A model generated the notes under the pieces. The model was not told where the DNA came from. It saw nothing but the letters and a program-made list of their open reading frames with translations, and searched no databases. DNA of 63,921 nucleotides, filler included, from Rhabdomonas costata (lineage: Eukaryota), in NCBI GenBank assembly GCA_019059605.1. It is 22 parts of 22 records of this genome, joined end to end, with 100 filler letters (N's around TTAATTAATTAA, not from the genome) between each part and the next. Parts side by side here need not be neighbours in the genome. Positions count along the whole stretch, not along the records: positions 29,150 to 31,963 come from JAHMHO010002003.1; 21 more parts are not named here. One strand, written 5' to 3'. Position 1 is the stretch's first letter, and each line of letters starts with the position of its first letter. Positions 1 to 63,921 of this stretch are shown here, one piece after another. Made by a program: the position numbers and the translations under genes.

Positions 1-37
1 TGTGGTTGGGTTTTTAGTTCACCCTGCTTTCCTATCA

Positions 38-2816
38 ATGCTGCGCCGAGCCCTTCGTTCCACCGGCAGCGCGTTTGCGCAGCGACGACATCTCAATGTG
101 CATGAGTTTGTCGGGAAGCAGCTGATGGGTGTTTACGGCATCGACCACCAGCGGGGGTTTGTTGTGAAGTCCACCAGTGAAGTTGCTGCTGTGACGGAGA
201 AGCTGCCCACCAAGAATTACATTGTGAAGGCGCAGGTTCTGGCAGGAGGCCGAGGCAAGGGGACGTTCAACACTGGGTGCCTTCCCTCCAGCCCGCACCG
301 CTCAACGTTGACTTTAAATTTAACAATGTGCGAACGAATGTGACGTTGCATGTCCGTGTGTCATCACACTGCGATTTTTTCCTGTGTCAAGAAAACGACT
401 TGCACGATTGGAAGAAAATTGACAGCGTTTATATATCTGTCTTTTATGTTCTTTCCAATGGGTTCGCTTGTTGGCTTACCCTAACCTTTCTGTTTCTGCG
501 CACTTTGACATTGCCATCCCCAACAGCTGCAAAGAGCGCTTCAAATGATCAATTACCCGCTCGCTCATGATAAATTTTGAATGGAGTCGTTTTTCTGAAG
601 CTAAAAGCATCTTTAGTCCTGGCCTTCTCCTTTGCTGGTGACCTGGTAAAAGATTCACAAAATTACACAAGGTCATCTAGGTCATCTTTGCCAATAATTT
701 CAATGCATCAAGCTCCGTTTCGCAGGTTCAAGGGAGGCGTGAAGTTCGCGAAGACCAAGGATGATGCCGTGGAGTACACCTCGAAGATGCTCGGAAACAC
801 CCTCATCACCCACCAGACTGGGGCTGCAGGGCAGAAGGTGTCCAAGGTCTTTATTGCCGAGTGCTTGGACATTCAGAAAGAGTACTATTTTGCCATCCTC
901 CTCCAGCGCAAATACGGAGGCCCCGGTGTGTGCTTCCCTTTGTGGTTCTTCCCGTTTCAACTCCTTGAGAGCTGAAAATTTATTGCCCATCTGCAAGGAG
1001 ACACCGCCGCAGGGTACAATTATCTAGGTGCAGCGATGTTGTGCAGTAAGGCCGGCCGTAAAAGAAACTCCAAAAATGGCGGCAGGTCGAAGCAGCATAA
1101 AATATTGCATAGAAAACAGTTTGCTGTTTTTGTGTTGTTATCTCCACGGCCTGGACGTCGTGGACTCGTCGTCGTCAGCCGATCCTGATTGCGATGTCTG
1201 CTGCTGTTGGTGTTTAGTTTCAAGATTTTTAAGAATAAGGAGCCATATCGCTTCAGTTCCAGCCCGCGAGAATTTCCATGACAGTCCTTCGGTCGACTTT
1301 GTTTGCAGTTCTGATTGGCTCCCCGCGTGGAGGCGTGGACATCGAAACCGTGGCCAAGGAGAATCCCGAGGACATCTTCACTCAGCCCGTCCCGTTGAGC
1401 AAGGGTCTGTTTGTTGCACGTATATGTGTGGGGGAGGAGGTGAGGTAGGGCTAAGCTGGGCCTGTACTTTTGGCGGTGCAGGTATGCCAATGCACCTGTC
1501 TATTCTTCAGCTGTTCTGCGCCGTGCATTGTTGCCTGCGTTCCCGTGCGCCACCCTCACGCAAGCATTTGCTGCTCTTTTCTCAGGCCTGACGAAAGAGG
1601 ATGCTCTGACCTTTGCAACCAAGCTGGGCTTCAAGGTCTGTGGGTTTTGGTTTGGTGTTATCCGTCATGTCACTCTCGGGGCGATGTTTATTCACTGTGT
1701 CGGAAAAGTGAACTCAAAGAACGGGGGTGGGCGGGTTCTTGTGTGCTTGGAATTCGTTGTCGCAGGCCCCGTATGCGGAGAAGGCCGCGGACTCGATGGT
1801 GAAGCTGTACAAGCTGATGATGGACAAGGACAGCACGATGATTGAGATCAACCCCTTCGTGGAGACCCCCGACGGAAGGGTGGTTTGCATCGACGCAAAG
1901 TTCAACTTCGATGACAGCGCCAGCTTCCGACAGAAGGCTCTCGTCCCTTTCAGTTCCCCATTTCCCCCTTGATCTTAATTCTGCAACTGCATAAATCCCA
2001 CTCAGCTATGCAAATGTCTGGAGGCGTGCTGTCAAGGCGTCCGTTATAATTTCCTCTGTTCAGGAAATCTTCGCGCAGCGCGATATTGAGCAGGAGGATG
2101 CTAAGGAGGTGGCCGCTGAGGCTGCGGGGCTGAACTACATTGCCCTGGACGGCAACATCGCTTGCCTGGTGAATGGTGCTGGCCTGGCCATGGTATTGAC
2201 GTGCCTCGGCGCTTCCTTTTAGCTTTCTGTTTGACTGTGAACCGCCCACAACAGTGACGACGACGACGACGACGATGTTATTTGAGTAACGACCGCCACA
2301 CGCCTCCAAGCTAGAGAGCGCCTAAACGGCAGCGAGGGGGGTCCTGGGGGAATCACCCAACAGCAGCCCGAGTGCCGGTCCCCTTTAGTAGGTGAGGAAA
2401 CAACACCCAAACGAGGGGCATGGTGTTAAAATCAAACGAGGCGAAAAGCAGTGCAGTTACCAAGGAGCCATGGAATGGGGCGACAGAAGAATGCCCGGTT
2501 TTTGAGAGAGAGAGAGATAGACCTTTCTCAGTCACCTTCTTAAGTCTCGCAACTGCTCGAGACTGCGTCATCTCAGGCAACTTATGTCCCCAACCAGGCC
2601 ACCTGCTGGCCCCCTTGTTTCACTTGGGAAGTCCTGGTTAGAGTGGGGCCAGGGTTGCCTTCATCTTAACGCCTAATCGAGACCAGCGTGTGAGACCGTG
2701 ATATTGATTCGAGCCGACCTCGGTGCCTGACAGTTTCCGTTCCAGTGTTCTCCCTTCACACCCAGCTCAGTGTATGTCTGCGTGTGGCGGTTGTGCCACA
2801 GGCCACCAGGGACATC
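38..2816 (+). CDS. sucC: Succinyl-CoA synthetase beta subunit, mitochondrial (3'-partial, 7 exons)
   Basis: Exons 38-276, 726-925, 1309-1404, 1586-1635, 1766-1936, 2064-2192 and 2802-2816 splice in frame. Motifs: [65 protein letters not shown]. The Arg-rich N-terminus looks like a mitochondrial presequence. Confidence 0.96.
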
Positions 2817-2916
2817 NNNNNNNNNNNNNNNNNNNNNNNNNNNNNNNNNNNNNNNNNNNNTTAATTAATTAANNNNNNNNNNNNNNNNNNNNNNNNNNNN
2901 NNNNNNNNNNNNNNNN
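2817..2916. other. Artificial contig linker (44 N + TTAATTAATTAA + 44 N); 21 copies, one every ~2.9 kb, the last at 61016-61115
   Basis: Identical 100-bp spacer with stops in all six frames between unrelated contigs of near-equal length. Confidence 0.99.
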
Positions 2917-3653
2917 GGTCTGGTGGTGCTGAGCCAAAGTGGGCAGACAGTGTGCGGGTGACTGACGCACGCTCTAGCTCGAACGTGGTGTCGGTGAAGT
3001 CCTATGGCCTGGACAAGGGTAACCGCGGTGCCCGACCTGAATCCAAAGTGACCTTTGAGGTTGAATTTCTCTCCTCCTCCTCCGCTTCTCCAGCATTTCA
3101 TGGATTCGTATGAGCGCATGGCGACTTTCACTGTTGTGCTCGGCAAGGACCACTACTGGACTAATGCGGCTGATAATTCCATCTGGCAGTCTAGGGGTTC
3201 GCTTTGCCTGTAGGTAGTTGGAGTTCCGATAATTATGCTTGGGGGTGGGGGGTCGTCACGTTGATTGGCTATCTGAAAGTGCGTGTTGCAAGGTTACAAG
3301 ACAAGATAAATCTCAGTTTCGGAAGTTTATGATTAACAATGTTGCAGACAAGTGACTGCACCCCCTAAGTGCACCCACCAGCGGTGGGAGTTCGTCCGCC
3401 GGCGTGCGGTGATGGGAATATCTGGATTTCTGGACGTCTTGGTGTGCAAAACAGAGACGCAGCGAAACCCCACCCAATTTACTGAACCTTTTTACTGTTG
3501 GAGCGATGTGAAGGGGTGGTATGATATGGGTGAAGTCGCCAGCGCAGCACTGGACCCCTGCGAATGGACCGGCCCCCGATGGTGTTGCCAATGCCTTCAT
3601 CGGAGTTGGTTTGGCTCCAGACTGAGACGTAAATGGCTCCTTATTCCTCGCAG

Positions 3654-4434
3654 GAACCACCCGCGGAGGAGCTGGAAGACGTCGACGAGGAAGAGGAGGA
3701 ACCCCCCGACGATGAAGAGGAGGAAGAGGAGGAGCCGGAAGAGGAGGAAGAGGAGGAGGCTGAGGCCGCGGAGCCCGACGGCGGGCCGGGGTCGGAGGAG
3801 ATCCCAGAGGCCGTGCCGGGGGACTCCCTGGTGGATGAGCACGTGTACCCCGACGGCAAGGTCTGTTTTGGAAGGGGTTGGGACACCTTTTGTCTGTCCT
3901 GGTTCGCAATATAGCTGTGTTGAGTTTATGTGAAAGTTGGGCTCGGTCTTGGATGGAGGAAACCGGGGCGGTTGAGTCGTACAGCTGTTCAATACATGGC
4001 TTCCACTGTTCCATCCTCAGCTCCTTTTTGTTCGGCTGATTTAAGGGAACGCAATTAGAAAACCCTGAAATGAAAGACAGGGTGTCATTCCAGCACCGAT
4101 AACAAAGCCCGTATTCGTTTATATGTTTACATGTGTGTCGTTTTGAGCAATCCGGAACCGTTCCCCACCTCCCCACCTCGAACAGGTTCAGCGGCTGTTC
4201 CGAAGCGGGAAGCGGGAGATTGTGTACACCAACGGCACCCTGAAGGTGATGTTCAGCTCGGGCCACGTCGTGCTGCACTTCGCCAACGGGGACGTCAAGC
4301 GGAGCTTCCCGAGCGGAAAAGTGGTGTACTTCTACTCCCTGGCCCGCACTACGCACACCACGTATCCCAGTCTGCTGCAGGTCTTCGAGTTCGCCAACGA
4401 GCAGATCGAGAAGCACTACCCTAACGGGATGAAG
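3654..4434 (+). CDS. CENPJ: SAS-4/CENPJ (CPAP)-like centriole protein, Tcp10_C domain (partial)
   Basis: Exons 3654-3860 and 4186-4434. An acidic stretch is followed by YPDGK..REIVYTNGT..FANGDVK..YFY...TTHTTYP..VFEFANEQIEKHYPNG. Confidence 0.88.
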
Positions 4435-5834
4435 GTGACCACCACCACCCTCCCCGTCCATGCGAACCAAGGGTTCTTCCTGTGTGGGGTTGTTTGACTT
4501 CTCATCCCTTCAGAAAAGGAAAAACAGTTGCACGGCGAACGGATGTGTTTGTTTACCTGTGTGTATTGCTCAATGCTCTCAGTTGTCGTTGGTGAGACTG
4601 AGGGTTCACTGCAGTCTGGGGAGTGTAGGTGCCAGCCCGAAAATCTTATGGTTTGTGTTGTTTAGAGTAGCAAAGCGGTATGGCTGATCTCGATGTCCTT
4701 TCTCGTGGCTTTTGGTTTTTTAATTTTGTATTTTTGCCACACATTGGCTTTGTGCTGTCATTTTCTGGTTCCCTGCAGGATGTGTCGTGTCCCCTGAGTA
4801 CAAAGGGAATTAGAGAGAAGAAAAGCGGTTGTGATGCGCAGATGTCCAGCGCAATAACGGCAATTTCAACAAACAGGTAAATCTGACAATCTCATTCGTT
4901 GAAAGACACCTGTAGAAGCTCCCTTTTGACTTTTGGAATTCTGCCACATCCGGTTGCTGTGTGTGTGTTTGCGGGGGGGTGCGCAGTGCAATGTGCAGAG
5001 TGGTGAAATTATGAAAAATCGGCAAGTCAGTAACCAGCTGGAAGAAAACATACGACATTCCACATTCCGTCATCGGACATTATATGACCAAATTAGAGAA
5101 AATGCGACACGACCGAATCAGGCACCCCCTAGGTCTAGCACCTCAATCTCAATCACCGCCCACCGGAAGGGGGTGATTGAGACTTTGATTGATCTGGGAC
5201 CCCCCCCCCACGATGTGCTTGCACGTCTATTCTCTACTCGCAAAACCCCAAGCATTCTTCTGCAAGATGAGGACATTTGGTTTCGACAAACCATTGTGAT
5301 AGCTGACTGGCTGGCTGCTCACAACTGTCGCTCACACTTCTGCTTTTAAGGGGGAAAATGAGTATATTTTGGGGGAGTTTTTCTCTTTGTCCCCAAGTTC
5401 TGGTCGTATTCGTCGGACCTCAGCCTCAAATGGGGTCCTTGATCAAGGTGAGGGACTGAGGGACTGAGGGACTATGGCAGGGATTATTGTAAATCTTTAC
5501 AATAATTGAATGTTTCGAAACCCCCTCAGGACAAACAGCAGCGACGAAGTTTTGCGTCGCAGCACATATCAAGCGGATAGGTCAGTTTTAAAGTGAATCG
5601 GACAAACATCTGTCACATCAAGCTGAACAACAACACATCCCATTCCCATAATCAGATCGAGGACGGGCACCCTTGGACAGCCCCTTTTCAAAAATCCAAA
5701 TGGTCCTGTTACCAACACACCCACCACANNNNNNNNNNNNNNNNNNNNNNNNNNNNNNNNNNNNNNNNNNNNTTAATTAATTAANNNNNNNNNNNNNNNN
5801 NNNNNNNNNNNNNNNNNNNNNNNNNNNNGTGGTT

Positions 5835-6179
5835 TTGGAAACCCTTGTCGGTTAAAATGCCCTTCGGTCAGGAGCCATATTTGCTCGGAGCACACCGGAA
5901 GATTGTTTTGCCGTATACAAATAGTTGAGGAGCCCTTCTCAAACCAGCTCCGCTGAGGATATTTGATGATTGCTTTTCAAGTATCGACACGGAAACCGAA
6001 GAAAAGATCTTGACATCCCTAAAACCTTATATAGAGCATTCTACCTGCATCTTATAACGCACAGGATTTCCACCCTGCGGTATGCTGACGAAATCATGAT
6101 TCTCAAGGAGGGACATATCCTCGAGAGTGGTACTCCTCAGGATCTATGGGATGGGCATACCTTCAACAGCTCGAAATAA
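5835..6179 (+). pseudogene. Decayed bacterial-type ABC exporter ATPase C-terminal fragment (MdlA/MsbA-like)
   Basis: LETLVG* (stop at 5853-5855), then GALLKPAPLRIFDDCFSSIDTETEEKIL..STCIL from 5929, a frameshift near 6053, then ITHRISTLRYADEIMILKEGHILESGT. Walker B, D-loop and H-loop are recognisable. No introns. Confidence 0.8.
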
Positions 6180-6198
6180 AAAGGCTGAGCATCACTTT

Positions 6199-6861
6199 TT
6201 AGGGAAGCAGATCAGTCTCACCCCTCTGAACACTGGCACGCACGTAAGGGTCATAGCTCAGCTTCTCCACAAAGCTCTGCTCCCCAGCACTGCCACCAAA
6301 GAGCTCTGCGCGGGCTTCGGGAGGCAGCGTGGGCAGCAGCAACGTGGCAAACTCCTGCGCCCCAAGCTGCAGAACCTTCTTCACGAACTGCTGTGCAAGT
6401 TCTGAGGAAAAATACACGAGAGAGAAACACAGTAGTGTGGTTAGAGGAACTTGTACCTAAAAGTCCATAACATCCGTCGGGCCTCTTGTATTTTTATTGG
6501 GGGTGTTTAGCACCACTATTGCACTTCCAGCCCAGTTCCCTTAAGCTCCAACTCACAACCTCGACCACGCCAGATATGGGCTGCTGAGTCCCAAAAGGTA
6601 TCCACAGAAGCACAAAAGAGGCGTCATACCAAAATAAACTCGGGCTAGTTCTACCCGCTATCTCCCGCCAACTTCCATTTCACAACAAACCATCCCAAAT
6701 CATGACATTCTGTTGAACTCCAACTTCCTCTCATGGAGGTGGACCTTACCTTCTTGGTCTGTTGAGCCAGTGTCGCGAAAGACCTGAAGGCATTTCGAGA
6801 GGTCATCTGGGGAGACCTTCTCACGCAGACTCTGCTGAAGGTCGTCCACAGCGGAACGCAT
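6199..6861 (-). CDS. Small hypothetical protein (104 aa, 2 exons)
   Basis: Exons 6861-6750 and 6401-6199 are joined by a GT-AG intron in matching phase (G|AA). No recognisable domain. Confidence 0.55.
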
Positions 6862-6987
6862 CCCGAGAACAGGGGGATACAACCACAGAAGTGAGAAAAA
6901 CACCGAAACGCTCGTACCCAAAAGAGGAAAGCAAGGAAGGGCAAAAGTTTTGACAATCTGGAAAGAAAGCGACAGACATACATTTTG

Positions 6988-7047
6988 TGCTAACGAAATA
7001 CTCCCGAAATAAGCCCATGCTAACGAAATACTCCCGAAATAAGCCCA
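6988..7047. repeat. 30-bp tandem duplication (TGCTAACGAAATACTCCCGAAATAAGCCCA x2)
   Basis: Direct repeat read from the sequence. Confidence 0.9.
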
Positions 7048-8429
7048 ACAATCAGCGACCCCAAAACACGAGCGGAAAAGGGTGTGGATGTCGGCGGATG
7101 CTGACTGTTGACTGCAGACTGCAAAACTCCCGGGCCTATTAAAAGTCTAAAATGGACCACAGGGCAAGACTGACTGTGGGTGGTCGCTTTATCTAATCCA
7201 AAGACCACTTTTGGTGAAGCAAGATTTGACGCACAAAAAACCAGAAAGTCGGGGGAGCTGCTGCATCAATTACATACACACCCGCACCAAAAAACGCAAG
7301 GACACACGCAAACAAAGAAATTGCCCCCTCTCGTGGATTCTGGGCGGGGGCAAAAAGTACCCGGAAAGGCCTCGACGTACACCAGAGGCCTTTCACCGCA
7401 CGGCATAAATTGGCCACACCAAAAATGCCGTGTGGCCTGTGGTGTAGTAGCGATTCACAGTCTTGGGACAAAGAACAGCTGGGCGGCGCCTGGGACGCGC
7501 CGGCGACCTCTGCCCTCGATTGCGATACTCAGAGCCTCCTCATTTAGGATGGGGCAGACACGACAACCGCCGTACACTCCACTGGGCTGGAGCCTCCAGC
7601 CCCCAGTCGAGTTCCTGTGTACAAAAAAAGAACACCACGCCGCACTGCCAACCAATGTGACAAGCTGCTCTGTTGGTGAGGTATTTCTATATTTGGTAGC
7701 GCAACCTCGCATTCGCGAGAGCCTTCTACTGTTCCGTGCATGATGTGCGGCGAGGACTCCAATCCGGAGCACTCAACGAATGATTTGTTAATTCGCAACC
7801 GGGACAATATTCTGGTATAGTGTGATCTCAGTGAAATTGATTATCAACCGCACTTCTGCATCAACGGGGTGCCGCCCTTCCGTGCCGCATCCGCTGAATT
7901 ATTCTGTAGCCCTCAACAGTAGCGTAATGATTGCCAGAGGAATGGAACCAGGCAACGTCTGAAACGGCGGCAACGGCAAAATCATGGAGTAGTTGGGTAC
8001 CGTAAGGTGGCAATGTAGATGGTGTAACGTAGATGAGTTAAAGAGAAATCCCCGATGATGAGACTTATTTTCTATGATCACCATTAGGGCTAAACCGCAG
8101 TTGGCGGAAAGGGGGTGGGGGTGCCCGTGTAAATAATGGGATACTGATGCCGTTATGTTATTGTCCACTTTCAGTTCAAAAGTGAGTGTCCAGTAAAATG
8201 AGAGCATTCTTGAACTTCAAAAAAAAAGGGGGGGATCAAGAATGAAAAAACGAACTGGGATGATCCTTTTTTACCCTGCCGCTTCGTGGTATTGACGTTT
8301 CTCTCTTTCCTTTCCTTTAATGCGAAGCCACACAATGGTGGTCCCCCCCTCCCCCAAATACGTTTTCACCGAAAACTCCGCCACAGTCAGCTCTGCGCCA
8401 AAAGAAAAAGCAGGCATCCCAGTCCTCAC

Positions 8430-8594
8430 CCCTCTCAAAAAACCAATGATGGCGGCTCCCACAGCGTCTCCAGTGACATTCACCGTGGTCCGCACACTGT
8501 CCAGGAGCCACTCGATCGCGAGGAGAAACGCGATGGCCTTAATCACGGGAACTCCGGTGGCCTCAATCATCGCTACCAGGCCCACCAGCCCAGC
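8430..8594 (-). CDS. Dicarboxylate/amino acid:cation symporter (DAACS/SLC1) exon
   Basis: AGLVGLVAMIEATGVP..LLAIEWLLDSVRTTVNVTGDAVGA is the HP2/TM8 signature, with the Arg typical of acidic-amino-acid transporters. Confidence 0.88.
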
Positions 8595-8743
8595 CTGTGA
8601 CGTCCCATCACACGATGAGAAAGCGGTAAACAAAAAAGCACACNNNNNNNNNNNNNNNNNNNNNNNNNNNNNNNNNNNNNNNNNNNNTTAATTAATTAAN
8701 NNNNNNNNNNNNNNNNNNNNNNNNNNNNNNNNNNNNNNNNNNN

Positions 8744-10856
8744 TGTGGGTGGGGCTGGTGCAGGGAGTGCGGGGCGCCGTCCGTGGTGCCCGGGGCCTAC
8801 CCCGGGTGCTGGTGCTGGTCAACCCCATGGCGGGGCGAGGCAAGGCCCCCAAGATTGTGCAGGAGGTCTTTTTTCCCGTGTGTGTGTGTGTGTGCGTGTA
8901 TGGCAGCGAGGACTCGCGGCAGAAGAAGACTCGAAGAAACGCTACCAAGCGATAAGCGGACTGGGCGAGAGCATGGGTTGGAGCTCCATAGAACCGCGGT
9001 TTGATGCACCACTGAGGATAGCCAAGAATCTCCGCCCAGCAGTAGTGGGGTAATCCGTACCCCCGATAAGCAGCCAGGCAGCGGGAGAACATTTAAAATC
9101 CCGCTAGAGGCAGAAAAGAACTCCACCAAAGCAATGCCTTGTGTACATGCTAAGTGTGAGGCAGCGATGCGGCGCACAGAGAATGGCGTTAGGCCGGTCC
9201 CATGCCCCATCGAGGGGGTATCCCAGGGCGGAGGAGAACCGCAAGTCTTCCCGTTTACCCTTGCGGATCAGGACCAGGGGAAGCCCGAGGAGCCGGCTGT
9301 GGAGCAGCGGCCTGGAGCCCAAGAAATAGTGAAGTCCGACGGGATTTGTCAGTCTATAGAGAGCACAGACAAGTATCAAGAAAGGTCCCGAAGTCAGTGC
9401 CCCCACGAAAAGTGCCAGGTACTGCGCCCCGGTTGGGGTGGCTTGGCGTGGTCAGAACCGGAGTCAAGGAAGAAGAGGGGTGGAGCTCTTCGTAACCGCT
9501 GTTTAATGCGCCATTGAGGTGAAATGAAGAGCCCGGAAGAGTCTGGACGTCTCCAGGTGACCTCATTTGCCACCGAAACGACGACCCACGCACCCAAACC
9601 GCATAGGAAACCACCACACAGACACACACAGTCGATTACGAGACACAATTGGGAGTTGTCCTGCTGTGGCACCCTTCTCTGCTGGGCGGAGGTTCTCTAT
9701 CTTCTTGTGGACTTTTGTTGTGCAATTTGAGGATGCCGTTTACTGGATGCTCCTGCATATCCATAAATGCAGCAGCTCCTTTTTGGCATCCTGCATTGTA
9801 TCTCGAAATTAATAGTTCCCTTCTGTTATTGTGTTGCGTTTCAATGGGCTGCAGGTCATTCGTCCGGTCTTGCTGGACTGCTGCGCCTCGGTGGAGGTCT
9901 TTGCCACGCTTTCCCCGGGCCATGCCGAGGTTTTCGTGCGCGAGAACCCTGCCCTGGACGCCGTTGACGTCCTCGCCGTGGCCAGCGGGGACGGCCTGCT
10001 GCACGAGGTGCGTCAACGCTTGTGAAATCTTCTTGGGGGTGTTCCATTGGGCAATGGGTTGTCAGAAAAGGTATGCTTTTCTTTTCGTTTTTTTTTCGGG
10101 ATTTCTTTGATGTGCAATCGGTGGCCCTTAAGGCCTCTCCTTTTGATTGTGACCCATTCACTTGTGTCGCTATTTCCCCTGAGGCTTTGATGTTTCAATG
10201 GGCCTGAATAGAGGGGAGTCTGAGGTGCTGCTCACGTACGTACTGCGGGGAAGTGCGGATCGGAGAGCTGTCCGAAGCCACAAAACGATTGTACCTATTG
10301 CACCTATCCTCCTTAGAATGATTCTTTGTTGGTCATCGATTGTTCAGCGCGCTCCCCGTCAAAAGTGCATTTGTTAGACGCTTTAATATATCCGATTTCC
10401 TCCGTCGCGAGTAGCTGTTTGACTGCAACACGCTTTTTCCTTTGGGACACCCCCGTATACGTGACGCAATGACACAACGTTAGGAACATTGGAATTCTTG
10501 CAAATTTCTCCCGTAAGACCGTGTATCGTCCCGTATTGCACTGCAACATCTCACTCAGGAATCCTCCACCAAAACGACCGCTGGCGTATAGTATTTTTTT
10601 TACACGTATAACACAATTACTTGGCATTTTCGGATTGTACCGAATGATAGCCTCACTATGCATTCCCTGTGCGGAAAAGGTGGTCAATGGGCTGCTCTGC
10701 CGCCCTGACGCCCGCCAAAGGCTCACCAGCCTGGCCATCGCGGCCTTCCCAGTGGGCTCGGGCAACGCCTTCGCCGCGAACGCGGGGATCTCCTCGGTTC
10801 CCCGGGCCCTATGGGCGATTGCCAGGGGCCAGGTTGCACACCTGGATGTGATGAAG
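8744..10856 (+). CDS. Sphingosine kinase / DAG-kinase catalytic domain protein (partial)
   Basis: Exons 8744-8865, 9855-10007 and 10680-10856. Motifs: LVLVNPMAGRGKA, SGDGLLHEVVNGLL, FPVGSGNA. Confidence 0.92.
9178..9257 (+). repeat. Dispersed repeat family, copy A (degenerate, intronic)
   Basis: CCCATGCCCCATCGAGGG...CCCAGGG...AGTCTTCCC is shared with the copies at 17490-17783 and 23097-23224. Confidence 0.7.
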
Positions 10857-11092
10857 GTGCTGAGTGCAGGGCGTGGGGCACTCACATTCTCTCCTGATTT
10901 TTGTTTCGCCTGCCTTACCTGGTTTGCTCTCTGAAACTTGAAACTCGGAGGATTCCTCCCCGAGCTATGATCCACAGTGAGTAATCATGTTCATGAAGCC
11001 CCCTGTATTTTCTTGTCTTTGAGTGCGTGTGTGGAAACTCGAAAACAATCTCTCTCACACCTCAGAAATTGCCGCAACCGTGGCTGCATAAA

Positions 11093-11357
11093 CAGGCTCT
11101 TGTGAAGTAGTATGAGGGTGGGTACCCGATACCGGTGGTGCCCGGGTTTGCCTGCTGGCGATGATCCAATGATTCAAGCAGATGATCGGAAGGGGCTTGG
11201 GTGACGATTCACGTGGGATTCTAAGAGGAGAACATTCCAGAATGTCTTGGGCCTAGATCCTAGGTGCTTAACCCTGGCCTACATGATATTTTTGGGCTTT
11301 AAACGGGTACCAGGGTACCAAGTACCACCTCCGAACACACACCATTTCACAAGACCG
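11093..11357. mobile_element. Decayed MITE-like element
   Basis: Imperfect terminal inverted repeats TCTTGTGAAGTAGTATG / CACACCATTTCACAAGA, with inner inverted GGTACC-rich segments. Confidence 0.5.
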
Positions 11358-11476
11358 TATCTGTATCTTTGTGGCCATGCTTTACTTGTAGGCAGGGCTT
11401 ATATTGTGAAGTAGTTCGTCGGTTGGTCATTCATTCGTTCGTTCATCCATTCATTCACGCGTCCACGCTGATAAAA

Positions 11477-11554
11477 TGGGGTGAATAATACCCCCGTCTA
11501 TCCTCCTCATTAACAACTGATGCTGGTGGATGTCCGGGGGTATTATTCACCCCA
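11477..11554. repeat. Perfect 20-bp inverted repeat with a 38-nt spacer
   Basis: TGGGGTGAATAATACCCCCG (11477-11496) / CGGGGGTATTATTCACCCCA (11535-11554). Confidence 0.9.
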
Positions 11555-13311
11555 ACANNNNNNNNNNNNNNNNNNNNNNNNNNNNNNNNNNNNNNNNNNN
11601 NTTAATTAATTAANNNNNNNNNNNNNNNNNNNNNNNNNNNNNNNNNNNNNNNNNNNNGTGGTGGGGGTGAGACACACTGAGAAGGGCCGAAGCCCGCGAG
11701 CACAACCCCATTTTTTTGTTGCCCGTTCTACTGAAAACTGTCCGCACACCGTTTGTGCATACAGCTTCTTGAAAAAACCACTTAATCGGGCTTTCTTCAC
11801 CTTCATTTGGTGTCTTCTGCCTCCGACTATTACATTATTGATTAGTTTATTAGACATTTCATGTATTTGTGTTGGCATTTAAACTCTTGCTTTCTTCAAA
11901 TTTGTTTTGACATTTTTCCAAGTGCTTTCCTGTTTCTTCTGCACAAAAGTCCACTGCTTGACACCTACGGCAGGCCCTTTGCGTCTTGGGTAAAAAATTA
12001 CCCGAACCATGAATGGCCTGAGCGAAGAGGTGTTGTTTTTCATCCATGCTTGTCGAATAATTTTGTTTAGATTGTAACATTTAACCTAATTTTATTTTTA
12101 GAGTATGTTCAGCTTCATTGCCACCGCGAATGCTGGGTGGCGGTCGAGACGGTCAACAAGAAGACATGCAACGAGAGCTGTTGCGTTGGGTTCAGGGGGT
12201 CGCGAGCTTTCGTTTTGAATGGAGCAGAAACTTGGTCGCCGGCAATGGTTTGTTTGGGATTCTGATAGGATGTAGGGTCTGCGTTGTTGGCTCCGAGAGC
12301 TGCTGTTGCGCTTCCATAACCAATCTCCCCACTGAAAGCAACGGTGGCACCGTGTTCAAAGACAAGTGCCGCTCCCTGCTGGGGCCTTCCTTTTCCCTCA
12401 GGGGTGGCAAGGTCCACAAAACCCAAGAAATGGCCCTTCGCGGAGGGCCGCCCCTCAAAATTGCATTTCGACCAATTGACCTTCAACCCGATGGCCGCGC
12501 CGCCGGCTCCAGCTTGTTAATAGCTTCTTCAGAAGGTCCGATAGCAAAGGCAACCGAGCTCGTTTTGGTTAGGGTTCGAAAGCAATGCTGGCGCCGGTAC
12601 TTTTGCTGAGAATTCTAAGTCATCGAGGATAAAACCCTTTCACACCACCCACACCACCCACTCCCATCAAAATGCGGCCTTCTGAACCCGCAGCAAAAGT
12701 CGCGTTCTGGGTTCAAGATAACAAGAACTTTGGGTGTGATCTTCCTCCGCCCTTCATCGGCACAACTTTTTTTTCCGTTCTTGGGGCAACGAGAAGCTCA
12801 CGATATCAAGGGAGAGAGGGAGGGAGGAAACTTCGGCCGGGTGCCTTTCCCTTAAAGTAATCTCTTGGCCTGTCTGCTTGCTAAAGATTCCGCGGCTGAG
12901 CATTTTCCTTCATTACCGACTGAATGCAAACGCACCTAAATGTGCAACTGACGATTCCCTTCACAGTTGTTGTTTTGTTGTTTTGGCCGGCGCTTTGTGA
13001 GCAAGTCCTCACTTCACGACAACAGCCACCCGCATTTCCTGGGCAGCATTTGCTATCGACCCTTGAAGTCGATCAATGTTTGCAGATCACCGCACACAGA
13101 GACCCGCCCCATCCCAGCCCAACAGCGCACCGCTGCCTTCGGCGTGGGCCCCTTGTCCCCAAAATAACTGCCCGTTACCGATGCAGAAAGGCTTTTCATG
13201 GCTTTTCTAATTTCGGCATAGGTCGTCGATTTCGGGTACGTATACCGCAGGGATGCTGGAAGCTGCGGGCTTGCGGCCATGTTTGGTTGATGGGTTGATG
13301 GTGCTCCTCTC

Positions 13312-13359
13312 TTACCTCACCTTACCTTACCTTACCTTACCTTACCTTACCTTACCTTA
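13312..13359. repeat. (CTTAC)n microsatellite
   Basis: Pentamer tandem repeat. Confidence 0.95.
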
Positions 13360-13927
13360 AGAAGGTCAAGCTTACGGCTGCACCATCACATTCTGAGGCG
13401 GCGCTTGAAGACCTCTTTGATTTGCTGGCATCACGTGTCACGGTTTCCGAAATTTGGACCGCTCAGCGAGGTGGCAACTCAACTGTCTGCGGCTGCAGCC
13501 AAGGGGCCGGGAGCACCGGAACCTCCGGTACGGAAATTGAAGAGGAAGAATGTGACATCTGTGGGGATTCGTCAAGAAATGTAGCCGACTAGACCACTGC
13601 CACTGTCTGTGCTCCTCCAGAAAGCCGGCAGGCACATCGGATCGGTTGTAACCCCATTTCACTTCATTTTACAACATTCCAACTGCAAAACGGACACCTA
13701 CAAAAGTAAACGCGTCGAATGTGTTTAAGTTTTGGCAGTTATCTTGGTTGTGGATTCGGGAGTGCAACTTCCAGTGTTCTCCCTGTTCATTTCTCGATTT
13801 TTCAGCAACGGTTGACTGTCTCGGCGTATTGCCAGAAAGTGCTCGTGTGGGTTGAGGTACTGTGGCTTTCATTTAAACTTCTCTTCCAACAACTACTTTC
13901 TCAATGGTTTGCCCTCGTGTCTTCCAG

Positions 13928-14284
13928 GAAGTTTATTACAAGAAGTTTGACAGCAACCGCTTGGTTTGTTTCTGACTGTGCCAACCCTTTTTTTTTGCAT
14001 GTTTTGGCGACTGAACGTCCATATTTGGTTTTGGTTGGACGCTGTTTTTTTCTAGGACTTGCTCAACCTTTACGAGGAAACCACCCCAATAATTTGGAAT
14101 GGGTACACGATGAAAGGTGCTTCGGGAATACAAGCAGCGCTGCAGTGTGCCTGTCTTTTTGCTACTTTCTTACTTACGCTTGTTTTTGTATTTTTAACTC
14201 ACCCACGTTTATATGCCCGCAGGCAGCTTCCCACCACAACTCATCGAATCGAAAGCATAGATTGCCAGCCGATTCACTCCACAG
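13928..14284 (+). CDS. NXT1: NTF2-related export protein NXT1/p15-like (partial)
   Basis: Exons 13928-13963, 14056-14144 and 14223-14284 give EVYYKKFDSNRL-DLLNLYEETTPIIWNG...LPTTTHRIESIDCQP. Confidence 0.75.
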
Positions 14285-14949
14285 GTGTGTGTGTGTGTGT
14301 GTGTGTGTCAGGAGGAGATCAGCGGCAGAGAGAAGCAATGGGAATAGCTGGAATGGACTGAGGAGCGAGAAATGGTAAGATCAAAGAAGAAGACGGTGGG
14401 AAACCGCGCAGATCAATACGGACAAAAATGGGCACAACAGACATGCGAGCAAGAGAGAGAAAGGAAAACAACACANNNNNNNNNNNNNNNNNNNNNNNNN
14501 NNNNNNNNNNNNNNNNNNNTTAATTAATTAANNNNNNNNNNNNNNNNNNNNNNNNNNNNNNNNNNNNNNNNNNNNAGAATTGTGTCCACCTCTGAGTTCC
14601 CATGGGATAGTTCCCATGGAACGATGACCCTGTGAGTCAAATGGTCCGAGAGGCAGCCTCACCGCCCGCATGGGAATTTCCCAAAGTGCTGCGTCGGCCT
14701 GCGCTCGCCCTCTGAGACTCTCTGATGCAATGCAAAGGGAATTGATAGAGCAGGAGAGCGGGCGACCTGGAATGAAAAATGAGGAGACTAGAGAATGCAG
14801 CGACTACGGCCACTAGCACAAGCCAGGCGCGAAGGAGTGCAAGGGACCGAAGGGGAGCACGGAGACCGAAAGAGTGCGAGGCAGGTCCCGGGCCCATTCA
14901 AGGCCGGACGGGGACTTGCAGATCAACCGGGGTGAGAGCGGAGTGTTGG

Positions 14950-15111
14950 GATCCCATAAAGAGTACTCCAAACGCGCCAGTCGGGGGTTCCCAAAGGGGA
15001 ATGTTAAGCACGAGGCAACGAAGCACAGAGCCGAAAGAGAAGGGGGAGAGGCCCGACCGGCCTTATCGAGCGCGGAGAGCCGGGGGGAGGGAATCGCGAG
15101 TCTTTCTCCCC
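14950..15111 (+). repeat. Dispersed repeat family, copy B
   Basis: AAGAGTACTCCAAACGCGCCAGTCGGGGGTTCCCAA matches 17508-17543, and the 3' part matches the family core. Confidence 0.7.
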
Positions 15112-15964
15112 AATCGCTCAAAGTTTGTTTTTATCACGCCCGGCTGTCTGTCGCTGTTCGTGCGGGTTTGGGCAGGCGTCTCTCATTCTCCGGCGTGACT
15201 TGCTATTTTTTTTGCCGGGGAAATATCCTCTTTGTGTGTTGTGGTGCTTCGCTGTGTCTACGCTTCCTTCTCTGTGTACGCTCCGCAAGCGCGGAGGTTG
15301 TGTGGGTTCTTTTTCTCTTTCTGTGTGCGCTGAGAAATGGCCATGTTTCCCAACGGCTCGCATGTGTACTTCCTTTCTGGGGACGCCTGGTGCAAGGGGA
15401 CCGTAATGGAGACTCTCCCTGGTATGCACTTACATTCGCTTTCACTCACACATGCGAATGAAAAGGGGGCGATATGCAAACCGTGGTGAAACCAAATGCC
15501 TTGTACGAGCAAACCCTCTGCGGCCGTCGCGGCCCTGCCATTGGTTGATAAATTAAGCTTGTCCTTATCGTACGCTGAAAACACGGCAAGCATTGGCAAT
15601 AACGTCGCTGGTGACACCCAAAGAGAAAGACTCTGAAAAGACAATCTTTCTTTTTTGGTTTCACAGCTGATGAGCGCAGTTATACCATACTACGGCGGTA
15701 TACCGTTCAACTTTTGAACAATGATCACTACTCAGCTGAGTAGTGGCACTGCTCAGGCACTGAGTAGAGCCTCTATTCAGAAACTGAATAGTGTGCATGT
15801 GTATGTGTGTGCGGGGGGCGTCTAATACGCGGAAAGTCAAATGTAATTATGGAATTATTGCGGTGGAACAGTTGCTTGGGATTGGACAATCAATTCGAAA
15901 GGTAATGGCATGGGCCCGATGCTGGGCAGCGTAGTGATGCATAGAAAGCTCAAGGAGCACGTAC

Positions 15965-16492
15965 ATCCATTAGGATTGCGCTGAACACGAACGGGGCCTC
16001 CTCGACCTTCTGCAGAGCCTCCACGCCATTGCCTGCCTCCACGGTCTCCGTGATGCCCATCTGTTGCAGCTTCAGCACAAGCACCCGCCGGTTCATCGCC
16101 ACGTCGTCCACAATCAGCACCCGAGCGGCGGAGAGAGCCTCAGGCACGGCAACCACGCCGCCAAAGCTGCTGGAGGGGGTCGGGCTCAGCGCGGCATTGC
16201 CCATCGCACTCAGGGCCTGGTGCAGTTTGGGCAGAGTCAGCGGAAGACTCACCGCAGGCATCGGCATTTCCCACCCCGTCACCTTCACTGGGCACGCATG
16301 CAACGGCCGAAAACCGAACTGCTGCTCTGCCCTCTGCAAGGCGGCCAGGGCAGCCTCCGCCTCCTCGGCTCGCCTCGGCAGAAACACAATGACCACAGTG
16401 TTGGGCCCCAGAACAGAAGCGTTGGTGGGGGAAGGCACCCGCTCCGACAGTTGCTCTAAGCTCTCCAGGGCTTCGTATCGACACGACATCAC
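15965..16492 (-). CDS. Response-regulator receiver domain exon, probably of a hybrid histidine kinase
   Basis: RVLIVDDVAMNRRVL...EAGNGVEAL...AILMD. The exon has AG/GT boundaries. Confidence 0.88.
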
Positions 16493-17140
16493 CTGAAAAC
16501 ACAAAACAGAATCCTACATCAGAATCCAGCATAATACACGCCCACAAGGAAGAAATAAAAGCCGAACATTCAGATATTGGGACTGCTGAACGGGAGACAG
16601 AGGGTGAAGCCGAAGCCGACCTGGAGCCAATTTATACATAGCAGGCATCCCGGCCGGGTTTTTTCTCCCTCGTTCTCCCTCGTCCGGAGTAGGCGGTGTA
16701 TGAGTGCCCTTGACTGTTTCATAATTTATTCGTTGTTCGCTTATTCGTTATTCCAGAGCTTCAACGTGGACATGAACCACCTGAGTAAAACCCAGGAACA
16801 TAACAACCCATTTGATACCATAAGTATAAAGCAGAACCATTAGCTCTCCGACCGCACAAATGTAATAAGCAGAAAAAAAAACACCCCCCCCCCGCCAAAC
16901 AGTCGCTCCAGGCAAGGGACTCGAATGGAACCTGTAATGCTCGACGCTCTTGTTTGGACTGCGGCCTTCCTTCCTGAGGCAGAGGGCAGAATTGCCATCA
17001 CGCCTGAGCAAGGCCAGCGTGAAAGGTGAAAGGATGCAAGCCGATTTCGGTGTCTCACAGAATCCCTATGATTATGTGTTTTTGTAAATCTGCACGGCAT
17101 CATATATACGTGTATGTGTTTATGTGCATGTGGCATGTGC

Positions 17141-17352
17141 CAGTCGGAGATCCCAAGGCCCTGCGTACACCATCGGCTGCAGATCCCAAGGGGGTCATCG
17201 CTATGAGGCAGGAGAAGCAGGGTTAAGCACCTGGGTCAAAGTGAACAAAGAAGAGTGTGAGGTCCCATCCCCATCGAGGGTCCAGAGGGTTTTCCCCAGA
17301 AAAAATTACCCTCGCCAAGTGCACATAGTGTGTGGTGTGATGCGGTGTGTGT
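17141..17352 (+). repeat. Dispersed repeat family, copy C
   Basis: CCCAAGGCCCTGCGTACA...CCCCATCGAGGG...CCCCAGAAAAAA...GCCAAGTGCAC followed by a GT-rich tract. Confidence 0.75.
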
Positions 17353-17489
17353 TAGGGTGCCGACGGGTACCCTTCGGCACCCCCACACANNNNNNNNNNN
17401 NNNNNNNNNNNNNNNNNNNNNNNNNNNNNNNNNTTAATTAATTAANNNNNNNNNNNNNNNNNNNNNNNNNNNNNNNNNNNNNNNNNNNN

Positions 17490-17783
17490 GGGGGTTGGGG
17501 CGCCCGTGAAGAGTACTCTAAACGCGCTAGTTGGGGTTCCCAAGGCCCCGCGTACATCCAAGGTCGTATGTCCCGAGGGGGACACGAACCCTGTGAGGCA
17601 GGGGAGAGTAAGGGGAGAGTAAGTTGAGGCGAGGAGAAGGGGGTGAGGCACGATGGGCCCATGCCCCATCGAGGGTGCGGAGCCCAGGGGTAAGAGAAGC
17701 GCCAGTCTTTCCCAGAAAAAAGTTGTCTTAGGGTCTTAGGGTCTTAGGGTTGTCTTAAGTGCATATTGTGTGTGTGTCTGTGT
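17490..17783 (+). repeat. Dispersed repeat family, copy D (contains (TCTTAGGG)3)
   Basis: Longest copy. It shares blocks with copies A, B, C and E and ends AAGTGCA...(GT)n. Confidence 0.8.
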
Positions 17784-17872
17784 TGAAACGTCCACGCACA
17801 TCAATGTAAAATTACTTGCACCGGGCCGTCTGGTATGAAACAGTCCATTTTTCCTGCTCGACCTTTTTAAAG

Positions 17873-18927
17873 GACTACACCATCATTGGAGACCCCGTCA
17901 ACCTGGCTTCCAGGTTGGAAGGCCTGAACAAGAAGTACGGCACCACGATTATGATCTCCGAGGAGGTTTGGCCGCCTTTTTCTTTTTCGAAGTGCCTTTC
18001 AAGATCAGAAGCTCTCTCACTTTCTGGGAGTCCGAAGTGGCCCCCATGACGTCTTTTTTAACATTTTTTTCTGGCTCAGGTCCACGATAGTCCAGAGGTG
18101 GAGGAGACCTTTGTGACACGGCTGTTGGGCCGGGTGGCGATCAAGGGCAAGAGCGTAGGCGTGGATGTGTACGAGGTGGTGGGGTTTCGAGGGCAAGTGT
18201 CGCCGGAAGCTGTGGAGGCGGCGGAGCTGTACAGCCGTGCCACGCGAGCCTTCCTGGAGGGGAACTTCAGCGAGGCCCTGGAGCTGCTGGAGCGGTGTGG
18301 CCCTTTTCCTTGCTGCTCTGCATTCTTGATATCGAAGATCGAAGGCATTTGCCCCCTTTTTCTTGGTTCGTTGCTACGGGATCAGTTGGACGCAAGCTGT
18401 AAGTCTTTTGAAATCTCTGGGAACCATGACGAACGCTGAGGACGCGTCGTTTATCGTCGCTACCGAAGGTGTACAATAGCGCTGAAGACTTTCCGCACAG
18501 AAGCTACGGATTTTAGGAATTAGGTGCTTCCCTGCGCCAGCGGACAATGGGTTGGCGCCTGTCTTCGGGAAAACTGCGATTTTTCGTGGTGTGCGACGCA
18601 CTGCGTAGTTTAGCATCCAGGGACTGTGGTGTTGAGCATGCAGATCAAAAGATCACAATACTAAAGGCCCTACTAGGCCCTACTAGGTGGGTGATTGTCT
18701 CATTCTGCAAGTTTCGTGATTGTGTGTTTGTTGTTGTATACGCCCCCATCCGCATCGTAGTGATCGTAGTGATCCTCGTTTTATTATTGTGCGCATTCGG
18801 CTTGTTTGGCAGGTACCCCTACGATGAACCTGCGGTGTCCGACCTGCGCACGAGCTCTCTGGAGTATCTCCACAGGCCACCTCCGGAGCCCTGGGACGGG
18901 ACGGAAGTTCTGAGCGAGAAATACTGA
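17873..18927 (+). CDS. Class III adenylate/guanylate cyclase, C-terminal exons
   Basis: Exons 17873-17965, 18080-18294 and 18813-18927. Motifs: [32 protein letters not shown]...[11 protein letters not shown]. Confidence 0.93.
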
Positions 18928-20651
18928 AGTGTTCTCGAGGGCTAAGCGGAGCGGTGCGTAAGCGATACGTTTCAGTAATGTCTCACGAATCGTCCATCAC
19001 TCTGGGTTCTTTCCCCTTCTTGCATCTGCCTTGACGTCTGTATTTTTTTTGTTTTCTTTTGCACTGTGTGTGTTTGCTTGCTCACAACATTAGTCCCTCC
19101 ACACACCCTCCTCCACCACCGTCTCGTCTTTGTTTTCATCTTTGGCCCTGGGATGTAATCGTCGAAAGCTCTTCAGATTTCTGGAAGGGCTTAGCTCCTA
19201 TTTGCGGAAAAGTGGGACGGGTTCGCATCCCCGAGAAAATGCTGTGTTTCCTCAACCAAAGGGAGGACAAGATCTACAAAAACGTGAACGTACAATTTTC
19301 GATGAAGAAATGCTGCACCTTCTAGATCTTTTGGAGGGGAAGCAGAATTTTGAGTTGTTGTGCTTTGTTGTGTGCCACAGCTGAAAGTGAGAGGATGTGA
19401 GAGTGAGAGAAGGGTCACCTGGAGTCCCACTCCCCTTTCCCCGTCATACCCAATTTATCCATCAGTCTCGCTCATGGGACGCATGGACGAGGGCCTGGTG
19501 TTTTCCGCAGGCCCCTGGCCCTCCCAGCCTTTGATGGACCCGAGGCTGTTTATTGAGCTCCACCCAATGTGGGCTGAACGTTCACACGTGCAGAATCATT
19601 TTCACGCTTTCCCTTGTCTCTTTGCTCTTTGCTCAGCAGTCAAGCAAAGAGAGGTCGTCGACAGATAGTCTGGCAATGTATGAACCAAACCAAGGACGAA
19701 ATGATGTGTGAGTCATCCGGCGGGAATGGCACAGGGTTGAGAAAGGGGTCGTGTGTCCTGGGAATGTATGCTTCAAGCTTGCTTTTGAGGCCACTGTTGT
19801 CGCGGCCTCAATCCACGCCCGGAATGCAAGGCCCGGGGCAAGACTTAGCCCGGGTGGCACTTTTTTGTTCTCAGTGGACACATGGTGTGTTCAGCGTGTT
19901 TCGTGCCGGTACTTTCTTCAGAAGGCAAAAAGGATATCATGGGCTATGGGATAGCATGGGATACCCATCGCGTCCAGCAAGCAGCTCGCAAGATGGCTTC
20001 CGCCTCTTCTTTCATTTTTTGGATTCATATATAACTGCAGCTATTGGCTCTCCAGTGTCCGTCGAGTGTGCTTGGGGAACTGGGGTGTGGGAGAATATTT
20101 CCATCAAAAAATTAACCCCGCGGTGTGCATAATGACTTTATTGAGCAGGGCCCTCCCAGCGCAGCACCTAAGATCGGGCAGTGTCCCAGTGCGTGTGCGT
20201 ATCGCCTCCGATGTCTGTCCCAGGACGTGTATGTTCCCTCTGGTGTGTATGTATTATGTATGTGTCTCCTTGAGAGTCCGGAGTTTGCCGGTGGGCTCTT
20301 TCCGCCCCCCCNNNNNNNNNNNNNNNNNNNNNNNNNNNNNNNNNNNNNNNNNNNNTTAATTAATTAANNNNNNNNNNNNNNNNNNNNNNNNNNNNNNNNN
20401 NNNNNNNNNNNGGGTGTTGGTAAGAGAACGAAGCACGGAACAAACACACATGCGAACCTAAACACAAAGTGTGTCAGAATCGGGAGGGGAGTACCACACG
20501 TCCCCCTCCCCGCACAGCCTCAAGCTCTGCTCTTGTATGCACAAAGAACACGCTGTGTACAATGCAAACGGCAAAATGTACATGAAAATGGAAACGGGGG
20601 ATGCACTCATCTTGATCGAGCTTGATCATGCGCTTGCTCAACCACAACACG

Positions 20652-22584
20652 TTATTTGGCCGCCCCGGTCGTCAGCTGAGGTGGCGAGAAGAGCTCGTGG
20701 TTAATCTGAGGGAAGAGCACAGCCAGCGAGAGAGCAAAGGACCGTAGCCTCGTTGGAATTACTGAGTGGCCCCGAATATCTCCCCACCAAGGATCCAAGG
20801 ACGAAATGAATTCCAGCGTTCCACAAAGGGATGGCCAGAGTTTTTCTTTAATGTTTCATGCACGCTTTTTTGCGTTTTCATTCGATTCCAACACAACCTA
20901 AATTTATCCGAACCAAATGGGCTGTCCATGGACGCCCTCACACGCCTCAATGGCGCAAAGATGCACGTGTGGGAATGACTGAGCGGATTTATTGGGCGGA
21001 AACCCAAACACGGATCCATTCATCAGCGGTGATCGCTACCTTGGAGCCCATGTACTGGTTGAGCAGGGCGCGGAGCTCGTCGTTCTGGCGCCGCACGGCG
21101 TCGGTCTCGTCGATGAGCTTGCCGCGGTCCTGCAGCAGCACGATGTACTTCTCCAGGCCCTTCTCCAGGGCGCACCACAGCCGGAAGCTCCCCTCGGGGA
21201 TCACGCTGGACATCCTCCGCCAGAACTCCCGCTCCGCCCGCCGCCGACGCTCTCGCACCCGCTCTTCCAGACTGAGCATCTGGTTCTTCTTGCCTGTGGT
21301 GAGCCGTGGAAAGTGAACCGGTCTTCTTTTGGTCACGGGTAAGCCAGAGGCAAAAGAGCAGTGCAAAAAGTGGTGATGCGGTTAACGCAGCAGCGGTCAT
21401 AAACCATCTGCCAACCCAAAGGCAGAAGTGATGCGAAGGTGAAACTGGTTTCCACGCTGTTGTTGTTATTGTTGAAAAACTGGTGGTCAGAAGAAAAATG
21501 CAGAAGCAGTGTCACATAATCCGAGCCACCAACTGACCAAATTCGTCCTATCCATTCTTTGGACAACACCGCCATCTGCCGGTGAAGGGGATGCTGGACA
21601 TGCGCATCTAAAACGGAATGCAAAATGCAACAGTGGCCGGCTTGCGAGCATGCAGCGTACTTGTCTGAAGCGAGGCGTTGTTGTTTTGGAAGTCAATGAA
21701 GTGCCGAAGAGCGAGCACAACGTCCTGCGAGCCATACGCATTCCCCCATTCCTTACGAAGGGAAATGGAATCCGCAGACCAGAACCCGTTTCCACCGAAA
21801 AGCGGAATGCAGGGGCAGGGACCTCGTCGGGTGAATGAAACAGCCACTTTCCCGAAACTTGTCACTACCTATCACACACTCGAAGCAGCTGCCATTTTCT
21901 GTAATCTAGAAAATCAGAATGTCGGCTCCACTAGCAAGGCTTGGGTAAAATAAAGCCCCCATGAAGCCACAGGTGATGATGAGGGAACCAGAACAAACAC
22001 ACAACCCACAAAACTCAGAAAGCCCATTGCCAAAGAAAGAGGTAGAGGGGTCAGTCCAGAAGGGAAGGATGCGCGAACGAACACCTGAGGGTCGATCAGC
22101 TCGGCCTCCGCGCCCAGGGCGGAGGCTGGGGTGCCTGGGGAGCTGACCTGGTCATCAGGAGGTGGGGTGTTGGCGTCCTTGCCTCGTACAAAGAACTGCA
22201 CCATTCGGTTGATGTCCGCCTGAGGAAAAAGGAAACCACAGTTAACTCTTGCGTCGCCTGAAAGTAGTTTGACTTGGGGGCAGTCGTGTCCAATTGTTCG
22301 CGTCTGGCAGTGGGTTTTGGTAAATTTCATAAAAATACATAAAATTCGTATACGAGTCAGTGGGATCCCTGGTTTGTGCATGTTTGTGCGATTAAAACAC
22401 GAAAAGGAAACACGCAGCTGAAGGAGAGCGTGGAGAAAAGAGAGGGGGGGGGGGCGGAGGCTGCGGAGTAGCGGGGAAGCACCCGGCTTTCCACAGAGAG
22501 TGCCTTCAGGATGGACTCGATCTTCTTCGGCTTCTGCTCAGGCGCAGAGAATAGTTCGATGGCCTTCAGCACCTTCTCCTCAAT
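20652..22584 (-). CDS. DRC1: Dynein regulatory complex protein 1, C-terminal exons
   Basis: Exons 22584-22483, 22219-22085, 21724-21661, 21293-21040 and 20705-20652 splice in phase. Motifs: LIDPQDVVLALRHF and FWRRMSSVI..LWCALEKGLEKY..QNDELRALLNQY..KINHEL..PP. Confidence 0.88.
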
Positions 22585-23096
22585 CTGCGCCAGCCAAATA
22601 AACCATCAAGCATCAGGCACGCTCACGATTTTTTTAACCCGCAACAGCAAAGGGGACGTCACCCTTCGCATAGAGCTAACGCCGATCCACCCGTGATTAG
22701 GAACGATGGGGGAACAATTGAACTCGGCACTTTAGGTGGGTTTTCTTTTCTTTGGAAGCCTGCAGGCCAATTCGCAGACAGAAGACAGAGTTGGTGAGAC
22801 ACAGTGGCCCTGAGACATTTTTCCTCGGAAGCGCCCCGCCCCAACACTTCCCCTGTGTGTCCCCTCCGCTGATGCCCGCGCTAGGCCCCTCTTAGCGAAC
22901 AAACAGTGTACCACGAAAACACGAGAGATTTCTTTCCAACCCTCCCCTCTGCTTCATAAGGAGTAAGGCCTCATGTTCATGGCCTCGGATTGAAGGCCAG
23001 AGGATGGTGGTCTTCAATACTGTTTGACAAGGCACGATTTCTTCTCTTTTTCTGTCAGATTGCTGGTGTGATGGCCCTCTTCATTCCACCAACCCC

Positions 23097-23224
23097 GACA
23101 CACACACACACTTGGTGCACTTGGCAAGGATGAGTTTTTTCTGGGGAGGACTCGAGGTCCACTTCCCCCCTGGGCTCCCACCTTTCGATGGGGCATGGGC
23201 CCATCGGGCCTCACACCCTTGTCC
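23097..23224 (-). repeat. Dispersed repeat family, copy E
   Basis: Reverse complement reads GTGAGGCCCGATGGGCCCATGCCCCATCGA...CCCCAGAAAAAA...GCCAAGTGCAC(GT)n. Confidence 0.8.
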
Positions 23225-23953
23225 NNNNNNNNNNNNNNNNNNNNNNNNNNNNNNNNNNNNNNNNNNNNTTAATTAATTAANNNNNNNNNNNNNNNNNNNN
23301 NNNNNNNNNNNNNNNNNNNNNNNNTTTTGGTGTTTTTTTTAGTGGAATTCTGCGTCAGTGTTTCAGTGGATGCATCGCTATGCCCGTTATGGCACTTGGA
23401 AGGGTCCATATAGGGAGTTTTTTCTTGGGCTTTTCTTGACTCCACCGCTAGCAAATTTTCAAGAAGCTGGGTGAGAACTTTGAACCTTTCCACGCAAGCA
23501 TGGAGCGCGCCGTGATCCACTGCACAAAGAGGAACATGCACATCACCAATTGGAAGCTGCTGAGCGCCGAAAAGATTCGACAAATGGTTGCTGAAGCTTT
23601 CCACTCCGACCCATTCTACTCTTCCAAAACGTGGTAGGCAAAAGCCGACTCTTAAACCAGCCATGCAACCCCGACCGAAAGTTCCGGTCTTTTGACTATG
23701 AGCATCCCTTCGATTTTGTTTGAGAATGTTGGTTGGCTTGGCGCGGGTTATGTGGTCCCTTCGTACATTAAGTGCTCCCCAAGTGTGAGGTGTGCTGCTG
23801 CTGCTGCTGCAACTGCTCGCTGCTCGCTACGCTATTCACTCATCACTTTATGGAAAGTCCTCCCTTTCTGCGGACCTAGTGTGTTTTGGGTGAGCGGTGA
23901 AAACGGGCAAACTGCACACTGGAGCTGGGCGGGCGGGTGAGGGGATGCAGCAC

Positions 23954-25701
23954 CATCGACCGACGCAGAGGCCAGAAACCGCCCACACGGCGAGAAGCTC
24001 ACCGAGGGGATGTTGTGTTGGTGTCCCCGCAGTGTGGTGACAGCACCGCGGGACACTGGAAGTTCCGAACTCGAGGAAGAGGATGCCGAGGACGAGGACG
24101 ACGACAAGGACGACGAGTCAGTGCCAGTTGAGCTCGGTGCTGAAAAACGAGAGTATGTCCTGGGGTGAATGTCTATGGCATTTGTGCAGAAGACAGAAAG
24201 TTACAGAGCAACTCAAACAAAGCATCAGAACCAGCCTGACAACTGACAACCATGTTTGGAACATCACGGCTCTTCACGTGGAAAGGGTTCTTGAGCGGCT
24301 TGCGTTTCCGCACCAGAATAAAAAACAAGTAAGCACAAGAAGATCTCGGTGAAGTGAAAAATTAAAACAGGTTGTAACGTGGCTTTTTCCAGTGGCACCC
24401 AGCGTCATAGCAATGAATGGCGTGGTGCACATGCATGGCCACCTGAGGACTGCTCCAGGGTCCGCAGGGCATGAGGTGGAAACCCCGCCCAGACAATCTC
24501 GTGAGCGTTACTGCCCACGGCCCACCGGGGTGGCGTTCCAGCCGGGGCCCATCCCCCGTGCACCGCGGGGCTCCACGAGGGCCCCCGGTTCCGCAGCACC
24601 ATAATGGCACCGGCTTGGGAACCGCTGCGGGCATCGACCTGGATCGGCGAGGGGTGGGGGTCGGGTGGGGTTCGAGAATGCACCACTAATGCGGTGGTTA
24701 GTACGGCGGCGCAGTCGTGGCAGCACATCAGAAAGCACAGAAACATCCAAAACAATGGAATGAAACTTCAATAGGAAAGCAACCAAAAGACAACCGCCAG
24801 ACTGTTGTACCCATTCCCCTAGCGTCTCGCTGGCGACTCCATACCCAAATTCAAAGGTAGCAGCACTGCTGCAATGCTGCAACAATCCGGCGGTCGTGTA
24901 CAGCCAGGGGTCCGCAGGGGAAACGGTGACACATAGCGCGGAACACTTGGGGACCCACCCGAGCAGAGCAGTAGACAATCGCTAAAGAAAGGTACAGTCT
25001 GGGCAGAGTGTTCGGCAAATAAAGCAGGCTGTCGAAAGGTCACACCACAGCAATGTGGGCTTCCTGGGTGACCGCAATGATCACGGGCCTGCCGGGGGAT
25101 AGACTCCCTGCCAAGATCTGGTTAATCGTCACAGAATCGGCAGTAGCTCCAAGGATGAAGACCTGCGAAGTATGCACAACGGAATGGAATGCCAATTTTG
25201 GGGTGAATGGGAAAGGAAGTGGCAAAAAAATGCACGTACGGACCATAAGGCATCATAAAACAGACAACATCCCAAAAGTAAGATGTGGAACATGTTAGAA
25301 ACTTCGGGTTCGGAGGCTGGCAGTGGATTGTTTATAACTCGCAAAGGAGTCATTTTCGGAGGAGCCGAAAATGCGTGCACTCCTCCCTAAGGGCTATCCT
25401 GTCGCCGTATGTGCGCGGCCTTCCTCTCTCTCTCTCTCTCTCTCTATGCGCAATGGTTTCTGTCGTCTTTCAGTTTTTCAGTTTAGGTTCAGTGTCTTCT
25501 GATCTCGGCTGCCCATTTCCACGCAGGCACACCGTCTCAGGGTGAACTTGTGAAGCTCGTCGGGGAATGGGCAGCCGGTAGACCAGGACGGTACCTTCGC
25601 AGGCCACGAAGAGGCGCTCGGCTCCTGACTCTCCACCCACCGCGGTGGAGTTCATTCCCCAGAAGGCATCCCCGTGGGGGTACTGAGCGCCTACCAACTC
25701 A
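23954..25701 (-). CDS. WD40-repeat protein, CRT10-like (partial, about 4 exons)
   Basis: Exonic peptides RLFVACEGTVLVY, TINQILAG, WAVGSNAHEI and LRGHQHNIPSVSFSPCGRFLASASVDG. Some exon boundaries are approximate. Confidence 0.72.
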
Positions 25702-26285
25702 CTGAACGAAAAGCAAAGGAGCCAGAGCTGAAGGAGTGCGCTCTACCAACCTCTCTCACTCTCATCTCTCCCTGCGCAGTGCCACAAACACACTCCTAAT
25801 AAACAGCGACATGGGGAATAATTCGTTTTTCATTTCATGATGACACTTCCTTTTGTCTATCAATCTAACATACAATATAGACGAACCGGACCTCCTAAGG
25901 TGTGTGTGTGTGTGTTCATATGTGGGGTGCATGGCGTGCTGGCTGTTGCCTTGGGTGGTGACCGCAATGGACTGACGCACGCGCTGTCGGCAGCGGGCGC
26001 AAGCAAGAGTTACATTTGGAGCGATCGGTGTCATGAGGTGCCAGCTCCCCGCCAAGCCATCCACAAGCGGTATCCCTTCCGACCTGCGGGACCCGCCTAT
26101 TTGTTGCGCAGCTACTTCTTTCCACCACACCCCCCNNNNNNNNNNNNNNNNNNNNNNNNNNNNNNNNNNNNNNNNNNNNTTAATTAATTAANNNNNNNNN
26201 NNNNNNNNNNNNNNNNNNNNNNNNNNNNNNNNNNNTTGTTGTGTGTCACTTTTCATCTCTGCTCACTGAACATGCAGTGATTGCG

Positions 26286-27703
26286 ATGGCGGGTGGCCTT
26301 GGGATGGCCTTTGCTGTCGCCTCCAGGGGCCTTTGCAGGACAGCTCTGGTTCGCGCCGGAGTCCGTGCCTCTCTTCAGGCCAAGCCGGCAGCTCGATTGG
26401 TTCCGGTACAGGTGCGCTGGCACGGCATTCACAGCCATGGACACGGCCATGGACATGGGCACGGGCTAGAGCACAGCCCACCGAGTCCCTTGCCTGGGAA
26501 GGACGCCGATGCTGCTCCTGGAAAATATGAGGGTGCCACGAGCGGCGGCAATAAGCTGACCAGTGCACAGGGTCATGACCTCTGCCAGAGAATAGCGCTG
26601 ATCGGCGGAGCTGTGAACGTTGTGTTGTGTGCTGTGAAGGCGTACGCAGGGTATATCGGGAACTCACCCGCGATGATCGCGGATGCAGCGCACTCCTTCG
26701 GCGACCTGGTATGTGGGACCACGTAGGTGATTTGGCGCTTGCGCAGTGCCCTCTTGCTCGATCGCTTTGCTGTTTGTGGGAATGGGAGATGGGGCATGAA
26801 TAGAGAAGGTTTTTCGCGTGCAGATATGCCCTCTACCCCATTCCACCCCCCCAAAAAGCTCAGCTTGCAAATGAAAACTGTGTCGAAAGGAGGGGGGGGG
26901 TTCTCTAAACCACTCAGCTCAGCGATGTGGTTTCGCTGTTCGCCATTCGGTACGCACGGATGCCACCGGACAGCGACCACCATTTCGGCCACCGCAAGTA
27001 TGAAAGCGTTGGCGCGCTGACGATCTCTGGCCTACTGATCCTCACCGCATACGAGATCTCCCAGAGCAGCGTGGTCACCCTGTACAACGTGTTCACTGCC
27101 ACAGAGGAAGCGGTGTGGAGATCTACGGTTTCTCACGACACGCTCTGCATCAGTACAAGAGAGGGTATTAGTGTTAACGACGTCGTTATTTCCGGAGGTT
27201 AATAAGGTTATTCTGGCCCCAAGCTGAGATGAGATGGAAGGATCGTCGTATGAGAGCGATTGGATGGTTTGGGAACCGGATTGGCAAAGTGGAACGGAGG
27301 TGGAATATATATACAACTAACAATAATGGAGCTGATTTAGCTTAGAATAGAATGGTTTGTGTCTTTGCACCTCTTTATTGAAACCGTCTTAAACCATACT
27401 GCTGCCGTTTTTTCTATTGCGGCGACCGATGTTTGCTGTTGCGTTTTCCTCTTTGGCACGCCTCGGAGACAGCAATATCGAATCCTCTTGCGGGGTTGGT
27501 CGCAGACCGGCGGGGTATCGAGCCTCCCTCTGATGGCCGCTGTTCTCTCCGTGGTGGTGAAGGAGTTCCTCTACCGGGTGACTTACCGCATTGGGGTGAA
27601 TGCAAACTCCAACGTGACGGTGGCCAACGCCATCCACCACCGCTCGGACGCGCTCTCCTCGGTGGTGGCGTTCATTGGGATCGGGGCCGGCATGGCAGGA
27701 AGC
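26286..27703 (+). CDS. Cation diffusion facilitator metal transporter, mitochondrial MMT-like (3'-partial)
   Basis: Exons 26286-26708, 26918-27112 and 27507-~27703. Presequence-like N-terminus, HGHGHGH, ADAAHSFGDLLSD, HHFGHRKYE, NAIHHRSDALSS. Confidence 0.92.
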
Positions 27704-29149
27704 GTTCTGGGGCTGAACCTCGCATGTTGGTTTCAAAGAGGGGCCGTTACCTTAACAAGGGTGCGCCTTTTTTCCATTTGAGAGATGGCGGGTGTGCATG
27801 CTGCCCAAGATGGAGCGCGGAGCATGTCCCTTCTTTCCCATGTGAAAGCCCCCTGAAAATGCGTGGCATCCCCTTTTTTGTTCAGTTCGCCGTTGTTTCT
27901 TTTCCTTCCCAGGTGAGTCGGTGTGTTTCGATCTCCGCCGAGAAAATGGAAAACTGACCGCCAGTCACGTCGTCGGAAGAGGGGGTGGTGAGAAATCAGT
28001 GAGGGCCAAAAAGGTGTGGAGAGAAGCATCCCGTCCATTCCGACGGTGATTTGCCATCTCTTTGCTTTTGTTAGGCTTCGGTTGCCCTCTGGTTAGCTGA
28101 GGGTGTGAAGACCGTTTTGTGCAGTCACAGCGTTGGCTTTCGAGCCTTTCTCCGTCTGCTCAGGGCGCCCGCCCAGAGCTGAATACTCGGGACCTTCCCC
28201 GGGACTTCAGCACGTGCTGCGCGAATCGCCTCCGGAAGCTTGGAGGTGATTACTGACGGGCTTTCAAGAATTGATAAAAGGGTTCTTGCGTGACAGCTCA
28301 TCAGTTACCTTTGGATTGTCTTTATCCTTTGACTGTGTTGTCTCTGTGTCTGTCTTATACCCTCTGCCTTTGGCTTGTGCATACACCCTTGGACGTATGT
28401 AATCTCTGCACTCGGCTGCACCACGGGCCCTGCCTCGGGTTTGATCGTTGCTGTTTTGAAAGCTATTGAGAGCAACCTTTATGCCGGACCCCGGAAGATG
28501 CGGGCCTGTCCCAGTAAATACCAGTCGCTATGGATAGCAGTCTCACCCATAGAAAGTCTCGTTTTGCTGCATTATCTGTGCCGTTGTCGGAACGCCTCTC
28601 AAGAATCGATGCACGAACTCATGGTAGGGGTGAGCCGGTACCCAGTTGCAACACTGACACAGAGGGATCTGGAGGTGAGCACCCCATGACGTACAACGAG
28701 CGTATGCGTCACCCGCCAGCCTGCTCAATGCTATTACGCAGCACACCAGCACTGAGGACAGCAGATCGCCCAGATCGCCAGAAGAGCGAGACGCTCCACC
28801 TCAGCCAGCGCTATGCGCCACACACACAAACACACATACACAGTGATCCCGAGAAGAGGTGGAGAGAGACGAAAGAGAAGACCGCCGCATGCACCCCATG
28901 AATTTGTAGCTTTTTTGTAACCGTCACCGTGAATCGAAGCTTTCCACACCTGGTCGAAGAGTCACTGGAGCAGCCCAGAGAGAGAGAGATGGCATCCCGC
29001 CAGCCATCCAGGCAACAGCCAGCGTGCGCCCGCCCAACGCACAAACACANNNNNNNNNNNNNNNNNNNNNNNNNNNNNNNNNNNNNNNNNNNNTTAATTA
29101 ATTAANNNNNNNNNNNNNNNNNNNNNNNNNNNNNNNNNNNNNNNNNNNN

Positions 29150-30715
29150 AGGGGGTAGGAGTTCTCTTCGGTCATGAAGGCCGTCGGCCCGCTCCAATTG
29201 GTCGCAATCAAGGGCAAACCCATCGCCATAGCCTCAACATCTGCATACACACATGCATCTCACCCAGAAACAAAAAGGGTCAAAAAGTCACCCCTCCGTA
29301 CACTCAAATAAAGAAAAGTAGTGGCCCGAGCTGTTGGGCTCACCTAAATACCCACCTACCCATTTCACTTCAATCTGTGGTTCCGACTTGGCTTCGTTTA
29401 GAGTTTTTTTTAATTATAGCATGGGAAATGGTAGCACTTCGACTTGCCACTTTGCCTTGACATCACCTTGTCACTATTGCACGTTGCTTTGGGGGTGGGG
29501 GTCGCTCCCACTTGTATCCCTTCTTGAACAAACAATCGGTGCGTACGACACATGGACAGTTTTTTTCTGAGCAAGATCGAACTCCACCCCAAAACGGCAG
29601 CAACAATGCGTGCTTTTTTTTGGGGGGGGGCATTCATACGAGGACGACCCCAGCCTTCTCCACGAGATGGAATCACCACTGCGTTCACACTGGAGTATAA
29701 CCTGCGAGTACACCCACCCCGCCATCTTTCGGTGCATTCGGTATGACCTCCTCCATAATTCACAAAAAAAGGAAAGGAAAATGATCAAAACTCAACCTCG
29801 GAAACAAAAGAATAACGTTCCGCATCGAAGTCATGCTGTACATTTGTCCAAATGCTGTATCCAGCAATCATTTCCGGAAAAAAAAAGTAGAACGCATTTC
29901 TGCTACACACCGAAAGACTATTTTTGGGGGCATCTTCATTAAAGGCACCCGCGGGAAGCATCATCAGTAATCCAATAGGAACATCTTCTGAGAACTTAAA
30001 CAGGGCGACATTCATGACGACTCTTGAGAGTGCCCACCAAGAGGAAGAGCTCCTATTAGCAAGCTGCACCCCTTGAGAATTGGAGAGGGGCATTGGGACC
30101 TTGGCATCTCAGACTGGGGGATGTCATCGCCCAGGACCTCTATGGAAGGGACTGAGATATTCCACTGCGCGGAAGCGATGCCTGTGCGCCCACAAAAGTG
30201 CAAAGGGAAAGGGAAAAGTGTGAACTAATGAGCGAGTGGCCCACAGTTCGTGTACGTTGGTCGAGCATGGTGCAGTGTAGAGGCCGATTCTTTCATTCCA
30301 GTGGAACAATGAGCGAGAGTGAGTGAGTGTTGAGTTTCACAAGGAAAATAATCGAGCGTCGAAGTGTGTATAAAACTCATTATTATAATTTCTTTTGCAG
30401 TTTTCCGCAGATTTTTGGCGATCGTAAAAAAGAGAGTAAAAGAAAAGAAAAGAAAGTAATCCCCCGAATCCCCTCAGAGCGCAGCTCGAGAAAGGGAGAG
30501 GTTGAAATTGAGGAGTCTGAGAGAGAGAGAGGAAGAACCCAGGTGCCTTGCGGTGAAGTCCTGCACGGTGGCAGCGAAGTTCTCTTTAGAGTGGAAGTGG
30601 CTCGTCTTGATGTACAGGCACACGTGGTCCCTCCGTGCGTCAAACTCCTCCACGAAGGCCCGCAGCAACACATCCCACCCCTTGCGCGCCTCCCACTTGA
30701 ACACCGAGAGAAAGG
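29150..30715 (-). CDS. Glycosyltransferase family 4 (GT-B) protein (partial)
   Basis: Exons 30715-30539, 30181-30100, 29701-29640 and 29240-29150 splice in phase. Motifs: FLSVFKWEARKGWDVLL and PSRGEGWGRPHVEAMAMGLPLIATNWSG. Confidence 0.92.
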
Positions 30716-30870
30716 CTACCGGAACAAAAAGAGATGTGAGAAAAAACAAAAGGCAGGGTGGAAAATGGAGGGAAAAGGGTGAGTGACTGCGTGAGGGGCT
30801 TCTGCAGAATCCATATCAGCCATGACAAAGCTTCGCCGCGTGCGGAGTCGTTTAGCGAATGGGGATAGCA

Positions 30871-31503
30871 GGAGGAGCGCAGCGACGACGTAAAGGAATA
30901 GGAGGGATGAGCGCAGCGAATCCCGACAAGCATCTTCTTCTGTATTAGGAGGAGGGATGAACGTAGTGAATCCCGACGACATCAACCCTTTCTTCTGTAT
31001 CTGTGAGGGAGCGTACCGCGTAGCGGGGAGCGACCGAACAACGCATTTAGGGAGTGACGAGCGCAGCGAGTCACGACCATCTATTCTTCAACTAAAGGGG
31101 CCCCATGGCATCGACGCAAGGAGATGGCATGGGGTATCAGCATCTATCCCTACATGTATCTGTGAATGCCCGTAACCGTATGCGGTGGAGGGCATGAACC
31201 ACCACATCTAGGGAGCATGCGACCGGCAGGGAGCATGCGACCAGCAGAATATTCCACTGTCGTCGTGAACTCTCGGTCCCTCGAGTCACTCCTCTTACCC
31301 CTCACTCCACCACCATAAGGTGCCTACGTTCGGTCACCCTTAGAACACGTAGCATGAGTGCGTAGCGGTCATGCGTAGTAGTAAGTGCTCCCAAGTCGAG
31401 GAACGTAAGAATCGGAGTATACCCTACGCATAAAAGAAGGCATCATGGGTACGTAGCGATGGTCGGAAGGGCATCGCGTAGTAGTGGGTTCAGCACCGCA
31501 GGT
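30871..31503 (+). other. Array of about 10 non-canonical hairpins (GNA triloops, tandem G.A pairs, GNA/GNA zippers); putative ssDNA structural element
   Basis: Examples: g-GA-gggat-GA-gc-GCA-gc-GA-atccc-GA-c; g-GA-g-GA-gggat-GA-ac-GTA-gt-GA-atccc-GA-c-GA-c; gg-GA-gtgac-GA-gc-GCA-gc-GA-gtcac-GA-cc. Stems covary while the GA/GA opposition is kept. Confidence 0.85.
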
Positions 31504-31639
31504 AGGAATGCATAAAAGGGGTTGGAGGCCTCAGGTTACATCTAGGCATTCTTTCAACGCTGGTAGTAGTGGTTACCTTTACGCACTAACTCACCAGATG
31601 CCCTTCAACCCTCAGACCTCCAACCCCAACATCCCACCA

Positions 31640-31963
31640 CAGAAACAAGAACGCAAGAACCCAACACGTAACTCCGAAACACAAACACTGTAGAAGCACT
31701 GGTAACACGAAGACACAAAGACGTAAACCCGTAGAACCTGAAGACGTAAAAACACGAACCCTGAAATCCACACACGTAACCCCTAAAAACACACTCTGAG
31801 ACAGAAGCACAATACAAGCACTGGTAACACAAACACACCAACCTTGACACCATGAGGACGTAAAACACGAAGACGTAAAACCATGGCCCCAAGAACCCAA
31901 CGTGACACCAACACCCTCTGAGACACAAGCACTAACACAAGGCAGTAACACACAGACACAAAA
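31640..31963 (+). repeat. A/C-skewed degenerate tandem repeat (~122-bp period, ~8-mer subunits)
   Basis: AAGCACTGGTAACAC at 31694 and 31816. CTCTGAGACA at 31794 and 31916. Recurrent ACACGAAG/ACGTAAAA-type units. Confidence 0.8.
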
Positions 31964-32261
31964 NNNNNNNNNNNNNNNNNNNNNNNNNNNNNNNNNNNNN
32001 NNNNNNNTTAATTAATTAANNNNNNNNNNNNNNNNNNNNNNNNNNNNNNNNNNNNNNNNNNNNTGCGGGTTCCCGCGGGTTGGGGGGGGGGCATAATGCG
32101 CAAATACCCAATGCTAATCAATTAAATCTTTTTGGCTTTGCACAAGTCCCGATGGAACCGATTTTATATGGTACCCTCGCTCAGATGCACTACTTTACAG
32201 GACCCTTTTTCCACTGCGTGTGTGTGTGTCTGTTCACGGTGGTTTGGGGGGTCGGGGTTAG

Positions 32262-34879
32262 CTTCGTGATAAGCTCGTGAAGGAGCACGGGCTCAGCGCT
32301 GAGGCCATTGAGGTGCTCGTGGCGGACAGCAACGACCCCAAGGCGCTGGCCGAGCTCGTCCGCAGCACCAAGGTGGTGGCCAGCTCTGTGGGCCCGTTCT
32401 GCCTCCACGGCACTCCTCTGGTGGAGGTGTGCCGCGCGGGCTCGGCTGTTCTCCGGGTGGTGTTTGACAGACAGAGTGAAAGGGAACACGAGCTCAGGGG
32501 GTCCTTTTGCTCCCTTAAATGCGAAATTTTTGGCTGCGGCCGTCAATGAGCTGTTGTGGAATTTCTGTAGTGCTGGAATTAATGACATGTTTTTCTCGCG
32601 TGGAGCGCAACTTTATGAGGGCATATTTTTTTTAGCCTTTTCTGGACATCAAAACGACTTTTTGAACGTGCTGTTGTCGTGGCCAGTAGCAGAATTTTCC
32701 TGTGTTCCAGTTTCAGTTCTTACTTGTACATGACCGCGTCATAATCATCATGTGATCTGGCTCCAGCTTCTGAACTTTGCCTTTTCGAGGGCGGGGGGTT
32801 TCAGCTGTGTGCCGCCCAGGGCACCTCCTACTGCGACACCACAGGGGAGACCAACTGGGTGCGCGAGATGATCGATCGCTTCGATGACACAGCCCGAAAG
32901 ACAGGTGCCTTCTCTATTTGCCTTCGCCATCCTCATTTCAGTGTGGGTCCACTCTGTTTGAGCTGTGAACTCGTGCTTTTTTTTTCAGAGAGTGCAGGGG
33001 TTAGGTGGCGATGCATGGGTCCTCTGGGACTCTTTCCCGAATGTCATGCGCTCCTCGGCCCAGGATCCTGGTGCTTTTTTGGTCATGCGGGTAACAGCGG
33101 GTTGGGGAGCGGGGAAGGGGCATAAATGCTTTTTTGCCTAGGTATCCTGATCACCACCCCTGCCGCCAATTATTAAGATTTCGTGCGCCATTAAGCAGGC
33201 CGCCGATCCCAGCACATGGGGGGTTGTATTCAGGAGCGAAGATTGTCCACTGCTGCGGCCATGACAGTGTCCCATGGGATCTGACCACCAGAGCTGTCGC
33301 CATGGAGCTGAAGAAGCGAGGGGAGAACCTCACAGAGGTGCTTTCGCTTTCTTATCACTCTCCCTCTCTCTCTCTCTCTCTCGCGCGCGCGTTTCTTTCC
33401 AGTCTCGTCATTCCCGCATTTGTCCGTTTTGCTTTTTCCTCGGTCTGTAGCGGACGCGTTGCAATGCCCATCTCCTCCAAACGTGCACTCGTGCGGGAGC
33501 TTTTAGAAAAACATTCACCGCAGGCTTGGTCCGTGGTTGCATTTTATTCGTCTGGCGATGCTCAGAGGATTTATAGGAGCGGTTGGGGAATATTATATAT
33601 GATTCCTTCTCTCTCTCTGTGCGCATGCTCTCGCATATGCTTCACTTCACTGTTATGTGTGGAGAAACGGAAAAAGGTTTAGCGTAAGAACTGCAGGATT
33701 CTGAAGAATCGGCCCGGAATGTGGCCCTGGAGTGCCCCCTCTTCCGTCAGATCCCTGAAAAAGTTAAATGCGGGGTCAAGAATTGAAAGGGCTCCCTTAT
33801 TCAGGTTATTTAGTGTCCGCGTCACCAAATCCCAACTCGAAAAAGAATTGCTCGAAAGAAGACGTTTCGGAATCAGAAGCTAAAGGAAGCTTCTAACTTT
33901 GAATGATGAAGCGGGCCATATATGCTGTGTGGATCTACGTGTGCAGCCCCTGACACCAAGCAAATTGGCTCACACAGGTTCGGTGCTACGATGAGGCCCG
34001 TGGGGGACTTAGCGGAGGCACAGCCGCGACGATCTTTGAGAATGCCGGGCGGCCCCCGTACCACGGCTCCCGGGGTTTCCACCCCATGCTGAAGCTTCCC
34101 TCCGGTATTTGTGTATGTATATGTGTGTTTTTGTCTTACACTGAGTCTGTGCGACCAACTGTACATTTCTGCTCTCTGTACTAGCACAGAACTCCTCTTC
34201 CAGGACCGGACCCATTCGTAGCATCGAACCCTTGTGGGTCTTGAAACACTGGGCAGATGTGGTGATTCCCTCACACATCTGTCAAAACCGCCGAGCAAGA
34301 GGAAACCACAAACTTTTTTCGTGCTCATTTTTTTACAATTACCTCTCGCTGTTCCTCACATTTCTTGTATGCAGCCAAATCTCATGCTTAACTTCCTGCT
34401 CTCATAGGAAAGCCGTCGGGCTGCCGTACGGCAGACAACACGGCGAAGTTCATGAGCTTCTCCAAGGAGATCGGGAAGTGGGTTGGGCCTTTCCCAATGG
34501 TGCGATGCAATGCACCGCCAAAGCCTTGTGTGCCATCTGCCACACACACACACATTCGCACTTGCGATGTGGAGTCTCAAAGACCTGAGCAGCAATGGAG
34601 CAATGCTGGTAGCTGCTGGAAAAGAGCTGCTGCGCGACAATGGCACGGGACCAGAAGAGGGGTTACCATTTGTGAAACGTTCGGGGGTGAGTCGGGCGAG
34701 CACCCGTGGCCAACAGCGCGTGCGCCAGTCAGTCCACACTGGTCACCAACAACAAGCAACCAGTCAACCAGGCAACACCGCCCAACACACGCAGTTGCGA
34801 TGCGAGCTGACGTGTGGGGATTTGCTTTTTGTGCGCAGGCGATGGTTAATGTGGACATAGTGAGGCGCTCCAACCCCCC
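32262..34879 (+). CDS. SCCPDH: Saccharopine dehydrogenase-like oxidoreductase (partial)
   Basis: Exons 32262-32426, 32805-32904, 33234-33337, 33978-34104, 34408-34499 and 34839-34879. Motifs: VGPFCLHGTPLVELCA..GTSYCDTTGE, CCGHDSVPWDL, SGGT, GPFPMAMVN...VRRSN. Confidence 0.9.
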
Positions 34880-35827
34880 NNNNNNNNNNNNNNNNNNNNN
34901 NNNNNNNNNNNNNNNNNNNNNNNTTAATTAATTAANNNNNNNNNNNNNNNNNNNNNNNNNNNNNNNNNNNNNNNNNNNNGCCTCTTGTCTCGCACTGCGC
35001 CTGAGCTAGCAAAAAAAATAGGCATACTAGGTAGGTCGTCTTGATATTGCTTTCTTTCGTTCCCAGAATTTTCAGAGCCAATGTGAGAACCCAGAAGCTA
35101 CGTTTACGAGGGAGCCGTTGCGGAGACACGGAACAACATGCAACTCACAACGTGGGGTATATGAGACAGCACAAGCCAGTTCGACACATTAAACTATACG
35201 CACGACGTGGCAGCGAAAACGGCAGCGGCGTTTTGGTTGGCAGCTGGTTTGCCGGGCAATGGCGGGTGCTAGCCAGTGCGGCGAGACGACGCCTTTGCCG
35301 TGGCTGGGGGTCTCTCGAGAACAGTCTCGACAAGTCCCCACAGCCCGGCGTAGAAGTCAAAGTCCAGAACCACCTGAAGATGGAGGAGCAGGCCTGAAAG
35401 AGGGCCAAAGACCCAATAGGAATCTGAGTTCATGGCTTGACTTCGGAGTGTGGGCGCATCATTCAATCTACAAATGATTCCTACGCCATATATTCTGGCA
35501 AAGGTTGCGAGGGATACATTATAGCCACTGCGCTAACCACTGAGGTCAGATCTTGCAGTGCTGAGCAGACAGTGCGTGTGTGTGTGGGGGGGTGCTCATA
35601 GCGCTGGCTGTTGCCTGATTGACTGACTGTTGGTGACTGGACTGACGGGCCCACGCGCTGTTGGCCTCGGGTGCTCCCGAGACGTTCCATGTCTGGTGAC
35701 CTTCCTACTGCCTCCCGGGTCTCGGGCCTTCTGGCCCACGGGTCGCGCAGCTGCACTTTTCCAACGGCTCCCCTAAATGCTCCATTGCAGAGCACAGAGT
35801 GTGTGTGTGTGTGAGGGAGAACGAGAC

Positions 35828-37520
35828 CTGGGGGTCACCCTGGAGGTGTTCCTCAAGGGCGTCCACCAGGAGATCCACTCCGGGGTGACTGCCCAGCAGG
35901 CGGGGCCGGCACAGCCTGCGACGCTCCGCCCGCACCACACTGCGGAGGTAGGCCTCGCTGGGGTGCACCCACAAGCTCTCCCCCGTGGCGAAGCTAAAGA
36001 AGTACAGGCGGCCGTCCGCGGTGCGGCAGGCGGACCAGCCCCACGGCAGGGGCGCGGTAAGGGCCTGCAGAATCACAGGGAGAGGCTGTGGGGTTTTGAC
36101 CCGCGCCGCCAGTGTTGGCTGTCGGGTTAGGCAGAAAACTCTGAGAGTCTTGGAGCATGAGGCCTCAGCCCATGACCTAACGAATACCTGGGAGCATTTG
36201 CTCGAGGCCCGGTCATCTCACCAACCACTGAAACGCAGCCCCAACCAGCACCCCGACACACCTCTTCCCTCACGAGTACTTTGAAATGTGCCTTCTGCTC
36301 GGCGGTCTTCACGATAGAAATGTAGAGATGCACAGGGCCACAAACGAGGGAGGTGTCGATAGCAAGTGCAGCACTCTCAATGGACCCGACAAAGAGGTCA
36401 GCTGGACGCTGTGTGAATCCGGAGGGGGACTTACCACAGCGAAGCAGCGAAGCCAAAACCCCGCCTCGGCTAAAGCAATGCCAAGGCCGATGCGAAAACC
36501 GTTGTGAGTCTCCTTGCGTGAGTGCAGCTGTTCCGAATGCAGCTGGGGGGGGGGTCAAACGGGCTGCCATTTCTGGCATACGGAAGCATGCTTCATCATA
36601 CTGCAGTGCCCTCTTCCTGCCAAGCCACGGTGAAGCAGCGGTGAAGGAAGGCTGGGTGTAAAGCGGCCACCCTCACTTGAACTCGAACAATCAGAGTCGG
36701 ATGCACTTGCCCTTTCCATCCCTTGATCGGCTCTCCATTATATCCAAGTCCACTGCGACTGTCCCCATTTTTTCCATACTACTGCGACTTTTTTTGCTTT
36801 CTTCAGTCCATTCCATGTCCTGTCGGCAATTTTAAGAGATAGAGAGAGAGAGAGAGTACGACCTGCTTGGCGATCCAGAGCAAGGGTCGCTCCGACTCCA
36901 CGTCGATCCCCAGATGCGCCGCGGTCTGCTCCAGCTCCTCTGTGCTGGGCACGTAGTCTCTGTGGTGGGGGTCCCGCAGCGGCCAGCACTCCAGCTGGGA
37001 GCTCTCCTCCTCACTCATCCTCACTCCGACTCCAGGGTTCAGTCGCCGAGGTCCCACCTGCCCTGCAAAAGGGCTGGGAATGACCTGGAAAGGAGAAGCC
37101 CGAATTCCGTTCACAGATAAGCAGACCAGAAGAAAAAGCCTTGCACTTGAGCCATGCCCCCCCTCCTCACTCTGAACATGAAAGCCACCGCTGTGAACAC
37201 TCCGTGCTTACCCAAGCGATGGCATCTCCACACCAAATTCGCGAAAACGAAGGGGCTGAAATGTTATACCTAGCTTAGCTTAAAGCTCACTAATTTGACT
37301 GAACAGCGAAGAGGCAAAGTAAGATGGACTCGAAGGGAGAAACATGGAAACAGGAACGGAAAGACGTTCCTCCAATCCCAAGGAACCGTGGATGCTTGTG
37401 AAGGCTTACCAGGTGGGGTAGGTTGGGGTGGGTGGAGTTCAGTGGGTCCTTACAGCACACCTGGACGTCCCAGGCAATGCTCTCGTCTTCATCACTGTCC
37501 GCGTTCGTTAGCTCAGGAGC
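35828..37520 (-). CDS. CEP164-like WW-domain protein (partial)
   Basis: YVPSTEELEQTAAHLGID..LLWIAKQ (exon ending 36863) joins ALTAPLPWGWSAC...YFFSFATGESLWVHP (36064-35828). A probable upstream exon lies at ~37520-37461. Confidence 0.8.
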
Positions 37521-39035
37521 TGCAGAGTCAGAGGGGAAGAACATTCAGCCAAAGAAGCGGAAGCACAAGCATCTCGAAGCCCTTCAGACCAGGTCTCCAT
37601 GTCTGCACCATTTATGCGAGTGTGCTGGAAAACAAAACTGGAAGAGTCCCCAGGAACTGAGCATCATGGTTAGATTACACCGATGGGACGCCAGTGGCAA
37701 TACGCTGTACGGAACCCCTATCAAAAGTCTAACAACGCAGGGCGGCAGACTGATAAGAGGCGGCGAGAAATCAATTCAAAAAACAAAACANNNNNNNNNN
37801 NNNNNNNNNNNNNNNNNNNNNNNNNNNNNNNNNNTTAATTAATTAANNNNNNNNNNNNNNNNNNNNNNNNNNNNNNNNNNNNNNNNNNNNTTTTGGGAAG
37901 AAGAGTGACATGTGCAGGAAAGTTGGGGCAATGCACACTTTGCGGGGGGGGAGAATGCGGAAAAATGAGAACTTGTAGAGTTCTAACATCCGTCTCGCGC
38001 CTAGCCCTAGGCTAGTTGCTTCGCCTTCCCCCCACCCCTCTCACCTGTTTCAATTTTCTGACGGTCAACACCATTGTTCGAATGTGTGTGGAAAGGGGTG
38101 AAGACTGTGTTGTTGAACTTTGGCTTAAGGGCACTTTATTCCAGGACGCCTGGAGGCCTAGTGCGGTGCGGGGGCATGTCTCAAGACATATTTGGCTGAT
38201 AAAGTACCTGGAATCCGCCTCCCACGAGCGCTGCCTCAGATCCCTTTTTGAGGAGGTAAAGTTAGCAAGAGCTGAAGAAGCAGCCCAGTTGGAGTGTACA
38301 TAAGTTCAGGAAGGAGCAGAGCAAGAAGGCGACCGCGATCTTTGTGGTTCCGCTGGTGTTGGTGTTTCTGACATAGAAGACCGACACGTTCAACTTTTTG
38401 AGGGAAGTGTGATGACTCAGTCAGCAGTTGCCGGTGCGTTTTGGCGAAGGCGTGGTGGTGCAAGTGGAGAAGTAGAACACGTTGATTCTTATGCAAACCT
38501 TTGATCACACTATTTTGATAAACACTAAGCTGGCTCGAGTTGCTCAGGATGTCTTCTTTATTCACTCGCTGAATGCTGGCCCTTTTTTTCTTCAGGTACC
38601 CCTCCCAACCTGTACCCTCTCTGTTGGTGATATCACGTTTGTTTCTAATGATGACATTTGCTCATATTTTGATCGCTTTTCAAAAAATGAAACTTTCGTT
38701 TCACAGGCCACTCAATCAGGGCTTTCTCCAATTTAGGATCTTTTTCTGCTTGCGCCTTTCTTGTTTATATCGTTTATTCTTAGGCTTCTGCTCTTTCTGT
38801 AAACTATGGTTGCATCGCTTTGCTTCCAAACTGTGAAACGTTGCTGTGGTGTCACTGCAGTTGCGTTTAAAACTGCACAGCAAAAGAAACATTGCTCGTA
38901 ATTCCTTACCCTAGTTTTTTTTAAAAACAATTACCGCGCACTCTTCCTATAAGCAAACTCACTCTGCAAAGCGAACAAGCAGGGAACCTCTGCCTCAAAC
39001 ATAAACAGCATGGGGAGCAGGGGTGGGAGTGCCAC

Positions 39036-40134
39036 CTCAATGGAAAACACTCTGCAGTCCTGGCACTGAGGGCCTTTAATGGGGCCGCAGTAGCCGTCCG
39101 ACCCGGGCAGGCGGTCTTTCCCAATGTGCCTGCCACAGTAGAGCAGCCCTGTGGTGCCTTTCTTCAAGACTCTCCCTGCCCGATTCACCAGAGCCTGCAC
39201 CAAAAGTCACAGCCGTACCCACATACCACAGTTTAAGGTGCTTGCAACCCCACAAAAAGGACGCAGCAAAGGCAGGACCTGGACAAGGAATTTAAGGATA
39301 AAGAAAAACCTAACCAACTTTCAGGAGGTGCTCGGTTTTATATAAGGCTGGCTCCACCCAGAAACTGAGTGATTAGTCTGTAACATTCCGAAGAGAAGTC
39401 TTTTTACTCTGTTTTTATGCCGCTGGTCTCAAAAATGTAGTGTACGTGGAGATGAGCGCAGCTCATAGTTGAGGTTTGGCCTGGGAGGCGAAACACGGCA
39501 TAGAAACGAGCTTTGCACGCAAAACACTCCAGTCCTTCAGACTTTTAGGTACACAGTGCAAAGGCGAAGTTTCGGCCTAAAGGACAGTCTTTTTGAAGGT
39601 GACGTAGGCGGGCGTGTTTCGGGTGCAGGGCGTGCACCTTCAACGCCAAACATCAGGCAACACACTGACTGCCCTGATTTAGAACCGCTCAGCCCTAAAC
39701 CCAGTGCTTGAACTGCTCCGACAAAAGTCTCAGTTTACGGTGGAGCCACCTAAATAACCTCATCATGTCTGAGGTCAGTGAGGAAGCCCTCTTAAACATG
39801 ACGGGAAGACTGAAGTTTGCCTCCTGACACCCATCTCAAAGAAGATGAATTTTATGCGCCTGGGAAGGGGACCACGCATCCTTTTACAAAGGCAAAGTCA
39901 TGAGCGAGGAAAGGTCTATAGGACCACCATTACCATCCTCGTTGATGGTAACCAGAACAGGGAAACCGGCACACCTCCATCTGAAATGCTCGGCAGTCCT
40001 CGCAATGAGGGCCGTTGTTCGGGCCGCAGAAACCATCCGACCCAGGCAGGCGGTCTCTCCCAATGTGCTTGCCGCAGTAGAACAGCCCAGTGGTGCCCCT
40101 CCTGACGATGTTGCCGGCGCGGTTCACGCTCTCC
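39036..40134 (-). CDS. Protein with two exon-encoded Cys-rich repeats (YCG-x9-SDG-x-CGP-xx-GP-x-CxxC)
   Basis: Exons 40134-39975 and 39194-39036 encode paralogous ~50-aa units, both with GT-AG boundaries. Confidence 0.8.
39346..39750. mobile_element. PIF/Harbinger (Tourist-like) MITE, 405 bp, intronic
   Basis: taa|GGCTGGCTCCACCCAGAAACTGAG ... CTCAGTTTACGGTGGAGCCACC|taa: terminal inverted repeats, GG...CC termini and a TAA target-site duplication. Confidence 0.8.
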
Positions 40135-40801
40135 CTACGAACGCGCCCAGCGAGACAGGAAGACGTACTTGTAAAAAAAGAAGAGCTGTGTGCGTATTCT
40201 TCTTTGACTTAGGGACAGCTCGGGTATTTGCTTGCGTCTGCGTATGTTTGTGTGAAGAAAAGCCAGGGAGAATGCACACAGAAGTGGATACCTATAGCGT
40301 GGATGAAAGAAAGCTGTCCCGGACTAAGACGCACAGTGGGTGCCTAATTGCCTGTCAGACATAAGTGCCGGCTCCTCCCAAGCGAAAGTCTTCATTTCGT
40401 GACTCATGGCGGTGGGAGGGTGGATCTTCTTTATCCGATGCATATCACCGATATTACCCAAGTTCCCTGCTGTGCTGGGCAGTGCTGCCTCGTTTGAGGG
40501 CTTCCGTCTCAATGGCCATCCGCAAGAACTCCCCGTTCTTCTCAGATGAACCGCTTTCCTCATTTGTTTCCCCTCAAGGCTTCACCGAAAATTCTCAGTA
40601 ATAGCGGTGGAATGGGAGGACGGGGGGGGGGTTGACACACATTTAGAAAAACGCCTGGTAAGCACTTCCTCAGCAAAGCTTCTGCTTGGCTCAAAAAACA
40701 CNNNNNNNNNNNNNNNNNNNNNNNNNNNNNNNNNNNNNNNNNNNNTTAATTAATTAANNNNNNNNNNNNNNNNNNNNNNNNNNNNNNNNNNNNNNNNNNN
40801 N

Positions 40802-43395
40802 GGTGGTGGGCAAACACCCCCGCGGTGTCATTGCCCACCACAAGCCCGCTCAGCTGGTTCCCTGCCAGACTCAGCACAGTGAGGTTGGGCGGAAGCCCGG
40901 ACAGCACCACGGTGCCGCTGAGGAGGTTCCCACTGAGGTTCACCACCACCGCCGCGAAGGGCAGCGCGGTGAGGTTGGGGGTGCCCGTGAAGGTGTTTCC
41001 CGCAAGCGACAGCGTGCGCAGCCCTGCCGGGGCCTGGCTGAGGTCCACGCTGCCCGTGAACCGGCATCCCTGTAACACCAGCTCCTGTGTGATGTAAATT
41101 AAAGGCTCGTTTTGCTTGCTTCGAATGGTTAACAACAGAAACGGTCAGAAGTGCTTAGCATCGCCACTGCACCCACTGAAAACAGTTGCACATCCCCCTT
41201 ACCCCACTTGAGCAGGGCGAAGGAAAAGCCTCGCCCCATCCCATTTTATCACACTTCACTGCTGAGCAGAAGTCAAGTAAAAGTCAAACTCGGGAGCAGG
41301 GGGAACCTGCAGGGAAGCCGGCAGCTGCGCAAGGGGGACGGTCCCGCCAAACAGCTCCGATTGCAAGGTGAGGGATATCAGGGGAATCTTGAGAGGCACG
41401 GTGAGAGCGCTGAAGTTCAGGGGAAAGGCCGAGCGAACCGGAGCAGAGGACCGACAAACGGCAGTCGAGAGGCTGAGCTCACGGGGAACGGTTCCGGCGG
41501 GTCCTGGGCCACAGGTCAGCCCCACCCACGGCTGCAAGCAAGGGTACCTTTCAGTTTCAAAAAAGTCAAACACAAGTCAGATAATAAAAAAAATTGAATC
41601 ACCTTTCGCCGCGCGACGGTCTAAATGCTACCACCCATTACAACAATGACGAACAAACAAACGACCTGGACAAAAGTCAGTCAAACGCCAAACACGCACT
41701 GGGAGCTGTCTGTAGAGTGACAACATTTATGCACGCTGCGCACATTAGAGGTTCCGCGCTTGCGTAGCTCCTCACTTACACATCGTTTGAGAAGGCTTGG
41801 TGGCGAGGCGTTCGGAAGCATAGCGAATCCCTTTCGAAATGAAAATACAAGTGGAAATACTTTCCGCACAATACCCCAGCTGCCATGAAATGTTCACTGG
41901 ATCGCAACCACTGAGCATGGCCGTGAAGGACCGCAGTTGTTGCCCCATGAGTGCTAGTGAGTCACTGCCTGCGACAGACAAAACACGCAATCTTTCGGCT
42001 TCCTGCGGATCAGCGCGAGGACGAATGGCAAGCAGAGAAAGAGAAAGTCAAAAATGAAACAAAGGTGGCAAGCGATGCCATGGATTGCATACTTTGACTA
42101 CTGCTAATGACCTTCACCCACGCCGCAGTAGGAGGCAGGGGAAGAAAATAGGGGTTATCCGATAAGTCCATCTTCATTTCTTGAGCGCCCGAAAGAATGT
42201 GCGCCGAGAGAACAAGCCGGGTAAACAAACAATGAGTGAGGTCCACCAACAGCAGAGAGGCAGGTGCAGCGCTGAGATCAAGGGTGTCATTCCAGCTGTT
42301 GAAAGAGCCAGAAAGCACTCTCAGGGTCAGCGGAAGGGAGCGCAGGTCCAAATTTCCGATGAAGCTATTCATCTGGAGATTAAGCTCCTCAAGCCCAGGT
42401 GGTAGGGCAGTGACGTCCACAGGCCCGAAGAGCTTGTTGTAGCTGAGGTCTAGAAAAGTGAGATTGGAGGGGAGTCGGGTCAAGTCCACTGTGGAGCTGA
42501 GGGAGTTGACACTCAGCGAGAGCCACTGCAGTCCCTGGGGAAGAGCCGACAACTTGAGACCTGACGTGCTCTGCAGGAGATTGCCGCTGAGATCGAGGTG
42601 GACAAGCGATGCAGGGACAGAAGCTAATTGCAGAGATACCTTAATAAGACAGCTGGAGAGCCGCAAAACTCGCATCGAAGAGGGGACCCGGTTGAACTTC
42701 AAGAACGCTTCTGCAAAGGTGTTCCCGCTAAGATCAAGGTAGGTCAAACCAAAAGAGTTGGCCTCCATGCCGAAACCCCAGGTGAAAACGTTCAAGGACA
42801 GGTCTGCAAAGCTCAGCTTTGGGGGAAGCTGGTCAATTGTGAAGCCCCCTTTCAGCGCGTTGTTGCTCAGGTCCAGGGTCCGAAGGCTCTGGGGAAGCTG
42901 GGAGAGGTCCGTAAACCCCATAATGAGATTTGATGACAGCCGCAAGGTGCATAGCGATGTGGGAAGAAGCGTCAAGTTCAGAGACCCATAGAACTTGCAC
43001 TGGCTCATATCTAGAGTCTGCAACTGCGGAGGCAGGACGGTCAGGTCAACCGTGCCGGTAAGCCGAGTTTTTTGGGGAAGGGACAACACTTGCAGCGTTC
43101 CAGGTGCCAGGGACAGGTCCAAGGTCCCATAAAAACCATTGCGGCTGAGGTTCAGCACTTGCAGAGGCAAGGGGCTTAACTCGTGCAGGAGTGCAGACAC
43201 AAACCCATTGCAGCCCATCCCATAGAGGTTCAGCCCGACCACCATCGGGGTGGCGTCGCATAAGACCCCCACCCAGTTCCCATCACACGGCATGGTGTGA
43301 GGAGTGATCCAGGTGGAAAGATCACAGCCATACACTTTCGTGAACAACGTCAGCAGAGCATCCCGAGAGGGATCTGCGCGAGCGGAGCAGCCCAT
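40802..43395 (-). CDS. Large LRR protein with two Cys-capped LRR modules, GP46/PSA-like (3'-partial)
   Basis: Exons 43395-42112, 42002-41875, 41547-41307 and 41084-40802 splice in phase. Repeats of the type L.G.VDLT.LP..L..LDLS.N. Two C-x-x-x-W-VG-x-x-C N-caps. Confidence 0.9.
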
Positions 43396-44011
43396 TTCAC
43401 CCCCTTACTAATAAAAGGCCAAAGCCACCCTGTCGCAGCATAATTTTATGTCGGAATTTCTGATTGCGTTCATCTTTGCAGTACATGAAATACTTCCGTT
43501 TCTGCATTTTATCTATTGCCTTTTCAAGCTTCTTCATTTTGGAGCGTCTTATTATTAGCTGGAATACCGATTTTTATCACGCAAAACACATCGTAAAAGT
43601 ACAACCAAAANNNNNNNNNNNNNNNNNNNNNNNNNNNNNNNNNNNNNNNNNNNNTTAATTAATTAANNNNNNNNNNNNNNNNNNNNNNNNNNNNNNNNNN
43701 NNNNNNNNNNGTGTCACCAGTTCGGAAACCACAAGGTCAGTGCATCTGCAAGTGCGGTTTGACTGTGAAGGAAGAGAGCATAATCTTCCTTCATTGGAGA
43801 TCACAGCTAGCTTACTGCCAAGAACACTTCCGAATCGGACCACGAAAATGCCCGCGCCTTTAAAGATAAAGGCAAGACACGCAGCGCCAATGAGAAGGCG
43901 GCGCAAGCTATGCCCAAACCTGAATTTGGTGGGGGCCGCTGCAGATTCAGTAAGAAGTGAAGAAATTGCCTTCGAAATTTCAAAAACTTATCAAAAATGA
44001 AGGGCGCCCAC

Positions 44012-46003
44012 CTGCAGAAGCGATTTTCGAACACTGGGTTCGTGGCTGGCGAGTTCAGCAGGAAAGCACTGCATGAGCAAACCCAGCAGCTCGTAGGTCG
44101 AAGCCCTGCAATTCAATCCCAACGCACACGCATCCTCCATCCAGAGGAAACAGTCAAAAAAAAATAACAGCACAAAACAACTCAGTCAACTGCGCCAGCA
44201 TATCTATCTACATTGCAATCTGCAATGCTCAGTTCAGTGCAATGAGGTGGAGAATGCTGTGACGGTGTTTCTCGCTTAGGACTGAGTCAACGCCAGAACT
44301 GGTCTATTGCTCAGCAATGACATATTGAGGGGTAGAGACCAACCAGAGGCGCGGCAGCGGCGGGCGGCTGACGTCGATGAAGCGCTCTAACAGTTGGCCC
44401 AAGAGAGAAAATCGGAACCAGTGGTAACCGTAAACCATTATTATCCCCACCTCTCAAGTCCTCCGCAACCGTTAGGGGAGTAAAGCCGCATCAGTTGCAC
44501 TTGCATTCACCGAAGGCATGCGTACCCCCTCCCCACACGGATGGGTCACCTGATGTTCTGCCCCACCGCACTGGGTGCCTTGGCAGCGGTCTTTTGCAGC
44601 AGCTCAAACAACTCTCCAACCTCAAGGGCCTCGAAAGTCAGCTCGGGCGACAGCTTGGCCAGTGCAATCACCCGCACAAGAGGAGGGAAGCAGGCCTGGT
44701 CAAGGATGGGGAGAGACGGGGGAACTGGGATGGATTCAATTCCACAGTGTTTTTGTTCTTCCTCTTTCTTTTTTTTTTACTTGAAAGCATTGCAAATTTC
44801 AAGACTTGCTTTCGATTTCTCACTCCTGTTGGAGCTAAATTTTCAGATGGGGTTAAAGTTTTGATGAGAACTTGAAAACTTGTAAGCCGATTTCAGACCC
44901 GGAAAGCGTTTTTCTGGTATCTGTTTGCTTTGGCTTCCCGTGAAGACTACGAATTGTTGCTGGCACCATGGCGCTCACCGAAGTGGCACGGCCGAAGTGA
45001 TGCCTTTAGGCGTCGAATACTCCTAAAACAATGCAAAAGAAAAAATGAAACATGCGCTGCAAGTGCGTGAAAGTGTGTGTTGGGTCTGGGGGCATACTCT
45101 GCCAAAACGACAAAAGGCAACTATTATCGTTTTTACACAAATGGGACTTGAATGGATGGGTGGAATCACCTGCTTCACGAGCTGCAGCCCATGCCGCTGG
45201 AAGATTATCACGCACCACCGGCGGACGAGCAGGGCGTGAGCGTCGCTTAGCAGCGGCCCGGTACTTTTCAGGAAACCTCCCAGGAAGTCCAGCACAGATT
45301 TCAAGGCAGCCCCGAAGTCCTTATCGGCAACGTTCGCGGGCTTCAGGCAATTTCCGGCAAAGGCGAAAAGCCCCCTGAGCAACCAATGCGCCTGCCCAAT
45401 CCTCACAAAACTCTCCGTCGCCCTCGATTTGTGTGGGGACCTATTGTAGAAATCGGGAGGCTACTGCTCCCTTGATGCTGCGATCCAACACTTTGAGGAG
45501 TCAGCAACGCAATTACCGAGACCTGGAAGGGTTTCCAGGAAGCTCGCTGAGACTCGCAGAGGGCTCGAGGAAGATATGTGTGTCCACTTGGGTCGGGTTG
45601 GGGTTCCGCAGAATGGGTAACAGCGGAGTGCGCAAAAAGTCCGTCCTGAGATCAAGACAAGAGCATTTTTGAAGTCCACGGTGTCTTCAGCTTGGGGGTT
45701 GGGGGGGGGGGGATCCTGGACGGCATAGACCCTCCGAATGACACAACAGAAAACAAAAATACACAAAGCACAGCGGCACAAAGTCATCGTTCCTGTCCAC
45801 TCACATGCACAACACAAAGCCACATACCAGTCGGAATCAAAAAGTATCGCAGACGCGCGTCCAAAATCCTCAGGGTGCACTAAATGGGACGTGCACGCTA
45901 CGTGGATGTCGCTCACAGCGGCCACCAGGTCTGCAAACTTGGCTCGCTCGGTGTCTTCAGATAGGGAAAACAGCTCCCGGACCTGCTGCGCAAGTGCGTC
46001 CAT
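44012..46003 (-). CDS. PRKDC: DNA-dependent protein kinase catalytic subunit, N-terminal exons
   Basis: Exons 46003-45828, 45374-45170, 44695-44550 and 44105-44012 splice in phase. ILFDSDWGLFAF..SVLDFLGGFL..EVGELF..TYELLGLLMQCFPAEL is colinear with the N-terminus of DNA-PKcs as I recall it (LVFSRDFGLLVF..ILKFLCIFL..KIGELF..VYELLGLLGEVHPSEM). Confidence 0.75.
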
Positions 46004-46594
46004 TGGAGGTTGGCAATCAAGAAGAGGGGAGGCAGGGGTGGTGATGCTAGAAGAGCATTCTCAACAGAAAAAAAACGACACAAACGTCATCGCAATGCAC
46101 CTATGGGTCAACAAAGTCAGTTAATGGCATAAGATGCAACTGTGCGCTATACAAAGACTGGTGATAGGCTGTTGGGTTTGGGTTCGGTAGCGGGGCGCAC
46201 TCTTCTCAAAAACGGGGAACGAGAACAGGCGCCACCCTAGCCAGCAACTTGCCCATTACGAAGCCGTGCTTTCCCACGTGTAGAGATTGGACGGGCTCTG
46301 ACAACATTCCGCTCTTATCCTCCTCGCTGCGCTGCCGAGAGAGAACTATGTGCTCTCTAATATACCCTTCTACAAACGCCCCATTGGTTCTGCACTTTGC
46401 ACAGTCGCGATGCAGTATTGACGATTTTGTCTGCTGAGCGCCACATCCATTTCGCAGACTTTGCGGTGAAAAGGACAACAAAAACAANNNNNNNNNNNNN
46501 NNNNNNNNNNNNNNNNNNNNNNNNNNNNNNNTTAATTAATTAANNNNNNNNNNNNNNNNNNNNNNNNNNNNNNNNNNNNNNNNNNNNTGTTGGG

Positions 46595-46985
46595 TGTTGA
46601 GGCATACCGTGCTGGCTTTCTGTATCCCTTCCGCATGGGATGGTCATTCTCGCAGTAACTGAAGCGTACCTCAATCTTGCTCAGCATTTTCGTATATCGT
46701 GGTGGCCCAATCCCCAAGGGAATCCCCCAGGTTTAATTTCATGGTCTGGACCTTCATGTGGCCTCGACATTGCACGCACACACGAACACGCATGCACACA
46801 CACACACGTTCATCGGTACCCCGTTGCAGCACGCTGATGAAGGGCTCGGGGAGGTGAGCATCCTGGGCTATCAATAAGCGAATCCGTCAAATCGTCGACA
46901 GCAAACACCGGGCACGCAGCGCACCAGCGCAAAAGACCATCCCATGCGGAAGGGATACAGAAAGCCAGCACGGTATGCCTCAACA
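46595..46985. mobile_element. Element with perfect 51-bp terminal inverted repeats (MITE or fold-back)
   Basis: TGTTGAGGCATACCGTGCTGGCTTTCTGTATCCCTTCCGCATGGGATGGTC at 46595-46645 has its exact reverse complement at 46935-46985. Confidence 0.7.
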
Positions 46986-47029
46986 TGCACACAAGCACAT
47001 TCCCAGTCATAGATCGTGTGTCATCTCAG

Positions 47030-49394
47030 GTGGGCCCAGAGCGGATCATCTACGCGAACCCGTCGTTCCAGATTTCCCACCTGAAGGGCGCATTGGAGAG
47101 AGGAATCCAGACTGTGGTTTTCGACAGCGAGGCCGGGCTCCTGAAGCTGAAGCAGTACCACCCGCAGGCGCAGACGTTCCTGCGCATTGCCACAGATGAC
47201 TCCAAGAGCCTGTGCCGGCTGGGCACCAAGTTTGGCGCACCCCTGGTACGCGACCTTCCCACACTCACCCGAAACATACGCCAATGGGTTTTACAACCAA
47301 ACACTCACTGTCTCTACCGGGATCAAATCTGAGGCGCTGGCAGGTTGTTAGGACCCCGTTTACTCGTTAACATCGTAAACTCATATTAGGTTTTAGCCCC
47401 TCTATTCATCCCATCTAGGGACCGGAGTGGACCCAGGCAGGAAAAAAGATCGGTATCCCCCACCCGAGTACAGAATTCGCCGGAAATTATTGATACGTCT
47501 TCTATTTTCTTGCTGATTTGTTTTCCGTTCACTATGTCATTTGTGGAGGATGTGGCACTCCCTGTCTGAGTCTCATTTGCTTTGCTTTTTCCGCGGTTGA
47601 CCTGCGAGCATCCGAGGACTTCCGCTTCTTTTTTTTTTCACGCAGGAGGACGTCTCTCGTCTCTTGCATGTTGCCAAGGACCTTGGACTTTCCGTTGTCG
47701 GGCTTAGTTTCCATGTTGGTGTGCGCACTCCCCTTTCCTTTTCACGCTTTATGATTTTTTCGCTCCTGAATTCTGCATTTCGATTTCGATCCCAACACGC
47801 CCACATTACTTCTCCCCTTCTTCCTTCGTGCAAACAGGGAGTGGATGTGGAGATGCTCAAGCCTTTTTTAAGGCAATTCGTGCGGCCCGCTCGGTGTGGG
47901 AGGAAGCCGTACAACTTGGCTTCTCCATGCAGGTTTCCCTCTGACTTTCCACCCGCGGTCATCTCCCCCCCCCCCATCGGTGCGTCTTTAAGCTGGTTTG
48001 CTGATTTTGCATTTTGCGAGAAATTCTCTCCACTATACTCCCTGCTGCCCAAATCCTTCAAGTCCTTCTCATTGCGCGCTCAGCCTTTGTGTGTGAAACA
48101 ATTTTCGCATACAGGGTAGAGAAGAACCCTCACCAAGGAAACCGTGCAAGGTGCGCTGACTGCATGCTTCGCTTCGGGTTGGTAGGAGGCCGGGTGTTGG
48201 GTTCAGGTCTTGGATATTGGGGGCGGCTTCCCTGGCACGGATGCCAGCCCCAGCTTCCCCCAAATCGCTGAGGTGGTGAAGCAGGCCCTGGGCGAGCTCT
48301 TCCCCGGCACCTCGGTGATCGCGGAGCCCGGGCGCTTCTTCGCGGCTGCCTCGCACAGCCTCATCACCACAGGTTCACCGTCGGTCAACGGGAGGGGCCG
48401 CCATCGTCCGTCTTCCGCACCTTTTCACTGTGACGAAAAGAGAGATTCTAGGATCTCGAGTCCGTTTGGTGTCTGTTTTGTATCTGTTAATCATTGTCTG
48501 TTGCTTGTCTGAATGCGGTGGCAGCGAACCTCAGCAAATGATATCCGTAACACATTTTGCTACTTCGGTACTGGTGGCCCAGCCTATCCTTAAAGGTGCT
48601 TGTTCTTTACCGCTCTGCCTCGTTTGCGGCCGCTATTGAGTTGTTCGTTGCTGCGTTTTTCTCTCTCGCAGTGGTCAGCCGTCGCGTGCTGGGCCACGAG
48701 ACCGCGACAGAGGAGGCGGAGGGTCAGAACGGTGAGGACATCGTCGAAGGTTCCTAGCCAGTCCAACGCTGTTCTGTGGCCCAGTGTATTTATCGCTGTT
48801 TATTCTTGCGTCTGTGCTGCGCGTCCCTGACCCACGGACACCTAAACTCTTTCGACAAACAACAAGTGGGCGAGCTCCCCCCACCCCGGCAAGACTGCGG
48901 CTTGCGTTTTTTTTTCAAACAAGCTCGCAGAGCGCAGACTCCTGGCGGTCTGTCGGAAACGAGCCATGGGAGGCGTCTTTCTGGTACTACCAACCCCCCA
49001 CCCCTCCTTTGTTTTCTGCCTTTTCCAGAAGCGGCGAAGCGACAGAAGAGGACTTCCGAGTACCAGTACATCCTCAACGACGGCGTGTACCAGTCCTTTA
49101 ACTGCATTTTCTTCGATCATGCCAAAGTGTGCCCCATCGCAGTTGCTTTCCGTTGCAAGTCGACGCCTTCCTTTTCATATGCATTCCCACACGCCGCCAT
49201 TCTGCCTATTCCATCCGCTCGCCCTCGCGTAGATTTTCCCTTACCCGGTGTACCGTAACGGGGAAAAGCCCTCGGGGCCCCTCCTCTCCTCGACCCTGTT
49301 TGGGCCCACGTGTGATGCCCTGGACTGCCTCGCCAAGGGTATTCCCATGCCAGAGCTCCAGATCGGGGACTACCTATTCTTCCAAAACATGGGG
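47030..49394 (+). CDS. ODC1: Ornithine decarboxylase (partial)
   Basis: Exons 47030-47245, 47646-47718, 47838-47932, 48207-48371, 48671-~48731, 49029-49126 and 49233-49394. Motifs: [55 protein letters not shown]. Confidence 0.95.
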
Positions 49395-49494
49395 NNNNNN
49401 NNNNNNNNNNNNNNNNNNNNNNNNNNNNNNNNNNNNNNTTAATTAATTAANNNNNNNNNNNNNNNNNNNNNNNNNNNNNNNNNNNNNNNNNNNN

Positions 49495-51756
49495 GGTTGG
49501 GGTGCTCCCTGAGCCAGCGGAACAGCCTCAGGGAGCACCTCGAGATCCTGTCTCAGCCTTCGGCGTTCTTCCGTGGGGAAGGGGTAGAAGCTGAAGCCCC
49601 TGCCTGGGTTTCTGGGGGCCCCGCGGAAGATCTGGGCCGCACCGGCCGCCTGCAATACCTCGCCGGGATTCTCCGGACGGATCGGGTGGCGCTGTTTGAG
49701 CGGCTGCTGTACCGCTCCACCCGGGGCAACATGCTGCTGCGCACCAGTCCGTGCAGGGACCTCTACGAGGACCCCGAGACCGGTGACCTGGTGGAGAAGA
49801 CCGTGTTTGTGGTGTTTCTGTCCGCGCAGCGGGCCCGGGACAAGGTCATCCGGCTGTGTGAGAGCGTGCAGGCCCCGCTGTACCCCTACACCATTGACAG
49901 CCCCGCAGAGGCGCAGAACGCGGCGAAGATCCAGGCCCACCTGGAGGACATCGAGATGACAATGACTAACACAGAGGAGCACCGCGTGCGGACCATGATG
50001 AAGATTGCGCAGGAGCTCACCCAGTGGAAGAGAACCGTGATCACGGAGAAGTCTGTGTTTGGGATCCTCAACCTGTTGTCGTTCAAGGGCCAGACGGTGG
50101 TGGCCGAGGGCTGGGCCCCGACAGACCAGCTGGATAGCATCCGCAGCATGCTCCTTGAGGCGGAGCGGACAAGTGGGGCCAGACAGCAGTCCTCGTTTAT
50201 GGAGCGGATCTCTGGGGTGGAGCCGTGCCCGACTCACTTTCGAACCAACAAGTTCACCTCCATCCACCAGGTATGGGTGCGCTTTGGTTGTGTGGACCCA
50301 CCGAATGGACCTTGTTGGGTCCATCGCATCTGGTCCACTGAACTACTGTAATAATTAGATTCGATTTTAGCAAACCTGGAACATCTGGCCGACCGCGATA
50401 AACGCGCAATTGCTGTAACACTGAGAATGCCTTGAGAAGTTGTTTTCCACTGCTGACTGGAACCAAATGAACAGTTGGCATGTCACAGAAAAAACTTGCC
50501 AATGTAACCCCTTTTGTGGTTGGAAATTATTGCTTGCATATGAAGTGCATATGAAGCCACCCTCCTGTGTGTCTATCACTTCAACCTTTTTTTGATTGCA
50601 TGTTCAGAGCTTTGTGGTGTCCTACGGGATAGCCAGGTACAAGGAAATCAATCCCACCACCTTCAGCATTATTACCTTTCCCTTCCTTTTTGGGGTGATG
50701 TACGGAGACATCGGTCACGGGATCTTGCTAACCCTCCTGGCCGTGGTTTTTATCGCGAAGGAGAAGGAGCTGACCAAGATTAACCTGAACGAGATCATCG
50801 AACTGGTTTTTGGGGGGCGCTACGTTTTGCTGCTAATGGGCCTGTTCGCTATTTACCTGGGGTTTCTCTACAACGACTTCTTCGGCATGATGATCGCGCC
50901 CTTTGGGCGGCCCTTCTGGTACTTCCCTGAGAACGGCGCTGATGCAGTAAAGAACTGTGACCCTGGCTACGTAGTCTTTTTCGGGGCAAAGGCTGGCCTT
51001 ACCCGAGGCTGCAAGGTGCAGGGTGGCAGCCCCTACATCTTTGGGGTGGATGCGGACTGGGCCGAGACCGAAAACAAGCTGGAGTTTATGAACGGGCTCA
51101 AGATGAAGATGGCCGTGATCCTGGGGGTCGGGCAGATGATGTGGGGCCTTGTGCTTCAGCTGCTGAACCATCTGTTCTACAAGGAGCACCGCCACATCTG
51201 GTTTGGGCTGATCCCTGAGGTGGTTTTTCTGGGTTGCACCTTTGGCTACATGTGTGTGATGATCGTGATCAAGTGCCTGGTGGACTGGACTGCCCGAATG
51301 AATGAGAAGGCCGATCCTCCCTCCCTGCTGGAGACCATGACGAACTTCTTCCTGTTCCCCCACACCGACCCGGACAAGTACCTCTACGTCAGCGCACCCT
51401 TCCAGAACGGCGTGCAGAGCCTGCTGCTCATCCTCGCGGTCCTTGCCGTGCCGATGATGCTGGTGCCCATCCCTTACCTGGAGTGGAAGCGCCGGAAGGC
51501 TCGCCGCATGGAGGGCTATGGCAGGATCCACGAGGTTCTGGAGAGCATAGAGCTGCACCACGGCTCCTCGGGCACCCAAGAGGGCCCCCCCTCCTCCGGA
51601 GAGGACCACTCCTCTGGGCATGCCTCTGAGGACATGAGTGAGGTGGTGATCAAGCAGGTCATCCACACCATTGAGTACGTCCTGGGGTGCGTGAGCAACA
51701 CGGCGAGCTACCTCAGGCTGTGGGCACTCAGCCTGGCTCACGCCGAGCTCAGCGAG
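49495..51756 (+). CDS. ATP6V0A: V-type proton ATPase V0 subunit a (partial)
   Basis: Exons 49495-50270 and 50608-51756. Motifs: PTHFRTNKFT, YGIARYKEINP, FPFLFGVMYGDIGHG, IHTIEYVLGCVSNTASYLRLWALSLAHAELSEV. Confidence 0.97.
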
Positions 51757-52749
51757 GTGCTTCCTGCAGCGCTTTGCCTGGCCATATGCTTTTTAAAATG
51801 TGCGAAAAAAGCCTTGTTCAGATCAAAACAGGTTGGAAAGCAGGTTGGCTGGAGTAAGTTGCATTGCTCTGAATCTGGTGTGGCAGCTTCGAACAGCTCA
51901 CTCCCACCGTGTCCAAGATTACATCTCCCTTCCAATTCTGATTAGTGGTTGCCCAGGAACAGCTACAACCCATCTCTTTTGCCAACGCTGAAAATCACTT
52001 CTCCTCTTTTTCTCATCTTTTCTGCCTTCTCCAAACCAAGCTTAGTACTGCCTAGTTAAATTCAGACCTTGGTCCGTAGGGTTTCGAATTTAAGTTGCCA
52101 CCGTTTTTGTTAGCATATGCAATCCCTTCACAAGCGCTTGAGGTAACGCAACGGTATCAACCGTCAATGAACAGCGCTGCGTTGCCTGCTATAGTTTATC
52201 TCGTGTCCAAAAATGGCATTGCCCCTGGAGCCTGGATAATTCTCACAACCTACCCCACCCTGGACGATATGCAATATTTTCCATGCCCACCACAAACNNN
52301 NNNNNNNNNNNNNNNNNNNNNNNNNNNNNNNNNNNNNNNNNTTAATTAATTAANNNNNNNNNNNNNNNNNNNNNNNNNNNNNNNNNNNNNNNNNNNNGAC
52401 CTCTGTGATTCCCATCCCATGTCCGCCTGGCTGGTACATGTTTACATATCGCGTGCGTTCTTTGCACTCGATTGTCAGCAACCCTGCACCAGACTTCGGT
52501 CAAAGTTGATGCGGAGTTGAGAAAGAGACAACGGAACTTCTTGGGCTGCGGAAAGGATGCCCTTTCCCCCATCTTACCCCTATTCGGCAAAGAAACGATT
52601 TGAATGGTGATCGGTCGCCCGTATCGCTCAACGTGGTAGGGGACCTTTAGGGCGGAGTGGGAGGTGGGCGGTTAGAGACTCATGCCATCCTTTGCCTTGC
52701 TGACATCCCCCGCAGTTTTCCATCGGTTTTACTGTTTTCCTTGTTTCAG

Positions 52750-55131
52750 GTACTGCCCCGAGGCTTTGGGACTGCAGCCGTGCGAGAACGGGACGTTCCA
52801 GCCCCTTTTGTACCAAAACAACCACAGCGCCTGCCGGCCCTGCCCCACACGGTACTACTGCCCCCGCGAGCACGCGACGAACTACGACGAGTTCGCCTGC
52901 CCGCCGGGATACTATTGCCCCCCGCATGCTACAGGTCTCTGCTCAGATACACAGACACGCACGCACGCATGCACACGCACACCTGCACCCACGCATGAGG
53001 CTGGTACCTGGGGTGTTCCAAAGAAGGCACAAAGGCGGTGTATTGTGGTTGATATCATCACACCGTGCGTGTGCGTGCGTCTGGACAACCTTAGGCACCT
53101 GACACACACAATCAGCTGTGCAATGCCTGCCTTTGTGCATTGTATTTTTGAATCTAACAGAAAAATGCAACCACCTCAAAAGACAAAGTGCAAAAAGCGG
53201 GCTGCACAGTAAAACATCGGCTTCGGGGTTGTGCACAGCAAGACAAAAGCCAAGGAAGGAAATGAGAGATTGTGATGGACAGAGAAACAGTTCCCCGACA
53301 GTCCGATGCACTCACTTTGCCGAGGAAACTGCGTAACTGTACTCATCACCTCGCCGTCACCGCCATTTCCAGCTTTGCAGCACAGTCGGAGAGAGACCAC
53401 CCCAATGCAGGGCCCATGGCCAATAGTTTTCATGGTGTGGCCTGCGCCAGACCTTCTGAAAAGTATGTGGTACGCCCCAACCGCAATCTAATCGTGAAGA
53501 GCACGGTCCCTTCCGCGCGGTGGCCCTCTCGTCCTCCCTTCCCCAGATGTGGTGTTGCGGTGCTATTCCCGTTTACCTTATCGGATACAGAGCCAACGGC
53601 CTGCCCGGAGGGAACCTACCGTCCCTACGGCAATGGCTCCACTGTGGAGGACTGCACCCTTTGCGACTGCGGGTCCTTCTGTCCTCTAGCAGCCCAGGTG
53701 AGTCTCTCCTTCCTTAAGTGTGCGGCTTGAGGGTGCTGAACGCGAAGTGCTGCTAGCAGTGCAGAAAAGAATGGGCAGAAGGCAGAGGCCAGCTCTTTGA
53801 AGCTTTTTGTAGGGACCTGTTTTCACCGCATACCAAAATACATATATGTGGTGGTTTTTGGTGAAGAGCCCTTCTTGTGGGTTTAACCTGAATCCTTCCT
53901 CATGGGTGATCAATTGCCAACCACTTCCTCTGTCTCTGTTTTCCCGCAGCTTCCCACGCCGTGCGGTGAGGGCACCTTCTGCCCCAGTGGCTCGGGCAAC
54001 GCTTCAGTCTGCCAGGGAGGCTACTACTGCCCCCCTCGGTCGTGCAGCCCATCCCCCTGCCCAGTAGGCAGCTACTGCCCGCCTGCCGCGGCGTTCCCGT
54101 TTGCTTGGTATGCTGAGCACACAGGGAAGGCCTCCCCCCTCTCTTATTTGTGTCTGTTTACCAGAGGCTAGCCATCACCAACATTATCACCCACATCCAA
54201 TCCCTTGTTCCTGCGGGTGTTTATTTTACGTTCGCTGCGATTTTGCAAACCCAATCACCCCCGTACTCAACAATGCTTCCCTTTGGTGTGAACAGTGTGA
54301 ATGGCACCTACTGCCCGGCTCGCACGGAGGTGCCCCTGCTGTGCCCGTTGGGCTGGGCCTCCAACAACTCCACGGTGGTGCGGGGTGACCTGGCCGGATC
54401 GTGCGTCATTTGCCCTGCAGGTGTGCCTCATTGGTGGTGGGTATGCGGGTTGTCTGTCGATATTCCTCCCTGAGTACCTATCTCCAGAAGCCAGGAATCT
54501 GCCAGTCAGCAGGATATGTTGTGGGCCGAGGTTCTTCTGTGTTGGGTGGACGCTCTCCAGAGGTGTCAAAGAACCGAATTTATGAAGCGAAATCTGCCCA
54601 GATCTCCCATGTCCCCTCGACCTGCCACTCCATTTTTCATCTTTTACAGTTTTGTATGTCTTCAGTCGGCTTCTCCCTTCTTCAGATGCTACCCCACTCC
54701 TTTCCCACGTGTCTTTCCCCGATCACGGGCCCCCCTCCCCTCCGTCATTCGTCGTTTTGATCGACTCAGATTCAGGTCCTCTCTTTTATGACTACCACTC
54801 TTCATATTCCCAGGGAGATCTTGAACACCACCAGCGTTCCCATGTTTATCTCGTTATAATCTTCTCACACTGACTACTGAGCGTAGTTTCCTAGCAACTG
54901 AGCATGGTTTCCTATGCCCGTGGAACATGCTTACTTTTGGGGAGGAAGAATTCATGTGCGTAGGTTCCCTATCCCTTCACATCACTCCCGTCCTCCTTGC
55001 AGGATACGCGGGCAACCAACCTCTTCGGCTGTACTGCGAGCTCTGTGCCCCGGGGTACGTGTGCCAGTCTGGGGCCTTCACTACCACACCCATCAATGCC
55101 ACCCTGGAGCACGGGTACATCTGCCCTGAAG
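52750..55131 (+). CDS. Cys-rich GCC2/GCC3-repeat protein (partial)
   Basis: Exons at about 52750-52934, 53591-53697, 53950-54107, 54295-54420 and 55003-55131, carrying repeated CPxGxYCP motifs. Confidence 0.88.
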
Positions 55132-56526
55132 GTTATCCAGCTGATCCAGCTGCACCACACCCCCTCCTCCTCCTGCCCTTGTTGCCATCTCCACACCCCC
55201 CACANNNNNNNNNNNNNNNNNNNNNNNNNNNNNNNNNNNNNNNNNNNNTTAATTAATTAANNNNNNNNNNNNNNNNNNNNNNNNNNNNNNNNNNNNNNNN
55301 NNNNTTTTTTGGTGGAGGGGTAGGAGGAGGGAAATCTTCTCTGTTCTGTGAACAAGAATAACGATCATGGGAGTAGTACTCGCCAGAAACCACCTTAGCC
55401 AAGCTCTCTGATGCACAAGGTCGTCAAAACCGTGTCTAGCACGTGGTTGGGAGCGGTCAAGATTGTACAGGAAAATTTTTTTTGTGCCGAAATGGGATGG
55501 CAGGTGCTTTCCATTCCGTGCAGGTGCTTTCCATGTAATTTGTAATCGCTGGGTCTGACTCTGATCCTGACTTCTTGAGTACCTCGGGGAAGCGGGAGGG
55601 CAACCACAATTAAAGAGGCAACTATTCCATCCAAAACCGCAGGCCCGTTTCAAAAACGGAGGGTACTCAATACTTGGGTACCCTCCCACAAAAAATCTAC
55701 TGGGCGCTCTTATAAAGCCCGCTGAGTCGTATGTGAGAGATGGCGTCCCCCCTCCCTCACTTCCTCTGTTCTATGGGACTTTCTGTGCCCCTTTGACTGA
55801 CCGGCTCACGATACTCACGAAAGCCATGCAACTCACACAACTTGCCGAGCACGCATCTCACTCTGCGGTGCTGGAAGCCACAATCCCCTCACGATCTGTC
55901 CAAGCGCACTCTAAAAAGCAGTGCTCTGAAACGCTCACCACGACAGCGTCATTGGAGGGCATCCTGTTTGGTAGGAAAGAGGAAGCAAGACAACAGCCGC
56001 TGGCCAGTGGGATGTGCGTCCTGTTAGTCCTGCAGTGGTGGGAATGGAAAGGCCAAGGCGTCGTGATTGCCCACCCCTTCAGTGTCGGCTCCTGGTGTGG
56101 GGCGCTGCCTCCTCTTTTGCAAAGCACAGAAAAAGCACAAAAACATCCAAACCGCAGGTGGGGCTTCGCTGGACTCAACTTTAAAAGTTCCACTGCGTTG
56201 CAATGCCATTGTAGCTGTTAGCACCCGCCCACCTCCAAGCAATAATCGGATACAATTCAAGAAAAATCTGGGGAAAAAATTGGATCGAGGCGAACCCTGT
56301 CCACCGCCAGGGTGCAGGGCACGCAACGTTTGCAGGGCACAGGTCATTTGATCGCAGGCAAAAACAAACGGTGGTAAAACCAAGTCAGGAGATAAGCAGC
56401 ATCAAAATCACTCAGAAAACAAGACAGAAATGGAGTAGAGTCGGGAACGGTGCAGGACCGCTCGTCCCGCACTACATTAATTAGTACGCTATTCTCATTG
56501 TCGGGCTTGCACGTTGTGATGCTGGG

Positions 56527-56560
56527 CATAAGGATCCATAAGGATTCATAAGGATTCATA
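56527..56560. repeat. 10-bp tandem repeat (CATAAGGATY)x3
   Basis: Read directly from the sequence. Confidence 0.85.
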
Positions 56561-56687
56561 TTAAATCGATCCAGACTAAATCATCTCAAAGACAGCCCTC
56601 TCGGATTATCCGACTCTGAATGAGCGAGAAGGATCCAAAAACGACTCTGCAAGCAGTGTAGTACAATTTGCCCCCATCCCCGTCATC

Positions 56688-57899
56688 TCAGACATGCAGT
56701 GCACTCAAATGGGGGAACAAAGAGGAACCCCCTAACGCCAGAACACTCGCAGCTCCGATGTGGTTTCCTGTCATGCAGAGGGATTTGAGGTTCGAGAAAT
56801 GATGAGACACAGCCAAGGCTTTCATTCCTGAGTCCCCAATGAGGTTTCTGCACACATTCAAGGAAGTAAGGTTAGTAAAGAAAGACGAAGCCGCAAGCGC
56901 CTGGCATCCCGTATCCTTGATCATGTTGTCGCTCACATTTAAGGCGGTGAGCTTTGGGTAAAGGGAAGAACCCGCCAAGGCTGTCATACCAGCATCCCCA
57001 ATCAGGTTTCGGCAACAATTCAACGATGTAAGGTTGTGGAAGAAAGATGAGGCCATGAGCGCTTGAATTCCTGCGTTTCTGATTTGGTTGTCATTTAGCT
57101 TAAGAGCAGAGAGGTTGGGGAAGAAGGGGGAGGCCGCGAGCAATTCCACTTCCGCATCTCCAATCCGGTTGTCACTAAAATCCAAAGACGACAGATTGCG
57201 GAAGGAAGAGCACGCCGCAAATGATCCCATTCCTGCATCCTTAATCCTATTCCCGCTCACACTCAAGGAAGTTAGGTTGGAAAAGAAAGTGGAAGCCCCA
57301 AGCGCTTGCATCCCAGGATTCCTGATCTGGTTGAAGCCCACGTCCAAGGATGTGAGGTTGGGGAAAAAAGAGGATGCGGTAATCGCTTGCATTCCCGCAT
57401 CTCTGATCTCATTGCCTCTGATGTCCAAAAGTTTGAGGTTGCGGAAGAAAGAGGAGGCCGCAAACGCCGCTACTCCTGCCTTCCAAATCTGGTTATAGCT
57501 CACATTCAAGGACGTGAGGTGGGGAAAGGAAGCCGAAGCCGCAAGAGCCTGCAACCCCGGGTTCCCGATTCGGTTCATACCCACGTCCAAGGACGTGAGG
57601 CTGGGGAATGAGAAGGCCACAAACGCGCGCATCCCAGCATCCCCGATCTGACAGCCTCTGACAAACAAAGTGGTCAGGTTGGGGAAAAGAGATGAAGCCG
57701 CAAGCGCTCCTGCGTCGCCCAGGATGACTGGTGGAAGCCGAAGAACGATCTTCCACTTCGGTGCGAGGGCGTTTTCCACCAAACTCCGGAATCTCCGGCA
57801 CACCACTCGCAGGCCCAGCTGCTGCTTTAGCTCCAGGAAGTAAAAGCTATGGACCAAGGTGTCCTCAGGCAGTGTGCACACCATCCACGTCGACTTCAT
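56688..57899 (-). CDS. Intronless F-box + LRR protein (403 aa, ~28-aa repeats)
   Basis: N-terminal LPEDTLVHSFYFL...LRVVCRRFR F-box, then about 12 repeats of the type LAASSFFxNLTSLxVxxNxIGDAGxxAL. Confidence 0.9.
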   Translation of the reverse strand: MKSTWMVCTLPEDTLVHSFYFLELKQQLGLRVVCRRFRSLVENALAPKWKIVLRLPPVILGDAGALAASSLFPNLTTLFVRGCQIGDAGMRAFVAFSFPSLTSLDVGMNRIGNPGLQALAASASFPHLTSLNVSYNQIWKAGVAAFAASSFFRNLKLLDIRGNEIRDAGMQAITASSFFPNLTSLDVGFNQIRNPGMQALGASTFFSNLTSLSVSGNRIKDAGMGSFAACSSFRNLSSLDFSDNRIGDAEVELLAASPFFPNLSALKLNDNQIRNAGIQALMASSFFHNLTSLNCCRNLIGDAGMTALAGSSLYPKLTALNVSDNMIKDTGCQALAASSFFTNLTSLNVCRNLIGDSGMKALAVSHHFSNLKSLCMTGNHIGAASVLALGGSSLFPHLSALHV

Positions 57900-58730
57900 T
57901 GCTTTGCGATTGACACTTTGAGAAGGGGAGCGAGGCCACCGACCAATTTTTCGACAATGCAGAATGAGGATTAGCACTTCAAGGTAAGCAACAAAAAGAA
58001 GAATTAGGACACTAGAAAGCCACCATCCCGCTCACCAGTCACCAGTGGTATGTAATGACGAATCTCGGACGAGGTGCACGGAACTACGAGGGAGAGTTCC
58101 ATGACGCCTANNNNNNNNNNNNNNNNNNNNNNNNNNNNNNNNNNNNNNNNNNNNTTAATTAATTAANNNNNNNNNNNNNNNNNNNNNNNNNNNNNNNNNN
58201 NNNNNNNNNNGTGGTAACAGAAATCCTGGTAACTCTGATTATACATGGTCAATGAAAGCTGAATGAATACAATGCTTTTATAATATAAAGGGGTTTCATA
58301 AACAGCGTTAAGGTGAGACAAATAAAAATACTGCTGGCTGCGGACCAGGACGTTGCTAGGTTTAGACGGGTGGGGAGCCTCAGTATTGGTAATCGTCCGA
58401 GCCTCCACCCCCACCCTCCACGATCACAAACATCCTGCAAGGGAGCGATGCTGGCTTCAAGCCGCAATTGGGGCTTCGACTTGTAAATGCGGTGGCATCC
58501 CGAAGTGGGTGCGCGTGTGTGCAAAAACCGGCAGAAAGAAAAGCTACGGGGTCGACCAAGCCAATCAACAATCCGGGCATTTTTCAAAGCTGCGGCACCA
58601 CGAAACTCCATCATCAAGCCTTCAGTGCGGGAGCGTTTGCGAGTCCCGGGCTCCACGAGGCCCATCGCAAAAATTCCCTCCCTCTTTTCGTTCACAAACC
58701 TCTCAGGAAAGAAAGCACACCTCCCGTGAC

Positions 58731-60808
58731 CATGACTGTGCCACCGAAGACGAACAGCAGGGTAGTGGGCTGATGCAGCACGCAGCTGTGGAACTGCCGC
58801 TGGAAAGCACTGCCTGTTCAGGTGCAGGTGTGATGTAACATAATCAAGAAACCACGTGCATGGGCGATCAAAGGGAAACGCCGACCAAAGTCCGGCACCA
58901 AGCACCAAGCACACGCTGCTAACAGAAACGAAAGAAAGCTTTTTCTTCGAGAACGTGTGTTTCCACCCCTGCGCCCCTGGAGCAGGCAATAACACAAAGG
59001 CATGGTCACGCATCCACGGTGTACAGCGTCAGCGTGGCTACGGAGAAGGGGTTTCGCGGCACACTACATGGAAGGGCGGGAGGGGGTTTTCCACACAACC
59101 GGCAAGGCAAAATCAAAAACTGGCTGTGATTCGTGCGAGACCGGAAAGGGAAGGGAAAACAAGTTACTGAACCATTCGGACTCTCTCTTCCGCTCTCTAA
59201 TCAACTTGTGTATCCTAAGTATCCTAAGTGAACCTTTCTGCGGGCTCCCTCGGTATGAGTTTCGTGTGCATCCAAGGGGCAAACCTGCCCTACCAACCTA
59301 CCTACCTAAAAAGCTAACCAAAGCTGGTAGCTCTGCGTTTAAACTGTGGACAGGCGTTAGCAGCACGCAAGAGTGAAACAGACGGGCGAAGCTATGAAAA
59401 CCTGGCGGAATGCATGCCATAAGCACAGCAACAAATTCTTCCCTCACTTACTCACTCGGCTTTCAAGAAAAAGAAGAAAAAGAAGAGAGGTGGACGCAGC
59501 ATAAAGTAGGGGGCGCGGAGGCAGACCAATGGGAGGAAGCTTGCGCCAGACGGCGGGGTAGACCCCGGCATCCAGCACGAAGCCGTCACTCTGGCAACTA
59601 CCCCGCGGAGGGGCGCTTTTGGAGGCGTCTTTGCCCTCCGCAGCCGACCGGGATGCGCTGGCGAGGTCCACAACCTCACCCTATTACAGACACACGGATC
59701 CAATCAACTGCTTCTCCACCTTTGACCACATTAGAAAATACCGGCCCTTCGAACGTGATTGCTTTCTGGGACCGCAATGGGAAAGCGGCAGCGATTCTAC
59801 GGCACACAGCTCCAACAGTTGAAGGAAAGCCATGGGCGGGTGGCACCGATATCACTTGGAAACACCTGCCACAAAGAATGGAAACCTTAAAGGCTCAAAA
59901 AGGAAAGCAAATTTCACTGTCCACCAATGGAAGCGTTTTCCAGAAATTGTACCCAGAAGACGAGAAAAAAGCTGCTCCCCTCCCCATGCTCTAATAGTCG
60001 AGCGCGGACAAAACAACATAGGAACAACACAGAAAGGGGGAGGGAGGGCGCGTGAGACCCCCAGAACGATCATCTGGTTGGCAAGCATTATCGCGGAGTG
60101 CCCCGCGCAAGGCGGGGGGACATCCCCAATCGCGGCCAGGTGGTGCCATTCCGGGGTGGAGATCGCGAGGTCCAGGGCAAAGGCGCTGTTGCCGTTGGTG
60201 GCAGAGTAGCCCCCTATTGAGATGGATAGGAGGGGGGGGGGGGACGACAGAGCACACAGCGCCTGAAACAGGCACCGAGCAAAAGAAAGCCTTTGAGATG
60301 GATATTATTCCGTGGTTCCGTCCTTCAAGACACAGTGAACCACACGGTCATACGTTCGGGTAATTCTCGCGTTTTTGTTTTAAAGTCCAATAACCAGGCA
60401 ACCCAAACGCCAGAAAGCACTGGGCAGTTTTTTTTCAATGCGACCGATAAGTCCGAGTAAAGTAGGCCCGACCCCCGTAATGCCAATGCAATCGATGCAA
60501 TCCTAACAATGCAATCCACTGCAACTGCCGATCCCATCGGTAACTCACACCTGCAACCCACGGGAGTGGGAAGGGGGTAGAGAGTGGGCAATGATGCGGA
60601 GGGAGGGGGGTCAGGATGCGCGCTGCACCGAAGACAATCATTCGGTCCCCGTAGATGCACGCAGTGTGGTTGGAGAGCGGGGCTGGCACCGCCCCCTCGG
60701 TGACAATAGCCCCGCTCCACCGCGGCGGGCTCACCCCGAGGTCCAGCAGGTGCACGTCCCCCAGCCGCTCGCCGTCGCTCTGCCCCCCGTACACCACCAT
60801 CCGCTGCC
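58731..60808 (-). CDS. Kelch-repeat protein (partial)
   Basis: Exons 60808-60629, 60213-60059, 59680-59527 and 58813-58731 splice in phase. Repeated H-S/T-A..MIVFGG...LDL...P.W. Confidence 0.88.
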
Positions 60809-61219
60809 CTGTATGGACAGAAGAGAAACAACTGAGGAGTCGCTCCATTCGAAAAGAAAAGGGAAAATCGTAGAAAAAAAATAGCCCATGAATCCACCTT
60901 CAGTCATCATCAGCCCACAGGAACCTGAGCTTCCTCCCACTCGCCTATCAAAGCAGGCAAATAGCATTACAACAATTCTAGTGCAATTGCCCCAAACCAC
61001 CCACCCACCCACAACNNNNNNNNNNNNNNNNNNNNNNNNNNNNNNNNNNNNNNNNNNNNTTAATTAATTAANNNNNNNNNNNNNNNNNNNNNNNNNNNNN
61101 NNNNNNNNNNNNNNNAGCAAGTCCCGCTCTTCGTGGACATTGGCTCGCCTTTTCCCACTTTGGCACACTGCAATTTGCAAATCGCGACAAAAACAGACTG
61201 CTGTGCTTCCCGCCCTTCG

Positions 61220-63775
61220 TCATGAGAGGTCAAAGGATCGGGCTCCCTCCCAGATCGCCGTCCGCAGCTTCTGAAGCATCAGCTCCTTGGTGCTGTACGC
61301 GGGCAGCTTCAGGTAGTGGAAGCACGTGTTGCAGGAGGGAAGCAGGGTCTCGTCCAGCGGTGCAGCCGCTGGCCCGACAGAAACGGGGGCCGCAGCGGAC
61401 GAGGATGCGCTGCTGCCGCTGGTGACGGCACTGTTGGGATCCGTGGCAGAGTCGTCCAAAGGGCTTTGTGTGGCAGGCGGGGTGCCCGATAGAGGAGCGA
61501 TGGTGGGCATGCTGTCCACCCGAAGCACAGAGGAAGCATTCTCCGCAGCTCCCTGCACCCCACACACGCAGCACAATTAACAGATGAAAGCTGCGAAAGG
61601 GACACAACGCAATCGTTTTGGTTTCGATTCAGAGCCTAATCCGATGCATTGACAAAATGCTCAGCTGCGTGGTACAACTGATGAATCGAGGGGCAAGATC
61701 TGCCTTGGCTTTTGGAGTTTAACTGTGTGCGCGTGTGTGTGTGCGCGTACAGAAATCCAGCGGTCCTTATAAACCCCTTCAAAACGTGTCAAGTTTTCAG
61801 CAACACAAGAAGTTACGAAACAGGAACCCGAAATCCGTCAGAGGGACCAAAAAGTTAAATACCTCAAATAGTAACGCGCGTCCAGAAAAGGAAAGGCTTT
61901 TCTCGAGATACGTGAAGTGCTTTGCAGGGAATGGTTAGAGCTATCCAGGTCAACTCCAGCAGGAATGTTGGCAGAGACTGGCAGTAGCTCTTCGCAACGC
62001 CGGCGCCAAACAGCTGTCGGGTGCTTACTCCCCGCTGGGGGGATGGGCCCCTCCTTTCCCTGGAGATGAGCCAGCAGGCTCACCAGATCCTCCCAGCCAA
62101 TAAACGCCCCCCCCTCCCCGTGGTAGGTTAGGATTACAGTGGGTTGACTTTCGCGCGCCTTTCTTCGTCTCGCATCACCCCACTGTCATGCTCTCATCTA
62201 CACGTCTGTGCGATTTATGCGCACGTCCCCATCCCCGTCGTATAGGTCTCTTCCCTTTCAGCAGCCCACGTTTATTTTGTAACTCTGTGAGTTTAAGCGG
62301 AAATAGAAACCCTTTTGCGGGTTCCCCACCTTGCTTGTTTTCATTAACCAAGCTACCGGTGATTAAGAGCCAGGGGTGCGACGACCCAAAGCGAGCTCTC
62401 AAAAAAGAGAAGAAAGCCCACCTATAGAAGAAAGCCCACTCAAGGGTGTTGCACACTTCTCCCAAGGTGGACATGGTATGTGCCGGGGGTGGGGCACAGT
62501 GCTGGATTGCCATAGCCGAAAGTTGTCACGCCAACCCTGTCCCAAGACAACCCTATACCGCTTGTCAACCAATCCTGTCTCAAGAACTCCCGCTGATTCC
62601 TCAAAAAGCTGCTGTCTGCCTTCAGGTGAGGTGTTAGCAGCACCGCCACAACGACCACCACCACTGCCGCCGCCACTGCCACCACCACGCAACCAAACAT
62701 ACCTTGCGCACGACGGTGATCTTGGGGTTCAGCGCGGCGATGCCCCCGATGGGGAGGCAGGGTGAGCCCGTCAGCCACTCCAGAAACCCCCTCTGCTCGG
62801 CCGGGGTCAGCCCCGATCCCAGGACCTCGACCAAGAGCTGGGCCTGGGGGGACTCTGGGGTGTAACCGTGAGCCCAGCACAGCGCGGAGCGCACCTCGGC
62901 GGGGCCCCACAGAGGGATAGTGGGGTCGACCCCTCCGGCCTGCCCGCAGATCAGCCGCGGAAGCTCATCCACGGAGAAGCCCGGGAGCAGGGACCCGGGG
63001 AGGACCTGCGGAGTGAGTGGTGGACGGTACGGTATGGTAGCGTAGGGTAGGGTAGGGCAGGGTAGGGAATGGAATGGAACGGGATGAGATGGGATTGGAA
63101 GGAATGGGGCGAAAAAGCGAAACATGGTAAGAAATGAAATAAAAAATGACAATACAGCTAAAGAAGGTTTGAAATCAATGAGCCAGAGCCTGAATCAAAG
63201 CACAATTGGGAATAACCCCATGCACTCGGAGACAGCAAATTCAATTCGAGCAACAGCAACATCGATCCACTGGAGAAAAACCACTTACCCTCACCCCCTC
63301 GTTCCTAACGTTTCTTGGTGGATAGTTTTTACAAGAAGAAATGAATTATTCCTTAAGCAATCCAGTACGGTGAACGGCGCTTTTTTTTGACCGACCGGAG
63401 CACACAGGGAGTAACCTCAGTGAGGCCCTCGGCGATGGCCTCCACGGGCACCTTCACGCAATGCCACAGCAGCGCCTCGCAAACAATGCCGACGTACTGT
63501 GCAGCGTTCTCCGGGGTGACCTCCAGGGGCGAGGCTTCACCATCGCCTTCTCCGCTGCCTGGGGCTCCAGCCCGCGCGTCACCCCTTAAAAAGACGTGTG
63601 AAAATGAAGGTAACCATTTAAAAGTCTACAGATAAGATACAAGATACACTCCCTAGAAGAGCAGTTGTCACGAGTACACCGAGTACTGCGAACCCCCCTG
63701 GCCTTCCGTTGGTGGCGTCACATCATCATCCGGCATCACGGTGGTGGCAAGTTCTCCCAAACAAACGCTTTTGCT
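61220..63775 (-). CDS. HECT E3 ubiquitin ligase C-terminus (UPL3/TRIP12/UFD4-like)
   Basis: Exons ~63775-63680, 63584-63416, 63005-62703 and 61552-61220. Motifs: HGYTPESP, FLEWLTGSPCLPIGG..ALNPKITVVRK, LPSCNTCFHYLKLPAYS, EG..SFDLS*. Confidence 0.95.
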
Positions 63776-63921
63776 CGAGGCAGGTGACATTGAGCGCAAT
63801 ATTCAGGGGCCGAACAGAAGTGAGATGGTTTCTCATTTCTCAATTCTTAACCAGGGCTTGATTGCCTCCCCAAGTCAGTTCCCATGCCAGATCAATGCCC
63901 TTCCCGCCTTCCACCCCCACC

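What the first reader, a model, noticed from the sequence alone, without database searches (positions are those of the whole stretch)
30871..31503. Array of ~10 DNA-type non-canonical hairpins: signature of an element that works as single-stranded DNA
Seen: hairpins at 30871-30889 (g GA g GA gc GCA gc GA c GA c), 30901-30927 (g GA gggat GA gc GCA gc GA atccc GA c), 30948-30980 (g GA g GA gggat GA ac GTA gt GA atccc GA c GA c), 31002-31040 (tgt GA gg GA gc GTA ccgc GTA gcgg GGA gc GA cc GA aca), 31050-31078 (gg GA gtgac GA gc GCA gc GA gtcac GA cc), 31101-31134 (ccccatg g catc GA c GCAA g GA gatg g catgggg), 31162-31199 (gt GA atgccc GTA accg tatg cggt GGA gggcat GA ac), 31211-31242 (gg GA gcatgc GA cc GGCA gg GA gcatgc GA cc), 31347-31379 and 31450-31483 (both with GTA/GTA oppositions), and acc GCA ggt at 31495-31503. 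The Watson-Crick segments differ between units (gggat/atccc, gtgac/gtcac, gc/gc vs ac/gt), yet nearly every mismatch is GA opposite GA or GNA opposite GNA. This points to selection on structure, not sequence. Known: d(GC-GNA-GC) minihairpins, tandem sheared G.A pairs and (GNA)2 zippers are exceptionally stable in DNA, and such motifs occur at ssDNA origins and promoters. The opposite strand would carry destabilising TC/TC mismatches, so only the + strand folds well, and ordinary inverted-repeat finders would miss the array. Inference: this is the cis-acting region of a mobile or viral element with an ssDNA phase (rolling-circle, strand-displacement or reverse-transcribed ssDNA), inserted about 150 bp upstream of a glycosyltransferase exon. 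No protein of the element is visible on this contig.
Basis: partly seen in the sequence, partly recalled or inferred. Interest (0 to 1): 0.92.

Follow-up and report, generated by a model that had tools for sequence, protein, structure and literature searches.

The report
REP-like hairpin array, euglenid intron
About ten small hairpins held together by G-A pairs lie in a row inside an intron of a euglenid sugar-transferase gene, and they follow the same design, down to an identical 21-letter core, as the mobile REP hairpins of bacteria.

Summary
All 11 claimed hairpins are there. Their oppositions are 100 Watson-Crick, 49 G.A, 5 G.T and 6 other. Five pass a strict G.A-hairpin test within 400 nt, against a mean of 0.11 in 2000 shuffles. 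Paralogous units differ by 3 two-sided stem changes and no one-sided change, and the G.A positions never vary.

The window is 22 joined contigs of about 2.8 kb. The array lies antisense in an intron of at least 1.2 kb in a glycosyltransferase gene. The exons are 100% identical to a Rhabdomonas costata transcript.

The new result is that the 21-nt core of unit U2 is also the core of a high-copy bacterial REP/REPIN family. It occurs in at least 120 metagenome contigs and 207 times in one genome, where two inverted pairs flank a RAYT transposase.

My best reading (0.45) is a REP-like repeat selected as folded single-stranded DNA and expanded by tandem duplication. No enzyme, element ends or second copy could be examined, because no assembly or reads were available. 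Descent from REPs versus convergence is open, and so is an RNA role.

Earlier notes of this scan describe this hairpin design in bacteria and giant viruses. None of the notes shown to me concerns a eukaryote.

The parts
30866..31503 (+). Whole hairpin array: 8 type-1 units (hairpin starts spaced 30-61 nt), 2 type-2 units (103 nt apart) and a 9-nt mini-hairpin. All are co-oriented.
30871..30889 (+). U1: G-GA-G-GA-GC-GCA-GC-GA-C-GA-C. 4 WC and 5 G.A. TAG lies 2 nt upstream (30866-30868).
   Evidence: model R1 hit E=0.0023
30901..30927 (+). U2: 8 WC and 5 G.A, GCA triloop. Its 21-nt core (30904-30924) is identical to the bacterial REP core. TAG at 30899-30901.
30948..30980 (+). U3: 9 WC and 7 G.A, GTA triloop. 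The inner pair G-C of U2 is A-T here (compensated). TAG at 30946-30948.
31002..31040 (+). U4: composite unit. An outer stem with two GA/GA steps, a GTA/GGA junction, and an inner CCGC-GTA-GCGG hairpin.
31050..31078 (+). U5: like U2, but the stem is GTGAC/GTCAC (two compensated pairs). TAG at 31047-31049.
31101..31134 (+). U6: 12 WC and 3 G.A, with a G.G opposition. GCAA tetraloop.
   Evidence: (I6)
31162..31199 (+). U7: paralogue of U4. Same 5' flank and GTA/GGA junction, different outer stem (ATGCCC/GGGCAT) and inner hairpin.
   Evidence: (D10)
31211..31242 (+). U8: two tandem copies of an 18-nt unit that is itself a GA-mismatched palindrome (GG-GA-GCATGC-GA-CC). TAG at 31209-31211.
   Evidence: (D11)
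31347..31379 (+). Type-2 unit a: stem GCATG/CATGC with GTA opposite GTA at the foot (GTAG at 31349 and 31375). Inner GCGTAGC mini-hairpin.
31450..31483 (+). Type-2 unit b: stem GCGATG/CATCGC with GTA opposite GTA at the foot (GTAG at 31453 and 31478).
31495..31503 (+). ACC-GCA-GGT mini-hairpin.
30717..31963 (-). Part of an intron (at least 1247 nt; the contig ends at 31963) of the glycosyltransferase gene. Codons 1-266 of the matching protein are not on the contig. The three other introns are about 360-400 nt.
   Evidence: tblastn
30539..30716 (-). Glycosyltransferase (GT1) exon, residues about 267-326 of P0001. Further exons lie at about 30180-30099, 29703-29635 and 29238-29149.
31518..31627 (+). 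Larger imperfect hairpin: 18-nt arms, 89% complementary, 74 nt apart. Directly 3' of the array.
   Evidence: I2
31630..31963 (+). A/C-rich degenerate repeat of about 122 nt, studded with ACGTAA and GTAR motifs. It holds 6 of the window's 10 ACGTAA and runs to the contig end.
   Evidence: (D1-D6, D8)

Best explanation
The array is a tandem, co-oriented set of strand-specific DNA hairpins built on the design of bacterial REP elements. Short Watson-Crick segments are separated by tandem G.A/A.G steps or GNA/GNA junctions. They are closed by GNA triloops of the d(GCGNAGC) mini-hairpin type. Most units are preceded by TAG.

The array sits antisense in a long intron of a euglenid glycosyltransferase gene.

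Shown: the hairpins, their excess over chance, the compensatory stem changes, the better folding of the + strand in the energy models, and the identity of the core with RAYT-associated REPs.

Inferred: the unit of selection is the folded single + strand of DNA, exposed for example at replication. The family is or was handled by a protein specific for single-stranded DNA hairpins, most likely an HUH/Y1-type nuclease like RAYT, encoded elsewhere. The local array then grew by tandem duplication at two scales (units of about 50 nt and a higher-order repeat of about 160 nt). Copies that kept the fold persisted.
For: Hairpins verified base by base: 49 of 60 non-WC oppositions are G.A.

Excess over chance: 5 strict hairpins against a shuffle mean of 0.11; 0 of 2000 shuffles reach 5.

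Covariation in U2/U3/U5: 24 of 24 WC cells are paired, 3 pairs change on both sides, none changes on one side only, and 15 of 15 G.A cells are invariant.

U4 and U7 keep the flank and the GTA/GGA junction but have different, fully complementary stems. D10 and D13 show a repeat of about 160 nt.

The + strand is more stable in 10 of 10 hairpins with RNA parameters (sums -133.9 against -87.4 kcal/mol) and in 9 of 10 with DNA parameters (-61.9 against -44.5).

GCGNAGC occurs 5 times against 0.26 expected. GTAG occurs 14 times in 900 nt against 2.0 per kb in the window, while CTAC occurs 3 times.

DNA rather than RNA: only GNA triloops form mini-hairpins, d(GCGNAGC) melts at 70-76 C, r(GCGAAAGC) melts at 39 C, and conventional thermodynamic models do not account for this stability (PMC13037366, passages).

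Link to REPs:
- 99 of 128 hits add at least 3 outer WC pairs, and 36 of 128 have GTAG within 12 nt upstream.
- The 19-mer occurs 207 times in G001 and 100 times in G002 (50 on each strand), with 0 for the reversed control.
- In L279 two inverted pairs of the hairpin flank an ORF that scores 178.6 bits on NF047646, REP-associated tyrosine transposase (cut-off 80).
- REP families with non-complementary dinucleotides between the stem and a GC-bounded loop are described, as is RAYT cleavage of single-stranded REP DNA at GTAG (PMC3733652, passages).
Against: Only one locus could be examined.

The rest of the window (about 61 kb) holds no other copy. Model R1 gives no hit with E<0.01 outside the array.

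There is no RAYT-like match in the window (best E 1.4).

The 5' tag is NTAG (A, T or C first), not GTAG. The published degenerate forms keep the first G.

The units are co-oriented, not in inverted pairs as in REPINs and BIMEs.

The outer stems use GA/GA where the bacterial copies use G+C-rich pairs.

Only 1 of the 10 Y1-transposase loci fetched from four REP-bearing genomes was flanked by the hairpin, and one more had a single copy nearby.

With standard DNA parameters the 401-nt region is no better than shuffles (z -0.01), while RNA parameters give z -4.05.

Raw +/- energy asymmetry is common in this window. The SD is 10.4 kcal/mol per 200 nt, and the array is not among the 8 most + favoured of 287 windows.

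Identity with the REP core may be convergence. In a sample that fixed only the last two stem pairs, 10 of 30 hairpins had the same GGG/CCC stem, and 27 different stems were seen overall. A 21-mer can also match by chance: the U3 core matched two contigs that look like coding sequence.
Confidence: 0.45

Rival explanations
1. Structured RNA. The + strand is transcribed antisense to the host intron. The hairpins act as RNA, for example as protein-binding modules or small-RNA precursors.
For: With RNA parameters, 30860-31260 (+) folds at z -4.05 (0 of 100 shuffles as good) and the - strand at z +0.56. Nine of 10 single hairpins have z of -2.25 or lower as RNA. Five G.T oppositions would be G.U pairs. 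One loop is a GNRA-type GCAA. Authors of PMC3733652 suggest that bacterial REPs also act as RNA.
Against: There is no Rfam match, even at E up to 10. Most terminal loops are GNA triloops, which are the DNA mini-hairpin signature and far less stable as RNA. No promoter or transcript evidence could be obtained. No predicted protein in the 5.8-billion collection, which includes transcript-derived euglenid proteins, shares words with the + strand ORF across the array.
Confidence: 0.2
2. Self-expanding minisatellite with no dedicated enzyme. Very stable G.A-braced hairpins on one strand promote replication slippage and unequal exchange. Hairpin-forming units therefore multiply locally. The likeness to REPs is convergence on the same stable DNA motifs.
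For: The organisation is tandem and co-oriented, with units of about 50 nt and a higher-order repeat of about 160 nt. U8 is a tandem duplication of a GA-mismatched palindrome. No other copy lies in the window. The host intron is more than 3 times longer than its three neighbours and is filled with other degenerate repeats. The bacterial stem repertoire is broad: 27 stems.
Against: Slippage alone does not explain the conserved TAG foot, the conserved GTA/GGA junction, or why all three stem changes are compensated. The 21 of 21 identity with the commonest bacterial core is unlikely for random stems, at 1 in 1024 for five pairs.
Confidence: 0.2
3. Relic of horizontally acquired bacterial DNA. A REP array of the kind seen in bacteria (tandem arrays with periods of 38-59 nt exist) entered the euglenid genome and has since drifted in composition. 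It has no present function.
For: The 21-mer core, the 5' TAG and the 3' GAC tail have the same polarity as in bacterial copies. Bacterial tandem arrays have similar periods: L113 51 nt, L096 59 nt, L039 38 nt.
Against: The spacers and flanks have no bacterial character. The local G+C is about 0.50-0.51, against a median of 0.63 in the bacterial loci. Nothing beyond the hairpin core is shared. Neutral decay would not give compensated stems with invariant G.A positions.
Confidence: 0.1
4. Chance, composition or assembly artefact, such as a bacterial contaminant or a chimeric contig.
For: The strand is purine-rich (GC skew 0.166, AT skew 0.186 in 30001-31000). The assembly behind the window is made of short contigs.
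Against: None of 2000 composition-matched shuffles reaches the observed count. The same contig carries four exons with spliceosomal-type introns, 100% identical to a euglenid transcript product over the parts covered by the prediction. The spacers are not bacterial-like.
Confidence: 0.03

Closest known systems
GTAG-tagged REP/REPIN elements and their RAYT (TnpA-REP, HUH Y1) transposases, especially families with non-complementary dinucleotides between the stem and a GC-bounded loop (GTAG-3 and GTAG-14 in PMC3733652)
   Same: The module order is the same: foot tag, stem, GA/GA step, GC-GNA-GC mini-hairpin, GA/GA step, stem. The 21-nt core is identical, and the tag and the G.A strand have the same polarity. 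Stem variants are compensated in both: bacterial core variants are paired in 125 of 128 hits, with 2 G.T and 1 A.C. Tandem arrays also occur in bacteria.
   Different: The host is a eukaryote and the site is a nuclear intron. The tag is NTAG, not GTAG. GA/GA steps replace the G+C-rich outer stem. All units are co-oriented, with no inverted pairs. No RAYT and no dispersed copies were seen, and neither could be tested genome-wide.
Mini-hairpin DNA d(GCGNAGC), found at single-strand replication origins and promoters (phage G4, ssiA of RSF1010, phage N4; review PMC13037366)
   Same: The exact heptamer occurs 5 times in the array (GCGCAGC x3, GCGTAGC x2). It has a sheared G.A closing pair and strand-specific stability.
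   Different: Those are single functional hairpins in phage or plasmid origins. Here the hairpins form an array in a eukaryotic intron, and no origin or priming function is shown.
Eukaryotic HUH (Rep) transposons: Helitrons and Replitrons (PMC10288648)
   Same: They are the eukaryotic elements known to move through single-stranded DNA, and they use hairpins or palindromes at their ends (passages).
   Different: They carry one terminal hairpin, not arrays of G.A-braced hairpins. They encode Rep proteins, and none is visible here. The Replitron paper's text does not mention euglenids (0 occurrences).
Gene-less hairpin elements of freshwater giant viruses with a G-N-A / G-N-A junction
   Same: As summarised in that note, a co-varying outer stem, a conserved GNA/GNA junction and a swappable inner hairpin. 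This is the architecture of U4 and U7.
   Different: My viral scans with array sequences gave only chance-level matches.

Membership tests
REP (GTAG-tagged) / REPIN | Short (20-40 nt) imperfect palindrome able to form a stem-loop | tested here: met
   Units of 19-39 nt
REP (GTAG-tagged) / REPIN | Unpaired GTAG (or GYAG, GYRG, GTRG, GTMG) at the 5' foot | tested here: not met
   Five of 8 type-1 units have ATAG, TTAG or CTAG at or next to the foot. The first base is never G. The two type-2 units do have GTAG at both feet.
REP (GTAG-tagged) / REPIN | Non-complementary dinucleotides between the stem and a GC-bounded short loop (GTAG-3/14 type) | tested here: met
   GA/GA around GC-GNA-GC in U1, U2 and U5, and around AC-GTA-GT in U3. 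Family feature as described in PMC3733652.
REP (GTAG-tagged) / REPIN | High copy number, dispersed in the genome, often as inverted pairs | not testable with these tools
   No assembly is held. There are 0 further copies in the other 61 kb or so of the window. The local units are all co-oriented.
REP (GTAG-tagged) / REPIN | Cognate RAYT gene in the genome | not testable with these tools
   None in the 64-kb window (tblastn best E 1.4). The rest of the genome was not available.
REP (GTAG-tagged) / REPIN | Prokaryotic host | tested here: not met
   The contig carries a spliced euglenid gene.
BIME | Regularly spaced REPs in alternating orientation | tested here: not met
   All G.A hairpins are on the + strand: 5 on +, 0 on -.
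Mini-hairpin DNA d(GCGNAGC) | Heptamer GCGNAGC | tested here: met
   5 copies at 30877, 30911, 31018, 31061 and 31360
Mini-hairpin DNA d(GCGNAGC) | Exceptional thermal and nuclease stability as DNA | not testable with these tools
   This needs oligo melting. Standard DNA parameters do not credit the motif.
Any Rfam RNA family | Covariance-model match | tested here: not met
   0 matches at gathering score for the window, and 0 at E up to 10 for 30700-31963
Helitron / Replitron | Rep (HUH) gene and defined termini | tested here: inconclusive
   There is no long ORF, and none with a match was found in 30717-31963. The contig ends at 31963, so most of any element would be out of view.
Minisatellite | Head-to-tail units of about 10-100 nt | tested here: met
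   Direct families D4 (spacings 50 and 100), D10 (159) and D13 (161). TRF itself reports only the 18-nt x 2.1 part.

The most novel reading that the evidence does not exclude
A euglenid nuclear genome hosts a working REP/RAYT-type system. Under this reading, hairpin repeats are recognised and moved as single-stranded DNA by an HUH Y1 nuclease, acquired from bacteria or shared with giant viruses. I found such a system described only for prokaryotes. The G.A-braced hairpin design would then be a recognition code for single-stranded DNA shared across domains of life.
Probability: 0.15. Interest if true: 0.9.

Novelty: new variant of a known kind. Interest (0 to 1): 0.62.

Why it matters
REP elements and their RAYT transposases are treated in the papers I read as a prokaryotic system (PMC3733652). 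The eukaryotic HUH transposons I could check look different (PMC10288648).

An array with REP design and a REP-identical core in a spliced nuclear gene of a euglenid leaves two possibilities. One is cross-domain spread of these elements. The other is strong convergence on one set of DNA motifs (tandem sheared G.A pairs and GNA mini-hairpins) wherever single-stranded DNA structure is selected.

Either answer can be tested as soon as the whole assembly and reads are searched. The case also gives a clean natural example of compensatory evolution around non-Watson-Crick pairs, which standard repeat finders and DNA folding parameters miss.

Tried and rejected
Rfam at gathering score (whole window) and at E up to 10 (30700-31963): nothing.

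Whole-genome search: no genome is held.

Expression and read-level tests are therefore missing.

Protein search with the + strand ORF across the array (30894-31172), to catch transcript-derived ORFs from other copies: no candidate.

Viral scans:
- The 17-mers of U2 and U5 gave 15 and 21 contigs. Most have no stem extension. A few are phage hairpins with other stems.
- The U8 18-mer gave one match that looks like coding sequence.
- The U4 21-mer and the U2 27-mer gave none.
- I reject a viral origin as unsupported.

The two metagenome hits to the U3 core (L062, L085) lie in what reads as coding sequence (GMNVVNP). They are chance matches, not REPs. That reading is by eye.

A 400-nt sliding fold of the window timed out. 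The 200-nt version showed that +/- energy asymmetry alone is not distinctive.

MITE-like terminal inverted repeats: the best arms around the array are 32 nt at 72% (I1), too weak to use.

I considered several ideas by eye and dropped them. These were k-turn or C/D snoRNA, a hammerhead core (GA-stem-GA next to UGA and GAA), and a CRESS-virus nonanucleotide (TAGTAGTAA after the type-2 hairpins). The stems pair straight through, no Rfam family matches, and the consensus motifs I compared against are recalled, not tested.

Model R1 finds bacterial REPs with other stems (31 hits at E up to 0.01 in 75 of the 287 fetched loci). Most of those loci (65 of the 75) were fetched by a 15-mer that is part of the model, so this is not independent evidence.
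Full report
WHAT IS THERE

I laid each one out as a symmetric fold-back. The 11 structures give 100 Watson-Crick, 49 G.A, 5 G.T and 6 other oppositions. Eight of the 11 have no opposition outside WC, G.A or G.T.

The G.A oppositions are almost all tandem: 5'-GA-3' opposite 5'-GA-3'. Otherwise they close a GNA triloop or form GTA/GGA or GTA/GTA triplets.

Hairpin starts are 30-61 nt apart in the first part (U1-U8, 30871-31242). Two further units of a second type lie 103 nt apart (31347 and 31450).

IS IT MORE THAN CHANCE?

I used a strict scan: at least 9 stem positions, at least 4 WC, at least 4 G.A, no other mismatch. It finds 5 hairpins within 30871-31242 on the + strand. The rest of the + strand has 9 hits, mostly purine runs, and the whole - strand has 6, none in the array.

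None of 2000 dinucleotide-preserving shuffles of 30860-31260 reaches 5 (mean 0.11, max 2). Of eight mismatch classes, only G.A on the + strand gives hits.

GCGNAGC occurs 5 times in 651 nt, against 0.26 expected. GTAG occurs 14 times in 900 nt, against 2.0 per kb in the window. Its complement CTAC occurs 3 times.

The units are paralogues (direct-repeat families D4, D7, D10, D11, D13, D15). These counts therefore measure conservation as much as independent recurrence.

SELECTION ON STRUCTURE

U2, U3 and U5 align without gaps. On the structure I named:
- all 24 cells of the 8 WC pairs are paired
- 3 pairs change on both sides (G-C to T-A, T-A to C-G, G-C to A-T)
- no pair changes on one side only
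- all 15 cells of the 5 G.A oppositions stay G.A

With only three sequences, 18 of 500 shuffles do as well.

U4 and U7 are also paralogues. They share the 5' flank, the GTA/GGA junction and the 3' foot. Their outer stems and inner hairpins differ yet are fully complementary. The 159-161-nt spacings of D10 and D13 show a higher-order repeat, U4-U5-U6 then U7-U8. U8 is itself two tandem copies of an 18-nt GA-mismatched palindrome.

STRAND AND MOLECULE

Folded one by one, the + strand version is more stable than the - strand version:
- in 10 of 10 hairpins with RNA parameters (sums -133.9 and -87.4 kcal/mol)
- in 9 of 10 with DNA parameters (-61.9 and -44.5)

For the 401-nt region, RNA parameters give z -4.05 on + and +0.56 on -. 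DNA parameters give -0.01 and -0.08. So the standard DNA model sees nothing special.

A 2026 review states why this can happen. In its passages, d(GCGNAGC) mini-hairpins melt at 70-76 C, and only GNA triloops do this. The RNA form r(GCGAAAGC) melts at 39 C. Conventional thermodynamic models do not account for the stability (PMC13037366).

One result goes against over-reading the asymmetry. In 287 windows of 200 nt across the window, the +/- energy difference has an SD of 10.4 kcal/mol. The array is not among the eight most + favoured.

CONTEXT

The window is not one locus. It is 22 contigs of about 2.8 kb joined by N44-TTAATTAATTAA-N44 linkers. The finding lies on contig 29150-31963.

The exon next to the array is 100% identical to EukProt protein RCo034818, a GT1 glycosyltransferase. 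The RCo prefix is used for Rhabdomonas costata transcripts (PMC8219788, passages).

tblastn places four exons on the - strand, at about 30716-30539, 30180-30099, 29703-29635 and 29238-29149. Residues 1-266 are not on the contig.

So 30717-31963 is part of an intron of at least 1247 nt, more than three times the length of its three neighbours. The G.A strand is antisense to the gene. The rest of that intron holds a larger hairpin (31518-31627) and an A/C-rich repeat of about 122 nt rich in ACGTAA.

THE LINK TO BACTERIAL REPS

Of 128 hits with full flanks:
- 99 extend the stem by at least 3 WC pairs
- 125 keep the variable inner pair complementary, 2 are G.T and 1 is A.C
- 36 have GTAG within 12 nt upstream
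- other 5' tetranucleotides are CAAG, AACG, AAAG and CACG

The loci are G+C-rich, with a median of 0.63.

In one-per-species genomes, a 15-mer of the core gave 133 matches. Thirty of them form hairpins with varied stems, in records titled Planctomycetota, Alpha- and Gammaproteobacteria, Bacteroidota, Myxococcota, Omnitrophota and Acidobacteriota.

The 19-mer occurs 207 times in genome G001 and 100 times in G002 (50 on each strand), often as inverted pairs. The reversed control gives 0.

All four genomes tested have Y1 transposase matches. In L279, two inverted pairs of the hairpin flank an ORF that scores 178.6 bits on the REP-associated tyrosine transposase model, where the cut-off is 80. The other 9 Y1 loci fetched are not so flanked, though one has a single nearby copy.

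The published survey of tagged REPs (passages) describes:
- families with non-complementary dinucleotides between the stem and a GC-bounded loop
- cleavage of single-stranded REP DNA at GTAG by RAYT
- loss of that cleavage when the mismatched edge is made to pair

The euglenid units thus share module order, polarity and an identical core with elements known to act as single-stranded DNA.

WHAT DOES NOT FIT, OR COULD NOT BE TESTED

- The euglenid foot is ATAG, TTAG or CTAG, not GTAG.
- Outer stems use GA/GA steps instead of G+C pairs.
- All units are co-oriented.
- No RAYT-like sequence is in the window.
- No other copy of 30720-31963 lies in the other 61 kb or so. A covariance model built from U2, U3 and U5 finds only U1 below E 0.01 beyond its own training units. 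U4 (E 0.057) and U8 (E 0.29) score weakly, and nothing outside the array scores below E 0.01.
- The whole genome and reads were not available. Copy number, element ends, enzymes and expression remain unknown.
- The identity of the core may be convergence. GGG/CCC was the stem in 10 of 30 hairpins in a sample that fixed only two stem pairs, and 27 stems were seen in all.
- A 21-mer can match by chance in these collections, as the U3 core did in two contigs that look like coding sequence.

VERDICT

This is a strand-specific, structure-selected array of DNA-type hairpins, and its closest relatives are single-stranded-DNA elements. It lies within an intron. Nothing shows insertion, mobility or a viral origin.

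I put 0.45 on a REP-like element family selected as folded single-stranded DNA and expanded by tandem duplication. I put 0.2 on a structured antisense RNA and 0.2 on an enzyme-free, hairpin-driven minisatellite. A decayed bacterial import gets 0.1 and artefact 0.03.

IS IT IN PRINT?

I found no paper that prints the core 17-mer or its complement (0 papers each). Among the 12 of 184 papers listed for Euglena plus hairpin, tandem repeat and intron terms, none is about nuclear hairpin arrays (titles and abstract starts only). The Replitron paper does not mention euglenids.

Earlier notes of this scan report the same design in bacteria and in giant-virus elements. I saw only the notes listed: 4 rows, 8 and 8, the last being 8 of the 1720 that hold all four words. 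None of those shown concerns a eukaryote.

Noticed in passing
window 1-63921: The window is a chain of 22 contigs of about 2.8 kb, in descending size order. They are joined by N44-TTAATTAATTAA-N44 linkers (42 N runs of 44). Features on different contigs are not neighbours in the genome.
   Followed up: yes
window 31630-31963: An A/C-rich degenerate repeat of about 122 nt. It holds 6 of the window's 10 ACGTAA and 9 GTAA, with 0 TTAC, and runs to the contig end. It has the same + strand GTAR bias as the hairpin array.
   Followed up: partly
window 31518-31627: A larger imperfect hairpin (18-nt arms, 89% complementary, 74-nt loop) directly after the array.
   Followed up: no
L113 152-300; L048 about 115: In metagenome contigs the REP hairpin forms a 51-nt tandem array. 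By eye, the array lies in frame inside a coding region whose flank reads like an Hsp90/HtpG motif. That motif is recalled, not tested.
   Followed up: no
G001 and G002 (handles); L154, L179, L191, L192, L183, L237: The same 19-nt REP core is high-copy in two unrelated bacterial genomes: 207 copies in G001 and 100 in G002 (50 on each strand). It also turns up in records titled from at least six phyla, with different outer stems and 5' tags.
   Followed up: partly
L133 about 1058 (-), L130 about 5735 (-): Phage-like contigs carry two adjacent hairpins. One has the GA-GCGCAGC-GA core and the next a 7-8-bp stem with a GTA or GCA triloop. The stems differ between contigs but stay complementary.
   Followed up: no
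L062 3390, L085 10995 (-): The 21-mer of unit U3 occurs in what reads as a conserved coding motif (GMNVVNP) of a membrane protein gene. It shows that a 21-mer can match by chance through coding conservation.
   Followed up: no
window 57264-57608: An 81-nt x 4.3 tandem repeat (66% matches) on another contig of the same genome.
   Followed up: no
window 63026-63107: Adjacent (GGTAG)n and (GGAAT)n pentamer arrays of about 8 copies each, also G/A-rich on the + strand.
   Followed up: no
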